Positions 1-64,000 of a stretch of 64,000 nt of DNA are shown here, in pieces. The position numbers and the translations under genes were made by a program. Under the pieces are notes generated by a model. That model saw nothing but the letters and a program-made list of their open reading frames with translations. It was not told where the DNA came from and made no database searches. Where the stretch lies: positions 32,001 to 96,000 of the forward strand of contig CAVRDX010000001.1 of NCBI GenBank assembly GCA_963719945.1, in the 5' to 3' direction. This DNA is from an uncultured Thermoplasmata archaeon (GTDB lineage Archaea > Thermoplasmatota > Thermoplasmata > UBA10834). How positions within the stretch are numbered: the first letter of the stretch is position 1; every line of letters starts with the position of its first letter.

Positions 1-1239
1 CCTACTGGGATAGGCTTCGCAAGCACGAACGGTGTCTCGAAAGAGATTGGCAAGGCGATGGCGGACAAGGCGTTCAAACTGGCAAGGAATGTCAATCTGA
101 AGAAGCCGATCTCGTTCTCTGATGAATCTGCAGTCACTACGAGTTGGGCTGTCAGTGAGTCGAAGCCCATAGCCGATATGACGATGGAAGACCGTGTCGA
201 GTTCCTCAAAGGGGTCGACAAGTCCATCATGGGCTCGAAGGTGAAGGTTCAGGGGAGATTCTTGGAGCTCCGCGACGCCGAGATAGAGAGTTACTTTGCC
301 AATTCTGATGGATCAAGGATTTCATCGCATCTGCCACGGCTGAGGTTCGATTCATTCCTGGTGGTCTCATCGAAAGGTCAGAGCGAGCAATCGATCAGGG
401 AATGGGGTGGAACAGGTGGCTGGGAGATCGCTGAGACGTGGGATCTGTCAAACGCCCTCGACAAGGAAGTCCACATGCTCAAGAAGATGATCGACCACGG
501 CAAGCCCGTGAAGCCAGGAAAGTACGACCTGGTCTGCGGGCCGGAAGTTGCTGGCATAGCTGCTCATGAATCGTGCGGTCATCCTATGGAATCCGACCGC
601 ATTCTGGGTCGGGAGATGTCCCAGGCAGGCAAATCGTTCGTTTCCCCGGATATGATCGGATCGAGGATTGGTTCGGAATATGCGACTGTCATAGACGATC
701 CAACGGTCCGGAACTCGTATGGTTACTATGCATACGATCAGGAAGGGGTGAAGGCCCGCCCGCGACACCTGTACAAGAATGGCATCATAAATGAGTTCTA
801 CACAAACAGAGAAACCGCTGGTAGGCTGGGTACGACCAGCAATGGCTCCTCAAGGTCCGAGACGTACCTCCAGGAGCCGATAGTCCGCATGGCCAACACA
901 TATGTCGCTCCTGGCAATTTCGAGGATGATGAGATATTCGGGTCGGTGAAGTCGGGCGTGTTGATGCACTCGTTCACAGAATGGAATATCGATGACAAGA
1001 GGTTCAATCAGAAATATGTCTCTCGCGAGGCCTATTTCATCAAGGATGGTGAGTTGGCCGGACCCGCGAGAAAGTGCGTTCTCGAGATAACGACTCCTGA
1101 ATTCTGGGGCTCACTCGATGCAGTGTCCAAGAATGTCGAATACCAGGCTGCGGAATGTGGGAAGGGCGACCCTATCCAGAGCATGGCGGTGTTCACGGGT
1201 GGACCGATGATGCGCTTGAGGGGGGTGACTCTCTCTTGA
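1..1239 (+). CDS. tldD: TldD-family metalloprotease, 5' end outside the window
   Basis: Frame open from base 1; HExxxH motif (HESCGH) and C-terminal CGKG motif; followed by a PmbA paralog. Confidence 0.9.
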   Translation, partial: PTGIGFASTNGVSKEIGKAMADKAFKLARNVNLKKPISFSDESAVTTSWAVSESKPIADMTMEDRVEFLKGVDKSIMGSKVKVQGRFLELRDAEIESYFANSDGSRISSHLPRLRFDSFLVVSSKGQSEQSIREWGGTGGWEIAETWDLSNALDKEVHMLKKMIDHGKPVKPGKYDLVCGPEVAGIAAHESCGHPMESDRILGREMSQAGKSFVSPDMIGSRIGSEYATVIDDPTVRNSYGYYAYDQEGVKARPRHLYKNGIINEFYTNRETAGRLGTTSNGSSRSETYLQEPIVRMANTYVAPGNFEDDEIFGSVKSGVLMHSFTEWNIDDKRFNQKYVSREAYFIKDGELAGPARKCVLEITTPEFWGSLDAVSKNVEYQAAECGKGDPIQSMAVFTGGPMMRLRGVTLS

Positions 1240-2582
1240 CGAGCTTCAAGGACACAGCCGAGGAGATAGTTCAGAAGGCCCGCAGCTTAGGCGCGCACGA
1301 TGTAATATGCGAAGTGATCGAGTCCAGGACCAATCAGATCAGATATTCGTCAAACCGCATCGATGCCTCCAACATGTGGCGGGAGCATCACGCGGTACTC
1401 TTCGTCGCGATAGGCAAGAGGAACTTTGCCACAGACCTACGGGACATCAGCTGCGCGCTGGATGCGGTCCCGGATGCAGTCCAGGCTGCGAAGATCGCGC
1501 CTGAGAACAAGAACTATCGTGGCATTCCGAGCGGCCGATTCAAGTACAAACGAATTCCGGTGGATAAGCAGATCACCGACCTGCGGTCTCCTGCGAAATT
1601 CGTATACGATGCGATCTCGGGCGCGGAGTCTGAGGGGGCAATCGAGGTAGGCGGGACATTCTTCGCACGATATCACCGGACCGGTATCGCGAGTTCCGGG
1701 GGCGCGTATGCGGATGACGAATCCGCATCTGTCGAGCTCTCTGTCCGGGCATTCTCAGGACCGGAAGCCTCTGGCCACGCGATTTGTTGCGTTCCCAGGC
1801 TTGCCAAGATGGATGCAAAAGGCACTGGAATTCGCGCAGGTACTCTAGCTGAGAGTGCCAAGAATCCTATCCAAGGCGATGTGGGGAAGACGGACATCAT
1901 CGTCGAGCCGCTCTTACTCGGAAGTCTGACACATTCGACATCCGAGATGATGTCCGCGTTCGCGGTGGATATCGGCATGTCCATGTTCGCGAAGAGGTTA
2001 GGCAAGAAGGTCATGTCGGACGAAGTCACGTTCGTGGATGACCCAACAGTCGTATCCATCTCGCGAAGGTCTTTCGATCATGAAGGTAGGCCCACAAAGC
2101 GCAATGTCATGATCAAGGATGGTGTCCTGAAGACATACCTCCACAACACATCGACTGCCAAGAGGTTCAAGGCGAAGCCTACAGGCAACATGGGTCCTCT
2201 CATCCAGACCTCCTTCAATTTCCCTGGCCAGCCGACTCCCTTCCACCCGATCGTGGAGCCAGGAGACTGGAAGCTGGATGAGCTGATAGCAGACACCGAG
2301 TCCGGCCTCTACTTGAACAATGCCTGGTACACCAGGTTCCAGAGCTATTCGAAGGGTGATTTTTCGACGATCCCACGTGACGCAATTCTGCAGATAAAGG
2401 ACGGAGAGATCGTTGGCTCTGTCAAGAATATCCGGGTGAGCGACAACATGCTCAACCTATGGAAGAACGTGGATGGCATAACCAAGACGGCCCAGGAGGT
2501 CTTCTGGTGGGACGAGGCTGCTCCACCGTCCACACTTCCCTCGCTGCGTATGAGGAACGCCAATATCACTCGCTCAGCGTGA
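1236..2582 (+). CDS. pmbA: TldE/PmbA-family protein
   Basis: TTG start overlaps the tldD stop (TTGA) behind a GGGGGTGA RBS; FDHEG motif; no HExxxH, as expected for PmbA. Confidence 0.85.
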   Translation: MTSFKDTAEEIVQKARSLGAHDVICEVIESRTNQIRYSSNRIDASNMWREHHAVLFVAIGKRNFATDLRDISCALDAVPDAVQAAKIAPENKNYRGIPSGRFKYKRIPVDKQITDLRSPAKFVYDAISGAESEGAIEVGGTFFARYHRTGIASSGGAYADDESASVELSVRAFSGPEASGHAICCVPRLAKMDAKGTGIRAGTLAESAKNPIQGDVGKTDIIVEPLLLGSLTHSTSEMMSAFAVDIGMSMFAKRLGKKVMSDEVTFVDDPTVVSISRRSFDHEGRPTKRNVMIKDGVLKTYLHNTSTAKRFKAKPTGNMGPLIQTSFNFPGQPTPFHPIVEPGDWKLDELIADTESGLYLNNAWYTRFQSYSKGDFSTIPRDAILQIKDGEIVGSVKNIRVSDNMLNLWKNVDGITKTAQEVFWWDEAAPPSTLPSLRMRNANITRSA

Positions 2583-2627
2583 TCATACGAAGAATCGAGA
2601 AAATAATCCGGAGAACCTGGTCGCCGA

Positions 2628-3014
2628 TCATTCCAGCTTGATCAAGGTGGCGTTCACGACGCCGTCCTGACCGCATCTGGATGTGATGACAGCCTCGCCC
2701 AGCTCAGTCATGATCGTTGCGCCCTTGGTCATGATGTTACGCTGGACATAGTTCGGGTTCGAGGGGTTGCTCTTGACGGTCTGGATCGCGACCTTCTTGA
2801 CTGCCTTCGTTGTCGGGTCCACGACATTCACTGTATCGACCATAAGGAGTCTAGCCTTCGAGTTCGCCCCTTTCGTCCTGTACATCTTGACCTTTCTGGG
2901 GCCCAGGCGGGTGAACTGCTTCTCTCGGCCGATCTCGAACTTCCTCTTCTTCCTGGCCGGTGTGATTCTTCCGCCCGAAGACTTCCTCTTTGGTCTTCCT
3001 TGCCAAATGGCCAT
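2628..3014 (-). CDS. rps8e: 30S ribosomal protein S8e
   Basis: MAIWQG..KRKSSGGR...RKKRKFEIGR; ITSRxGQDGVVNA. Confidence 0.97.
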   Translation of the reverse strand: MAIWQGRPKRKSSGGRITPARKKRKFEIGREKQFTRLGPRKVKMYRTKGANSKARLLMVDTVNVVDPTTKAVKKVAIQTVKSNPSNPNYVQRNIMTKGATIMTELGEAVITSRCGQDGVVNATLIKLE

Positions 3015-3079
3015 CTGAAACCTCTCGCGAGATGTGAAAGTGGGAAGGGTATTAAAAGCTTTTGTGACTCACCGGCGGC

Positions 3080-3715
3080 TCAGAAGAGATCTACCTGGAT
3101 GTCATCCCCTATCCTGGCGACCGCGTAGTGTCCTCCCCTTGCGGGCCCTGGGTTCACGAAGACCGTGCCGTCCTTCTCCTTGCACCCTCTAGACTCATGG
3201 ATGTGTCCTGAGAGTACCATCCTTGGCTTGTGCTTCTCGATCACTTCCAGGATCCCCTGTGATCCAGCGTTCCTGCCGTTCCTATCGACATCGTTCATGC
3301 CATGAGGCGGTGTATGGGTCACCATGACGCCTCCTTTGACCGCGATACCGTTCAATATGCTCACTATCTCCTGCTCATCCAGCTCGAACGGCATGGATGC
3401 CGGCGAGGGGAGTCCTCCACCGCAACCGTAGAACACTCGGCCATCAATCTCGGACGATGCTCCATGTAGACTGCATCCCGATTGTTCCAGCAGCTTGAGC
3501 GTGTCTGCAGTGTCACAGTTACCAGGAACTGCCATGAGCTTCGACCCAAAAGTGTCCATGACCTTCTTCACATACTTCTCGGAACCATATGTAGTGAGGT
3601 CGCCGCACACTACCACGGCGTCGAAAGTATCCTCACTCGCCACCTTGCCCAGCAGCTTGATCGCATCTTCCGACGCGTGGAGGTCTGCGCATATCAGTAA
3701 TCTCAACTCTTTCAT
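3080..3715 (-). CDS. Calcineurin-like metallophosphoesterase
   Basis: DLH, GDLT, PGNCD, THTPP and GHIHE motifs. Confidence 0.9.
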   Translation of the reverse strand: MKELRLLICADLHASEDAIKLLGKVASEDTFDAVVVCGDLTTYGSEKYVKKVMDTFGSKLMAVPGNCDTADTLKLLEQSGCSLHGASSEIDGRVFYGCGGGLPSPASMPFELDEQEIVSILNGIAVKGGVMVTHTPPHGMNDVDRNGRNAGSQGILEVIEKHKPRMVLSGHIHESRGCKEKDGTVFVNPGPARGGHYAVARIGDDIQVDLF

Positions 3716-3719
3716 CCGA

Positions 3720-4646
3720 TCACCATGGCGTTACGATTCCCAGAGAGAATTCCTGGAATACGATCAGATAGGATATCGCGTATCCGGCGACAGCGCCGCC
3801 GTTCAGCAATGGCAGTCCTGCCTGTGGATTACCTTTGAGCACGTATCTCATGAGCACCAAGAATCCGATAGTCGCGCCGATTATGGTGCCCAACGCGACC
3901 AGGAGGTTGCCATCCATTCCTCCCACGATCTGGGTTGGTAAGAAATAGAACGCTGAGGCGACGAGCACTCCAGGGATTATGATGTCTCCCAGTCCCATGT
4001 ACATGGCCTCCCTCTCCTCTCCGTCTTCGAGCTGAGTCTTCAAAGACTTCTGTCGGAGATATGAGAACCCTCTTCTCTTCGGTATGACCAGCAGGATGGG
4101 GAGATGCATCTTGGTCACGCCATCCGCCAGGTCGACCATGTGTTTCGTGCCGTAGACCGATATCGCATCGTATACGGCTAGGATTATCAGCAATATCAGG
4201 ACTGGCAGGATGTTGAGTGATACGCCCAGTATCCCGATGACGCCTATCGCGACGAGTATCCCAGTCGCGTCGACGACGTACCATTCGGGTCTCTTCACGA
4301 GCAGATATACCAGGATGGCTGTGAGTGAGACCGAAGTCATCAGCGCCAGCAATCCCTCGTCGAACAGTGTCGCGACCGTCAGGATCACATAGAATATTGT
4401 GAACGAGACCGCTCCGATGAAAATGATCCTCACGACATCGTCTCGCTTCTTCTTTATTATGTATAATATTAGGAATGTGAACAGCACGATAGCTATCACA
4501 TAATACACCGGTATCATGGGGTCGTTCGGGTCCTCGAATGCCTGGTTCTCCGCTCCAAGCGCGGACGCGACCAGTACTAGTGCCCCCAACTGTGAGAACA
4601 CGAATATCGCAGCCATTATCAGGACTGCCCTGTTGGTATCGTCCAT
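3720..4646 (-). CDS. Presenilin-family intramembrane aspartyl protease (PSH-like)
   Basis: About 9 TM segments; catalytic YD (AVYDAIS) and GxGD (MGLGD); PQAGLP motif. Start trimmed to ATG 4646 because the longer ORF overlaps the divergent gene. Confidence 0.9.
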   Translation of the reverse strand: MDDTNRAVLIMAAIFVFSQLGALVLVASALGAENQAFEDPNDPMIPVYYVIAIVLFTFLILYIIKKKRDDVVRIIFIGAVSFTIFYVILTVATLFDEGLLALMTSVSLTAILVYLLVKRPEWYVVDATGILVAIGVIGILGVSLNILPVLILLIILAVYDAISVYGTKHMVDLADGVTKMHLPILLVIPKRRGFSYLRQKSLKTQLEDGEEREAMYMGLGDIIIPGVLVASAFYFLPTQIVGGMDGNLLVALGTIIGATIGFLVLMRYVLKGNPQAGLPLLNGGAVAGYAISYLIVFQEFSLGIVTPW

Positions 4647-4731
4647 CGTCCCGCTATTCCGACGCGCTTTAGAAATACTTTTGCGTCCGATGGGAAAAAC
4701 ATCAATATAGCCAAAAGCCCTAGCAATATCC

Positions 4732-5634
4732 GTGACTGAGCTGGAAGTGCTCAAGCTGGACGTGTTCGCCGAGAGCCTGTTTAGCGGCAATCCTACCTGG
4801 GTGGTGTTCGATGCGGACACCCTCGACGAGATTATCATGCAGAGAATAGCCTATGAACTCGGGTCACCCGAGACGGTCTTCGTCATGAGGTCGAAGAAGG
4901 CGGATGTCAAACTGAGGTTCTTCAATGCGGACTCGGAGGAACCGATAAGCGGCCATTCCACGATCGGCGCGCTTTGGGCCATGGCTGATCAGGGCGCATT
5001 TGGAACATCCTTCGGGAGCAGGCACAGAGCCGAGACCTCGGTAGGCATACTTCCTTTCTTTGTGGAGCTCGATCCTGAAGGGACAAAGAGGGTCTGGATG
5101 ACTCAGAAGCGGCCGATGTTCTCCAAGGTGGAGGAAGTGACTGAGGTAGCCAGTGCGCTGGGTATCGGCGCAGAATCGATTTTCCTCAAAGAGTTCCCGA
5201 TGACCAGAGCGTCGACTGGGCTACCTTGTCTGCTGGTCGCGGTGCGTTCCCTCGAAGTGATCGAGAAGCTCAATCCTAGACAGAACGAACTCGTCAGCCT
5301 ATGTAAGGACCTCGAGGTAGGCGCGGTCGCGGTGTATGTATGGGGTGGCTTCGATTCTTCCACGACCGTACATGCTAGATGCTTCCTCCCGACACCATCG
5401 TATCATGAGGACCCCGCATCCGGCATGCCCGCAGGAGCGCTCGCATCATACATCGCAGACAACGATTTCATACCCAGGGATAGACTGGGTGAAGTGATAA
5501 TCGAGCAGGGACATTTCATGGGACGGCCCTCCAAGATTTATGTCAGGATAGAGAAGCGTGGATCGACCATAAAGAAAGTGGATGTGGGTGGATCCGTTAG
5601 GCCGGCGGTGAGAGGGAAGATAACAGTTCCGTGA
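4732..5634 (+). CDS. PhzF/DAP-epimerase-like protein
   Basis: DVF....GNP, ETVF, RFF...E.P..GH, STG.P, EDPASG, IEQG..MGRPS. Confidence 0.88.
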   Translation: MTELEVLKLDVFAESLFSGNPTWVVFDADTLDEIIMQRIAYELGSPETVFVMRSKKADVKLRFFNADSEEPISGHSTIGALWAMADQGAFGTSFGSRHRAETSVGILPFFVELDPEGTKRVWMTQKRPMFSKVEEVTEVASALGIGAESIFLKEFPMTRASTGLPCLLVAVRSLEVIEKLNPRQNELVSLCKDLEVGAVAVYVWGGFDSSTTVHARCFLPTPSYHEDPASGMPAGALASYIADNDFIPRDRLGEVIIEQGHFMGRPSKIYVRIEKRGSTIKKVDVGGSVRPAVRGKITVP

Positions 5635-5645
5635 CGCTCTGTGTC

Positions 5646-6272
5646 CTATCTCACTAGTGTGCCGAAAGCAACCGTTCCGGATACCTTCTCGATCTTGACC
5701 TTGACCTGAACGCCCTTTGCAGTGCCTGGCACATAGATGATGAACTCACCCTTGCGAGCGATCCCATCACCCTTCTTGCCGACATCTTTTATGAGGAGGT
5801 CGTACACCTTTCCTGCCTCTATCTCCTTCACTTCTTCGGCCTTCATGTGCTTTCTAACATGCACCGGTCTATGGGCGCCGCAGGTCTCACAGGTGAGTAT
5901 GAGCACTCTCCCGTCCTTGACCATGTTCGTATCCGGGCTCTCGCACTCCGAACACAATACATATTCTGAAACGTAATTGTCGATCCTGTCGACGATCTGT
6001 GATGTGGCGACCTTACCCTTGAAGACAACCCTCGTCCCCTCCATCGTTCCTGCTGTACCTAGTTCTCTCAGCAGATATCCAAGGAGGTGGTCGGGCTCTC
6101 GTCTCAGAGTGTCGACGATATCAGCGAAGTTCCTGATGACCGTCGTCTTGCCCTCGATCATCACATCTGGCTCAGGTATCTTGAACCTCTCGTGTGATTC
6201 AACCTTCTGGGGCAATTTCTCTTTTGCCCTTTCGAGGAGGGCTTCGTAATCGACACTCTCGTCGGCCGCCAT
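5646..6272 (-). CDS. eif2b: Translation initiation factor aIF-2 beta subunit with C-terminal TRAM domain
   Basis: DYEALLERA..LP; CSEC.SPDT and CETCGA zinc ribbon; TRAM tail (VGKKGDGIA...YVPG). Confidence 0.93.
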   Translation of the reverse strand: MAADESVDYEALLERAKEKLPQKVESHERFKIPEPDVMIEGKTTVIRNFADIVDTLRREPDHLLGYLLRELGTAGTMEGTRVVFKGKVATSQIVDRIDNYVSEYVLCSECESPDTNMVKDGRVLILTCETCGAHRPVHVRKHMKAEEVKEIEAGKVYDLLIKDVGKKGDGIARKGEFIIYVPGTAKGVQVKVKIEKVSGTVAFGTLVR

Positions 6273-6462
6273 CGTGGTTCCATAGTGGATTTGCTAGTTA
6301 AAGCTATTGGATTCCCTCGTGGACAACTTGAGCAATCGCAGGCCCGAATGAGTGTGTGGTGCTCCTTCTTCTCTGTCGAGGTGACCAACTGCGAAACGTT
6401 TATTGGTGACCGGGAACTATGAGTCGGATTGCCAGCCTCGAAGCAGGGTGAAATCGACGACG

Positions 6463-9400
6463 ATGAGAAGTTCTGTAGACACCCTAAAGCAAGAGAAGCC
6501 CTCCGGTTCGTTCGAGCATCGGCTCTCACTGTTGGAAGCCTACCCAGGACGCGTATCCGTGGTCCGCGAGGACCGCACAGTTGTCTTCATGAGCAAAGCC
6601 CTGCGGGATTCATACGGCGATCTTGTGGGCAAGAAGTGTTACGAGACCGCGCTCGGATCCGGGGACGTGTGCAAAGGCTGCCCCGTTGCGCAGAACTGGG
6701 AACCGTCCAATTTCCCGCATTCTCGCACGGCGAATGAGCCGGACGGGACGGTATACGAGCTGACCACTACCAGATACGAGGACGACGAGACTGGTGAGGT
6801 GTACTATTTCTCATTCGAGCGCGACATAACTGTGCAGGTGGAACAGGATCGATATCTGAAGAGCCTCGCTGCATCGCTCGATCAGATGGCAGAAGCGGTC
6901 GCGGTAGCCGATGCGGACGGACACATTGTCTATTCCAATAAATTCTTCGAGACTGTAACGGGGTACAGCAGAGATAGGCTCTCGAAACTCAACATCATGA
7001 CGATGGAGGAGCACATCGAACCCGAGGCCCTGATGCGTCAGATACTCAAGGACTCGTTGGAGAGCGGTTGGTCTGGAGAGATGACCATTAACCGAGACGG
7101 CAGTGGCCCGTCCATCATCCATGTCGAGACCAAACCTGTCAAGACCCCCGAAGGAACCGCAATCGGCATAGTGGGGCTATTCAGGGACATCACGAGGGAA
7201 CGGTCCGAGAAGGTCGAGCTAGAGAAGTACAAATCGCAGCTCGAGAAGAAGATGGAGGCCAGGACCGCAGAGCTTGCAAGACGGGTCAACCAGCTCACGA
7301 CCATCAACAAGATCAGCCGAGTGGTGACATCGATTATGGACCCACACGACCTGATGAAGGAGTTCGTCAAGTCTATTGCCAGCGGCTTCGGGTACCAACA
7401 TGTCGTCATCATGATGATGGACAAGGATCGAGGCGAACTGCACTTCAATGCGGGCGACGGCTCCAAGATCCGACAGGTCCACCGGGACATCACGATCAAG
7501 CTCAAGGAAGGCATAATCGGTCATGCCGCTTTCTTCGGGGAGACGCTGGTGACTGGGGACGTCGATGCGGACCCTCGCTATGTGAGCAAAGACATCAGCG
7601 CTACAAAATCCGAACTGGCCATCCCTATCGTTTTCAGAGGCGATCTCATAGGTGTATTGGATATCCAGAGCGATGCCAAGGATGCGTTCACCAGGAACGA
7701 TGTCACATTGCTGGAGATGCTCGCCGATATCCTCGCCACCGCCATAATCAACGCTCGGACATTCACGGAATCCAAGGAGAGAGAGCAGGCGCTTACAATT
7801 CTTGACAGGATCAGCAAACAGATCTCCTTCAGGAGGGAGCCTGCAGTGATCCTCGACCAGGTCGCCAGAGATGCCGCAGCACTGCTGAAGGGCGAAAAGG
7901 CTCTGGTGGGTCTGAAAGAGGAGGGGACAGGGTACCTGCGATGGTTGGCATCGTTCAATGTCGAGAAGTCTTTGATTGACAAGCTCGAATTCAACTCGGA
8001 CCGTGGAGTGACCGGGCGAGCAATGTCGAGGATGAAGACCGAAGTTGTGAACAATTATCTGCTAGACTCGGACGCGCGCCCCAGAGACGCGGAGCTGTTC
8101 AATATCAAGTCTATCGTATCCGCGCCTTTGATCATCCAAGGACGTGGCATCGGCGTGATCAATGTATACAACAAACTGGACGGTGCCAAGTTCACGAAGG
8201 GCGATGCGTTGTTCTTGTCCTCGCTCGCGGACCATGCGGCGATTGCCCTTGAGAACTCCAACCTGCTGACCTCCCTGAACCAGAGGGTGCGGTCTCAACT
8301 GGCGCTCCTCGAGACCGCCTTCCTCATGCAGAGGCAGATCGATTCGAGCGGGATATATGAATACGTCGCGGAGAAGCTCCGCGAAGTCATATGGTATGAT
8401 GCCCTCACATTCTATCGACTGGACAGCGAAAAGGAGCTGGTTGTGCCAGTCCTCGCGATAGGACCGTATACGGACGAGGTGATGTCTGATATATTCCCAA
8501 TCGGAGTCGGCGTTACAGGCCAAGTCGCTCAGACCGGCAAGGCCGAGGTCATCAATGATGCCATCTCCGATACCCGCGCAGTCCAGGTCGAGGGCACACC
8601 CCTGGATGAGGAGGCCATCATGGCCATCCCGCTGAAGGGCCGCGAACGCGTGATCGGCGTGCTGACGGTGTATAGGCAGGGGGGCAAACATTTCACTTCA
8701 TCAGAATTCGAGATCGCTCAGCTATTCGCCAACCAAGCCACTGTGGCGGTCGAGAACGCCGAACTGTACAAGAAGGAAGAGACTCTGCTGGATGAGAGCA
8801 AGAAGAAGATCGCGCAGATGTCCAGCGTGCTTGAGCTGACGACATCCGTGATGTACATGGACAGCCTAGACACCCTCCTGCGAAGACTGGCGAAGGCGAC
8901 CGTCCGGTCGTTCGGATTCAAGAGAGCGTCCGTGTCCCTGCTCGAGCCGGACAAGAATGTGTTCGTGAACTGCGCCTTGGCAGGTTACCCTGAATGGGTG
9001 TCGGTGGGCGAACACATGCCTGCAGAGGATGTCCTCGAGGACATGAAGGACGAGTTCCGCGTGGGTGAAACCAGTTATTACGTGCCCTACGAGAAGCAGG
9101 TGTATGGCATAGAGAAGTTTGACTTCATCGCACATCCCGAACTCGCATCGAAACCTCGCGAATCAGAAGATGCCTGGCACGAGAGAGATATCCTCATGCT
9201 CGCTCTGAAGGATCGAAGCGGTCGGCTCATCGGCTATATGCTCGTTGACGAGCCGATGGATATGAAGGTTCCCCGGAAGGAGCAGATCGAATTCCTCGAG
9301 ATATTGTCTGGGATCGCGTCGATTGCAGTGGAGAATTCCAGACTGTTCGAGAAGCAGGTATTTGCTGTCAATGAGATCGCTTTGTTGAACGATCTGATGA

Positions 9401-10071
9401 CCCACGACATCAACAACTTCAACCAGGGCATCATGGGCTATATCGAGTTGTTGCTCCAGGACAAGCGGCTGGACGATGGCCAGCGCAGATATGCCGATAA
9501 AGCGTTGGTGCAGGTGAGGAACAACGCTCGCATCATAGACAACATACGCAAGTTGTCCAAGGTCCGGGCGATGTCCGATAAGGACTTCGTGCAGTGGGAT
9601 CTATACACTCCTATCTCCAGCGCAATAGATGCCTTGAATAAATCGTTCTCCGACCGGAAAGTGACGGTGGCGTCATCGGTTCCGAAGGGCGAGCATTATG
9701 TGATGGCTAATCAATATATTGCCGACCTGTTCCAGAACATCATATCGAATGCTATCAAGTTCGACAGTGCGAAATCAGTCCATGTCGATGTCATGGTATC
9801 GGATGCGACCGATGCGCAAGGGGCTTTCTGGGTAGTATCGGTCATCGATAGAGGCCGTGGGATCCCGGACGAGCGCAAGAAGACCGTGTTCGAGAGGTTC
9901 GCCACGGGCATGACCGGTGTGAAAGGGTTCGGGCTCGGCCTATCGATCGTGAGTACGGTCGTGGAAAAGTTCCAGGGTAGTATATGGGTAGAGGACAGGG
10001 TCCCCGGGAATTTCTCAAATGGCACGGTCTTCAAGATCAAGCTCCCAAAGGCTCGGCCTCCGGAGAAGTGA
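6463..10071 (+). CDS. PAS/PAS/4xGAF sensor histidine kinase
   Basis: Two PAS-like and four GAF-like segments; H-box THDINN, N-box NIISNAIKF, DRGRGI and GFGLGL. Start uncertain (6403-6463). Confidence 0.9.
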   Translation: MRSSVDTLKQEKPSGSFEHRLSLLEAYPGRVSVVREDRTVVFMSKALRDSYGDLVGKKCYETALGSGDVCKGCPVAQNWEPSNFPHSRTANEPDGTVYELTTTRYEDDETGEVYYFSFERDITVQVEQDRYLKSLAASLDQMAEAVAVADADGHIVYSNKFFETVTGYSRDRLSKLNIMTMEEHIEPEALMRQILKDSLESGWSGEMTINRDGSGPSIIHVETKPVKTPEGTAIGIVGLFRDITRERSEKVELEKYKSQLEKKMEARTAELARRVNQLTTINKISRVVTSIMDPHDLMKEFVKSIASGFGYQHVVIMMMDKDRGELHFNAGDGSKIRQVHRDITIKLKEGIIGHAAFFGETLVTGDVDADPRYVSKDISATKSELAIPIVFRGDLIGVLDIQSDAKDAFTRNDVTLLEMLADILATAIINARTFTESKEREQALTILDRISKQISFRREPAVILDQVARDAAALLKGEKALVGLKEEGTGYLRWLASFNVEKSLIDKLEFNSDRGVTGRAMSRMKTEVVNNYLLDSDARPRDAELFNIKSIVSAPLIIQGRGIGVINVYNKLDGAKFTKGDALFLSSLADHAAIALENSNLLTSLNQRVRSQLALLETAFLMQRQIDSSGIYEYVAEKLREVIWYDALTFYRLDSEKELVVPVLAIGPYTDEVMSDIFPIGVGVTGQVAQTGKAEVINDAISDTRAVQVEGTPLDEEAIMAIPLKGRERVIGVLTVYRQGGKHFTSSEFEIAQLFANQATVAVENAELYKKEETLLDESKKKIAQMSSVLELTTSVMYMDSLDTLLRRLAKATVRSFGFKRASVSLLEPDKNVFVNCALAGYPEWVSVGEHMPAEDVLEDMKDEFRVGETSYYVPYEKQVYGIEKFDFIAHPELASKPRESEDAWHERDILMLALKDRSGRLIGYMLVDEPMDMKVPRKEQIEFLEILSGIASIAVENSRLFEKQVFAVNEIALLNDLMTHDINNFNQGIMGYIELLLQDKRLDDGQRRYADKALVQVRNNARIIDNIRKLSKVRAMSDKDFVQWDLYTPISSAIDALNKSFSDRKVTVASSVPKGEHYVMANQYIADLFQNIISNAIKFDSAKSVHVDVMVSDATDAQGAFWVVSVIDRGRGIPDERKKTVFERFATGMTGVKGFGLGLSIVSTVVEKFQGSIWVEDRVPGNFSNGTVFKIKLPKARPPEK

Positions 10072-10093
10072 AATCGCGTGGCTGGGTCCCGAT

Positions 10094-11704
10094 CTACTTC
10101 TTCCTCTTCTTCGAGAACTCCAGGGCTGCTTTGACCAGACCGAAATGCATGGGCGCCGGTTTCTGAGGTCTCGACTTGAACTCCGGGTGGAACTGGGAGC
10201 CCATGAAGAATGGATGTCCATCGAGCTCGAATATCTCCATCCTCTTGCTATCGGGAGACCTTCCAGTGTACTTGAGCCCGCTCTCCTGTATTCTGTCGAT
10301 GTAGTGCGGGTTGACCTCGTACCTATGCCGGTGTCTCTCCGAGATCTCGTTCGACCCATACAGTTTCTCGGCGTTCGACCCCTTCTCGATCACGATCGTT
10401 TGCGCTCCCAATCTCATGGTAGCGCCCTTCCTGGTCACATTCTTCTGCTCGGGCAGGATGTCTATCACTGGATGTGATGTGTGTGAGTCGAACTCCGTGC
10501 TGTTCGCGTCGTGCATCTGAAGGACGTTCCTCGAGAACTCGACAGTGGCGAGCTGGAATCCGAGGCAAACCCCCAGGAACGGAACGTTGTTCGTCCTGGC
10601 GTGCTTGATCGCCTCCATCTTGCCCTCGGCACCCCTCGACCCGAACCCTCCAGGTATGAGAACGCCATCTGCATCTTCCAGAAGCTTCTTGGGGTTGTCC
10701 TTCTCGATATCCTCTGCTTCGAGTCTGATGAATGTGACTTTCGTATCGAGTTCCGCCCCTGCATGTGCCAGAGCCTCGTAATGGCTCATGTACGAATCGT
10801 ATTGGTCCATGTACTTCCCCACGAGCGCGATCTTGACCTCGTGCTTGGGGTTCATCACCTTGTTCAGGAACTTCTTCCAGTCCTTCAGCCCGTCCTTTGG
10901 GACGTCGATGTTCATCCGCTTCATGAGATAATCTGGAAGTCCCTGTTCCTCCAGGAATATCGGGACCTGATAGATCGATTTCGCATCGGGGGCGCTTACG
11001 ACGGCTTCCAATGGGACATCGCAGAACAGTGCTATCTTCTTCCTCGCGCTGTCCTCGAGCGGCCTTTCGCACCTCGCGACGATCACATCGGGCTGTATCC
11101 CGAGTCCTCTGAGCTCTCTGACCGAATGCTGGGTCGGCTTGGTCTTCTGCTCCTTCAGCGCTCCAAGCGCGGGAACGAGTGTGGTATGTACGAACAGAAT
11201 GTGCTCGTGTCCCATCTCGGAGTGCATCTGCCTCATAGCTTCCAGAAACGGCATGGACTCGATATCACCGACCGTGCCCCCGAGCTCGACTATGACCACG
11301 TCGGCACCGGACTTGATCCCGACATTGGATATCATCGATTTGATCTCGTTCGTAATATGGGGGATTATCTGCACGGTCTTCCCCAGGAAGTGCCCATCCC
11401 TCTCCTTCTCGATCACATTGCCATAGACCTTACCTGTGGTCATGACATGATCGCTGGTGAGGCTAGAATCCATGAAACGTTCGTAATTGCCGAGGTCGAG
11501 GTCAGCTTCCCCCCCATCATCAAGGACGAAGACTTCTCCATGTTCGAACGGGTTGAGTGTTCCCGCATCGGAGTTGAGGTATGGGTCGATCTTCATTGCG
11601 GTGACATTGACACCCCGTGCCCTCAGAACACATCCGATGGACGACGATGTGATGCCCTTTCCAAGGCCTGACAAAACTCCGCCCGTGACAATAATACACT
11701 TCAT
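10094..11704 (-). CDS. pyrG: CTP synthase
   Basis: TGGVLSGLGKG, KIDPYLN.DAGT, GVCLG, ERHRHRYE, QFHPE. Confidence 0.98.
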   Translation of the reverse strand: MKCIIVTGGVLSGLGKGITSSSIGCVLRARGVNVTAMKIDPYLNSDAGTLNPFEHGEVFVLDDGGEADLDLGNYERFMDSSLTSDHVMTTGKVYGNVIEKERDGHFLGKTVQIIPHITNEIKSMISNVGIKSGADVVIVELGGTVGDIESMPFLEAMRQMHSEMGHEHILFVHTTLVPALGALKEQKTKPTQHSVRELRGLGIQPDVIVARCERPLEDSARKKIALFCDVPLEAVVSAPDAKSIYQVPIFLEEQGLPDYLMKRMNIDVPKDGLKDWKKFLNKVMNPKHEVKIALVGKYMDQYDSYMSHYEALAHAGAELDTKVTFIRLEAEDIEKDNPKKLLEDADGVLIPGGFGSRGAEGKMEAIKHARTNNVPFLGVCLGFQLATVEFSRNVLQMHDANSTEFDSHTSHPVIDILPEQKNVTRKGATMRLGAQTIVIEKGSNAEKLYGSNEISERHRHRYEVNPHYIDRIQESGLKYTGRSPDSKRMEIFELDGHPFFMGSQFHPEFKSRPQKPAPMHFGLVKAALEFSKKRKK

Positions 11705-11856
11705 CTTAATTCACGGGATACGGAGAACAGTTCGGACCAACTTAAAGATTTGCTACAACCTCCAATGGAGTCACCAGGCATATCTGCCCTTGGAATGTGA
11801 TTGCTTCGTACAGGTGGCACCTATCACGTGCATCTTCATTGACCGATGGATCAGGC

Positions 11857-12369
11857 TCAGTTCATCCGTTTCATTAGATCCTCGAGGGCACCTGTGACCA
11901 CAGCGATTGCTTTCGCGACCGGCTGGGAGACCTCTCCGCGGAACTCGATGGTGCCAGGTTGTATGCCTATGACTGCGACCCTCTTGCCCTCCTTGGCCAA
12001 CAAAGCCGACAGCAGTGCGACCGCGACTCTGTGCGTCGTGATCTCCCTGTCCTGTATCTCCTCTCTCATGATCACGCGAATGGTTCCTGGCTCGGCCTTG
12101 AGCCCCGCGGCGTCCACGAAGAATATGGTCGCATCCTCGTGCTTCTCTGAGATGTCCAGGGCAGTGCCCTCTACTCCATCGTGTTCAGAAAATGAATAGG
12201 TTGGAAAGAGTTTCTTCAAGGCCTCGGCCACGAGCACGCCCGCACCGTCATCGGCCTTGTCCGTATACCCCAGGCCTAGGACGTAGATCCGCCCTTTGCC
12301 CGCGATATCCGCGAGACAACGCCTCAGATCCTCTTCAGATTCACAAGGTGTGTCGCGCAGCTTATGCAT
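11857..12369 (-). CDS. Hydrogenase maturation endopeptidase
   Basis: LGLG....ADDGAG, FVDAA and TTH motifs; last gene of the hydrogenase operon; start uncertain. Confidence 0.88.
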   Translation of the reverse strand: MHKLRDTPCESEEDLRRCLADIAGKGRIYVLGLGYTDKADDGAGVLVAEALKKLFPTYSFSEHDGVEGTALDISEKHEDATIFFVDAAGLKAEPGTIRVIMREEIQDREITTHRVAVALLSALLAKEGKRVAVIGIQPGTIEFRGEVSQPVAKAIAVVTGALEDLMKRMN

Positions 12370-13616
12370 GGGTCGTACGCCCTCGCTACCATTTCAAGGC
12401 CAAGTCGGACCTCGGCATCGCTCTTGTCATCTGCGAGCATCCTCTCGGCCGTGAGCTTCATGTGCATCTCGATGTCGTCGAGGTTCTGAGCCGTGGGTGT
12501 GATGATGTCCGCGACATCGATCAACCCATCCTTGATCTCGTAGTGGTGGTAGAGCGTACCGCGTGGAGCTTCGACCGCTCCGGTGCCGGATCCAGTCTGC
12601 CTCGTGGGTTGTTCAATCGCTGGGTCGTCCAGCGCAGCGACCTTGTCGCATGCTTCTGGAAGGTGCTCCACCGACCACAACAACTCGATGGCCTGCGCGA
12701 GGTTGTTGTACAATGGGTTCGTGAGCCATCTGTCGTTGAAGTGCTCCTTGAAGAGGTCGCCGGCCTGTCCGTCGAGCCTCTTGCCCATGTTGACCATCCT
12801 TGCGTTCGCACCGACCGTGAATGTCTTCTCGTTGAACTTCGATCTCTTGGCGAATGAGTGCGGGACTATGCGCTCGTTTGTGAGCTTCTTGTAATCCTCT
12901 GCACTCGTCTCCTTGCCGTTAGAGATGAGGATCGTGTCGCCGTAGAATCCATACTTCTTATTCGGCGCGTTCACGGACATGAACACCATCTTATCGGATT
13001 CCGGGTACTTTGGATACTCGACCGCGGTTGCGAACAGCTCGACCGCTCGGGCTGCATCTGGGACCAGTTCACGGGACCTCAGCTTGATCTCCTCGAGGGC
13101 CTTCTTGCTCGGATACTTGCCGAAGCCTCCAAGGATCGGGTTCTCGCCGTGGACTATTCTTCCGCTCGTGACCTCCATGACATGGTTGCCGAACTTCTTC
13201 AGACGCAGCGCACGCTTGACATCGTCCCCGAAATCGTTCAACATCGCGATCGCGGACGGATATCCGAGGAAGTCGGGAAGTGCCAGCATGAATGTGTGGA
13301 GCGAGTTGCTCTCGACGTTCTCTCCGAGCATCATGAGCTCCCTCGTGAGCTGAGCCTTCTCGGGCGGCGTTATGCCTAGCGCCTTCTCAAGGCCGCGGAT
13401 CGCGGCGAACTTGTGAGAGAGGGTGCATATCGCGCATATCCTCGGTACCACGTTCAGATCGTCAGCCGGGGTCATGCCGCGGACCAGCTGCTCTATGAGC
13501 CTCGGACCCTCGTGCACATCCAATGTGACGCTCTTGACCTTCTTGCCATCGAGCGTGACGGTTATGCCACCGTCTCCCTCGACCCTTGCGAGTGCTGGAA
13601 CGTTAAGCTCCTTCAT
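12324..13616 (-). CDS. hydA: Group 3b NiFe hydrogenase large (alpha) subunit
   Basis: RVEG; L1 RICAICTLSH; EAPRG; L2 RAYDPCISCATH plus a short C-terminal extension. Confidence 0.93.
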   Translation of the reverse strand: MKELNVPALARVEGDGGITVTLDGKKVKSVTLDVHEGPRLIEQLVRGMTPADDLNVVPRICAICTLSHKFAAIRGLEKALGITPPEKAQLTRELMMLGENVESNSLHTFMLALPDFLGYPSAIAMLNDFGDDVKRALRLKKFGNHVMEVTSGRIVHGENPILGGFGKYPSKKALEEIKLRSRELVPDAARAVELFATAVEYPKYPESDKMVFMSVNAPNKKYGFYGDTILISNGKETSAEDYKKLTNERIVPHSFAKRSKFNEKTFTVGANARMVNMGKRLDGQAGDLFKEHFNDRWLTNPLYNNLAQAIELLWSVEHLPEACDKVAALDDPAIEQPTRQTGSGTGAVEAPRGTLYHHYEIKDGLIDVADIITPTAQNLDDIEMHMKLTAERMLADDKSDAEVRLGLEMVARAYDPCISCATHLVNLKRI

Positions 13617-14410
13617 TTCTTAGCCCCCTTCTTCTTCTCGAGGTCCTTGACAAGCTCGACGACACCAGATCCTCCGAACTTCCTGATCTTCTTGATGATC
13701 TCGTCCGGATCGTACCCCTTCTCCTTGAGCAGGTTGTACTCCGATGTCACATTCAGATCGTCGGTGGGTCCCCAGCAGCCAACGCATGGCAGGTTGTGAG
13801 ACGGACATACCGCGCCGCAGCCTCCCTTGGTGAGTGGGCCTGCGCAGAACTTGCCATTGTTGAGCAGACAGATGTTCTCCTTCCACTTGCACTCCAGACA
13901 TACAGGAGACTTCAGTAGGTACGGGTGTCTGCCAGCGACGAGCTTGGATACTGATTTCAGGAACTCCATCTTGTCGATCGGGCATCCCGGGATCTTCATG
14001 TCCACCTTGACGAATGCGTCCAGTGGCTGCGCCTCGAACGCCTTGGATATGGTGATCTTTGCGTTGCCGTAGACCTTCTTGTAGCGTTCCTCGTAGCTAC
14101 CTTCACCGAGCTTCATGGCCTGGGGTCCACCCCAGCAGGCGCATGTGCCGATCGCGATGAGGATCTTGGCGCGCTCTCTGATCTCCTTCAGGTGCTTCAG
14201 TTGCGCCTCTGTGGATATCGATCCCTCGACGAGCGCGACATCCAGCTCGCCCTCGTGATTGTCGCTCTTCGCCATCACGAACGAGCGTATCTCGGTCGCG
14301 CCGAATAGGTCCACCAGTTGATCCTCGCAGTTGAGTATCATAAGTTGGTCGCCTGCGCAACCGGTGAAGCCGTATACTCCAATCTTAGGCGATGATTTTG
14401 TCACTGACAC
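13613..14410 (-). CDS. hydD: Group 3b hydrogenase small (delta) subunit
   Basis: VEGS, GTCA..GG, IPGCP, VCLEC, C.GP.T..GC.A.CP....C.GC.G. Confidence 0.9.
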   Translation of the reverse strand: MSVTKSSPKIGVYGFTGCAGDQLMILNCEDQLVDLFGATEIRSFVMAKSDNHEGELDVALVEGSISTEAQLKHLKEIRERAKILIAIGTCACWGGPQAMKLGEGSYEERYKKVYGNAKITISKAFEAQPLDAFVKVDMKIPGCPIDKMEFLKSVSKLVAGRHPYLLKSPVCLECKWKENICLLNNGKFCAGPLTKGGCGAVCPSHNLPCVGCWGPTDDLNVTSEYNLLKEKGYDPDEIIKKIRKFGGSGVVELVKDLEKKKGAKK

Positions 14411-15287
14411 CCCTCCCTATGAGCTCCTTCATGTGGAGCACGTCCCAGTAGGTGAATATAGGACCGTCGATGCAAGTGTACAGATATTCTATGGCACAGT
14501 GCCCGCACTTGCCGACCCCGCACTTCATCCTCCTCTCTAGGGTCATCACGATCTGGTGCTTCGGTATACCGAGCTTCACCAGGTTTTCCATCACGAACTT
14601 GTACATGACTGGCGGACCGCACACCGCCGCGTATGTGTTCTTCGCGTCGACCGGTCCTAGGTCCTTGAACAGAGTCGTGATCAGTCCGACCTTCTCGGTC
14701 CACTTGCCCGTGTCGTCCTTGTCCACGGTCAAGAGACAGTTCAGGTCCTCCCGCTCCTTCAGCTGGAAGAACTCATCCCTGAAGAGCATCTCTCCCGGGT
14801 TCTTCGCGCCGTGCAGGTAGGTCACCTTGCCGAACTTGTCCCTGTTGTCCAGGATGTAAAGGAGCAGCGACCTCAACGGAGCGACTCCCATGCCTCCCGC
14901 GACGATCATTATGTCCTTGCCTTCCATCTTTTCGATGGGGAAGGTGTTCCCGTAAGGTCCTCTTATCCCGATCGTCTGGTTCTCCTTCAGTCCGAAGAGG
15001 GATTCCGTCAGGGTTCCCGTCTTCCTTATGCAGAACTCCAGGAGCCCCGGTCTCGACGGCGTGGACGATATGCAGAACGGTGCCTCACCCTCTCCAGGAA
15101 CGGAGAGCATGACGAACTGCCCTGGAAGATAACTCATCTTCAACGCCTCGTCCACATCAACGGGCCTCACCTGGAAGAAATTCACATCGCTGGTCAACGG
15201 GTACTTGCGGACGATCCTCCACATGTCCGGCTGGTAGGGGTTCTCATCTACCTCCCTGTCGTCCAGCACTACGCACAGTCTCTTCAC
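14385..15287 (-). CDS. hydG: Group 3b hydrogenase gamma subunit (FAD/NAD(P), 2Fe-2S)
   Basis: PGQF, RGPYG, AGGMG.AP, CGPP.M, ERRMKCGVGKCGHC....C.DGP; GTG start overlapping the hydB stop. Confidence 0.9.
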   Translation of the reverse strand: MKRLCVVLDDREVDENPYQPDMWRIVRKYPLTSDVNFFQVRPVDVDEALKMSYLPGQFVMLSVPGEGEAPFCISSTPSRPGLLEFCIRKTGTLTESLFGLKENQTIGIRGPYGNTFPIEKMEGKDIMIVAGGMGVAPLRSLLLYILDNRDKFGKVTYLHGAKNPGEMLFRDEFFQLKEREDLNCLLTVDKDDTGKWTEKVGLITTLFKDLGPVDAKNTYAAVCGPPVMYKFVMENLVKLGIPKHQIVMTLERRMKCGVGKCGHCAIEYLYTCIDGPIFTYWDVLHMKELIGRGVSDKIIA

Positions 15288-16309
15288 TTGCCCACCTCCT
15301 GTTCCTTCAACGCCTGCGAAACGGTCTCGACATTGATGTCGACCGGGCAGGTCGAGACGCATCTTCCGCAGCCAACGCAGGCCGGCTTCCCGAACTCGCC
15401 GATGTATGCCTGCAGCTTGTGAGTGTACCAGAGCCTCAGTCTGTCGGCTCTCTTGTCCCTGAAGTTGTGCCCGCCCGCGACGAGCGAGTACTCCCTGAAC
15501 ATGCAGCTGTCCCAGGATCTCTCCCTGGTGCCCTCCACGGTCCCCAGCTCTACCTCGTCAACCACGTTGAAGCAGTTGCAGGTCGGACAGACCATGGAGC
15601 ACTGTCCGCATGACAGGCATTTCTCTCCCAGCTCCTCCCATATCGGGCTGCTGTAGGCGAGCTCGAATATGTCTGGCATGCCGGTGAAATCCACCTTCGC
15701 CTTGAACTGGGAGTTCTTCCACTTCCTGTACTCGGTGTAATTGAGGATGTCGTTCTTGTCCAGGTCCCTGCTGAACAGCTCGGGCCTCATCCTGATGAGA
15801 TCGTGGCCCCTGCTTGAGCCGACCCAGACCAGGTAGAACATCTTGAGGTCCGTGAAGAACAGATCGAAGCCCTCGGCGACGAAATCAGTGTTCGTCGCGA
15901 AGCACATGCACTTCTCATCCGGGATGCAGCTGTGACCCATGAGTATGGTCTTCTCCCTGCGCTCGGCGTAATACGGGTCCTTGTAGGTCTCCAGGAAGAG
16001 CTTGTCCATGATCAATATCCCGTGCACGTCGCATGGGTGCAGACCGAACAGAATCTTCTTCGAGACATCGCCCGTCCTCTCGACGAACCCTTCCTCGTCA
16101 AAGTCGAACATAGTGAACTTTGGCGGGTATAGGAACTTCTTCGGCGGGATGACCGTCCTGGTCGCCTTCAGATCCATTTGGGAGAGCGATTCGACCTTCG
16201 CGTAGGTGGTCTTGCCTCCCTTGCTCGCAGGACCCCATAGCTCTCCCCATTCCTTGGCGCTCTCGAGGAAAGCGGGAAGGTCCTCTTTCTTCATCTTCAA
16301 AATCATCAT
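15284..16309 (-). CDS. hydB: Group 3b hydrogenase beta subunit (4Fe-4S)
   Basis: CLSCGQCSMVCPTCNC and CVGCGRCVSTCP. Confidence 0.9.
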   Translation of the reverse strand: MMILKMKKEDLPAFLESAKEWGELWGPASKGGKTTYAKVESLSQMDLKATRTVIPPKKFLYPPKFTMFDFDEEGFVERTGDVSKKILFGLHPCDVHGILIMDKLFLETYKDPYYAERREKTILMGHSCIPDEKCMCFATNTDFVAEGFDLFFTDLKMFYLVWVGSSRGHDLIRMRPELFSRDLDKNDILNYTEYRKWKNSQFKAKVDFTGMPDIFELAYSSPIWEELGEKCLSCGQCSMVCPTCNCFNVVDEVELGTVEGTRERSWDSCMFREYSLVAGGHNFRDKRADRLRLWYTHKLQAYIGEFGKPACVGCGRCVSTCPVDINVETVSQALKEQEVGK

Positions 16310-16775
16310 GGTATCTCTTCCCTAGCTTGGAGTATCACCCTATTTCCACACAGGCGCAGACAAAAGGATGCCAGACCTGCGGATAAACCGTGTGATTGGA
16401 GGTATCGAGCCGTGGTATAAAAACATTCGGAACTTCTATCGAAGATGTGTTGTCGATTATAGAAAAACGTTTCAAAAGTCTTGTCGTTCGTGAGGGGTCT
16501 TTCGATGGTTTTCCAAATGATCACCCTCCGCAGGCGATTCTGCCATGCAATTGACGTGGCTTCGGTTCGACCATCCGCTGAACACTAGCGAACAATCGGA
16601 TCCTATCAATGAACGAGGGAACGCAGGTGATTCAAGTGCGTCTGTCTGCACGCGTCTTAGTCACGGGATTTCTCCCTTCCCTGCCCATTTTGTTAGTATT
16701 TATATATATGAGACCTGACAATGCCTTTTATGCATCTTAGACCCCCGTCTAAGGTCGCAAGGAAGGGATTTGAAT

Positions 16776-18533
16776 ATGAATGAAATATTGAGATCTAGGA
16801 TTATAGTCTCAACAATGGCACTGGCGATGGTTGCGATGGCGTTCTCGCTTTCTGCACCAAACGCAGAGGCCGCATGGACTAATTCCTGGAGCACTGAAAC
16901 AGCGTTGGGTGCACCCGCTGCTCAGTCCGTCGTTGTGAGCGGTCTGGACGGGACCGTATATGTCATGGGCGGAGTGACGGATGCGACATATGGTGCGATA
17001 GCAGATGCGTATGCATACGATCCCGACTCTGGGGATTGGACTGTTCTCGCGTCGATGCCGGCGGCTGTCAGAGGAGCCGCAGGCGCAGTGGGAGTTGATG
17101 GCAAGGTATACGTCTTCGGAGGAGCTTATGCTGGCGTCGTGACAAACACCCAGATATATGACCCCGAGACAGATTCATGGGATGCTGGAACTGCGTTGCC
17201 TCTCGGAGTATGGGAAGCAAAGGCTGCAACCGTTGGCAACGGATCGATATGGGTTGTTGGCGGTGAGTCTGCTGGAGGTATATCGCAGATATACGATCCA
17301 GTTGCGGATACTTGGTCTGTCGGACCGTCTGCCCCTGAATCGGTGATGTGCGGTTCGATGATTGCGGATGGCGACAATCTCTACTATGCTGGTGGCGGTA
17401 GCGGCGGTTATTCCGGAACGACGAATTTCTTCATGTACGACGGTGACCTTGGCAGCTGGGCGAGTCTCACGGATTTGCCCGAAGTTCGCGCTGGCCATGC
17501 GATGGTCATGGGTATTGACGGACTTATCTACCTCATTGGCGGCTCGGACAGCGGGCTGAACTGGGGAGGCGGCGTTACCTATGATACAGTCATCGCATAC
17601 GATCCTGTCGCCGAAGAATGGATGGACGTCGTGAGCCTCGATAATACCCGTACATATCTCGGAGCTACGATGACTGCCGATGGCAGGATAATGGCTATAG
17701 GCGGAAACACGGACACTACGGTCCTGGATGTCGTGGAATCTCTCCAGCTGTATTTGTTCGATTACTCGATTGAATTCTCATCGACATCGGTTCGGGCTGG
17801 AGAATCCGTTCTGATGACAGTCGACCCGCAGCTCACATACATTGAGGAGTACTATTCTGACGTCTCCTGGTATCTGGTATCGGATGTCGACGGGACCCTC
17901 TATAATGACGGATACATGTGGAATCCGACAGATGCTCCGATGGCACTCGAGATATATGTGTCACTCCTTGCTGAGCCTGGTGACTACATCATCGTTGTGG
18001 AATATCTCGAGGTCTGGGGTGATGGCTCCTACGATTATGTGGAGATGTTGGAGTTCCCGTTGGAGGTACTCCCTGCAGCTACACCTGTGGAAGACCTGAT
18101 TTCCGACTTGGAGGCTCAGATATCAGCGTTGGAGACCCAGGTTGCGGACCTTCAGACACAATTGGATGATCTCAGCACTGCCATGGATACTGCCGATGCA
18201 GATATGGCGGTCGAGATTGCGGCACTTCAGACTCAGGTGGCTGCCCTCGAAGAGTCACTGGCTGCCTTAGAAGCATCTATGACTGCTGACAACCAGGATC
18301 TGATGGACGAGATCACTGCACTGCAGGGCCAGATGGACGAGATCACCGCACTGCAGGATCAGATAGCGTTGCTGCAGGACTCGCTGGATAATGTGAGCGC
18401 GGATGTATCGAGCGATGATACGGACAACACGATGAACTATGTCGTGATCGTTCTGGTCATAATAGTCATCCTGCTGCTGGTCGTCATGATGCTCATGAGA
18501 CCGAAGTCCGTGCCTCCACCACCGGTAGAATGA
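16776..18533 (+). CDS. Secreted Kelch-repeat surface protein with coiled-coil stalk and C-terminal TM anchor
   Basis: Signal peptide; about 6 Kelch units (YV.GG...YDP....W); heptad-rich segment; hydrophobic C-terminus. Confidence 0.82.
   Translation: MNEILRSRIIVSTMALAMVAMAFSLSAPNAEAAWTNSWSTETALGAPAAQSVVVSGLDGTVYVMGGVTDATYGAIADAYAYDPDSGDWTVLASMPAAVRGAAGAVGVDGKVYVFGGAYAGVVTNTQIYDPETDSWDAGTALPLGVWEAKAATVGNGSIWVVGGESAGGISQIYDPVADTWSVGPSAPESVMCGSMIADGDNLYYAGGGSGGYSGTTNFFMYDGDLGSWASLTDLPEVRAGHAMVMGIDGLIYLIGGSDSGLNWGGGVTYDTVIAYDPVAEEWMDVVSLDNTRTYLGATMTADGRIMAIGGNTDTTVLDVVESLQLYLFDYSIEFSSTSVRAGESVLMTVDPQLTYIEEYYSDVSWYLVSDVDGTLYNDGYMWNPTDAPMALEIYVSLLAEPGDYIIVVEYLEVWGDGSYDYVEMLEFPLEVLPAATPVEDLISDLEAQISALETQVADLQTQLDDLSTAMDTADADMAVEIAALQTQVAALEESLAALEASMTADNQDLMDEITALQGQMDEITALQDQIALLQDSLDNVSADVSSDDTDNTMNYVVIVLVIIVILLLVVMMLMRPKSVPPPPVE
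18303..18362 (+). repeat. 30-bp in-frame tandem duplication (MDEITALQGQ/MDEITALQDQ)
   Basis: atggacgagatcactgcactgcagggccag followed by atggacgagatcaccgcactgcaggatcag. Confidence 0.9.
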
Positions 18534-18674
18534 TCGTGGAGCGGAAACAAAACCCATTAAACCTCTTACCGTTTTATCTTCTTGATTGGTTGATTCAAGA
18601 GCGTGTTCGCACTTTTCAGGTTCAATGCCGATAGAGCTGAAGCTGATCGATGTGAATGAAAAATTTATGATGGT

Positions 18675-20414
<1,740 letters not shown>

Positions 20415-20694
20415 TCAGAATCGAGAGAACACGGCTAATGCCGGAGATCTCGATCCTCCATCATGTCTGCGACAAGTGGATGTTGGTTGATCATCAGAAA
20501 AGGCATAAGCGCCTCCCTCTCAACCATCGCCGTATGTCGCAGATTGGGTAGTCCCGCTAAGTTCGATGCTGTATATATGCGTTTCGAACTCGGTTCACGA
20601 AGCAACATATGTCGCTCCGCAGGTCCTCCCCCTACTATCTACAACTGCGTGGTATTTGAGGATTTCGTACGCGGAACCGCACACCCGGTGAATA

Positions 20695-22449
20695 TCATCC
20701 AGTGAATACTGCGCTGTATATGGGCGAATCCGTCGGAGTGTAGTCGATGGATATGCTATATTCAACATCTGGACGGAATCCTTCTCCCAATGTCACGATG
20801 ACCTCGATGGTGTCTCCAGCGTTCACCAATCCGTTGCCCTGCAGGTCTCCGACGACACATATCAACGTCATGTTCCCCAACTGGGTGCCTTCTGGAGATC
20901 CATGTGGATGGCTCCCCAGTGCCCAAGAGATATCCGTCAGGGTTCCATTCGATCTGGTACTCTTCATAACTGATTAGGACGCGAACATCATTCCACAGCA
21001 CATCCATCAATTCGTAATCGTACCCTGTTCCATTGTGGACTGGATTGAAGGTGAGGATAATGGATTGGCCATCAGCGGTAAAAGCACATTCGCTGCGTGG
21101 TATTGCTCCGAACAGGAACACCTCTTGGAGCATCGCGGTGTCCGCAGGTTCGTATATGCACACCACCCATAGATACTCGATATCCTCTGGTCGTGTGTCG
21201 TCTCTCACGAGGATCTCGATCCGATCACAAATACCTAGGATGCCATCTCCAGCCGCATCGATCACGACACACTCCATTGAGTATTCGCCGATCTTGTCAC
21301 CCCGCAACTATAGTTCGATGTGGAACCGGTGCTCAGTGCCGTCTGGTCTACCTGCAGGTCAACGCTGTCCGCGCCGTCGCTGAGGAGGATGGTCACATCA
21401 TCCCATCCTACAGGGTCTGATATGTAATCTACCGTGATGGCGACCCCCTCTTCGCAGTTCGATTGGACCGAAGTGGTGTGGACAATCTGCGGATCAGTGA
21501 CCAATATGACCCCCTCATCTGTCATGATGATGTATGCGCTGAAAACCATCGACCGGATCCTCTTGAGGTTCTCTTCTGGATACGGATCTCTCTGCACCGA
21601 AATTATGTATGTCTGGGCACTGCACTCTGTATTCGGTTTTGTGAGATTATGTAGGGTGAAAGTGTCCCCATCATCCAGGTAACCATCGTCATCCTCGTCT
21701 GAAAATTCGAGAGTGCCAGTTGGTCCGATGGGGTCACTCAGGTCTTGAATCGTGTCAATATCCGGCGCGTCCCCATAGAATCCGAGAATGTCCATGTAGT
21801 CGAAGATACCTGCATGGGTTCCTGCTCTGATGGTGCAATTGGATCCCGATATTGGAACTGGTTCGGGTACCCTTTCGATGCTAATGAGGACATCCTCGAC
21901 CATCGTGTCTCCATTTCCATAATCAGTTCCGAATGAGTCCAGCTGAGCGACTGCATGATTTCCTGAAGCGCTTCCAGGAATCTAATTGCCAATCCACGCT
22001 CTGGGGGGAGTAGACCCCTTCGTTGCCGTTTATCGTCGCCCATTCGAATCTGACCTCTACCTCTATCCTATCACCCACATCATATTCCAATGGTCCCCAC
22101 ATCATCAAAGTTACATGCTCCCCGTCCTTCGGAGATATGAGATTCAATTGACCCATGCTAGTCTGCAATGTCCTTACACCGTCAATCTCCACCTCGACCG
22201 TAACGGTCCTTCCCGCCAGATCCGTGTCGAATCCATCCAAGAACGGTCCCAATGATTCATCTCTGACTAGGACGGCGTCCTCGAGGTCCTGAATGTCCCA
22301 GTGTCTGTAGTATTCATACCAGATGAGCACTCCTGATGCTCCAAGAAGGATGGCGACAATCGCCTGCGAGGAATTTGCGGGAGATCTTCCCAGATCCTTT
22401 GGTTGGCCTTCTGGAGTTTCTGTTACTCCCTCTCGGTCCTCTCTTCCAT
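20695..22449 (-). pseudogene. Frameshifted membrane-anchored surface protein with repeated acidic domains (or sequencing indels)
   Basis: ATG 22449 behind a GAGGTGG RBS; coding sense continues across ORF pieces 21923-22618, 21738-22043, 21262-21903, 20762-21307 and 20695-20967 through frame switches. Confidence 0.65.
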
Positions 22450-22682
22450 CGCACCCACCTCTCGCCCTATTGGAAATGCATTGCGGTATAACTAATTCCT
22501 GTCTGTTGGCTGCGATTGAGCTGGTCCTCGATGCAACACGATGCGTGAGACATCTGCTGAGATACAATGAATTTTCTCGCTCAACTGATGCGGGAGCAGC
22601 TTGATGGTCCTCAACCATGTCATGTCGAATTCAACACATATGAAATATCAGGTTCGTCATTTCGTTGGATTGGGGTACGATC

Positions 22683-24578
22683 ATGTCTGGGGAAGAGATC
22701 GCGAACGAAGGCGATTCAGATTTTCTGCCGGGTTTGGATGAAGCAGAGGGCGCCTCCACTGATCCAGAACCAATCGGTGATGCGCCGGAACAGGCACCAA
22801 GAGCTCACAAGATCATATATCCGAAAAGGGCGGATCGCCGAAGGTCCAGGGTGACTAATCGTGCATATTTTCCCCTGTCGCTGCTCGCTGGATTGTTTGG
22901 GTTGATCTCCCTCTCCTTCCCTTGGGTCTACGAATCTTCTTCGTACAGATATGTTGGATTGTACCAGGCTTTCAATATCTTCTCCTACGCTCTCATGGAC
23001 GATTTCAATCTGGCATATTCGGTGATACTATTTCTGATCCTCACCGGATCGATTATCTGTTTCGTGTCACCGCTTGGCGGTCTTCTGCAGCTTTCTGGAG
23101 TAGTGCTATATGCAACTCAATTTCCCCAAGGGGCCGACCTGTTCGGTCCAGGTCCGTTCGTCGCTGTAGCCGCAGCTTTCCTGGGAATGACCTCGCTGAT
23201 TCTTAGAACGAGAATATTCATCCCAGAACGGTTCGCAACCCTGTCATTCGGGGCCGATGGCCGCCTTTCAGTCAGACCGTGCTGGCAATAATCGCATTCG
23301 GCCTTGGATTAGCGTCCGTATTCGCGTGCTGGTTCACAACTGGATATAGCTTCAGCGGCCAGCCATCATTCCATGAATCGAACTATAGCCTGCTATCATT
23401 CATCTTCAGCGTACAGTTTCAGTGACACCACTCTGAATGATTGTCGCCGCAACACTGATTGCGGTCGGCTCAATCGTGTGTATATTGACGCCTCTGGGTA
23501 GTGCACTCCAACTCTCAGGAATCCTGCTATTCTTCATTGAATACAGGTCGGAGATCGCAGGCTATGATTCAGATTACTCGCGGCAGTCTGCTGCCCTCGA
23601 AGCTGGATTCTACCTATGCATCTTGGCGGCAACTGCTGGCATCCTCTCGATGATGTATGTTAGGCGAGTCACATTGTCAAAGAGTTGCAGTTCAGATCTG
23701 CTTGTCCGGAATGCCGCTCCATTTGTGCAGACGAGTCTTCTGCCGGAAGATCATTCAGGAGCCAGCGAGCCATCACGCTTATCGAGAATGTTGGGACGGA
23801 TGCCGAAAGCTGCCAGACTCCCCGCTGTGCTATCAATCGGAATTGCAGTCATGATTGTCATCCTCGCGATTCCCTATGCTGCATCGGTGAGCTCGTTCGA
23901 GATGCATATGATGAACAGTTTCATCGAAGATGTAGAGATAGATGTCTACATCGATGGTGCATATTCAGGTTCCGGGATGGCGACCTCTTATCAGCAATTC
24001 ATCGAAAAATGCAATATCAAGGCAGGCGCGCACTCAATAGCGATTGACTATGCATTTTCCGGAGACGATGATCCAAATCCAGATGGCTCGATGGATTGGG
24101 CGTCATCCTTCGTGGCGGAACCATATACCCGATTCGTGGTCTTCGTCTATCTGAAGGGGTATTTCGATGCATCCCTCCCACAGGTCCAAATCTCTTCTAC
24201 AGAAACCGCTGATGGATTCATGTTGACCTTCGACGAGATTATCAACTATTCAGTATACGGGGAACGCATTGATGATATCTTATGGACCGACTGTCCCTCT
24301 TGCTTTTCGATGGGACAGAATCCGCCAAATGGTCTCCGCAGACGGGTGATCTCGATGATGTTTACATGTCCATCCACGATTATGGATTGCAGTCTCTCAG
24401 CGGCATAGAAATCAATTGTGTGGTATTCGACCTGGCCGGCAATGGCTATGCCAATGTGGGTGACTACTTCGAACTGACGATAGTCTCAGGAGCACTGGAT
24501 CCAGATGTCGACTATATTGCCTATATCCTGGACGACTCGAAAAGTTCCATGATCGGGCAGGTGTCATTGCAGAGCTAG
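22683..24578 (+). pseudogene. Frameshifted multi-TM protein with extracellular C-terminal domain (or sequencing indels)
   Basis: Pieces 22683-23291, an unlisted frame at about 23276-23425 (TVLAIIAFGLGLASVFACW..), 23437-24408 and 24282-24578 join into one protein; duplicated TM unit GSIICFVSPLGGLLQLSG / GSIVCILTPLGSALQLSG. Confidence 0.65.
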
Positions 24579-24647
24579 TGGCCCGATCAAGGGCCTGCCC
24601 CATGATACAAACTATTAAAGAACGGCGTTCTATTATGCGCCATCAGA

Positions 24648-24757
24648 GCGGGGATGGCCCAGCCCGGCAAGGCGCTGGATTGCTATCTCGTCCCAGATGG
24701 GACAGGCAAACATCCAGTGCTCGAAAGAGTTCGGGGGTTCAAATCCCCCTCCCCGCG
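24648..24757 (+). tRNA. tRNA-Ser(GCT) with a 26-nt intron (24686-24711) at position 37/38
   Basis: Acceptor GCGGGGA/TCCCCGC plus G73; anticodon stem CTGGA/TCCAG; long variable arm; TTCAAAT T-loop; bulge-helix-bulge (TA|T, TTGC/GCAA, AC|A). Confidence 0.92.
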
Positions 24758-24814
24758 CCTTTTTCACTCATGGTTAACGACGGTATAAGGTTATCATACG
24801 TAGATACACGGTGC

Positions 24815-25141
24815 ATGAAGCTGTTCGGTGTATCGTTCGGGACCCTCAACGCCCAGCTTGCAGCGACTTTCATGGCACTCGCCGGTATGATCTCTCTGGG
24901 AACGGTGACCTACCATTCGATGGAAGGGTGGAGTTGGACTAGTTCGTTCTATTTCACTGTGTGCACGATAACGACGGTCGGCTACGGGGATATGGTACCG
25001 TCGACGGAGACTTCTCGGCTCGTGACGGCGTTGTTTGCGCTCGCTGGTGTGTCTATCGCGTTCGCCTCGTTCGGGATAATCGGGGCAACATACATCAGAC
25101 GAGGGGAGGACGTTGTTCGCAAGGTCCGTCGGGAAGACTGA
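24815..25141 (+). CDS. Minimal 2-TM potassium channel pore subunit
   Basis: TTVGYGD selectivity filter between two TM helices; start moved to ATG 24815 because the longer ORF runs through the tRNA. Confidence 0.88.
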   Translation: MKLFGVSFGTLNAQLAATFMALAGMISLGTVTYHSMEGWSWTSSFYFTVCTITTVGYGDMVPSTETSRLVTALFALAGVSIAFASFGIIGATYIRRGEDVVRKVRRED

Positions 25142-25466
25142 CGGCGGGTCTGAGGATATCCTTACGCGATCGATACGATGGGAGCGATGTCAGTCACAAG
25201 GATTCGTTCATTATTCGAACTATGGGATTCTCTCTGGGAATATGAACGTAGACAAGTGATATCCAGACGTTCAATTCGGATGTTACTGGTCACGTAATAT
25301 TTTCCTTCAGAACTATATTTATATGGGGTATGTATAATTATAATCATGTTGTTATCTTTTATATAGAGTTAGGACATTCGTGCGGTCAGATCGAGTGTCG
25401 GTTACGTGGATGCGGTCACTCTTCATAATCCGCGGAACTGACATCCATTCGAGGGGGAAGAGAAGA

Positions 25467-27632
25467 TTGAACTCGGATCGTCGAGGGTTCAGTGGAATTC
25501 ATTTTCTAGGAATTCCAGTTGATTTGCGAAAGAGAAAGAACAAACGCATGACCCAGATCGCGGTGGCCGTCCTTTTCCTGTCGGTCTCATTGATCTCGCC
25601 CATCATGGGCATCATGCCAATTCCTTTCACGAATGATACGGAGCCGTCCGAGATTCCTGCGTGCATCGAGGCAAGCACAATCATCAATTTCGTTGCCAGT
25701 CCATCTCGCGTATATGTAGGGGATGAGGTGACATTCTATGCAAACGCATCGAGCGATGTTTCTTCTTCTCTTACTTTCACAATATTCTACGATGCAAGAC
25801 TCGCCAACAGCACGAACAACACTCAGAGTCCATATTCAGTCAACAATACTGTCAATCCTGGCTCGATAGTTACAAAATTCACCTACGACCACATCGGCAA
25901 CCTGAGTTCCACACAGGGGACATATTTCCAGGTGAAGCTGTACGTGGGCGATGGTACGAACACTGTTAGCACGATCATACTGGTCTATGTCGGAGAGAAT
26001 GTGCCTCCTACATTCACTCGCCGTCTCCCCAGTGGGATGACGGTCGATCCTGGAGTCGAAGTGAGTTTGAGCGTGAGTGTGTCTGATAGTGATGATGACA
26101 CATTGACCGTTAGCTGGGATTTCGGTGACGGATCGCCTGTGGCCACGAACTCGACCGGACCCGCTGCATCAGGTGCCTATGCGAATCAGACACACACATG
26201 GAATCCAGATGTCGCCCCTGGCTGGAATGAGGCGGACCCGATATACTATTGGCTGACTGTAACAGTCGAAGATTCCGAGGGGCACATGATATCATCCCTG
26301 ACAAATGTGACGATCTACTTGCCCTATAATTTCGTGCCAAACATTACTCTTGTCTCATCGAAGGACCAATCGAGTCCGATGAGTGAAGTGACCTTCTTTG
26401 CCACCGCTCTGGATCTCGAGGGTGAGGCTCTGACATGGACATTCACATTCAACAACAGCGTAAGCATCTATCACACTGAGGTCTACCACACTGATGTCAC
26501 TCCTCCTGGCACAGATGTCTCGCTCAATATCACTCACATCTTCGAGGAAGTCGGCAATTACACGGTCACCCTCTACGTCAGTGATGCATTGATTCCAGAC
26601 CAGATATTCCCTCATAACATATCCACGAAAGCCAAGGTCACAGTGACGCTGAACTATGCGCCATCGGTCATGATGGTCATCAGCTACACCGCGCCGACAC
26701 TAATACTCGATGATGTCAACACGACGGTGAACGTTACATTCACCGCCAAGGCCAATGATATCGATGGAGACATCTTGACTGCAGTCTGGGATTTCGGTGA
26801 TTCTTCAGACACTGTCACTCAGCAATCTAGTGGAGGGACCAGTGTCTTCAATTTCATCCTGACCCATAGCTACAACAAGAGCGGAATCTACAATGTGACC
26901 GTGATCATCACCGACGGCCGAGACGGTCATGAGGTGACCAGATATCTTTTGCTCGCGGTCAATTCGACGAACCAGGCTCCGAGCATCGTATCCTTTGCAC
27001 TCGGGATGTCAGAGCGCACTTACGCGTTGCCCGGTTCAGTCGTCACATTCACAATCAAAATACATGACAATGAGATGGACCCTCTAGACCTATACTGGGA
27101 TTTTGATGATAACGGTACTATCCTGCACATTCAGACGACAGATTACGACTCGAGTGGGAACGCAACGATCACCGTCAATTACACATACGATGTATCCAAC
27201 GAATACCATCCAATGGTCTGGATTACTGATAATCAGACCGGTGTCGGGTTCCACAATATCTCTTACACGATGCGCGTTGTCGTCTCGAACTTCGCTCCTA
27301 GCGCAGACCGTGTCTGGGATGAATGGGACTATGTTGGTCTCTTGATATTGTTCGGTTCGATCAGCGGGCTTGCCCTGCGCGCATTGATTCTCGGTCGATA
27401 CAGGAAGTGGCTTGATCAACACGGAATGACTCTCGATGAGTATAAGCTACGAATGAAGGATTTGAAGACGTCATATCGGAAAGCGCGAGCATCCGCGAAG
27501 GACGATGGAGCTAGGTTCAATCTCAAGGAAAAGTACGTTTCCGACAAGTCTGCCCTTAGGAAGATGCTGAGACGGAGGACCGATATGCCAAGCGAAGCTG
27601 GAAGAACCGAAGTGTCTGGAGGTGGTCGTTGA
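25467..27632 (+). CDS. Membrane protein with about 5 PKD domains, N- and C-terminal TM segments and a basic cytoplasmic tail
   Basis: WDFGDG-type motifs; many NxS/T sequons; stop overlaps the permease start. Start uncertain (TTG 25467 behind GAGGGGG, or ATG 25548). Confidence 0.8.
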   Translation: MNSDRRGFSGIHFLGIPVDLRKRKNKRMTQIAVAVLFLSVSLISPIMGIMPIPFTNDTEPSEIPACIEASTIINFVASPSRVYVGDEVTFYANASSDVSSSLTFTIFYDARLANSTNNTQSPYSVNNTVNPGSIVTKFTYDHIGNLSSTQGTYFQVKLYVGDGTNTVSTIILVYVGENVPPTFTRRLPSGMTVDPGVEVSLSVSVSDSDDDTLTVSWDFGDGSPVATNSTGPAASGAYANQTHTWNPDVAPGWNEADPIYYWLTVTVEDSEGHMISSLTNVTIYLPYNFVPNITLVSSKDQSSPMSEVTFFATALDLEGEALTWTFTFNNSVSIYHTEVYHTDVTPPGTDVSLNITHIFEEVGNYTVTLYVSDALIPDQIFPHNISTKAKVTVTLNYAPSVMMVISYTAPTLILDDVNTTVNVTFTAKANDIDGDILTAVWDFGDSSDTVTQQSSGGTSVFNFILTHSYNKSGIYNVTVIITDGRDGHEVTRYLLLAVNSTNQAPSIVSFALGMSERTYALPGSVVTFTIKIHDNEMDPLDLYWDFDDNGTILHIQTTDYDSSGNATITVNYTYDVSNEYHPMVWITDNQTGVGFHNISYTMRVVVSNFAPSADRVWDEWDYVGLLILFGSISGLALRALILGRYRKWLDQHGMTLDEYKLRMKDLKTSYRKARASAKDDGARFNLKEKYVSDKSALRKMLRRRTDMPSEAGRTEVSGGGR

Positions 27633-28648
27633 TGGCATCCCGTTCGTTTAGACAGATGATATTCAAGCGGTCGATCTTCGCAATCATAACGATTCTTGGA
27701 ATCATGACATTGAACTTCTTCCTGATTCACTGGATGCCTGGTAATCCTATCGATACAATGGTCCCAAGGGATCCGAAGTTCAACGAGGCTCTAAAGTATG
27801 ATCTGATGGAACGGTTCCACCTGAACGCGTCTCTTCCTGAGAAATATCTCGTGTACATGAAGAACACGATGACTCTGGACTGGGGCATATCTTACATGCA
27901 AAATTCTCGACCTGTTGCAGATATCATCTTCAATGATATGCGATGGACTTTATTATTGGTCGGAACATCGACCATCTTCACAACGCTCATCGGCATGGTT
28001 GTAGGTGCATATTCCGCATATCGTAGGGGTGGTGCATTCGACTTCTCATCGACAGGAGTATCCTTGTTCTTCTACGGTATGCCGATATTCTGGTTCGCCA
28101 TCATACTCCAGATTTTGTTCAATTCCTACCCGCTTGGGATGGATTGGTGGCCACAGCTGCCCACGGGCAAGTATTTCGACACCATCACCTATGGTTCGTC
28201 GTTCAAATGGGAGCTCCCGATCGTGCTGAGCGTCCTCAAGCATCTGATACTCCCGGCTCTGACGTTGTCGATCGGGTCCTTGGCAGGCGTGTCTCTAGTC
28301 ATGAGAAGTTCGCTCGTCGATGTCATGACCGAGGATTTCATCACGACCGCGAGGGCAAAGGGGTTGACGGACTACATGGTCCTGAGAAGACATGCGCTCC
28401 CGAACGGTATGGCTCCGATGGTCACACTGATCGCGATGGGCATTGCGTTCGTAATCGGCGGCGCGTATCAGGTCGAAGTGATCTTCAATTATCCTGGCAT
28501 CGGATATAGAACCCTAAATGCCATCTACAATAGGGACTTCCCGATCCTGCAATTCATAATTGTCGTAGGCGGTGCTGCAGTCGTGTTAGCGAACCTCTTC
28601 GCTGATGTGATCCTACTTTACATCGACCCAAGAATCAAGATTGCGTGA
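27632..28648 (+). CDS. Oligopeptide/dipeptide ABC permease (OppB/DppB)
   Basis: MPGNP; DWG.S; HLILPAL; EDFITTARAKG..; RDFP. Confidence 0.93.
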   Translation: MASRSFRQMIFKRSIFAIITILGIMTLNFFLIHWMPGNPIDTMVPRDPKFNEALKYDLMERFHLNASLPEKYLVYMKNTMTLDWGISYMQNSRPVADIIFNDMRWTLLLVGTSTIFTTLIGMVVGAYSAYRRGGAFDFSSTGVSLFFYGMPIFWFAIILQILFNSYPLGMDWWPQLPTGKYFDTITYGSSFKWELPIVLSVLKHLILPALTLSIGSLAGVSLVMRSSLVDVMTEDFITTARAKGLTDYMVLRRHALPNGMAPMVTLIAMGIAFVIGGAYQVEVIFNYPGIGYRTLNAIYNRDFPILQFIIVVGGAAVVLANLFADVILLYIDPRIKIA

Positions 28649-28658
28649 GGTGACCCAA

Positions 28659-29600
28659 ATGGAAAATGATAAAACCAACACCGTCAAAGCTTCCAAGAAG
28701 GGCATACTCTCCGATGTCACCCACGAGAAGATCCGACTGATGCTCAATCATTGGCGCACAATGACCAAGCAGGTGCTGAGGAATCCGATGGGTCTAATCG
28801 GAATCTCCCTGTTGGTCTTCTTCGCATTGATTGCAGCGTTCGGACCCTTCCTGGCTCCTTACACAGTGGACCCTGAAGGTGTGGGACAGTTCGACGACTT
28901 GATGCCTCAATCAAGTGAGCATATCATGGGCACAGACGCTTTCGGGTTCGACATATTCAGTCAGCTTCTGTATGGTGCTAGGACCTCCATCATCGTCGGC
29001 GTATTCTCTGCGATGATTGCATCATTCCTTGGCGCGCTGATCGGTCTATACTCGGGTTATGTGGGGGGTTGGAAGGACGAGGTCATCATGAGGCTCAACG
29101 ACATCGTCCTGTCAATTCCATGGCTCGTCCTTATGATCATCATTGCTGCGTTCCTTGGAGAGATCAACCTCACAGGTATCATCCTTATCATTGGGCTAAC
29201 TGGATGGTCCGGGACTGCTCGTCTGGTCCGTTCTCAGGTGCTTTCGATCAAAGAGCGGCAGTATATCGAGCGGGCTCGTGCCATTGGTTCGGGGGATATG
29301 CAGATCATCCGAAGACATATCCTTCCGAATTCGTTCCCTCTGGTGTTCGCCAACACCATTTTGACTGTCGCGATATCCATATTGTCGGAGGCGACCCTGA
29401 GTTTCCTCGGAATGAGACCTATCGGCGTCGTGACTTGGGGCACCATGCTTAGCCACGCGTTCAGCCAGGGTGCGTTCCATATCGGCCTTCACTATTGGAT
29501 CATAATGCCAGGTCTCTGCATCGTGTTCGTGGTCTTGGGCTTCACGCTGCTCGGATATGCCCTAGATGAGATAATGAACCCGAAGCTAAGGAAACGATGA
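28659..29600 (+). CDS. Oligopeptide/dipeptide ABC permease (OppC/DppC)
   Basis: H.MGTD..G.DIFS...YGAR; YIERARAIG; RHILPN; LSFLG; NPKLR. Confidence 0.93.
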   Translation: MENDKTNTVKASKKGILSDVTHEKIRLMLNHWRTMTKQVLRNPMGLIGISLLVFFALIAAFGPFLAPYTVDPEGVGQFDDLMPQSSEHIMGTDAFGFDIFSQLLYGARTSIIVGVFSAMIASFLGALIGLYSGYVGGWKDEVIMRLNDIVLSIPWLVLMIIIAAFLGEINLTGIILIIGLTGWSGTARLVRSQVLSIKERQYIERARAIGSGDMQIIRRHILPNSFPLVFANTILTVAISILSEATLSFLGMRPIGVVTWGTMLSHAFSQGAFHIGLHYWIIMPGLCIVFVVLGFTLLGYALDEIMNPKLRKR

Positions 29601-30003
29601 TGTCGAAGAGGCTTCTCGCCCGTTCATAGCGGGTGCCCTTCATACGGTTCGGGCCGTCGTTCGAACCCGTGCAGGTTGTATGCTATCTGCCGCGATACAA
29701 TTTGATGCGCCAGTATTGCGCTATGATGCCCTTGGATGACAATCATACAAATGACAATATTCAAAAGGATTTTATAGCGCCCCGAGCTTTAACTCCTTAG
29801 TCCTTCTCTAAGAGGGCACGGGGGAGTAGTGCGGTCGGATGCGGTCACCAGTCGCGCAGAGCCTTAGACCTGCTGATTACGGTACATGGTCAATTTCGAT
29901 TAGTGCGACTTCTCTATAAAACTCAAGTTGAATGATGGAATATATAGAATTTCGAATAGATTCGCACGATGATTTGGAATCTGATGTACGAATGGGGGAA
30001 TCA

Positions 30004-33000
30004 ATGATGGATAGTATTGGCAAGAATAGGAGCATATTCAGGGCAAGAGCGACCAAGACTCTTCTCGCAGTTGTCCTGGCGATATTGATGATCGGTATCC
30101 CGTCCTTCCTTACAGGCGGAGATGCCGTAAAGATTGTTGACGAGGCGAGCGCAGCTGACCGCGACAGAGGCCAATTTGTGGTGGGCCTGAGCGGTGAGCT
30201 GACGATATCAACTCTGAATCCGAATACATACACATGGATGGCCGAAGCCATGGTGATCTGGAGTTTGTACAGCTCGCTTCTTCAAAGAGATGTGGACAAT
30301 ACCATCATCGGGGATCTTGCTTACGAATGGAGTTCTACCCCTGATGGATTGACATGGAATTTCAAAATATGGGATAACATCTACTTCTGTGATCCAGCTG
30401 ATCCAGACCCCACTGACCCTGTCGTGAAGGAGTCAAGACACCTCACGATAGACGATGTGATATGGTCCTTGTGGATGTATCAGGACAACGACCTTAGCCG
30501 ATTGCACGGAAGCATGGGCGATGCGGTTGGTTCGATGGAAAAGATAAACGATTATGAGATGAACCTCACACTGTGCAAGCCATATGCACCGTACATCGAT
30601 ATATTCACGATGCCGATCCTGCCGAAGTACATATGGGAGGATGTCAACCCCCAGAGTTTCGACAATATGCCCCCGGTGGGCTCTGGTCCATGGTACTACG
30701 CCACTGACGGTCTGCCGACCACCAACACGGTTGAGCTCCGAAGAAATCCGAACTGGTATATGGAAGAGAACTGTGGATGGCAGATGCATGCAGAGCAGAT
30801 ATTCATAGTGGGTGAACTCGAAGCGAGCACTGCATGGCAGGATGTCAAGGCCGGTACGATCGATGTCATGCTCGGTGTCTCCCCATCAGTCTACGTGTCC
30901 GAGGCGGAATCCACACCATATGTTCTTGGATTCGCACAGAGCCAGGGATTCGTTTACGAGTTCAACCTCAACCAAATGACAGATGAACTCAGGGCACAGC
31001 TCGGCGGCACTGTCAAGAGCGGAACGAACAGCCAGCTGCTACTGATAGACGAAGTCAAACTGGCGATTGCGATGTGCGTCGACAAACCCACCTTCATACA
31101 TGAAGTGCTGGAGGAGCTTGGAAGCGTTGCCACATCTCTAGTCCCTGATGTGAATCCTTGGTACTATGAGTATGGTAGCGTAGAGGGTGAGAGTCAGATT
31201 CCATTCGACCCTGCTGCTGCTCGTGATATCTTAAACGATGCAGGTTGGAAGTATGATGCGCTGGGGAAGGACGCGACTGATACCACTTGTCCGTTGTACA
31301 GAGAGTTGCCGACCGGTGGATACGGCGATCCACTCGAATTCAGATTCTACAGTCTGAACTCTGCCACAGAGTGGGAAGAGGGCGCCAGAATGATTGTGAA
31401 CTGGACAAGGGATGCTGGTATCAAGCTCAACCTGGAGCTTGTTAGTGGGACCACATTGACCAATTACTGGTACGCAGCCGATTACGACATATGGCTATGG
31501 GACTGGATATTCGGTCCATTGAATGATCCATGTACCGGTGTGTTGTCTGTCTTGACGACCGATGCTATCGGTATAGACAGCGACGTGTACTGGTCGAACG
31601 CGACCTTCGATGCAATGTACAATGAGAGCATCATCACCATGGATCCTGCAATCAGACGTGAGATTGTAGACGACATGCAGAGGATGGCATACGAGAACAT
31701 GGGTTGCCAATGCATTGCCTTCAGGAAGGATCTGTACGCAGCTAGCACTAGATACTGGTCGAACTACGGTGACTGGAACAACACCTACATGCTGCTTCCG
31801 GACGTCACATTCCAGTACCTCGGAATGAGGATACAGCCGACTGACAATGAGGCTCCTCAGTTCGACGGATACACAGCTACCCTGACTGGTAACATGAATA
31901 CAGCGATCACTGGGTTCAGCGCCACCGTCTCCGATGATGATGCTACGACCCCACTCAGAATGAAATGGTTCTGGGGTGATGGCAGTTCACCATCTGATGT
32001 AGCCGTTGATGAGACCGGAACCGTGTCGATGTCCCACACATATGATAAGGATGGTGTATACACTGTCTACATCGCTGTCTATGAGAATGGATTGTCTAAT
32101 GGATTCGATGATGGCTTCATGACCTGGACCAAGGCGACGGTCACTGTCAGGGATATGACCAATGGCGAGCCGGTCATCCAGGAGATAATCGTTGATCCAG
32201 CCGATCCCGACACTGGTTCCGAGATAACCTTCTCTTGTATCGCGACCGACGATGAGGACGACCCTCTCTACTACACATGGAACTTCGGTGATGGAAGCAT
32301 ATTGGGTGGACAGACGGTAACGCACCAATTCGTCACCGCGACTTCCTTCACGGTGTCCGTCTCTGTCGATGACAAGCACATCGGTGCGGTCGACAGACCG
32401 ACTATGGGATACGCCTATGTGGTGGTCACTTCCAACCGGGCTCCAACCATAACGGTTCCTGACTATGCGAACAAGATCGCGAAGCAGACCTATTCATACA
32501 CCGTGACGGCGAGCGACCCCGATTCTAGGGATGACTTGCTGTATACATGGTATTGGGGTGATGGTACATTCTCCGTCACGACAACTACATCAGCGGATCA
32601 TGCCTACAATTCAAGAGGCACGTACACGCTGACTGTATGGGTGGATGATCAGACTGGCCTGGATAATCACAATGTCTCGGAGTGGGGATATGTGAGCGTC
32701 ATCACGATGTCGAACAAGGCTCCGGTCATCCAGGATTTCACCATAACGGACTCAACGCCCGCCGCTACATATTGTGGTGAGGACCTGGTGTTCGTCGGAC
32801 TCGCGAGTGACAAGGATGAAGACCCGTTGACGATAACCTTCGAATTCGGTGACGGCAGCTATTATGTGGAACACTTTGCGGGAACCGGTTCGGTGGTCGA
32901 ATGCTCGACCACCCACTCGTACGAGGATGCTGGAACCCACACTGTGTATATGCATGCATCCGACGGCGCAGCGAATGTCTCATCTGAGCTCTCCGTAGTC

Positions 33001-35358
33001 GTTCTGGCAAATGATCCTCCGGAATTCCAGGAGGATCCTGCAACGGTATACGGTACGACAAATGAGGCGACCTCGTTCTCCGTCGATGTAATAGATCCGA
33101 ATTCCGACACCCTGAAGTACACATGGTATTGGGGAGATGGCAAAATGTCCGTAACCTCATCACCGTCGACCACGCACACATACACAGAATCCTCGGACGA
33201 TGATGGATATGTGTATCGGGTATGGGTCGATGACGGAAAGGGATACAACATATCAGCTGCAGGGTACGCGTACATCAACGCCAAACCGATCCTGACACCA
33301 TTGTCATCGATATCGCTGAGACTGGATATCATCAAGACCTACATCGCAACTGTGACTGATCCGGATGGCGATGAGCTGGCAATCACATGGGACTTCGGCG
33401 ACTCGACTGGCTTCGTCATTGACGACGGTTCAGGCGTTACGCACACATTCGCATCGGAAGGCGTGTACACCTACCAAGTATGGGTAGATGACGGATTCCT
33501 GCCATCGCACAACGTGACCAGTTCCGCCACTTTGACCATCCTGTCATCAAGCGGGAACTATGAGCCGGAATTCACGACATATCCTGAGGACATGACAGTC
33601 TCCGTTGGCGAGACGGCTCGGTTCTATGCAGATGCGAGCGATCCAGACGAGGATGACCTGGTATACACTTGGGACTTCTATGACGATGGTAGTGTTCTGC
33701 TGGTTGGCCAGGATGTCGACTATGCTTACGACGTTATCGGGACGCACACATGCAGGGTCTACGTCGATGATGGAATGGGTCACAACGTGAGTGCCACCGC
33801 GACCATTGAAGTCCTGGCAGATGCGTCACCCGTCGCAAATGCAGGTGGGGACATGACCGTACCCGAGGACACGCTCATCATGTTCGATGGCACTGGTTCA
33901 TCTGATGATGTGGAAGTTGTCAACTGGACATGGACGATCGATGAGTTGTCGGTCACGTTGTACGGTTCGCAGCCGGAGTACGAATTCCTGGATGTCGGTA
34001 TATATACCGTGACTCTCGTGGTTCGTGACACTGCTGATCAGGAATCCGACCCTGATGTGATCACGGTGACGGTAACTGATGCAACGAACCCGGCTGCGGT
34101 CGCGGATGCTGATGACACTGATGTCGACATGGGCGATACGGTCACATTCGATGGATCTGGCTCGAGCGACAATATCGCTGTGGTCAACTGGACTTGGATT
34201 CTGGTGGATGGGGCCATCATGACCCTCTACGGTGAATCACCGTCCTACCAATTCGACACTCCTGGCACATACACAGTGACACTCGTGGTCAGAGATGCAT
34301 CGGGTCTGGAGGGCACGGACGAGATTGATATAATCGTCCGTGACACGGTAGCTCCAGTCGCAGTGGGAGAGGCGTCCGAATCCGAAGTTGACATGGGCAC
34401 AGTCGTGACCTTGGACGGTTCGGCATCCACTGACAACTATGACGATGAACTGGACTTCGTGTGGACCTTTGAGGATGGCGTGCCTATAGAGTTGACCGGT
34501 GAGTCTGTTGATTACACCTTCGAGAACGCCGGCGTCTTCGAGATAACCTTGACGGTTACCGACGATGACGGCAACAGTGACATCGCAATCGTGACCGTGA
34601 CCGTCCTGGATTCACAGTCCCCGGTCGCAGACGCTACTGCGAGCGCGACGACAGTCACAGCTGGAGCGACGGTCACATTCGATGGAACGGCTTCGACCGA
34701 CAATGTGGCTGTCGACAGCTACACCTGGACCTTCACCTACAACGGTGCTCCTGTATCGTTGGATGGTGCGACAGCCTCGTTCGAATTCGACATCGCAGGC
34801 ATCTACATCGTGACCTTGAATGTGACAGACGCCGCTGGGAACTACGATACTGCGACTGTGACGATCACTGTGCAGGCGTCCGCTACGGATGCAGCACCGA
34901 CAGCGGTTGCGGCAGTGACACCCACATCCGCGACGGTCGGGACATCGGTTACCTTCAGCAGCACTGGATCCTCCGATGATATCGGCATAGTGAACTACAC
35001 TTGGACGTTCGTGTATGAGGATGAGACAGTGACAAGATACACTGCATCGTTCTCGTTCACCTTCGATGCAGCTGGCACATACGAGGTCACCCTGACTGTC
35101 AGGGACGGTTCCGGTCAGACCGATGAGGCGACTGTAAGTGTCACGATTAATGAAGAGACCGCCGACGACGATGAGAAGACATTCATCGAGCAGTACGGTC
35201 TCCCGATCGGAATCGTGGCTGCGCTCGCGATAGTCGCTCTTCTCGCCATAATGTTCATGAAGAAGGGCAAGGGTGGCAAGTCGTCCGGTGCGAATGACTC
35301 CGGTGTTGATGGTATCGCGAATGAGGAACCAGCGCCTCCGGAAGACCAGAATCTGTGA
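30004..35358 (+). CDS. Family-5 ABC substrate-binding protein fused to about 12 PKD domains and a C-terminal TM anchor
   Basis: Signal peptide; SBP5 motifs (TLNP, GDLA..W..TPDGLTW.F, PVGSGP); 12 repeated W.(F/W)GDG or WTWT PKD cores; hydrophobic segment followed by KKGK. Confidence 0.88.
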   Translation: MMDSIGKNRSIFRARATKTLLAVVLAILMIGIPSFLTGGDAVKIVDEASAADRDRGQFVVGLSGELTISTLNPNTYTWMAEAMVIWSLYSSLLQRDVDNTIIGDLAYEWSSTPDGLTWNFKIWDNIYFCDPADPDPTDPVVKESRHLTIDDVIWSLWMYQDNDLSRLHGSMGDAVGSMEKINDYEMNLTLCKPYAPYIDIFTMPILPKYIWEDVNPQSFDNMPPVGSGPWYYATDGLPTTNTVELRRNPNWYMEENCGWQMHAEQIFIVGELEASTAWQDVKAGTIDVMLGVSPSVYVSEAESTPYVLGFAQSQGFVYEFNLNQMTDELRAQLGGTVKSGTNSQLLLIDEVKLAIAMCVDKPTFIHEVLEELGSVATSLVPDVNPWYYEYGSVEGESQIPFDPAAARDILNDAGWKYDALGKDATDTTCPLYRELPTGGYGDPLEFRFYSLNSATEWEEGARMIVNWTRDAGIKLNLELVSGTTLTNYWYAADYDIWLWDWIFGPLNDPCTGVLSVLTTDAIGIDSDVYWSNATFDAMYNESIITMDPAIRREIVDDMQRMAYENMGCQCIAFRKDLYAASTRYWSNYGDWNNTYMLLPDVTFQYLGMRIQPTDNEAPQFDGYTATLTGNMNTAITGFSATVSDDDATTPLRMKWFWGDGSSPSDVAVDETGTVSMSHTYDKDGVYTVYIAVYENGLSNGFDDGFMTWTKATVTVRDMTNGEPVIQEIIVDPADPDTGSEITFSCIATDDEDDPLYYTWNFGDGSILGGQTVTHQFVTATSFTVSVSVDDKHIGAVDRPTMGYAYVVVTSNRAPTITVPDYANKIAKQTYSYTVTASDPDSRDDLLYTWYWGDGTFSVTTTTSADHAYNSRGTYTLTVWVDDQTGLDNHNVSEWGYVSVITMSNKAPVIQDFTITDSTPAATYCGEDLVFVGLASDKDEDPLTITFEFGDGSYYVEHFAGTGSVVECSTTHSYEDAGTHTVYMHASDGAANVSSELSVVVLANDPPEFQEDPATVYGTTNEATSFSVDVIDPNSDTLKYTWYWGDGKMSVTSSPSTTHTYTESSDDDGYVYRVWVDDGKGYNISAAGYAYINAKPILTPLSSISLRLDIIKTYIATVTDPDGDELAITWDFGDSTGFVIDDGSGVTHTFASEGVYTYQVWVDDGFLPSHNVTSSATLTILSSSGNYEPEFTTYPEDMTVSVGETARFYADASDPDEDDLVYTWDFYDDGSVLLVGQDVDYAYDVIGTHTCRVYVDDGMGHNVSATATIEVLADASPVANAGGDMTVPEDTLIMFDGTGSSDDVEVVNWTWTIDELSVTLYGSQPEYEFLDVGIYTVTLVVRDTADQESDPDVITVTVTDATNPAAVADADDTDVDMGDTVTFDGSGSSDNIAVVNWTWILVDGAIMTLYGESPSYQFDTPGTYTVTLVVRDASGLEGTDEIDIIVRDTVAPVAVGEASESEVDMGTVVTLDGSASTDNYDDELDFVWTFEDGVPIELTGESVDYTFENAGVFEITLTVTDDDGNSDIAIVTVTVLDSQSPVADATASATTVTAGATVTFDGTASTDNVAVDSYTWTFTYNGAPVSLDGATASFEFDIAGIYIVTLNVTDAAGNYDTATVTITVQASATDAAPTAVAAVTPTSATVGTSVTFSSTGSSDDIGIVNYTWTFVYEDETVTRYTASFSFTFDAAGTYEVTLTVRDGSGQTDEATVSVTINEETADDDEKTFIEQYGLPIGIVAALAIVALLAIMFMKKGKGGKSSGANDSGVDGIANEEPAPPEDQNL

Positions 35359-35486
35359 ACGACGAAGGTCGAAACCATTTCCGAGAAACCTTTTCCATGA
35401 TTTTCATTTTTCTTTCTCTTCAGCGGAGCTTCCGCTCACAGAATGAGAATGCAATACAAGATCCGGAAGGGATTGTCGCAGAGGTT

Positions 35487-35858
35487 TCAGATCCCTTCTC
35501 TGTCGAGTATGTCTTCTTCCTCGAGAGGCCTGAACTCGAGCGCGACCATGGAGATCATGTCGAGTTGCAGGCTCGTGTGGAGATAATCCAGGTTCTTATC
35601 GACATGGGGTGAGGAGCTCTCCTCCTGGGACGTCTCGATCATCCTCGATAGCATCGAGTCTATCCTGTTGGATGTCCTGTGCTCACGCTTTAGAATCCCT
35701 CCGCTGAGGGTGAAGAACGATGGTCCCAGAGTATTCTTGCGTCTCTTCGCTGGATTCTCTAGAACTTCTGAGTGTCTGTCCACGATCGGCTCGTCAAGTT
35801 TCGATATAGACTCCAAATCCCATCCCTTTCCGGAGCTACCGATGTATCTATGGGTCAA
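35487..35858 (-). CDS. Hypothetical protein
   Basis: 123-aa ORF filling an otherwise empty interval; start uncertain. Confidence 0.45.
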   Translation of the reverse strand: MTHRYIGSSGKGWDLESISKLDEPIVDRHSEVLENPAKRRKNTLGPSFFTLSGGILKREHRTSNRIDSMLSRMIETSQEESSSPHVDKNLDYLHTSLQLDMISMVALEFRPLEEEDILDREGI

Positions 35859-35913
35859 TATTTATATGTTTTCAGAAATTCGCCTGGCATAGGTACATTG
35901 TTCGATGAGTCGA

Positions 35914-36345
35914 TCATTGCTCATTTTCGAGTATGTGGGTTGCTAGTCGTGTCGCTTCAATGACGTATTTCGTGCATCTATCTCTATGATCTGGTGACGT
36001 GAAGTCGCTCTTATTGAGATCCCTGCATTTGGACGATCCGAACTCCTCGATGAATCTTTTATAGAACTCCCCAGCGGGCCCGTAGCTTCTCGACCTGTCA
36101 TCTTGGGGATCGAACCTTCCACGTGCAGCGCCTATCGCCAGCAACGCACCCGTCATCGCACCGCAGAGGTCTTCCGAACGTCCTATCCCTCCCCCGAATG
36201 GTGTGGCCATCCGGAGGCACTGCTCACTGAGTTCTATATCGAGTGCGTGGCAGACTCCTCTGAGGGTTGATTCCGCGCAGTTGCATCCTTGGTTCCAACA
36301 GTCCACTGCGTGATTGATCCCGTCCTCTGAGGATCTCGTGGCCAT
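35914..36345 (-). CDS. C_GCAxxG_C_C family redox-active protein
   Basis: NCAES; FGGGIG....CGA.TG; C..L and C..YV. Confidence 0.88.
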   Translation of the reverse strand: MATRSSEDGINHAVDCWNQGCNCAESTLRGVCHALDIELSEQCLRMATPFGGGIGRSEDLCGAMTGALLAIGAARGRFDPQDDRSRSYGPAGEFYKRFIEEFGSSKCRDLNKSDFTSPDHRDRCTKYVIEATRLATHILENEQ

Positions 36346-37310
36346 CACTCCTTGAGCGGGCTCTCTTCGATGACCAGGCTTGGATCTGTCGCGTCCATCG
36401 AAGCTCTTACCCCTTCAGGAATAACGACCTTCATTGCTCCGTGGCCGCAGCAAAGACCGGAGTATGATGGGACATGGCTCAGACGACCAATTGTGTCCTG
36501 AATGACTTCCTCCAGGCTCGGTCCGGGCAGATCCCTCTTATGGAAGCTTGAGATCTGGCCGAAGATTATCCCTGCTGTCTTCTGAAGCTTTCTAGCGAGA
36601 TGCATGTGCGTAAGCATTCTTTCTATGTCATATTCTGAGACATAGACATCCTCGAGGAAGAGTATGTTCCCTTCAGTGTCGATCGAGTCTTCCGTTCCCA
36701 GCGTATGCACGATCATCGAAAGGTTGCCGCCCACTATCTTGCCGTTTACCTTCCCGGGAACGACGGTCCTCAACAACATTCCGTTCGGCGGATTGTCTAT
36801 CTTACCCCAAGGTTCAGCGCGAGATAGGAGTCCCAATGCCCGGTCGATATTTTCTTTTCCTGTCGCTGGGTCCTTCTCGGGATTGTCTCCAGCATATCCT
36901 TCGACCGAAGGGCCATGGAATGTGACTAGGCCCGTGCGTTGATGAATCGCTATGTGGAGCGTCGTGATGTCGCTGTACCCCATGAATATCTTTGGATCGC
37001 TCTTGATGATATCGAAATCGATCAGATCGAGGATGCGCATCGCGCCGTACCCACCTCGCGAGGCGAATATCGCGTCCACATCCTCGTTCGCGAACATGTC
37101 GACAAGCTCCTTCGCCCTCTGCTCGTCCGTCCCTGAGCTGAAACCTCTTCGTGTTATGTTCTTGGTGCACTCTCCGAGCACCACCTTGTAGTTGAGACTC
37201 TTAAGGTAATTGACGGCCTGTCCGAGACCGAACGGTTCAGAGAATCCTGATGGAGACACTATACCTATGGTAGCGCCTTCTGTCAACTTCGCAGGTTTGA
37301 TTATGTTCAT
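36345..37310 (-). CDS. S66 family peptidase (LD-carboxypeptidase/MccF-like)
   Basis: RGGYG; catalytic triad in GYSD.T, FLED and GH. Confidence 0.9.
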   Translation of the reverse strand: MNIIKPAKLTEGATIGIVSPSGFSEPFGLGQAVNYLKSLNYKVVLGECTKNITRRGFSSGTDEQRAKELVDMFANEDVDAIFASRGGYGAMRILDLIDFDIIKSDPKIFMGYSDITTLHIAIHQRTGLVTFHGPSVEGYAGDNPEKDPATGKENIDRALGLLSRAEPWGKIDNPPNGMLLRTVVPGKVNGKIVGGNLSMIVHTLGTEDSIDTEGNILFLEDVYVSEYDIERMLTHMHLARKLQKTAGIIFGQISSFHKRDLPGPSLEEVIQDTIGRLSHVPSYSGLCCGHGAMKVVIPEGVRASMDATDPSLVIEESPLKE

Positions 37311-37432
37311 TCGTGCTCGACTCCTGAAGCCAGGAGTGTCGAAATCACACTTAAATGGTGCGCTTGAAAATCATCAAAAATGGCTCATGATAATGTCAAA
37401 AGGGGTTTCTGGAGCCGTCTGCCTCGAATCTC

Positions 37433-37699
37433 TCAGGCGAAGGCCGCTTCTTCGAACAGTATCTCTTCAGAACTCGGTGTCGCTTCTATACCCGCCTCGA
37501 TCTCAAGAAGACTGAGCTCGATGTTTGCTTTGAGGTAGTCCAGCTCATTTATCACATCCAGGCAATCGACCTTCCCTGGTAGGAGATCGATTTCAGTGTG
37601 CAGCTGGTTTATTCTCATGCGGTTCTCCGCCAGCTTCGAGAGGATATCGAAGCTCTTTGGATCTTCCTGAGGCATTCTCAGTGTGCGGGTTCTAGACAT
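37433..37699 (-). CDS. Small acidic helical hypothetical protein
   Basis: ATG 37699 after a GAGGT-like RBS; amphipathic helical pattern. Confidence 0.5.
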   Translation of the reverse strand: MSRTRTLRMPQEDPKSFDILSKLAENRMRINQLHTEIDLLPGKVDCLDVINELDYLKANIELSLLEIEAGIEATPSSEEILFEEAAFA

Positions 37700-37842
37700 C
37701 GTGTTTCCGTTGTGGACCTCGATCTTCTGTATCGCGAGGGGCACCGCTAGCTTCCTCTTCAATTCAACATCCCATCCCGTGTATGACGATTGTCTGACAA
37801 TATCTATTTTATCGTATATATATGTTGCTGATATGGGACGGA

Positions 37843-38058
37843 TCACTTTGCGGGTGGGCCAGCTATCTGATTGGCCCTTCTCTCGAGCTCGGAGATCTTC
37901 TTCTGAAGATTCCTTATCTTCGCGTCGTAGCGGGCCACCTGCTCCCTGAGCCTAGCTGCTTTCGCCCTCAGCTTGGCAGCTTTTGCCAGCTTCCTCGTGG
38001 ATGCTTGGTAATTGTTCATCTCCGACGCGTACTTCTTAGCATCCTTGGTGGACGACAT
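37843..38058 (-). CDS. Small basic coiled-coil protein
   Basis: 71 aa, K/R/A-rich heptads. Confidence 0.6.
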   Translation of the reverse strand: MSSTKDAKKYASEMNNYQASTRKLAKAAKLRAKAARLREQVARYDAKIRNLQKKISELERRANQIAGPPAK

Positions 38059-38225
38059 GATTATCAGAATATAATGAGCGGCTTTGCTGCATATGAAGCT
38101 ATCTTCACTGGAATCACATCCAATCCCTGTGGAAAGTGAATAATACTGGATAATGATGCAAGAGACCAGATGAAAGCGTACCTCGTGGCATATGGCTGCG
38201 TCATGGACATCTGGGATGCTGAGGA

Positions 38226-39113
38226 GTGACGAGCTTGCAGCGGAAAACATTCCTGTTCATCCTCCTGGCAGTGACGGCCATCATCTGGGGTGGCGCCTTC
38301 GTCTTCGTCGATGTCGCCATCAAGGATGGCTCTTCGCCTGTAATGCTCTCGATGGCAAGGTTCGTTGTGGCATCCCTGATATTCGGAGCCTACCTTCTCA
38401 TGAGACGTCCGAGCGGCGTTGACCGTGAGGATAGGAGGAGCTTTCTGATGCTGGCGTTCATTGGCGTTGGCATATACTTCATACTTCAGTACATCGGAAT
38501 CGGTCTCGCAGGCGCCTCGATATCATCCATTCTGGTGTTCCTATTGTGCCCTGTGATGATATTCGTGCTATCCGCCCGACGTCTGGGTGAGAAGATATCG
38601 AGCGAAGAGAAGGTCGGTCTTGCCATCGCCGCATGCGGTTCCGTGCTGGTCATCACCAACGGGTCCATATCCTTCATCTCAGAATGGGAGGTGATCGTCG
38701 GTGGATTGCTGCAGGTCATATGTGCTTTCTTCTGGGCGGTGTACACAGTCGAGGGCAAGAAGGTCGTGAAGAAGTACGATCCGATCGCAAGCACAGCCTA
38801 TATCACGATAATCGGCACGCTCATGATGGTTCCGTTCGCCCTGGCCGATGCTGTGATCACGGTCCAGGCCTTCCCTCTCAGCTTCTTCGTTGCTGCGCTT
38901 TATGTCGGAGTACTGTGTACCGTGGTCGGGTATGTGTTATGGTTCAGGGCGCTGACGGGATTGGCCGCATCCGTCACGGGTGCTTCCATGTACTTCATGC
39001 CGATCGTGACGATCATCTTCGCTTGGGTATTGCTCGGTGAAACGATCGGATGGATAGCTGGCGTGGGAGGCGTGTTGACCGCAGTCGGCGTCATCATAAT
39101 CTCGAGGAAGTGA
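38226..39113 (+). CDS. DMT/EamA family transporter
   Basis: 10 TM; IWG, RF and LGE motifs in two repeats. Confidence 0.9.
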   Translation: MTSLQRKTFLFILLAVTAIIWGGAFVFVDVAIKDGSSPVMLSMARFVVASLIFGAYLLMRRPSGVDREDRRSFLMLAFIGVGIYFILQYIGIGLAGASISSILVFLLCPVMIFVLSARRLGEKISSEEKVGLAIAACGSVLVITNGSISFISEWEVIVGGLLQVICAFFWAVYTVEGKKVVKKYDPIASTAYITIIGTLMMVPFALADAVITVQAFPLSFFVAALYVGVLCTVVGYVLWFRALTGLAASVTGASMYFMPIVTIIFAWVLLGETIGWIAGVGGVLTAVGVIIISRK

Positions 39114-39183
39114 GAGCCGACTTTCAAGTTCTTTGGAAACGGTTAATATGGAAAGGCTGCAATGTAGCCGCACGGAACGCAAC

Positions 39184-39259
39184 AGCCCCGTAGTGTAGTG
39201 GTCAATCATGCGGGCCTTTGGAGCCTGTGACGGAGGTTCGAATCCTCCCGGGGCTACCA
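39184..39259 (+). tRNA. tRNA-Gln(TTG) with encoded CCA
   Basis: Acceptor AGCCCCG/CGGGGCT; anticodon arm CGGGC-CTTTGGA-GCCTG; GGTTCGAATCC. Confidence 0.97.
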
Positions 39260-39499
39260 CTCCTCTTTCTTTCTCCTCAGGCCTTCTCCCTTGGACCATC
39301 TTCCGACCACCTGGAACAACTTCGCCACTCCGACCAGGATGATGACCCATGAGACGACTATGAGAAAGAATCCCTCTGCGACGAAACCACCCTCCACAGC
39401 GTTCAACAGGAACACTCCTGTGAGTATTGCGAGGATTCCGAATACGATCCCCCACACGGCCATTGTCCTGTCCACCTTCCAATCCACAGAGTTCACCAT
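39254..39499 (-). CDS. Small 2-TM membrane protein
   Basis: ATG overlapping the end of the nitroreductase; two hydrophobic helices. Confidence 0.6.
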   Translation of the reverse strand: MVNSVDWKVDRTMAVWGIVFGILAILTGVFLLNAVEGGFVAEGFFLIVVSWVIILVGVAKLFQVVGRWSKGEGLRRKKEEW

Positions 39500-40011
39500 C
39501 TCTCTCTGTGCACGATCTCTTCGAGGGGGAGCTGCTTCCTCCGAATGCCCTTGTCCACTGGGTATCCGATCGGCATCATCGCCACAGGTCTCGCATGAGT
39601 CGGCAACCCGAGTGCCGATGATACAACACCTTCGTCGAAGGCTCCTACCCAAACGCTTCCCAGCCCCTTGCTGTGGAGGTACAAAGATAGGTTCTCAACT
39701 GCCGCAGCGACATCTTGTAAGCAATACAGTTCGCGTCCTCGCTGACCATAATGCGCAATCCTTTCCAGATTGGCACAGAACACGATGACCACCGGCGCCT
39801 TCCAGACATATTCCTGTCCGTGCGACGCCTCCATCAACCTCTTCTTTGTCTTCGAGTCTCTCACGATGATGAAGTCCCGTGCCTGCAGATTGCCCGCAGA
39901 AGGCGCTTGGTTGGCAAGTCTCAGTCCCTCAATGATGATGTTCTCATCGACCGGATCCGGCCCGAACTCCCTTATACTCCTCCTCCCTTCGATGCACTCG
40001 ACGACATCCAT
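39493..40011 (-). CDS. Nitroreductase family protein
   Basis: RRSIR.F, APSAGNLQ, GLGSVWVG, IGYP. Confidence 0.92.
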   Translation of the reverse strand: MDVVECIEGRRSIREFGPDPVDENIIIEGLRLANQAPSAGNLQARDFIIVRDSKTKKRLMEASHGQEYVWKAPVVIVFCANLERIAHYGQRGRELYCLQDVAAAVENLSLYLHSKGLGSVWVGAFDEGVVSSALGLPTHARPVAMMPIGYPVDKGIRRKQLPLEEIVHRERW

Positions 40012-40067
40012 AGGTCATCCCATCCAGAGTTATCATCGCCAACTTCTAAGTACTTTGTCTGCCGTGG

Positions 40068-40328
40068 ATGACCGAACACATGGTCGACCATGACGAAGGC
40101 TCCCAGGTCATATGCACTCTCGAACTGAGATTCAGGTCCGAGAGCGAAGCGACCAAGGTCCATAGGTCGGTCGAGCTGGACAACGAGGGCTATCTAGAAT
40201 CCGAAGTCTGCGGTGAGGTCATACGTGCCAAGATAACCGCCGAGTCGCTGAAGAGCGCCCTGCACACGCTCGATGATTTCATGTCATGTGTAAGTGTCGC
40301 AGAGAAGGTCGTGTCCCGGAAGCGTTAA
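40068..40328 (+). CDS. pcc1: KEOPS complex subunit Pcc1
   Basis: SVELDN ... I.A..L.S...TLDDF..C..VAE pattern. Confidence 0.75.
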   Translation: MTEHMVDHDEGSQVICTLELRFRSESEATKVHRSVELDNEGYLESEVCGEVIRAKITAESLKSALHTLDDFMSCVSVAEKVVSRKR

Positions 40329-42274
40329 TCGACCGATTCCTTCACGCGAACCGCGATGCCTCTTTTGAATGCCAGCATCTCGTCTCTTACCATGAGTGCT
40401 CTGCCGACCGCAGCCAATTGATCCTTGGTGTTCACGACGAAGACGGAATCCTTGATCCTGATGCCAGGGTCACAGTCGACGACGAACTTCGCGAAGACAT
40501 TGTTCCCTTTCTCTGCGAAAGTCGCAGGTTCGTCCTCCACTACTACTCTCATTGCAGGAGGTGGGAGCACGTCCATCAGCATCTTCGCTCCCTCCATCTT
40601 GGGCGTGAGCCTTCCGTCATGGGCCCTCATGGAGAATGCGTGGATGCCGTCGATTATGACGTTCCGGATCTTGCCAGTGTTCTTGGATTTGACGAACTCG
40701 ACCTTCTTGCCGATCAGGATGTCCGAGGCTCCTCTGCCGAATTGCATGTCCAGCACCGCCCTGACGCGGAGCAAGTCCATGTCGAGGTCTCCCTTTCCAG
40801 GCGCGATCTCCTCAAGGAAGTCCAATGTCTCCTGTCCTTCCCACATGACTGCCAGAGGATATCCGTGCTGGTGGGCGTGCCTCTCCATCGTGTCTCTTAT
40901 CTTCTCCTTGACCTCCTGGTCGAGGTCATCTGGGACCACGGATTGTGCAATGGGGTAGAACTCGTCCAGCTCTATGGGTGCAGGGCCGAAGAACGATGCT
41001 ACAAGGAAATTCGCATCAACCTTCGCGGAGACGCTCGCGATCTCGTTCGCGTAGTTCCTGCCATATGGTTTCCCCGCCTCTTCGAATCCGATGAGCACCT
41101 TCGCCCCAGGCTTCCTGTATCTGGTGAAGAACCTCTCCCTATATCTTTCGACGACTGGTCTATCGTAGCTTTCGGGACCGCAGTAGAAGAACGCCCCTTT
41201 CCTGCTGGTCGGCTCGAATACCTCGAGATACTTCGAGTGCTTCTTGAGTATCTTGAGGGCTGACAGGAGGGCTGGATGGGCTCTCGCACGCATCTCGACC
41301 ATCTCCCATATGGCTCCATCATGGATCGCGTTCCTGATCTTCTTGATCTCGCTCAGACTGATGGATAGATTGTGCTCCGCGAGCTTCTTTGTACGCTCTT
41401 GCGCTGACATCTGGGTCAGCTCCTTTATGGATGTCTTGGAGCATACAGGGCAATCGCATGCGAGGTCGTGCATCTCCCTTAGGAATCGCGTGCCCGTTGG
41501 ATACATCATCCTCTCCTCTCTCGCGTACTTCGCGTAAGACGCCGAGTCGAACATATCGCAGCCGAGGAGCGCCGCGAGCGGGAAGATCATCGGATGTCCC
41601 GCGCCGAACAGGTGGACCGGTCTCGATGGGTCGAGCCCCTTCTTCGATGCGATTATGATCTCAGCGATATCGGTGTACCTGTAGTTCTCAAGGAGCGGCA
41701 CCACGCCTCCGATCGGGTGCACATCGAAGTTCATTGCGGACAGCTTCTTCGCGCACTCCTCTCTCAAATCCTGATAAGTCCCTCCCTGCACTGGACCCGC
41801 AAGGAGCATGTCCCCTTTCAAAGCGACAGAATCCTCTGCCCGGCTGAGGGTCACATTGACTGCATCCTCCGTCTGTTCCCTCGAGAATGTAGGTTCTGAG
41901 AAAACGTCCAGTATCGTCCCGATGTCCGAGCCTATCGCCGACTGGAACTCTACGATCTCCCGATGGCCGACATCGACATCTCCATAGACGTAGCTCTGGA
42001 AGGTCCCGCTGTCGGTCATGATGGATCCATCGAATCCAAGGAGCTTGTGGAGCCCTTCCTTTAATGCGCGCTCCCTCAGATTTTGATCCTTCTTTATGAT
42101 GTATGAGTTGGTTATCAGTATCTCTGCCCCGAACCTCTCTTTCATGTCCACCGGCCTGATGGTCAATTGGTTCGGGTTCACCACCGGCAGCAGAGCGGGT
42201 GTGGTGACTTTTCCGTGTTTCGTGGTGAGCTCGCCTATCCGTGCGAGCCCGTCCCTGTGCTTCAGTTCGAACAT
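40325..42274 (-). CDS. tgtA: Archaeosine tRNA-guanine(15) transglycosylase
   Basis: MTDSGTFQ, VQGG, HLFGAGHP, FDSASY, CDCPVC; C-terminal PUA domain. Confidence 0.95.
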   Translation of the reverse strand: MFELKHRDGLARIGELTTKHGKVTTPALLPVVNPNQLTIRPVDMKERFGAEILITNSYIIKKDQNLRERALKEGLHKLLGFDGSIMTDSGTFQSYVYGDVDVGHREIVEFQSAIGSDIGTILDVFSEPTFSREQTEDAVNVTLSRAEDSVALKGDMLLAGPVQGGTYQDLREECAKKLSAMNFDVHPIGGVVPLLENYRYTDIAEIIIASKKGLDPSRPVHLFGAGHPMIFPLAALLGCDMFDSASYAKYAREERMMYPTGTRFLREMHDLACDCPVCSKTSIKELTQMSAQERTKKLAEHNLSISLSEIKKIRNAIHDGAIWEMVEMRARAHPALLSALKILKKHSKYLEVFEPTSRKGAFFYCGPESYDRPVVERYRERFFTRYRKPGAKVLIGFEEAGKPYGRNYANEIASVSAKVDANFLVASFFGPAPIELDEFYPIAQSVVPDDLDQEVKEKIRDTMERHAHQHGYPLAVMWEGQETLDFLEEIAPGKGDLDMDLLRVRAVLDMQFGRGASDILIGKKVEFVKSKNTGKIRNVIIDGIHAFSMRAHDGRLTPKMEGAKMLMDVLPPPAMRVVVEDEPATFAEKGNNVFAKFVVDCDPGIRIKDSVFVVNTKDQLAAVGRALMVRDEMLAFKRGIAVRVKESVD

Positions 42275-42384
42275 TTCGTCTTGATGTAACGTGAGGGTGG
42301 TAATTATGGTTTCACAGCCATCGGCGCGTTCCCTTCCAGAAAACAATTAAATATGCTCCTTCTTCTGCACTCGCCTGGAGCAAG

Positions 42385-42954
42385 ATGAGCGGTCTGTTGC
42401 AGGCTTTTGCGGGGATATTGATAGTATTCTTTCTTCCGGGCTACACGCTCGTATGCATGCTCTTTCCGAGGAGAGGTGAACTCGACCCTGAGTACGATGT
42501 TGTATACAGAGTCGCATTGGGCATGGGGTTGAGCATCGTGATCGCGATCTTCGTGGGGTTCGTGCTCAATGCCATGAGCACCGAAGAGGAAGGGTATGTC
42601 ACCGCAGTACCGCTCTGGATCAGCCTCCTTTCGTTGACCGGCATCTTCACCGTGGGTGGATGGCTAAGAGGGGCGTATCCTTCCATGGGCCTAGCGCATC
42701 CCAGCCTCTATCGTCCGCCTCCTCCTCAGAAGGCCTTCGGCATGAGGCCTGCATCCCCTGGAAAGAAGAGGGAGACCGAGAAGCTGCTGATAGAGCGGGA
42801 CGATATGGTGCGAGCGGTCGAGAAGTATGCTGCCCGGTCGTCGACTTCAAATCCTAACAAGAGCCTCTACTACCAGAGGAGGATAGACGAGCTGAGGGTT
42901 CGGATCGAGCAGATCAACGAGTTGCTCGACCGGATGGACCGGGAGGCGAAGTGA
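42385..42954 (+). CDS. DUF1616-like membrane protein
   Basis: FFLPGY....LFP....D...R.AL..GLSI. Confidence 0.7.
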   Translation: MSGLLQAFAGILIVFFLPGYTLVCMLFPRRGELDPEYDVVYRVALGMGLSIVIAIFVGFVLNAMSTEEEGYVTAVPLWISLLSLTGIFTVGGWLRGAYPSMGLAHPSLYRPPPPQKAFGMRPASPGKKRETEKLLIERDDMVRAVEKYAARSSTSNPNKSLYYQRRIDELRVRIEQINELLDRMDREAK

Positions 42955-42975
42955 TTGGCTATTAGAAAGGGAGAT

Positions 42976-43329
42976 ATGGAGTACAAGCTGGTCATCGTTG
43001 TCAGGGACGACCTGAAGATGTCCGTCGGAAAGCTGGCCGCCCAAGTGGCCCATGCTGCTGTCTCATGCTCTCTGCAGGCGAAGGCCAAGAATTCCGGATG
43101 GTTCCATTCCTGGTACAAAGAGGGCCAGAAGAAAGTGGTCGTGCGCGTCAAGACTCTGGAGGAGCTATTCGAATTGAACGAGAAGGCCGCAAAGGCCGGG
43201 CTTCCACGCAGTCTTATCACGGACGCTGGTCTGACCGAACTGCCTTCCAACACGACGACCTGCTTAGGGGTCGGGCCGGGACCAGATAGTCTTGTAGATT
43301 CGGTCACAGGCTCCCTTCCGCTCGCGTGA
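42976..43329 (+). CDS. pth2: Peptidyl-tRNA hydrolase Pth2
   Basis: K.VIVVR.DLKMS.GK.AAQ.AHA; DAG.TE; G.GP. Confidence 0.95.
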   Translation: MEYKLVIVVRDDLKMSVGKLAAQVAHAAVSCSLQAKAKNSGWFHSWYKEGQKKVVVRVKTLEELFELNEKAAKAGLPRSLITDAGLTELPSNTTTCLGVGPGPDSLVDSVTGSLPLA

Positions 43330-43907
43330 GTGAGATGAAGAACCAAGTCAGGATACTGGGGATAGACGATTCTCCGTTCAAATTCGGGGATGAGGACTCG
43401 CTGGTGATCGGAGCCCTCGTGAGGACGCCGAACTACCTCGAGGCCGTCATGAGGACCCGTGCCGAGGTCGACGGAACGGATTCTACCGACCGGTTGATCG
43501 AGTTGATCCAAGGGTCGAGGTACAAGGACCAGATCAAGGCGGTCATGATCGACGGCATCGCGCTCGCCGGATTCAACGTGATCGATTTGGAGCGGTTGCA
43601 TGAGAGCATATCGGTCCCTGTGCTCACGATCACACGGGATAGGCCAGATTTCAAGGAGATCGAATCTGCCCTGAAGAAGCATTTCGCCGATTGGAAGGAC
43701 CGTCTAGGACTGATGACCAGGCTCGATTTGAAGCAGATACGAACGGAACACAACCCCCTGTTCGCCTGCGGGATCGGCCTGGAATGGCCCGAGTTCGAGG
43801 AACTGGCACGCCTGGCCACTGTCAAGGGGGCCCTTCCAGAACCGCTCAGGATCGCCCACTTGATATCGTCCGCTTTGGTGAGCGGGGAATCGAAGGGGAG
43901 GTCTTGA
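43326..43907 (+). CDS. DUF99/UPF0215 protein (endonuclease V-like fold)
   Basis: GIDDSPF, VDG.D.T, G...AGFN..D, PEPLR.AHLI. Confidence 0.88.
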   Translation: MSEMKNQVRILGIDDSPFKFGDEDSLVIGALVRTPNYLEAVMRTRAEVDGTDSTDRLIELIQGSRYKDQIKAVMIDGIALAGFNVIDLERLHESISVPVLTITRDRPDFKEIESALKKHFADWKDRLGLMTRLDLKQIRTEHNPLFACGIGLEWPEFEELARLATVKGALPEPLRIAHLISSALVSGESKGRS

Positions 43908-44094
43908 CCCCTGGAGTCCAGGCATAAACGACTTATACCCTCTGCAATCTCCCATCGTCCGGAAGAACAGGGTCCTTGAGAATATTGTCCCTGGAGCGGC
44001 AACCTGGAATGCTGGCAGTGCGGACAGTATAACCGTAAGTTTTAATAGGCTGACGGATTTGTAGGGCTTACTTCCGTAGCGAAAGGTGAACCTA

Positions 44095-44523
44095 TTGCCT
44101 AGAGGTCTAATCACAGCCAGAAAGCTCAAGCAGAGCCGACAGATGATGAGATGGAGCGATCGTTATTACAAGCGCAGGCAACTGCACTTGAAAGAGAAGT
44201 CCGACCCTCTCGAAGGCTCAGCCCAGGCGAAAGGCGTCGTGCTTGAGAAAGTCGGTATTGAGGCGAAACAACCAAACTCTGCGATACGGAAGTGTGTCAA
44301 GATCCAATTGATCAAGAACGGTAGGCAGATCACCGCCTTCGCCGTCGGCGACGGTGCCATCAACTTCATAGATGAGCACGATGAGGTGCTGGTCGAGGGC
44401 ATCGGGGGCAGGATGGGTAGGTCCTACGGTGACATCCCCGGTGTCAGATACAAGGTGATCAAAGTCAACAACGTCTCTCTAAACGAGCTGGTGAGGGGCA
44501 GAAAGGAGAAACCTGTGAGGTGA
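44095..44523 (+). CDS. rps12: 30S ribosomal protein S12
   Basis: KQPNSA.RKC; [10 protein letters not shown]; TTG start behind AGGTGA. Confidence 0.98.
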
Positions 44524-44527
44524 TCAT

Positions 44528-45256
44528 ATGGCAGAAGAAAAGGTACCAGAACAGGCAACCCAAGCCCCGGAGCCTACTGCATCCCCTGAGGCAGCTGCTG
44601 CACCGCTTACTCAACCGCAGAAAGCCGAACAGAAACCAGCAGATAACAAGGCCGTAGAGGCTGATGTGGCCGCGGAGCCGGCGAAACCGATGGCCAGCGT
44701 ACTCCTCTTCGGCAAGTACGACGCTTCGGTCGTAACCATAAGTGACCCGGGTATGGCGAGGTACATGGATATCTCGCCAATATCCGTGCCACACACTGGT
44801 GGAAAGCACACGGCCAAGGCGTTCGGGAAGGCCAAGATGAGCATAGTGGAGCGCCTCATCAACAACATGATGAGGACCGAGGATTTCACGGGCAAGAAGA
44901 TGGGGTCCTACAAGGCGGTCGAGGATGCCTTCGCGTCGATCCATGCCAAGACGGGCCAGAACCCGCTCCAGGTACTGGTCGATGCGCTGCTCAACACCGC
45001 TCCCAGGGAAGAGGTCACGAGGCTACGGTACGGAGGCATATCAGTTCCGAAGGCCGTCGATGTCGCTCCTGCAAGGAGGGTCGACCTCGCTCTGAGGTAT
45101 GTGTGTCAGGCTACACTGGAATCCTCGCACGGGAGCAAGACCCCGATAGGTGATTGTCTCGCCAACCAACTACTGCTCGCAGCCAAGAACGACATGAACA
45201 GCAGTGCGGTGGCCAAGAAGGAAGAAATCGAAAGGGTGGCTTCGTCCGCTCGCTGA
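44528..45256 (+). CDS. rps7: 30S ribosomal protein S7 with low-complexity N-terminal extension
   Basis: PHTGG, IVERLIN, APREE, KKEE.ERVA.SAR. Confidence 0.96.
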   Translation: MAEEKVPEQATQAPEPTASPEAAAAPLTQPQKAEQKPADNKAVEADVAAEPAKPMASVLLFGKYDASVVTISDPGMARYMDISPISVPHTGGKHTAKAFGKAKMSIVERLINNMMRTEDFTGKKMGSYKAVEDAFASIHAKTGQNPLQVLVDALLNTAPREEVTRLRYGGISVPKAVDVAPARRVDLALRYVCQATLESSHGSKTPIGDCLANQLLLAAKNDMNSSAVAKKEEIERVASSAR

Positions 45257-45341
45257 GTTTGTTTGACAAACCTCTTATCATGCTTTCATGTTCGACGCTT
45301 TACTGTCGCATATGAACTAGAACTAGACCCATGGTGATCTT

Positions 45342-47540
45342 ATGGGAAGAAAAGAAGACAATATCCGCAAGGCGCAAGCCCTGATGAGGCAGACCAAATT
45401 CATCCGTAACATCGGAACCGCTGCCCACATCGACCACGGAAAGACGACGCTCTCCGACAACCTGATCGCTGGATCGGGCATGATGTCCGGGGATCTTGCT
45501 GGCAAGCAGCTGCTCCTCGACTTCGATGAGCAGGAGCAGGCCAGAGGGATCACGATCAACGCCGCGAGCGCGTCGATGGTTTATGATTACAAGGGTCAGG
45601 AATACCTGATCAATCTCATCGACACACCTGGTCACGTCGACTTCGGCGGCGATGTCACGAGGGCCATGAGGGCCATCGACGGTGTCATCATCCTCGCTTG
45701 CGCGGTCGAAGGTGTGATGCCTCAGACGGAGACCGTCATAAGACAGGCAATCAAGGAGAGGGTTCACCCGATCCTGTTCATCAACAAGGTCGACAGACTG
45801 ATAAACGAGCTTCAGGTGACGCCCGAGCAGATGCAGGCGCGTCTCGCTGGTATCGTCAACGAGGTCAACGAGAAGATCAAGAAGCTGTTGCCGCCCGAGC
45901 TGAAGGACAAGTGGGCGTTGAAGGTCGAGACTGGCAACGTCATATTCGGCTCCGCTTACAACAACTGGGCTATATCCGTGCCCTACATGAAGGCCACTGG
46001 TATCAATTTCAAGCAGGTGTACGAGTTCTGCAAGAATGGCGACCAGAAGACCCTTGCGAAGAAGGCTCCTCTCCATGAGGTCCTGCTCGAGATGGTCATC
46101 ATACACCTTCCAAACCCCGATGAGGCCCAGAAACTCAGGATACCCATCATTTGGCACGGGGACCCAGAGTCTAATTTCGGCAAGGGGATGTTGAACTGCG
46201 ATCCAGAAGGTCCGGTGGCTCTCATGGTCACAAAGATCATAGTGGATCAGCATGCTGGTGAGGTCGCAGTCGGCCGTCTCTTCAGTGGGAAGATCCGAAA
46301 GGGCCAGGAGCTGCATGTCATAGGCATGCCAGACCCCAACAGGGCCCAGATGGTCTCGCTCACAGTCGGCGCGGACAGGATCCCTGTCGACGAGCTGGAT
46401 GCGGGCAACGTCGTCGCGGTATCCGGACTCAAGGATGCGATCGCTGGTTCCACTGTCTCCAGTGACCCTGAGATGGCGTCTTTCGAGAAGATCGTTCACT
46501 ACAGCGACCCTGTCGTCACCGTGGCCATAGAGGCCAAGCACACGAAGGATCTGCCTAAGCTGGTGGATGTACTTCGCACAGTCGCGAAGGCAGACCCGTC
46601 GATCCAGGTCGAGATCAACCAGGAGACGGGCGAGCATCTGATGTCTGGCATGGGCGAACTGCATCTTGAGATCACTCAGTACAGGATAGTCAACGAGCAC
46701 AAGGTCGAGATCAAGACCTCACCGCCAATCGTCGTGTTCAGGGAGTGCGTGCTTGGAATGGGCGGTCCGTTCGAGGGCAAGTCCCCGAACAAGCACAACA
46801 AGTTCTACATCGAGGTCGAACCGCTCTCAGCAGATATCGTCCAGGCCATGCGTTCCGGCGTCATCGATGTCGAGGGCAAGGTCAAGGACTCGAAGGCGGT
46901 CGCGAGGCAGCTCCAGGATCTGGGCATGGATAGGGACGAGGCGAGAGGCATCGTGGCCTTCCATGGCACCAACATGCTCCTAGACATGACCAAAGGTATC
47001 CAGTACCTGCACGAGACGATGGAACTGATAAAAGAAGCGTACATAGAGGCCATGAACCGAGGCCCGCTGGCCAACGAGAAGTGCATGGCTGTCAAGATCA
47101 AGCTCGTCGATGCCAAGATGCATGAGGACAGCATACACAGGGGCCCGGCCCAGGTCATTCCAGCTGCAAGATCCGCTATCTACGGTGCGATGTGCCAGGC
47201 TGGCCGTACCCTTTACGAGCCCATGCAGAAGGTCTTCATCAATGTGCCCCAGGACGTCATGGGTGACGCGATCCGTGAGGTCCAGCAGAGGCGCGGAGTG
47301 ATTGAGGACATGAAGCAAGAGGGCGAGATGACGATCGTAGCTTCCAAGTGCCCAGTCTCCGAGATGTTCGGCTTCGCAGCATCCATCAGGGGTGCCACGA
47401 GTGGAAGGGCGCTCTGGTCGACTGAGAACGCTGGCTTCGAGCCGATGCCCAAGGACCCCTTGGACAAGGCCGTGCTGCAGATAAGGCAGAGGAAGGGACT
47501 CAAGCCTGAGCCGTACGACGCTGCGTACTACTCGAGCTGA
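45342..47540 (+). CDS. fusA: Elongation factor EF-2
   Basis: [21 protein letters not shown]; diphthamide loop HED.IHRGPAQ. Confidence 0.98.
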
Positions 47541-47628
47541 TGGAAGAGCCACAGTCCAGATTCCCTTTGCAAAAAGACTAATATACCAAGAGCATCATGC
47601 TCGAAAAGAAGACAATGGAGGCCATGAT

Positions 47629-48900
47629 ATGGCAGAGAAACCACATATGAACTTGGTGTTCATCGGACATGTTGACCACGGTAAGTCGACCAGTGTCGGT
47701 CGCTTGCTCCTCGACACGGGCCACGTTGAGGCCCACATCATCGAGAAGTACAGGAAGGAGGCCGAGACGAAGGGCAAGGCGACTTTCGAGTTCGCATGGG
47801 TCATGGATGGACTGAAGGAAGAGCGAGAGAGAGGTCTCACCATCGATGTTGCACACAAGAGGTTCAACACCTCGAAGTACTACTTCACCATAATCGACGC
47901 ACCTGGACACAGGGACTTCGTGAAGAACATGATCACTGGTACCAGCCAAGCTGACGCAGCGGTCATCGTCGTGTCGTCGATCGAGGGTCCCCAGGCCCAG
48001 ACGAAGGAGCACATCTTCCTGGCAAGGACGCTCGGTGTGAACCAGATCGTTATCGATATCAACAAGATGGACGCGGTCAAGTACGATCAGGCGAAGTACG
48101 AGGAGACCAAGAAGGCAGTGACCGAGCTTTTGAAGACGGTCGGGTACAAGACGGACGAGATTCCGTTCATCCCGTGCTCTGGATTCAAGGGCGACAACAT
48201 TGCATCCGTCTCTGCGAACACTCCTTGGTACAAGGGCCCGACACTCGTTCAGGCACTCGATGGTCTGAAGCCCCCGGCACAGATGACCGACAAGGCACTC
48301 AGACTCCCAGTGCAGGATGTCTACAGCATCACTGGTGTAGGAACCGTTCCAGTGGGCAGGGTCGAGACCGGCGTGCTCAAGCCAGACATGAAGATCATCT
48401 TCATGCCATCGAACAAGGTCGGAGAAGTCAAGTCGATCGAGATGCACCATGAGATGCTCACACAGGCTTTGCCTGGTGACAATGTCGGATTCAACTGCAG
48501 AGGCATCGCCAAGACCGATATCAAGAGGGGAGATGTCGCTGGTCCAGTAGACAACCCACCGACGGTCGCGAAGACCTTCACCGCGCAGATAATGGTCCTG
48601 AACCACCCGAGCGTGATCACTGTCGGATACACACCAGTGTTCCACATGCACACAGCTCAGGTAGCGTGCACATTCCTTGAGCTCCAGAAGAAGCTCGACC
48701 CGAGGACGGGCGCTGTCAAGGAAGAGAACCCGCAGTTCCTCAAGACCGGTGACGCGGCGATCGTGAAGATCCAGCCGTCCAAGCCACTGGCGATTGAGAA
48801 GGCGAAGGACTTCCCGCAGCTCGGCAGGTTCGCGGTCAGAGACATGGGCCAGACCGTCGCGGCTGGCATGGTCGTGGATGTCGAAAAGAAGGAGATGTAA
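47629..48900 (+). CDS. tuf: Elongation factor EF-1 alpha
   Basis: [36 protein letters not shown]. Confidence 0.98.
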
Positions 48901-48951
48901 AACCCTTAAAACCCCCTTTCTCTTATGTTTTTCATGTGAGGTTTTGTTGAT

Positions 48952-49263
48952 ATGTCTCAAAGAGCCCGGATTTCTCTTAGCGGAACAGACCCCAAGAAGG
49001 TCGATAGCGTCTGTAAGCAGATCAAGATGATAAGCGAAAAGACAGGCGTGGACATATCCGGACCTATACCTCTCCCGACAAAGAGGTTGCTCGTGCCCGT
49101 GCGCAAGAGCCCCGATGGTGAGGGTTCCGAGACATGGGACCGATGGGAGATGCGCGTACACAAGCGCCTGATCGATCTTGACGCGGACGAGCGTGCCCTC
49201 AGGCAGCTCATGAGGATACAGGTTCCAGACGGCGTCAACATCGAGATAGTGCTGCGCTCCTGA
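48952..49263 (+). CDS. rps10: 30S ribosomal protein S10
   Basis: GPIPLPT; [21 protein letters not shown]. Confidence 0.98.
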
Positions 49264-49564
49264 ATTCTCTGTGCGTGATTTAAGCGCATATTGAATCAAC
49301 AAATTCTTCGATTTGAATTGTTTCAGGGCATATCTTGAATCGCTCGCGACATCCTATTCGCGCGCTCTTTTCTATCGTTTTCCTTTGATGCAGTTGTCTC
49401 GGATGATTTTCAGGCACGAGACTCAACGGACAACTTATTTGACATCGTCGTTGACATAACAAGTCGTTCACGCGTTTATCCGGACCGAGGGTGGTTCGAG
49501 AAGGGGTTCTGAGATCCCGCGATGCATTCCGGAAGCTGCGTGGTCAAGACGAAGGAGTACTACC

Positions 49565-51598
49565 ATGGGGGCAGAACGAGCAGAGGATGGGGCCGGGTCT
49601 CACAACCATCCGTCAGGGGACCATCATGCGACGTTTCGATTCTTGGTGGAGAATTCCAGGGATGTCATATTCAGGCATCTGGCGGTCCCCGAACCCCGGA
49701 CGATATACATCAACCCTTCATGCCAAACGTTGCTAGGCCATTCCCCGAAGGATTTCCATGCCAACCCGAACCTTCTTCCGAGCCTGTTTCATCCCGATGA
49801 CTTGCCGATATTCCATGGCCTCCTCGATGGCAGTGTGCCGCATACCGAGCCCGCTGTTGCCCGTATGATGCGAAAAGACGGTTCCGTCCTATGGACGGAG
49901 CATAGCGCAATCCCTCTGAGGTCCGAAGACGGTCAGATCGTGGGGATCGACAGCTTCTGCCGTGATATCTCTGAGCGGATGCGTTCGTCGCAGGAAGTGA
50001 TCGCACGCGGTAGGATGATCGAGGATCTTCTCCAGAGGACCAAGAATCTGATTGAGAGCGCTCCCATGGCCATAATCGAGCTGGATTCGGATCTTAGGAT
50101 AATCAACCATAATTCACACCTTTTACAGTATATGTCTCCAGGGGGACCTGATAGTGGCGTCATAGGAAAGCCGTTCATGGATGTCTTCCAGGCCGCGGAT
50201 ACTGGGTCATTGATGGATATGGTCGAATCGTGCCGTGTCACGAAGGGATCCACACACAACAGGTTCCTTCCGATCAGAATAGTTGCCGATGACCAACCCG
50301 CAAAGGCTATGGTGTATGATGTCAGCATAGCACCCCTGATTGCTCCGGACCGCTCTGTCTCAAGCATCTTGGTGATGATGAGGGACATGTCCGAACTGGG
50401 GGAACTCGATAGGGAACGCTCATCGATGACCGACCTGCTATGGGTGATGTCCTCCGTGGAGAACATGCAGGAACTCCTGGACAATGCCATCCGCGTGCTG
50501 ACGACCTCGTTCGGTGCCGATGCCGGCATGATATTCTTGATGGACTCCGACTTTGGCAGGTTGTTCCTCGAATCCAAGTTCGGTCCGCTCGAAGGCATAC
50601 CAATATCTCTGGATGATTCCCGCGGAATCGAGTCGACCTCGCTATTTCACTCTCCAGACTCTTCTGGTTTTGAATCCGTGGGGTGTGCTGGGTCGCCTCT
50701 CGTGTCGGAGGTCATACAGTCCTCAGGCATGTCCTCTGGGATATGGGCGCGAATGACTTCAGGGCCACATGTGCTTGGATATGTTCTGCTGTTGTCCCAG
50801 GACCACTCACCGTTCGACGACCAAGCTAAGATATTCTTCAAGATACAGGTGAACACGCTAGCATATGCTGTCCAGAGGATGCAGATGCTGGGCGAGGCGG
50901 AACGAGCAACGGGAGAATCGGCGACCTACCTCGATCTATTGTGCCACGATATAGCAAACTACTCCTCGGCATTGATGTCCTTCAGTGAGCTCATCGAGGA
51001 TAGTGCCGAAGCACCAGATGTAGTCCGGCAGCACGCACAGGATATGAGGAAACAGGTACGAGTCATATCCACGATGATTGAGAGGCTGCGCAAGCTGACC
51101 GGGGTTAGCCATCAGCCCACTGCTATGGTCGAGGTCGATCTCGCGCAGTCAATCATCGATCTCATCGCAAGGCAGATGGATGGCGCGGAGGATGACCAAG
51201 CGATCTCCATCGATTTCGATCCCGCCACGCCGCATGCCATCGCACTGGCTGATTCAAAGATTGAGGTGGCCATTGAGAACATACTGGTGAACTCCATCGA
51301 GAACACCATCACCGAATCCATAGATGTGACCATATCTTTGACAGAATCTCCTGATCGACATGGCTATTTGGAGGTTGTCATAGAGGACAGGGGGACCGGC
51401 ATTCCAGACGATATCAAGTCAAACCTGCTCAAGCCGTCAAAGGATTACTGGGAGATCAAGCGCGGTTTTGGCATGGGCCTCTTCATCTCGAAGATGATCA
51501 TCGAGCGTTCGCGCGGCCAGATATCCATATCCGATCGCGTGCCGGGCGATTGGACACAAGGCACAAAGGTTTCGATATTGCTTCTAAGAGGTGGCTAG
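49565..51598 (+). CDS. PAS/PAS/GAF sensor histidine kinase
   Basis: PAS (FHPDD, RKDGS..W); H-box CHDIAN; IEDRGTGI; GFGMGL. Confidence 0.88.
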   Translation: MGAERAEDGAGSHNHPSGDHHATFRFLVENSRDVIFRHLAVPEPRTIYINPSCQTLLGHSPKDFHANPNLLPSLFHPDDLPIFHGLLDGSVPHTEPAVARMMRKDGSVLWTEHSAIPLRSEDGQIVGIDSFCRDISERMRSSQEVIARGRMIEDLLQRTKNLIESAPMAIIELDSDLRIINHNSHLLQYMSPGGPDSGVIGKPFMDVFQAADTGSLMDMVESCRVTKGSTHNRFLPIRIVADDQPAKAMVYDVSIAPLIAPDRSVSSILVMMRDMSELGELDRERSSMTDLLWVMSSVENMQELLDNAIRVLTTSFGADAGMIFLMDSDFGRLFLESKFGPLEGIPISLDDSRGIESTSLFHSPDSSGFESVGCAGSPLVSEVIQSSGMSSGIWARMTSGPHVLGYVLLLSQDHSPFDDQAKIFFKIQVNTLAYAVQRMQMLGEAERATGESATYLDLLCHDIANYSSALMSFSELIEDSAEAPDVVRQHAQDMRKQVRVISTMIERLRKLTGVSHQPTAMVEVDLAQSIIDLIARQMDGAEDDQAISIDFDPATPHAIALADSKIEVAIENILVNSIENTITESIDVTISLTESPDRHGYLEVVIEDRGTGIPDDIKSNLLKPSKDYWEIKRGFGMGLFISKMIIERSRGQISISDRVPGDWTQGTKVSILLLRGG

Positions 51599-52765
51599 TT
51601 GCCACCGAGGATACTCATAGTCGATGACGAGAAGCTTATAGTCCAGATACTCAAGGACACACTCTCTTTGAAGGGTTTCGACGTGGTGGGGTTCGCTTTC
51701 GACGGGGACTCTGCGGTCAAGAAATATTTTGAACTCTCACCCAGACCTGACCTGATCATAATGGACCACAGGATGCCGGTCAAGAGTGGCATCGAAGCGA
51801 TGGATGAGATACTCGCCACTGACCCGTCGGCGAGGGTACTGTTCCTTAGCGCAGATGCGAGGATTCGCGACATCGCATTGGCCAGGGGTGCCATCGGATT
51901 CATCTCGAAACCCTTCGAAGGCTTGGACCTATTACGTGCAATCAAGAACGCTCTCGCGGAACAGAGGGACAAATCTCTCTCAGGATTCTCTATTCCAAAG
52001 GCCGTCAGTTCCTTATTCAAGCAGGGATACGAGTTGGGCGTGGAGGTCGGCTATTATGGACACATGGAAACGGTCGGATGGGTCAGCTCAAAACGAAAGG
52101 AACTGCTTTCTCTCGCCCAAGGATTGGAGGTCCTGCGAGAATACAATTCGGAATACGATAGAGGCAAGGAGGATGGGCGACACAGACGCGTGAAGCCCGA
52201 AGTATTGCGCAGAGAGGATCGCGGTGACGGCCACGCGATGTCTGGGGGAGGTGGTGGCATGGGCACGCGGGCAGAGGCCACCTCTTTCGTTGGGGTAGGC
52301 TCGATCTCTGATCCGTCATCTGCTCGACAATTGATATCGGAAGCTCCACTTCTTGTTCAGGCGGATATTCAAGGACTAGCTTCAATGTTCGTCAGATATC
52401 ATGATTCGTCTGTCGGGAGCGTGCAGGAACTCTATGCAATGCTCGAATCGATGGTCCCATTGAGACCGAATGACATCTCTGGAAATGGCAGGGAAATCAT
52501 TGATCGTGGTCTACAAGCTTTGGTCAGAAGTGGGTGGGCGACTTTCTACTCGGTGGACCTGATCGACATGGCTAGCGGAGAGGCCACCATTAGCATCGAA
52601 TCTGTGTTCGCAAGATGCTGTGGCCGTTTCGACCATACAATATGTAGGTTTCTTGAGCCGATATTAGGTGAGATGCTTACACGAGCAGTTGGTCGCAAGG
52701 CAACTGTTAGGGAGATATCTTGCATTGCTACTGGGTCGAATGCATGCGTATTCTCAACCGTATGA
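51599..52765 (+). CDS. Response regulator with receiver domain and C-terminal V4R-like domain
   Basis: ILIVDD, IMD..MP..SG, SKPF; C-terminal C....G....E..C...G...C.F. Confidence 0.85.
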   Translation: MPPRILIVDDEKLIVQILKDTLSLKGFDVVGFAFDGDSAVKKYFELSPRPDLIIMDHRMPVKSGIEAMDEILATDPSARVLFLSADARIRDIALARGAIGFISKPFEGLDLLRAIKNALAEQRDKSLSGFSIPKAVSSLFKQGYELGVEVGYYGHMETVGWVSSKRKELLSLAQGLEVLREYNSEYDRGKEDGRHRRVKPEVLRREDRGDGHAMSGGGGGMGTRAEATSFVGVGSISDPSSARQLISEAPLLVQADIQGLASMFVRYHDSSVGSVQELYAMLESMVPLRPNDISGNGREIIDRGLQALVRSGWATFYSVDLIDMASGEATISIESVFARCCGRFDHTICRFLEPILGEMLTRAVGRKATVREISCIATGSNACVFSTV

Positions 52766-52831
52766 TTAGACTCCAGTTTTGGTCCGGAAAGGTTTTTAAC
52801 CAGCATGGTTGATGGGCCCTCCTCTCAGCAA

Positions 52832-52903
52832 GGGCCGATAGATCAGCGGAAGATCGCCTGCTTTGCAAGCAGGAGGTCAGGGGTTCAAATCCCCTTCGGT
52901 CCA
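52832..52903 (+). tRNA. tRNA-Ala(TGC)
   Basis: Acceptor GGGCCGA/TCGGTCC with G3:U70; anticodon arm CCTGC-TTTGCAA-GCAGG; GGTTCAAATCC. Confidence 0.96.
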
Positions 52904-53040
52904 CACCTACGCATAGCCAGACAAATATTCTTTTTTCAACCAGAAGTTTCTGCTCCGATTGCGGTTTTGAATGTGCCAGGGAATCCGGATCCCTGAAAAG
53001 GTCATTCGACCCATCAATCGCTGCCTGCTCTTTTGCTCGG

Positions 53041-53331
53041 CTAGTATTTCTCCGTGGTATTCGTGCTATTGTGGTCCATGCCTTTCGATACTAGAGGCGT
53101 TGCTGACGCATCCCTATAAATGCATCTCTGTCCAAATGTGCTCCTGAAGTGTTTTGCTGTGAAGGATATGCCAGATATCGTCCAGCACACCCGTCCGCCG
53201 TTCTTGCCTCCATTCATATCGTCAGCAATGCGATAGGTTGATGCAGGACACGCTGCCCGGCATCCTACCTTCGTACCGCCAGGCTCCTTCCCACAGCTCA
53301 TGAATTCCCAGCAATTCGACACTGTATCCAT
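53041..53331 (-). CDS. Two-CW-domain-like small Cys-rich protein, C-terminus degenerate
   Basis: NCWE...CG.EPGG......CPA.......NGG.NGGR.CW. Confidence 0.65.
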   Translation of the reverse strand: MDTVSNCWEFMSCGKEPGGTKVGCRAACPASTYRIADDMNGGKNGGRVCWTISGISFTAKHFRSTFGQRCIYRDASATPLVSKGMDHNSTNTTEKY

Positions 53332-53466
53332 GAGGAAAAATGGAAATGAAGAGGTTTCCTTCGCCGTCTACGAGATTATCCACATTCGGTACATCATGTG
53401 ATTCAATGGTTCCACATAGTGATGTCGTAGAGGTATCCATAGTCGCCGCCTGCAATGTCATTGTGG

Positions 53467-54120
53467 CTATGAGCCGCGAGGCTGCCGACAGCAGAGTACG
53501 TAGCCATGAGTCATTACATAAGTGTAGAACTCGTACGTATGGCCAGCTATCAGTGTCACCGTGAACTTGACTTCTCCATACTTGTATGTGTCTTGATAGA
53601 AGCAGATACCCATGGTAACTGACGAGCCATAGATCTTGGTACCCTGATCGCCGTTTAATTTCCACGCATCGGCTGTTTTGTCATAGAGATTTCCATAAAC
53701 ATAACACGAATAGTCTGCTCTCGAACTTCCTACTCCAAATGTCGTTTCAGCATCCACAACGTAGTTGACAAGCCAGTGATACGCTATGGTCCTTGTTCCA
53801 CCAGTAGCTTCGGTATAGGTAATCCCCCTGAAGCCGGCCTTCGCATCTACTTGGGAAATTCCTGCAAATGCGGTAACTGCACTAGTGTCAACATACGCGT
53901 AGCCAGTGCTCGGTACAGCATACGGATTAGTGTAAACATCAACATGGCCGGCTAAACTCGAGGATTGCACAAGACTAGCAATCTGCACGCCATTATAGTA
54001 CGATGGCCTCCAATACTTGGGCCATGGTAATGGCACACCTGCAATCACTGGCGCGGATATAGACACAACAAATAGCAGAACGACCACACAGCTCATTGCA
54101 GCTAGAACTCTCCTTTGCAT
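53467..54120 (-). CDS. Secreted beta-rich hypothetical protein, possible frameshift near the C-terminus
   Basis: GGAGGTGA RBS and ATG 54120; signal peptide; Tyr/Thr/Val-rich strands. Confidence 0.7.
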   Translation of the reverse strand: MQRRVLAAMSCVVVLLFVVSISAPVIAGVPLPWPKYWRPSYYNGVQIASLVQSSSLAGHVDVYTNPYAVPSTGYAYVDTSAVTAFAGISQVDAKAGFRGITYTEATGGTRTIAYHWLVNYVVDAETTFGVGSSRADYSCYVYGNLYDKTADAWKLNGDQGTKIYGSSVTMGICFYQDTYKYGEVKFTVTLIAGHTYEFYTYVMTHGYVLCCRQPRGS

Positions 54121-54240
54121 TATTTCACCTCCTCCTCGAACCACTTTTGAGGCACGTATATAATGCGCTTGATGCGCTATTTATTCGTTTCTGGAGCACC
54201 TCCCCTGTGAGTGAATCTACATTTTACTGGAGGAAAAAGG

Positions 54241-54356
54241 TTCGGAGAGGAGCGATGATCCCTCCAAAAGAATAACGGATTTGCTTTTTTTCAATCCGTC
54301 TCCTCGGCGAAGATGTCCTAACAATGGCATCTTGGGGTGCGAGCCCTCACAGGGTC
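54241..54356 (+). repeat. Island repeat family A, copy 1
   Basis: 69/85 ungapped identities (54261-54345 vs 55251-55335, hand count); exact 19-mer CGTCTCCTCGGCGAAGATG. Confidence 0.9.
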
Positions 54357-54433
54357 ATCAATGACGAGAATAGGCTCATAATCAATAGAAAGGTCCTTAA
54401 CCTCGTTATGCTGATTTGGGTATGGAGGAAACA

Positions 54434-55225
54434 ATGGCTGAAGTGGGTAAGTTATATGCGAAGGGACTTCACAAGCGATTCTCATATTTGGCTACCTGGC
54501 TGCCCAACACCAATTTGATGCTGGGCGACGTGGGACGATTGCACGGAGAAATCTTCACAATAGAAACGACTCTTAAGGAACTCGGCGTGCCATTCCATGT
54601 TAGGAAAGGCAAGAAGCCAGTCAAGTTCAACTACACATCACAGTCCGGGATTTCGGTGAACGCCAAGGCGGCGGGGCAGGTGGCCACCGGAACGACTCTG
54701 CCTCAGGCTCAGGCAGGTGTTTCTATCAAATTCAGCAAGGAAGGGGCATTCTTGTTCCAAGCGACCGAGTGCAAGGTGGATGAGATTGAAGACAAGGCAG
54801 AGCTTGGCACAGCAATTATCGCACTGCTGATTAACAAGAAGTGGAATCCTGATTGGGTCGTTGTTGACACTCTAGTTAGGGCAGGCTCTGCGACAATTGC
54901 CGTATCAAACTCCCGTAACGCTGCTCTTGACCTTACCGCAAAGACGGATGTTAAGATAGCTAACCTCGCCAATCTCGATGCAGGATTAAACATGAGCCAC
55001 CAAAGCGGTGATGTCATTCAATTCATAGCTGAGAAGGGTTTGTCTCCGTTATACAAGCTCTCTCGCGTGAAGCAATCGTGGATTCAGAAACTGCTAAACC
55101 AACCCGGTGAATTCGACCGTTACGCGCTCATTGGAACCTACAAGAATAAATCGATAGAATCTCCGGATAAGAAAATTCCCAAGGGAAAACCACTTGAGAC
55201 AGTTACACCGCGCTGGGATCAGTGA
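54434..55225 (+). CDS. Putative gasdermin-like pore-forming protein (263 aa)
   Basis: GGAGG RBS; YLATWLP....LGDVG N-terminus; two amphipathic beta-hairpin regions; WVVV..L..A strand; short C-terminal tail; no signal peptide or TM helix. Family assignment from pattern recognition only. Confidence 0.62.
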   Translation: MAEVGKLYAKGLHKRFSYLATWLPNTNLMLGDVGRLHGEIFTIETTLKELGVPFHVRKGKKPVKFNYTSQSGISVNAKAAGQVATGTTLPQAQAGVSIKFSKEGAFLFQATECKVDEIEDKAELGTAIIALLINKKWNPDWVVVDTLVRAGSATIAVSNSRNAALDLTAKTDVKIANLANLDAGLNMSHQSGDVIQFIAEKGLSPLYKLSRVKQSWIQKLLNQPGEFDRYALIGTYKNKSIESPDKKIPKGKPLETVTPRWDQ

Positions 55226-55230
55226 AGAGA

Positions 55231-55370
55231 TTTGCGAGGGGCTACAAACCCCTGCAAAAGAACAATGGGTTTGCTATCTCTCAATGCGTCTCCTCGGCGA
55301 AGATGCCCTGAAAAGGGTATTTTGTGGTGCGAACCAGTCAGGTTCGTGCTCTCTTTTCCCACAGGGTCCA
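55231..55370 (+). repeat. Island repeat family A, copy 2
   Basis: Starts 6 nt after the stop of the gasdermin-like gene; aligns to copies 1 and 3. Confidence 0.9.
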
Positions 55371-55443
55371 CTATTTTGCTGGAAATTGGCAAAGCAGTAA
55401 TTCTCCTTACCACCAGACCTTGAAAAGATACTCATTGAATTGT

Positions 55444-56010
55444 TCAGATTCGTTTCAGGAATCGAAAGTAATCATGTTCCACAGATTCGACCCTGGATCC
55501 GCGCTTCCTCTTGAATATGCACCGTACGATGATCTGGCAACCAACAATCACCGCAATGAATACAATGCCCCAGAGGACAAGTGGATTGCGTTCGAGAAAG
55601 GTTAGTGGCTCTGCGAAATTCACATCACTCTTTGAAATCAGGCATAGCGAATAGAACTCGCTACGTTCATCCCCGTAGTGAATCAGCGTAGCGTTGAACG
55701 TGTCACCTATTCTCCAGCCCTGAGAACTCGCAATTGAATCATAAGAGTCATCTGATTCGTTTAAGAACTTCGCTTCTGCATTAATTGTTTGGTCTAGAAG
55801 AATGGAGGATTCGCTCCAGGAGATATGAATCTTGAAGTAGCAGGCCCCAGAATCCAGCCACATATCGTCTACGGCCCCGAGGACCACTGCATCCGAATAA
55901 AATGGTGATGCATAGACTCTTTGAGAAAATGGAATCGTCAATACCATGAACGACATCGTGCATATAATCAATGCAGCCGCTATGCGGGCAAGAAATCGCA
56001 TGTTTCTCAT
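55444..56010 (-). CDS. Hypothetical membrane-anchored protein
   Basis: N-terminal signal/TM and C-terminal TM followed by basic residues. Confidence 0.65.
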   Translation of the reverse strand: MRNMRFLARIAAALIICTMSFMVLTIPFSQRVYASPFYSDAVVLGAVDDMWLDSGACYFKIHISWSESSILLDQTINAEAKFLNESDDSYDSIASSQGWRIGDTFNATLIHYGDERSEFYSLCLISKSDVNFAEPLTFLERNPLVLWGIVFIAVIVGCQIIVRCIFKRKRGSRVESVEHDYFRFLKRI

Positions 56011-56105
56011 CAAGATGGAGGCCTCTATTCCCTGTTGCCATTCCCGCTAAATAAATCTTCAGTCAATCACGAGTAGGTTTGGATGACGAGTCGATTGACT
56101 TCGAT

Positions 56106-56176
56106 CAATTCCCCGTTGATTGAAATCAGAAAAAGGGAGTCTAGCTTAAGTAGGGTTCATGGCCCGGCGGCCGCAC
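56106..56176 (+). repeat. Island repeat family B, copy 1
   Basis: CAATTCCCCGTTGATTGAAATC...GGGTTCAT...CCGC aligns ungapped with 56731-56801. Confidence 0.72.
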
Positions 56177-56274
56177 ACTCAGAGAAAATGCCATAGGAGT
56201 GGAAGGGGAGAGAAACTCGCTAACAGAGTAAGGGCGGAAAGTTTCAAGCCAAGAGACTTCAATGACCGCCAACT

Positions 56275-56721
56275 GTGCTGGCGACATCTCTGATCGGGTC
56301 TCGACAATCCTCGAAGGCCGGAGGCACCCATCCCTATGCCGTATCCGTGATTCTTGTGACACTCATTCTTGGAATCATGATGACTGCAGCAGGGATTGCT
56401 CTGATGATTTCTGACTTCGGGCTGATATTATTCGCTCTTGGAGTGGTATTCCTAGCTGTGTCATTTGCGGCTAGTCGACAACTTAGCGTATTCTTGTATC
56501 TGCCCGGGGAATCGACAGTGATGGCGTTGTATGTTGCAGTAGAGGCCTTGGCAGGTGCAGCTCTGGGATTCGTGGGGGTTGGCAATGTTGTTTTCGATTC
56601 CGAAGCTTTTGATTGGAGTCTTGTGGCAATCGCCATGTTTGGGTTATTGCTCGTTGCCGACTCTTTGCTCCTCCATCGCAGAGGCTTCAAGCAAGGTTTG
56701 GGAAAAGAGAAGAAGGTTTAG
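56275..56721 (+). CDS. Hypothetical 4-TM membrane protein
   Basis: Four hydrophobic helices; start uncertain. Confidence 0.62.
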   Translation: MLATSLIGSRQSSKAGGTHPYAVSVILVTLILGIMMTAAGIALMISDFGLILFALGVVFLAVSFAASRQLSVFLYLPGESTVMALYVAVEALAGAALGFVGVGNVVFDSEAFDWSLVAIAMFGLLLVADSLLLHRRGFKQGLGKEKKV

Positions 56722-56730
56722 ATTCGAGCC

Positions 56731-56801
56731 CAATTTCCCGCTGATTGAATTCGAGTCGTGACATACTGGCTCGATAGGGGTTCATATCCAGACGACCGCG
56801 C
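56731..56801 (+). repeat. Island repeat family B, copy 2
   Basis: CAATTTCCCGCTGATTGAATTC...GGGTTCAT...CCGC, 10 nt after the upstream stop codon. Confidence 0.72.
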
Positions 56802-56895
56802 TGGCATTCTTCTGAGAAGAGATTTCAAGAGAGGCCAGAGTGCAAGAAACAAGATATAGACGAGATACGTTCATGAACGAAGGGGGAATGAGACA

Positions 56896-57645
56896 GTGAC
56901 TGGAGGTAAGTGGGCCTTATGGTCTTTTGTGGCATTGATTGCACTGTGCTTCGTCCTTGTAGGAGTATCGGAACTCCATTGGAAGGTTGACCCCAGCTCG
57001 GGTGAACTCGGTGAGACGGTCGACTATGCGTTCACACTCAGATCGTATGACCTGCACGCAGGCGACACAATCTACTATGAGTATGAATCCAGCGTGATGT
57101 GCCTGTTCATCATCACGACCGACCCGGTCAATCCTGAGGTTGGCGAGAAGCTCAACTTATCGGGCCCTCGGAACAGCGGTTCATTTGAGTGTCTGACGGA
57201 CGGGCTGTACTATCTGCGGGTGGATTTCTTCGAGACACCAGCGACAATCAACTACGAACTATACGCCTTCGATCAGTCCTCTGTCCTGGTGATGACAGTG
57301 AAACCCATTGTATTGACTGTGTCGACAGTCTTGCTTGCATTCTTGCTCTATAGGGCTTTCAGAGATGATCGCTTGACTGATCCTGAGAAGGAGCAGGCAA
57401 AACTCGAGAGATACTGGGCATGCTTCACATCAAGGGTCTTCCACTGGGTTGTGATTGTCGCGGGGGCGGTCATGCTCACGGTGGCTTCGTTCATCGACTA
57501 TCTCAATTGGACGATCGACCGCCCTGAACTCGTCCCGGTTTGGCCGCTTCAGATACTTCAGATAGGAGGAATGGCTGTATACTTTGGGCTGTTGCTTGGC
57601 CTGTTCAACACATGGGCCATGTGCAGAGGCCAGATGTCCGGATGA
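56896..57645 (+). CDS. Hypothetical membrane protein
   Basis: N-terminal TM, extracellular beta domain, then 3 TM. Confidence 0.7.
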   Translation: MTGGKWALWSFVALIALCFVLVGVSELHWKVDPSSGELGETVDYAFTLRSYDLHAGDTIYYEYESSVMCLFIITTDPVNPEVGEKLNLSGPRNSGSFECLTDGLYYLRVDFFETPATINYELYAFDQSSVLVMTVKPIVLTVSTVLLAFLLYRAFRDDRLTDPEKEQAKLERYWACFTSRVFHWVVIVAGAVMLTVASFIDYLNWTIDRPELVPVWPLQILQIGGMAVYFGLLLGLFNTWAMCRGQMSG

Positions 57646-57650
57646 TGGCT

Positions 57651-58139
57651 TCAGAACGAGCCGAGGATGGTGGTGGCGAACTCATCTACATCTCCCTGCC
57701 AGCCTTCCTTCAGCGGCCCCTTCATCGTCTCCGCTGATACTAAGAATATCTTGTCGGCAACTTTCACCAGCCCCTTCTCCTTCAAAATCTCATCCAGAAC
57801 CGGTACGGTCTTCCTCCATCGATTGAGCTCTTCCTCTGTCGGCATCCGTCCGGTCTTCTTATCTGGTGCTGCGTCTCCGTGGGTCGCGAATATGGCATAC
57901 TTTGTTCCCGACGCAAGTGAGACCTTTTTGATGAAACGTCTCATGCTCCCTAGTGGCCCGCCGAATCGCGTAGGTGACCCAAAGATGTACAGGTCTGCGA
58001 GAGCCAGCTCCTTAGGTTTCGATTCTCTGATATGATGCACGTTCACCTGATGGCCTTTTGTCTCCATGACCCGTCGCAACTCATCAGCGACCTTCGCTCC
58101 GTTCCCAAACTTCGAGGCGTGATATAGCTCAATCTTCAT
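57651..58139 (-). CDS. Flavodoxin-family protein
   Basis: Y.SKFGNG..VA; FGSPT; AIFAT; GPL.EG. Confidence 0.82.
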   Translation of the reverse strand: MKIELYHASKFGNGAKVADELRRVMETKGHQVNVHHIRESKPKELALADLYIFGSPTRFGGPLGSMRRFIKKVSLASGTKYAIFATHGDAAPDKKTGRMPTEEELNRWRKTVPVLDEILKEKGLVKVADKIFLVSAETMKGPLKEGWQGDVDEFATTILGSF

Positions 58140-58312
58140 GAGAAATCCCTTCCTAAATATCGAATGCAACTAATCACTCATAATGATATCTTGCAGGCCC
58201 CCTGATCGGAAAACAGCCAGGTGGCATGAGTGAGATTCCTTTCGATCCAACCCATGAGCGAAGCCATTAAGTCATCCAGAACGATTCAGAGTTCTGGTTT
58301 GGGGAATTGGCG

Positions 58313-58786
58313 ATGAAATGTCCAAAATGTGGGACAGATGTGCTTGATCTGGAATTGCGGAATGAATTAAGACTCAACAGAATCATCCTGATTGCTGCAA
58401 CAGTTGTGATTGCCATCACGATAATAGCAGCTGCCATCTATGCGGTTGGCGCGCTAAAACCAAAACCTGAATTGGTGGGGGTTATTGAGGTAGGTTCCCT
58501 TTCATACTATGATGATGGTAGCGATGGTTGGTACTCCAAGTCGTGTTCAGGACATATCTTCAATGTCGGCTCCATAGGTTGTGTTGCCGAAGTAACCGTT
58601 AATCTGTCAGATGCACGAGGATGGAGTTATGAAACCACTATAGTCACGGGATGGATGCCTGCTGGAGATACTGCAAGTGTCTATTTCTGGTTCGACGTAC
58701 CCAAAATATTCAACGCACAGGAAGCGGACATCGACGGAGTGAAACTAAACGTGGATTTCAGATATCTAGACTCTGGTGAGTGGTAG
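58313..58786 (+). CDS. Membrane-anchored hypothetical protein with N-terminal CPKCG knuckle
   Basis: MKCPKCG, one TM, beta-rich extracellular domain. Confidence 0.68.
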   Translation: MKCPKCGTDVLDLELRNELRLNRIILIAATVVIAITIIAAAIYAVGALKPKPELVGVIEVGSLSYYDDGSDGWYSKSCSGHIFNVGSIGCVAEVTVNLSDARGWSYETTIVTGWMPAGDTASVYFWFDVPKIFNAQEADIDGVKLNVDFRYLDSGEW

Positions 58787-58805
58787 GGCGCGGTCGATAA
58801 TTGGA

Positions 58806-58942
58806 GACTTCCTTGATTGAAATTGGAGAAATGGGACGGGGTCTACTCTAACTCTTAATCATTTGCCTTGGCGAAGTGCTCTGACAAGGGCATTTTGAGG
58901 CGCTGGCCTGCAGTTTCGTGCTCCACAATCTCATAGGGCCCA
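58806..58942 (+). repeat. Composite island repeat: family B 5' part joined to family A copy 3
   Basis: TTGATTGAAAT..GA.AA.GGGA, then CCTTGGCGAAG-TGCTCTGACAAGGGCATTTTG...TTCGTGCTC...CATAGGGCCCA matching 55292-55370. Confidence 0.8.
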
Positions 58943-59122
58943 ATAAGCGGTCATATCCGTTCTAGAGGGCGCAGATGCTTCTCATGGATACAGCACTAAA
59001 TTGTGATTAAGAACACGAATTCTGAGACGGCCAATGGTATCCATATTCCCTCATTTGCCTTCCTTTGTATACGAATAGCTTAAATCTTCAAAGACGATTA
59101 TTATTTGGAGGATGGCGATGCT

Positions 59123-59305
59123 ATGAACATTCGGTGGTCATTGTCACGTCAATCGTGGATTATGCTTGTTGCCATCGATGCATGTGGGTTCATCACCATT
59201 GGCAAAGGTATAATTATTCTTGGACAAGAGTGGTATTATGGCGTTGCGGCAATAGTGACAGGCATTGCCCTGCTTTGGTACAATACACCGCCGAGCAAGA
59301 ATTAG
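59123..59305 (+). CDS. Small 2-TM protein
   Basis: GGAGG RBS; two hydrophobic helices. Confidence 0.55.
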   Translation: MNIRWSLSRQSWIMLVAIDACGFITIGKGIIILGQEWYYGVAAIVTGIALLWYNTPPSKN

Positions 59306-59360
59306 AGGAACCGGTTCAACAGATCTCTCCAAGATTCATAGGGTGAGTAGGCATGAAGCG

Positions 59361-59852
59361 ATGATTTCCCCACGATTTATTGATGTTCTGAGAAAGTTGA
59401 GCGGTCAACTGGAGGACCAGGGTGTGGTCTGGGCGGTCGGTGGTAGCTTGGGACTCGCGCTCAGAGGTGCTAGTGTTGATCCACGTGACATTGACATAAT
59501 TACAGACAGGGTTGGCGCATACCACATTGAGCGCATCTTCTCAGATGCAGTGATTTCTCCAGTCTCGCTCAAGACCAGCAACAAGATTCAATCACACTTT
59601 GGTGCATTGAACATAGATGATGTCAAGGTCGAGATCATGGGCGATTTTCAGATTCGCCTGGAAGACGGGACTTGGCAACCCCCTCCCGATTTCACGAGGC
59701 TGAAACAGTTGGTCCTGCTCGAAGGGATGTCAATTCCAGTCCTCTCGCTGATATGGGAGTATGATTCATATTCGAAACTAGGCAGGACCGATAGAGCAGA
59801 ATCCGTGATGGCAATCATTGGACGCCAAGCCGTTATGGAACGTCTATTGTGA
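59361..59852 (+). CDS. Nucleotidyltransferase-family protein
   Basis: WAVGGS..LALRG....P.DIDI.T signature. Confidence 0.82.
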   Translation: MISPRFIDVLRKLSGQLEDQGVVWAVGGSLGLALRGASVDPRDIDIITDRVGAYHIERIFSDAVISPVSLKTSNKIQSHFGALNIDDVKVEIMGDFQIRLEDGTWQPPPDFTRLKQLVLLEGMSIPVLSLIWEYDSYSKLGRTDRAESVMAIIGRQAVMERLL

Positions 59853-59895
59853 CGGAAGGCGATTCGGATGCAAATGGGCTGCCAACCGCCGAGTC

Positions 59896-59916
59896 CATGA
59901 CTTCGTCGAAGTCATG
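59896..59916. promoter_or_regulatory. Perfect 10-1-10 palindrome, candidate operator
   Basis: CATGACTTCG-T-CGAAGTCATG, 38 nt upstream of ATG 59954. Confidence 0.5.
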
Positions 59917-59953
59917 CGAAACTGAATTAGGCGATGAATGATGATATGGTTAC

Positions 59954-60217
59954 ATGAACCTCGAAGAGACAATGGATCCCATTGAACCGAGGGGAAGCCT
60001 TAGAGTGATTTTCATCGTATTGGTGATGCTTGCCGTGATTGATTTCTGCATCTTAATTTGGGTAGTTCCTTGGGCGGATGAGGCTTATCGTTCCCTATCC
60101 GGATCTATGGGCTATGTGATCACGTTTCTGACGGTGTTCGTGAACTTGCTCATCGGTCTAGCCTTGGTCGCTTACTACTTCAAGAGCCAATCATATCCTT
60201 CGGATAGATGGCAATGA
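59954..60217 (+). CDS. Small 2-TM protein
   Basis: Two hydrophobic helices. Confidence 0.6.
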   Translation: MNLEETMDPIEPRGSLRVIFIVLVMLAVIDFCILIWVVPWADEAYRSLSGSMGYVITFLTVFVNLLIGLALVAYYFKSQSYPSDRWQ

Positions 60218-60335
60218 GCGTCAGACTTCTGATCATCGAGGACAATATCAAGGGATTCTTGTTTCGAGAATTCTGATCGGACAGACATGAATGAAAATTT
60301 AAGAGGTTTATGGGTTTGTATTCTGAGGCAGACTT

Positions 60336-64000: not shown

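Follow-up and report, generated by a model that had tools for sequence, protein, structure and literature searches.

A divergent gasdermin gene between tRNA-derived repeats in a Thermoplasmatota archaeon

The window, a 64,000-nucleotide stretch of DNA from an uncultured Thermoplasmata archaeon, carries the gene for a true but very divergent gasdermin (P0001; 54434..55225, +). According to the reading that we favor, and to which we give about an even chance, the protein would be a functional stand-alone autoinhibited gasdermin that serves as an abortive-infection effector, its linker being cut in trans, plausibly by a viral protease. The nearest bacterial relatives carry an FGG motif in the linker and adjoin a gene for a C39-fold protein. 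Both are gone from the archaeal clade, while the gasdermin itself has stayed under purifying selection.

The open reading frame starts with ATG and encodes 263 amino acids of a Cys-less 'WLPN..LGDVG' subfamily. A Shine–Dalgarno sequence, GGAGG (54424..54428, +), lies five bases before the start codon. The frame, its ribosome-binding site and the absence of a transmembrane helix or signal peptide had been described in the original prediction; all the motifs quoted there were found in their order, and the highest hydropathy over 19 residues was 1.0. Searches returned 55 homologs at 38–82% identity, and the family comprises 1,688 clusters (at 50%) with E ≤ 0.001, or 1,098 with E ≤ 1e-10. Together with dN/dS values of 0.2–0.3, these counts mark the frame as a conserved gene and not a chance one. 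A short leader, consisting of an A-rich stretch, CTTA and then GGAGGAA before the ATG, is common to five clade members and could possibly be the gene's own promoter. The protein has a basic surface with a net charge of +10 and a single Cys, Cys113.

Structure prediction and fold searches, proposed with the original claim of a gasdermin fold, bore that claim out: the closest folds were gasdermins rather than an unrelated fold. With the AlphaFold model of P0001 (mean pLDDT 83.9), Foldseek ranks 1–16 were all gasdermins, seven of them at E ≤ 1e-3, and the top match was the Vitiosangium oligomer 8SL0 (E = 1.5e-5). A VIA fold search likewise placed gasdermins at ranks 1–12 (8SL0: Z = 10.3, rmsd 9.2, 157 aligned), followed by CDCL/CDC relatives (Z 5–6) and then background, the first non-pore-former having a Z of 4.1. 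The high rmsd to 8SL0 probably reflects the extended hairpins of the model, which is nearer to active pores than to inactive monomers (rmsd 5–17 Å) and does not resolve the inhibited geometry.

Family profiles agree with the fold searches. As a single query, P0001 had no meaningful match in Pfam, PADLOC, NCBIfam or the PDB. In the PDB, a profile of 49 family homologs best matched 7N50, the bGSDM of Bradyrhizobium (E = 0.017), and the PADLOC bGSDM model matched 23 of the 49 members (best 1.8e-5). The nearest Atlas clusters carried PF26164 on 12–33% of their members (score 0.98, recognition value low). Homology to known gasdermins appears weak but consistent at the sequence level, emerging from family profiles only. 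More distant family members adjoin CHAT proteases, the classic arrangement, which further supports the gasdermin identity. The family had no relative among viral contigs and no viral fold match; a GTDB pattern scan yielded a single short match of 32 residues in an Acidobacteriota MAG, which was left unused. Most of the subfamily (more than 1,000 clusters at E ≤ 1e-10) lies under the thresholds of current gasdermin models.

Two membrane-inserting β-hairpins are predicted from the model and from hydropathy. The first (residues 63–112; 54620..54769, +) is built in the model from strands 63–68, 73–78, 95–100 and 106–118, with a low-confidence tip at 82–89; the second (residues 163–199) is encoded at 54920..55030 (+). 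Polar and hydrophobic faces alternate in strands 63–79, 94–112 and 163–175 (+2.7/−2.3 in the last of these), and the amphipathic alternation of strand 183–199 is weak. A disordered Lys-rich linker follows (residues about 223–249; 55100..55180, +), with pLDDT below 50 at 226–228 and 230–244. It lacks FGG and is presumed to be the cleavage loop. The chain ends in a C-terminal docking strand of the form [LF]ExVxP (LETVTP, residues 254–259; 55181..55210, +), the presumed autoinhibitory peptide. Residues 251–260 have a pLDDT of 92, with a model strand at 254–257, and E255, V257 and P259 are conserved in 47–48 of 52 close homologs (about 90%). An exposed loop and a short C-terminal peptide keep bGSDMs inactive (10.1101/2021.06.07.447441). 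The short C-terminal inhibitor anticipated for P0001 has its counterpart in the disordered linker and the conserved strand after it, which by model and analogy would act in the same manner.

The missing N-terminal Cys had been presented as a peculiarity relative to the bacterial examples. The residue is indeed absent from P0001, but so it is from 172 of 178 family members, only six of which have a Cys within the first 12 residues, and is special neither to this protein nor to archaea. Johnson et al. had already purified a Cys-less bGSDM, that of Gillisia (10.1101/2021.06.07.447441), so the absence is no bar to P0001 being a gasdermin. The family-wide distribution indicates that the lack of the Cys is older than the transfer to archaea and did not arise as an adaptation to them. 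A gasdermin that does not depend on fatty-acylation may, however, have been able to move into an archaeon and remain viable there.

The linkers of 38 of the 52 close homologs contain [FY]GG, typically 22 residues from the C-terminus. A survey of homolog neighborhoods, also suggested with the original prediction, found CHAT genes beside distant members and a C39-fold gene beside the FGG gasdermins. Among the FGG loci with informative flanks, 14 of 15 have a neighbor from one unannotated C39/papain-fold family; among the 14, one match is weak and partial, at a contig edge, and the exception is L038. Examples are L015:5837-6964, L017:5843-6955, L019:7776-9047, L020:7777-8871, L021:7777-8499, L023:7805-8965 and L095:1456-2547. 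Partner proteins are fused to ankyrin, TPR or unknown domains, and no gasdermin–partner fusion occurred among the retrieved proteins. Partner queries against PADLOC, PDB sequences and Atlas features gave no match.

As modeled (pLDDT 86), the partner has a papain-like fold nearest to the double-glycine C39 peptidases PCAT1 and ComA (Foldseek probability 0.98, E = 8e-3; VIA Z = 7.0, rmsd 3.3, 112 aligned; Pfam C39_2 E = 0.004). The fold scores are modest (Z 7.0, TM 0.4–0.5), and nearly all top rows are papain-like. The partner shares with the PEP domains of such peptidases His and Asp in the C39 positions (His164 and Asp180, kept in 15 of 15 covering rows) and a Gly-Gly motif in its presumed substrate, the gasdermin linker. 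Unlike them, it has its own near-invariant xFGG at the N-terminus, no ABC transporter fusion and no conserved Cys in the N-terminal 74 residues or before position 99 (16 aligned), the region of the canonical C39 nucleophile. Other Cys residues are conserved, C99 in 15 of 16 and C189 in 14 of 16. Retention of His and Asp without the canonical Cys suggests that the partner is a pseudo-protease or else cuts at Gly-Gly in a non-canonical way. When the partner was compared with the host C39 peptidase by hhalign, His and Asp were aligned at a probability of only 0.3%.

For one bacterial pair, P0028 and residues 18–232 of P0196, the predicted complex scored 0.46 compared with 0.01 for the best control, which is weak support. 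Of 80 solved complexes, 58 reached the mark used, as did 2 of 110 mismatched pairs; only seven of the 80, but both mismatches, reached it with values of 0.60 or less. Contacts agreed between runs to at least 43%, with a partner pLDDT of at least 79. Literature searches found no pairing of a gasdermin with a C39 protein, nor a C39-fold protein among bGSDM partners in the papers searched. The partner that P0001 is missing is most likely the C39-fold protein and not a caspase, CHAT or trypsin-like protease.

Other arrangements were seen in the wider family. A CHAT protease–SIR2-like fusion adjoins a family gasdermin at L040:3-1799. At L024:7913-10261, two related unannotated genes, in which no protease domain was detected, lie between the non-FGG gasdermin P0052 and a long TPR protein. 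P0149 (618 aa) and P0169 have a family gasdermin in frame behind an N-terminal domain resembling a non-specific endonuclease (HRGH), either as a fusion or by read-through.

The Thermoplasmatota host proposed originally is in agreement with the nearest named uS7 sequences, from a Methanomassiliicoccus sp. MAG (89%) and a Candidatus Thermoplasmatota archaeon (79%). The host genome (G000) measures 1.78 Mb and is 87% complete. A quick maximum-likelihood tree (SH-aLRT only, midpoint root, excluding P0111–P0195 and proteins outside 225–300 aa) placed P0001 in a clade of eight members (SH-aLRT 96) that branches from deep within the FGG proteins. FGG is missing from every member, two of which have LGG, and the partner gene is absent from the five informative clade loci (the window, L001, L003, L012 and L094). 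Archaeal origin is backed by neighboring genes for three other members: P0038 comes from a genome of the same genus as the host, and the neighbors of P0002 and P0003 are 72–86% identical to host genes. P0005, P0013, P0039 and P0045 are without such backing. The simplest history would be one transfer from bacteria, its direction suggested by the nesting among FGG proteins, followed by loss of the partner and of FGG.

In the pairs compared, the gasdermin core is under similar constraint with and without a partner. Core dN/dS was 0.20 for P0001/P0002 (0.066/0.337) and 0.32 for P0001/P0003, compared with 0.23 (0.146/0.644) for a partnered bacterial pair. These ratios indicate that purifying selection on the gasdermin persists after loss of the partner and FGG and is not relaxed. 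The gene is present in 2 of 46 genomes of the family and in none of 400 other genomes of the phylum that were searched. Directly upstream of P0002, the closest homolog, lies a Sir2-domain gene (L001:3932-5047; PADLOC SIR2, E = 2e-10), with which it possibly makes up a small defense cluster. Two HExxH (M48-like) membrane protease-like domains (L012:4042-6084 and 14982-15728) were seen 3–5 kb from the gasdermin of G005.

No caspase-like, trypsin-like or CHAT protease stands beside the gasdermin in the window, as had been noted from the sequence. Nor did the 87%-complete host genome match C14, CHAT or Trypsin_2. A six-frame HMM search of the same genome for the partner family found nothing better than E = 3, compared with 1e-58 to 1e-109 for true partners under the same HMM, and only a single gasdermin gene was found. 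A subtilase is encoded 5 kb away (60336-63530), beyond the last repeat; it has a signal-peptide-like N-terminus, as do all three subtilases of the genome and its only C39 peptidase. The subtilase and the C39 peptidase were considered as activators and rejected, being exported-looking and unlinked in the other clade loci. The window neighbors of the gasdermin encode small membrane proteins and a flavodoxin, with no recognized defense gene among them.

The gasdermin is the sole gene between two direct repeats 990 bp apart, a unit of about 1 kb that the original prediction had not mentioned. The repeat has an arm of about 100 nt and, after it, a tRNA-Ala(CGC) 3' end with up to 17/17 identical positions. 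Copy 1 (54264..54363, +) is internally deleted and keeps the conserved arm and the tRNA 3' end. Copy 2 (55245..55384, +) begins about 20 nt past the gasdermin stop codon, matches the tRNA 3' core at 15/17 positions and includes a terminator-like hairpin (55326-55350). Copy 3 (58826..58945, +) is more degenerate (nhmmer E = 2e-15). The island is anchored on the left by tRNA-Ala(UGC) (52832..52904, +), identified by ARAGORN and Rfam. Next to it, a C-terminal remnant of a tyrosine integrase (53044..53175, −) shows 46–48% identity over 44–46 aa (E about 6e-6) to the integrases of G000 C2 and G006. The last 44 integrase residues are in frame with a Cys-rich N-terminal part (CWEFMSCG) in a 96-aa ORF (53041-53331, −). 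GC content falls here from about 0.55 to 0.47.

The att-like repeat occurs in 14 of the 46 family genomes, accompanies tRNA-Ala and a tyrosine integrase in relatives (G006, G029), and had no match in Rfam. Fragments of it lie beside the gasdermins of G005 and L001 as well. For three further genes of the island, homologs sit elsewhere in sister genomes, in arrays delimited by the repeat; such sharing of cargo between different loci would be indirect support for recombination at the repeats. The sequencing runs found comprised one DNA run with a small share of this genome, whose reads did not cover the gasdermin unit, and no RNA run. An integron cassette array was rejected: the nearest upstream ORF was co-oriented with 14 of 27 repeats and opposite to 13, and the repeat core is the tRNA-Ala 3' end. 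The lack of orientation bias points to accretion at att sites and not to an integron. Direct repeats that contain the end of a tRNA gene, in an element family that has a tyrosine integrase, are also the features of CIMEs and tRNA-site accretion, and we regard the repeat-bounded units as CIME-like. As in CIMEs and tandem accretions, each unit is without an integrase and has at its borders direct att-like repeats made up of an arm and a tRNA 3' end, and in relatives a tyrosine integrase stands at the head. They differ in their very small size (1–4 genes), in having a tRNA-Ala(CGC) core next to a tRNA-Ala(UGC), and in that their excision is putative.

Several other features of the region were recorded. 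Repeat arrays are also found in G000 C1 at about 479,100, 711,830 and 901,700, and, in both G000 and G006, at proS, where no tRNA is nearby. The island flavodoxin (57651-58169, −) is 86% identical to L003:5199-5699, which lies directly downstream of the gasdermin P0003. Just past the third repeat is a nucleotidyltransferase gene (59265-59852; aminoglycoside-2''-adenylyltransferase Pfam, E = 1e-21). Upstream of tRNA-Ala, 49565-52765 encodes a PAS/GAF histidine kinase and a receiver::V4R-like response regulator.

The C-terminal peptide of bGSDMs keeps the monomer soluble; cutting of the linker leads to oligomerization, a β-barrel pore and cell death. Beyond the fold, architecture, partner loss and selection described above, cleavage, a pore, a trigger and an antiviral role can be proposed for P0001 by analogy. 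The tail would hold it as a soluble inhibited monomer until a protease acting in trans, rather than a cognate one, cut the fast-evolving Lys-rich linker. The cutter would most plausibly be a protease of the infecting virus, with the gasdermin as a tripwire, or else a host protease induced by infection. Cut P0001 would then oligomerize into a lethal pore and abort the infection. Docking to the membrane would rely on the basic surface in place of a palmitoyl group, which may have let the gene work in an archaeon.

The patchy distribution of a mobile single gene, as known for defense genes, was counted in favor of an effector, as was the PADLOC-matched Sir2-type gene directly upstream of P0002; the absence of a recognized defense gene flanking the gasdermin in the window was counted against it, as was a model closer to active pores than to inactive monomers. 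Trans-cleavage is favored by a linker that diverges faster than the core (52% versus 86% identity between P0001 and P0002). Nevertheless, linkers diverge fast in partnered bacterial members too (38% identity), so this divergence is not specific to a tripwire. At 87% completeness, an activator could also be missing from the assembly. A wider scenario is offered tentatively, as possible but doubtful. A Cys-less bacterial gasdermin clade would be controlled by the C39-fold partner through the shared FGG, possibly without canonical catalysis. One lineage would have passed into Thermoplasmatota on a tRNA-att cassette of a single gene and, having lost both the partner and the motif, become a sensor-effector that is cut directly by viral proteases and forms pores in ether lipids without palmitoylation.

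The same data bear on four other explanations. The gene might be an inert or decaying passenger that entered the tRNA-att array alone, its partner left behind, and that persists only because the tail keeps the gasdermin off. The loss of both partner and FGG, the decayed state of the island with its integrase remnant and the rarity of the gene would fit. We nevertheless consider this unlikely, as all eight clade proteins are full-length, dN/dS remains at 0.2–0.3 over synonymous distances from 0.3 to more than 2, equal to that of the partnered pair, and the ribosome-binding site and leader are conserved. An equally improbable course is activation without cleavage, in which binding, for instance of a viral protein, or an altered redox state of Cys113 would displace the tail. 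That residue is present in 47 of 52 close homologs but absent from many distant ones (70 of 126), and TrichoGSDM offers a precedent for activation that needs no cleavage (PMC13475620). Were the C39-fold partner a pseudo-protease that grips the FGG linker and leaves it uncut, such a mechanism would be an extension of the ancestral system. The partner's retained His164 and Asp180 with no conserved N-terminal Cys, its own N-terminal FGG and the weak P0028/P0196 complex prediction point in this direction, whereas C99 and C189 could be catalytic and FGG resembles the Gly-Gly cleavage site of C39 peptidases, whose fold is the one nearest to the partner's.

It seems quite unlikely that P0001 is activated by a host protease, dedicated or housekeeping, whose gene lies elsewhere, be it in the assembled or the unassembled part of the genome. 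Five independent clade loci are without an adjacent partner, and a single-gene mobile unit would hardly depend on an unlinked accessory gene; on the other side, the genomes are incomplete (87% for G000, 65% for G005) and distant family members do pair with CHAT proteases. Very unlikely, in our judgment, is a competition toxin released on lysis, opened by extracellular proteases in the manner of CDCLs/pyroptolysins and aimed at neighboring bacteria. CDCL and CDC structures rank next after gasdermins in the fold search (Z 5–6), the three exported-looking subtilases of the genome include one 5 kb away, and gasdermin-fold toxins are known in bacteria and archaea (10.64898/2026.10.05.756811). P0001, however, has no signal peptide, targeting domain or immunity gene, its architecture is that of the cytoplasmic bGSDMs, and the subtilase is unlinked in other clade loci.

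Archaeal gasdermins have already been counted in surveys, in fewer than ten archaeal taxa (bioRxiv 10.1101/2024.10.26.620412; PMC9079055), and the literature search turned up no paper devoted specifically to one. The presence of a gasdermin in archaea, a protease-less locus and a Cys-less bGSDM are not new. As far as the literature found goes, the FGG/C39-fold partner is new, as is an archaeal lineage kept under selection after the loss of that partner. The locus bears on whether a non-palmitoylated gasdermin can perforate archaeal ether-lipid membranes and act without a cognate protease, and also on how the FGG/C39-fold pair of the bacterial relatives is switched on.

The closest known systems are the bGSDMs (Vitiosangium 8SL0/7N51, Runella 7N52 and Bradyrhizobium 7N50; PF26164, NF051890 and PADLOC bGSDM; Johnson et al., bioRxiv 10.1101/2021.06.07.447441; PMC10153256). 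P0001 resembles them in fold, size and its two hairpins, in the short C-terminal peptide after an exposed loop and in weak family-level homology. It differs in its low identity (9–16%), in the family-wide absence of an N-terminal Cys and in its archaeal host. An adjacent protease is lacking in P0001 and present for 43 of 50 bGSDMs; the other seven in the founding study had no neighboring protease (10.1101/2021.06.07.447441). The nearest relatives of P0001 pair with a C39-fold protein, unlike the bGSDM partners known from the literature searched.

Fungal HET-Q1 and RCD-1 and the Trichoplax TrichoGSDM share only 5–11% identity with P0001. HET-Q1 has a linked protease, RCD-1 is an allelic pair and TrichoGSDM is a disulfide dimer, whereas one gasdermin gene was found in the host genome. 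Like P0001, all three are single-domain gasdermins, and the RCD-1 and TrichoGSDM pores are among its fold matches. The HET-Q1-like inhibitory peptide of 38–43 residues is similar in length to the roughly 40 residues that follow the core of P0001.
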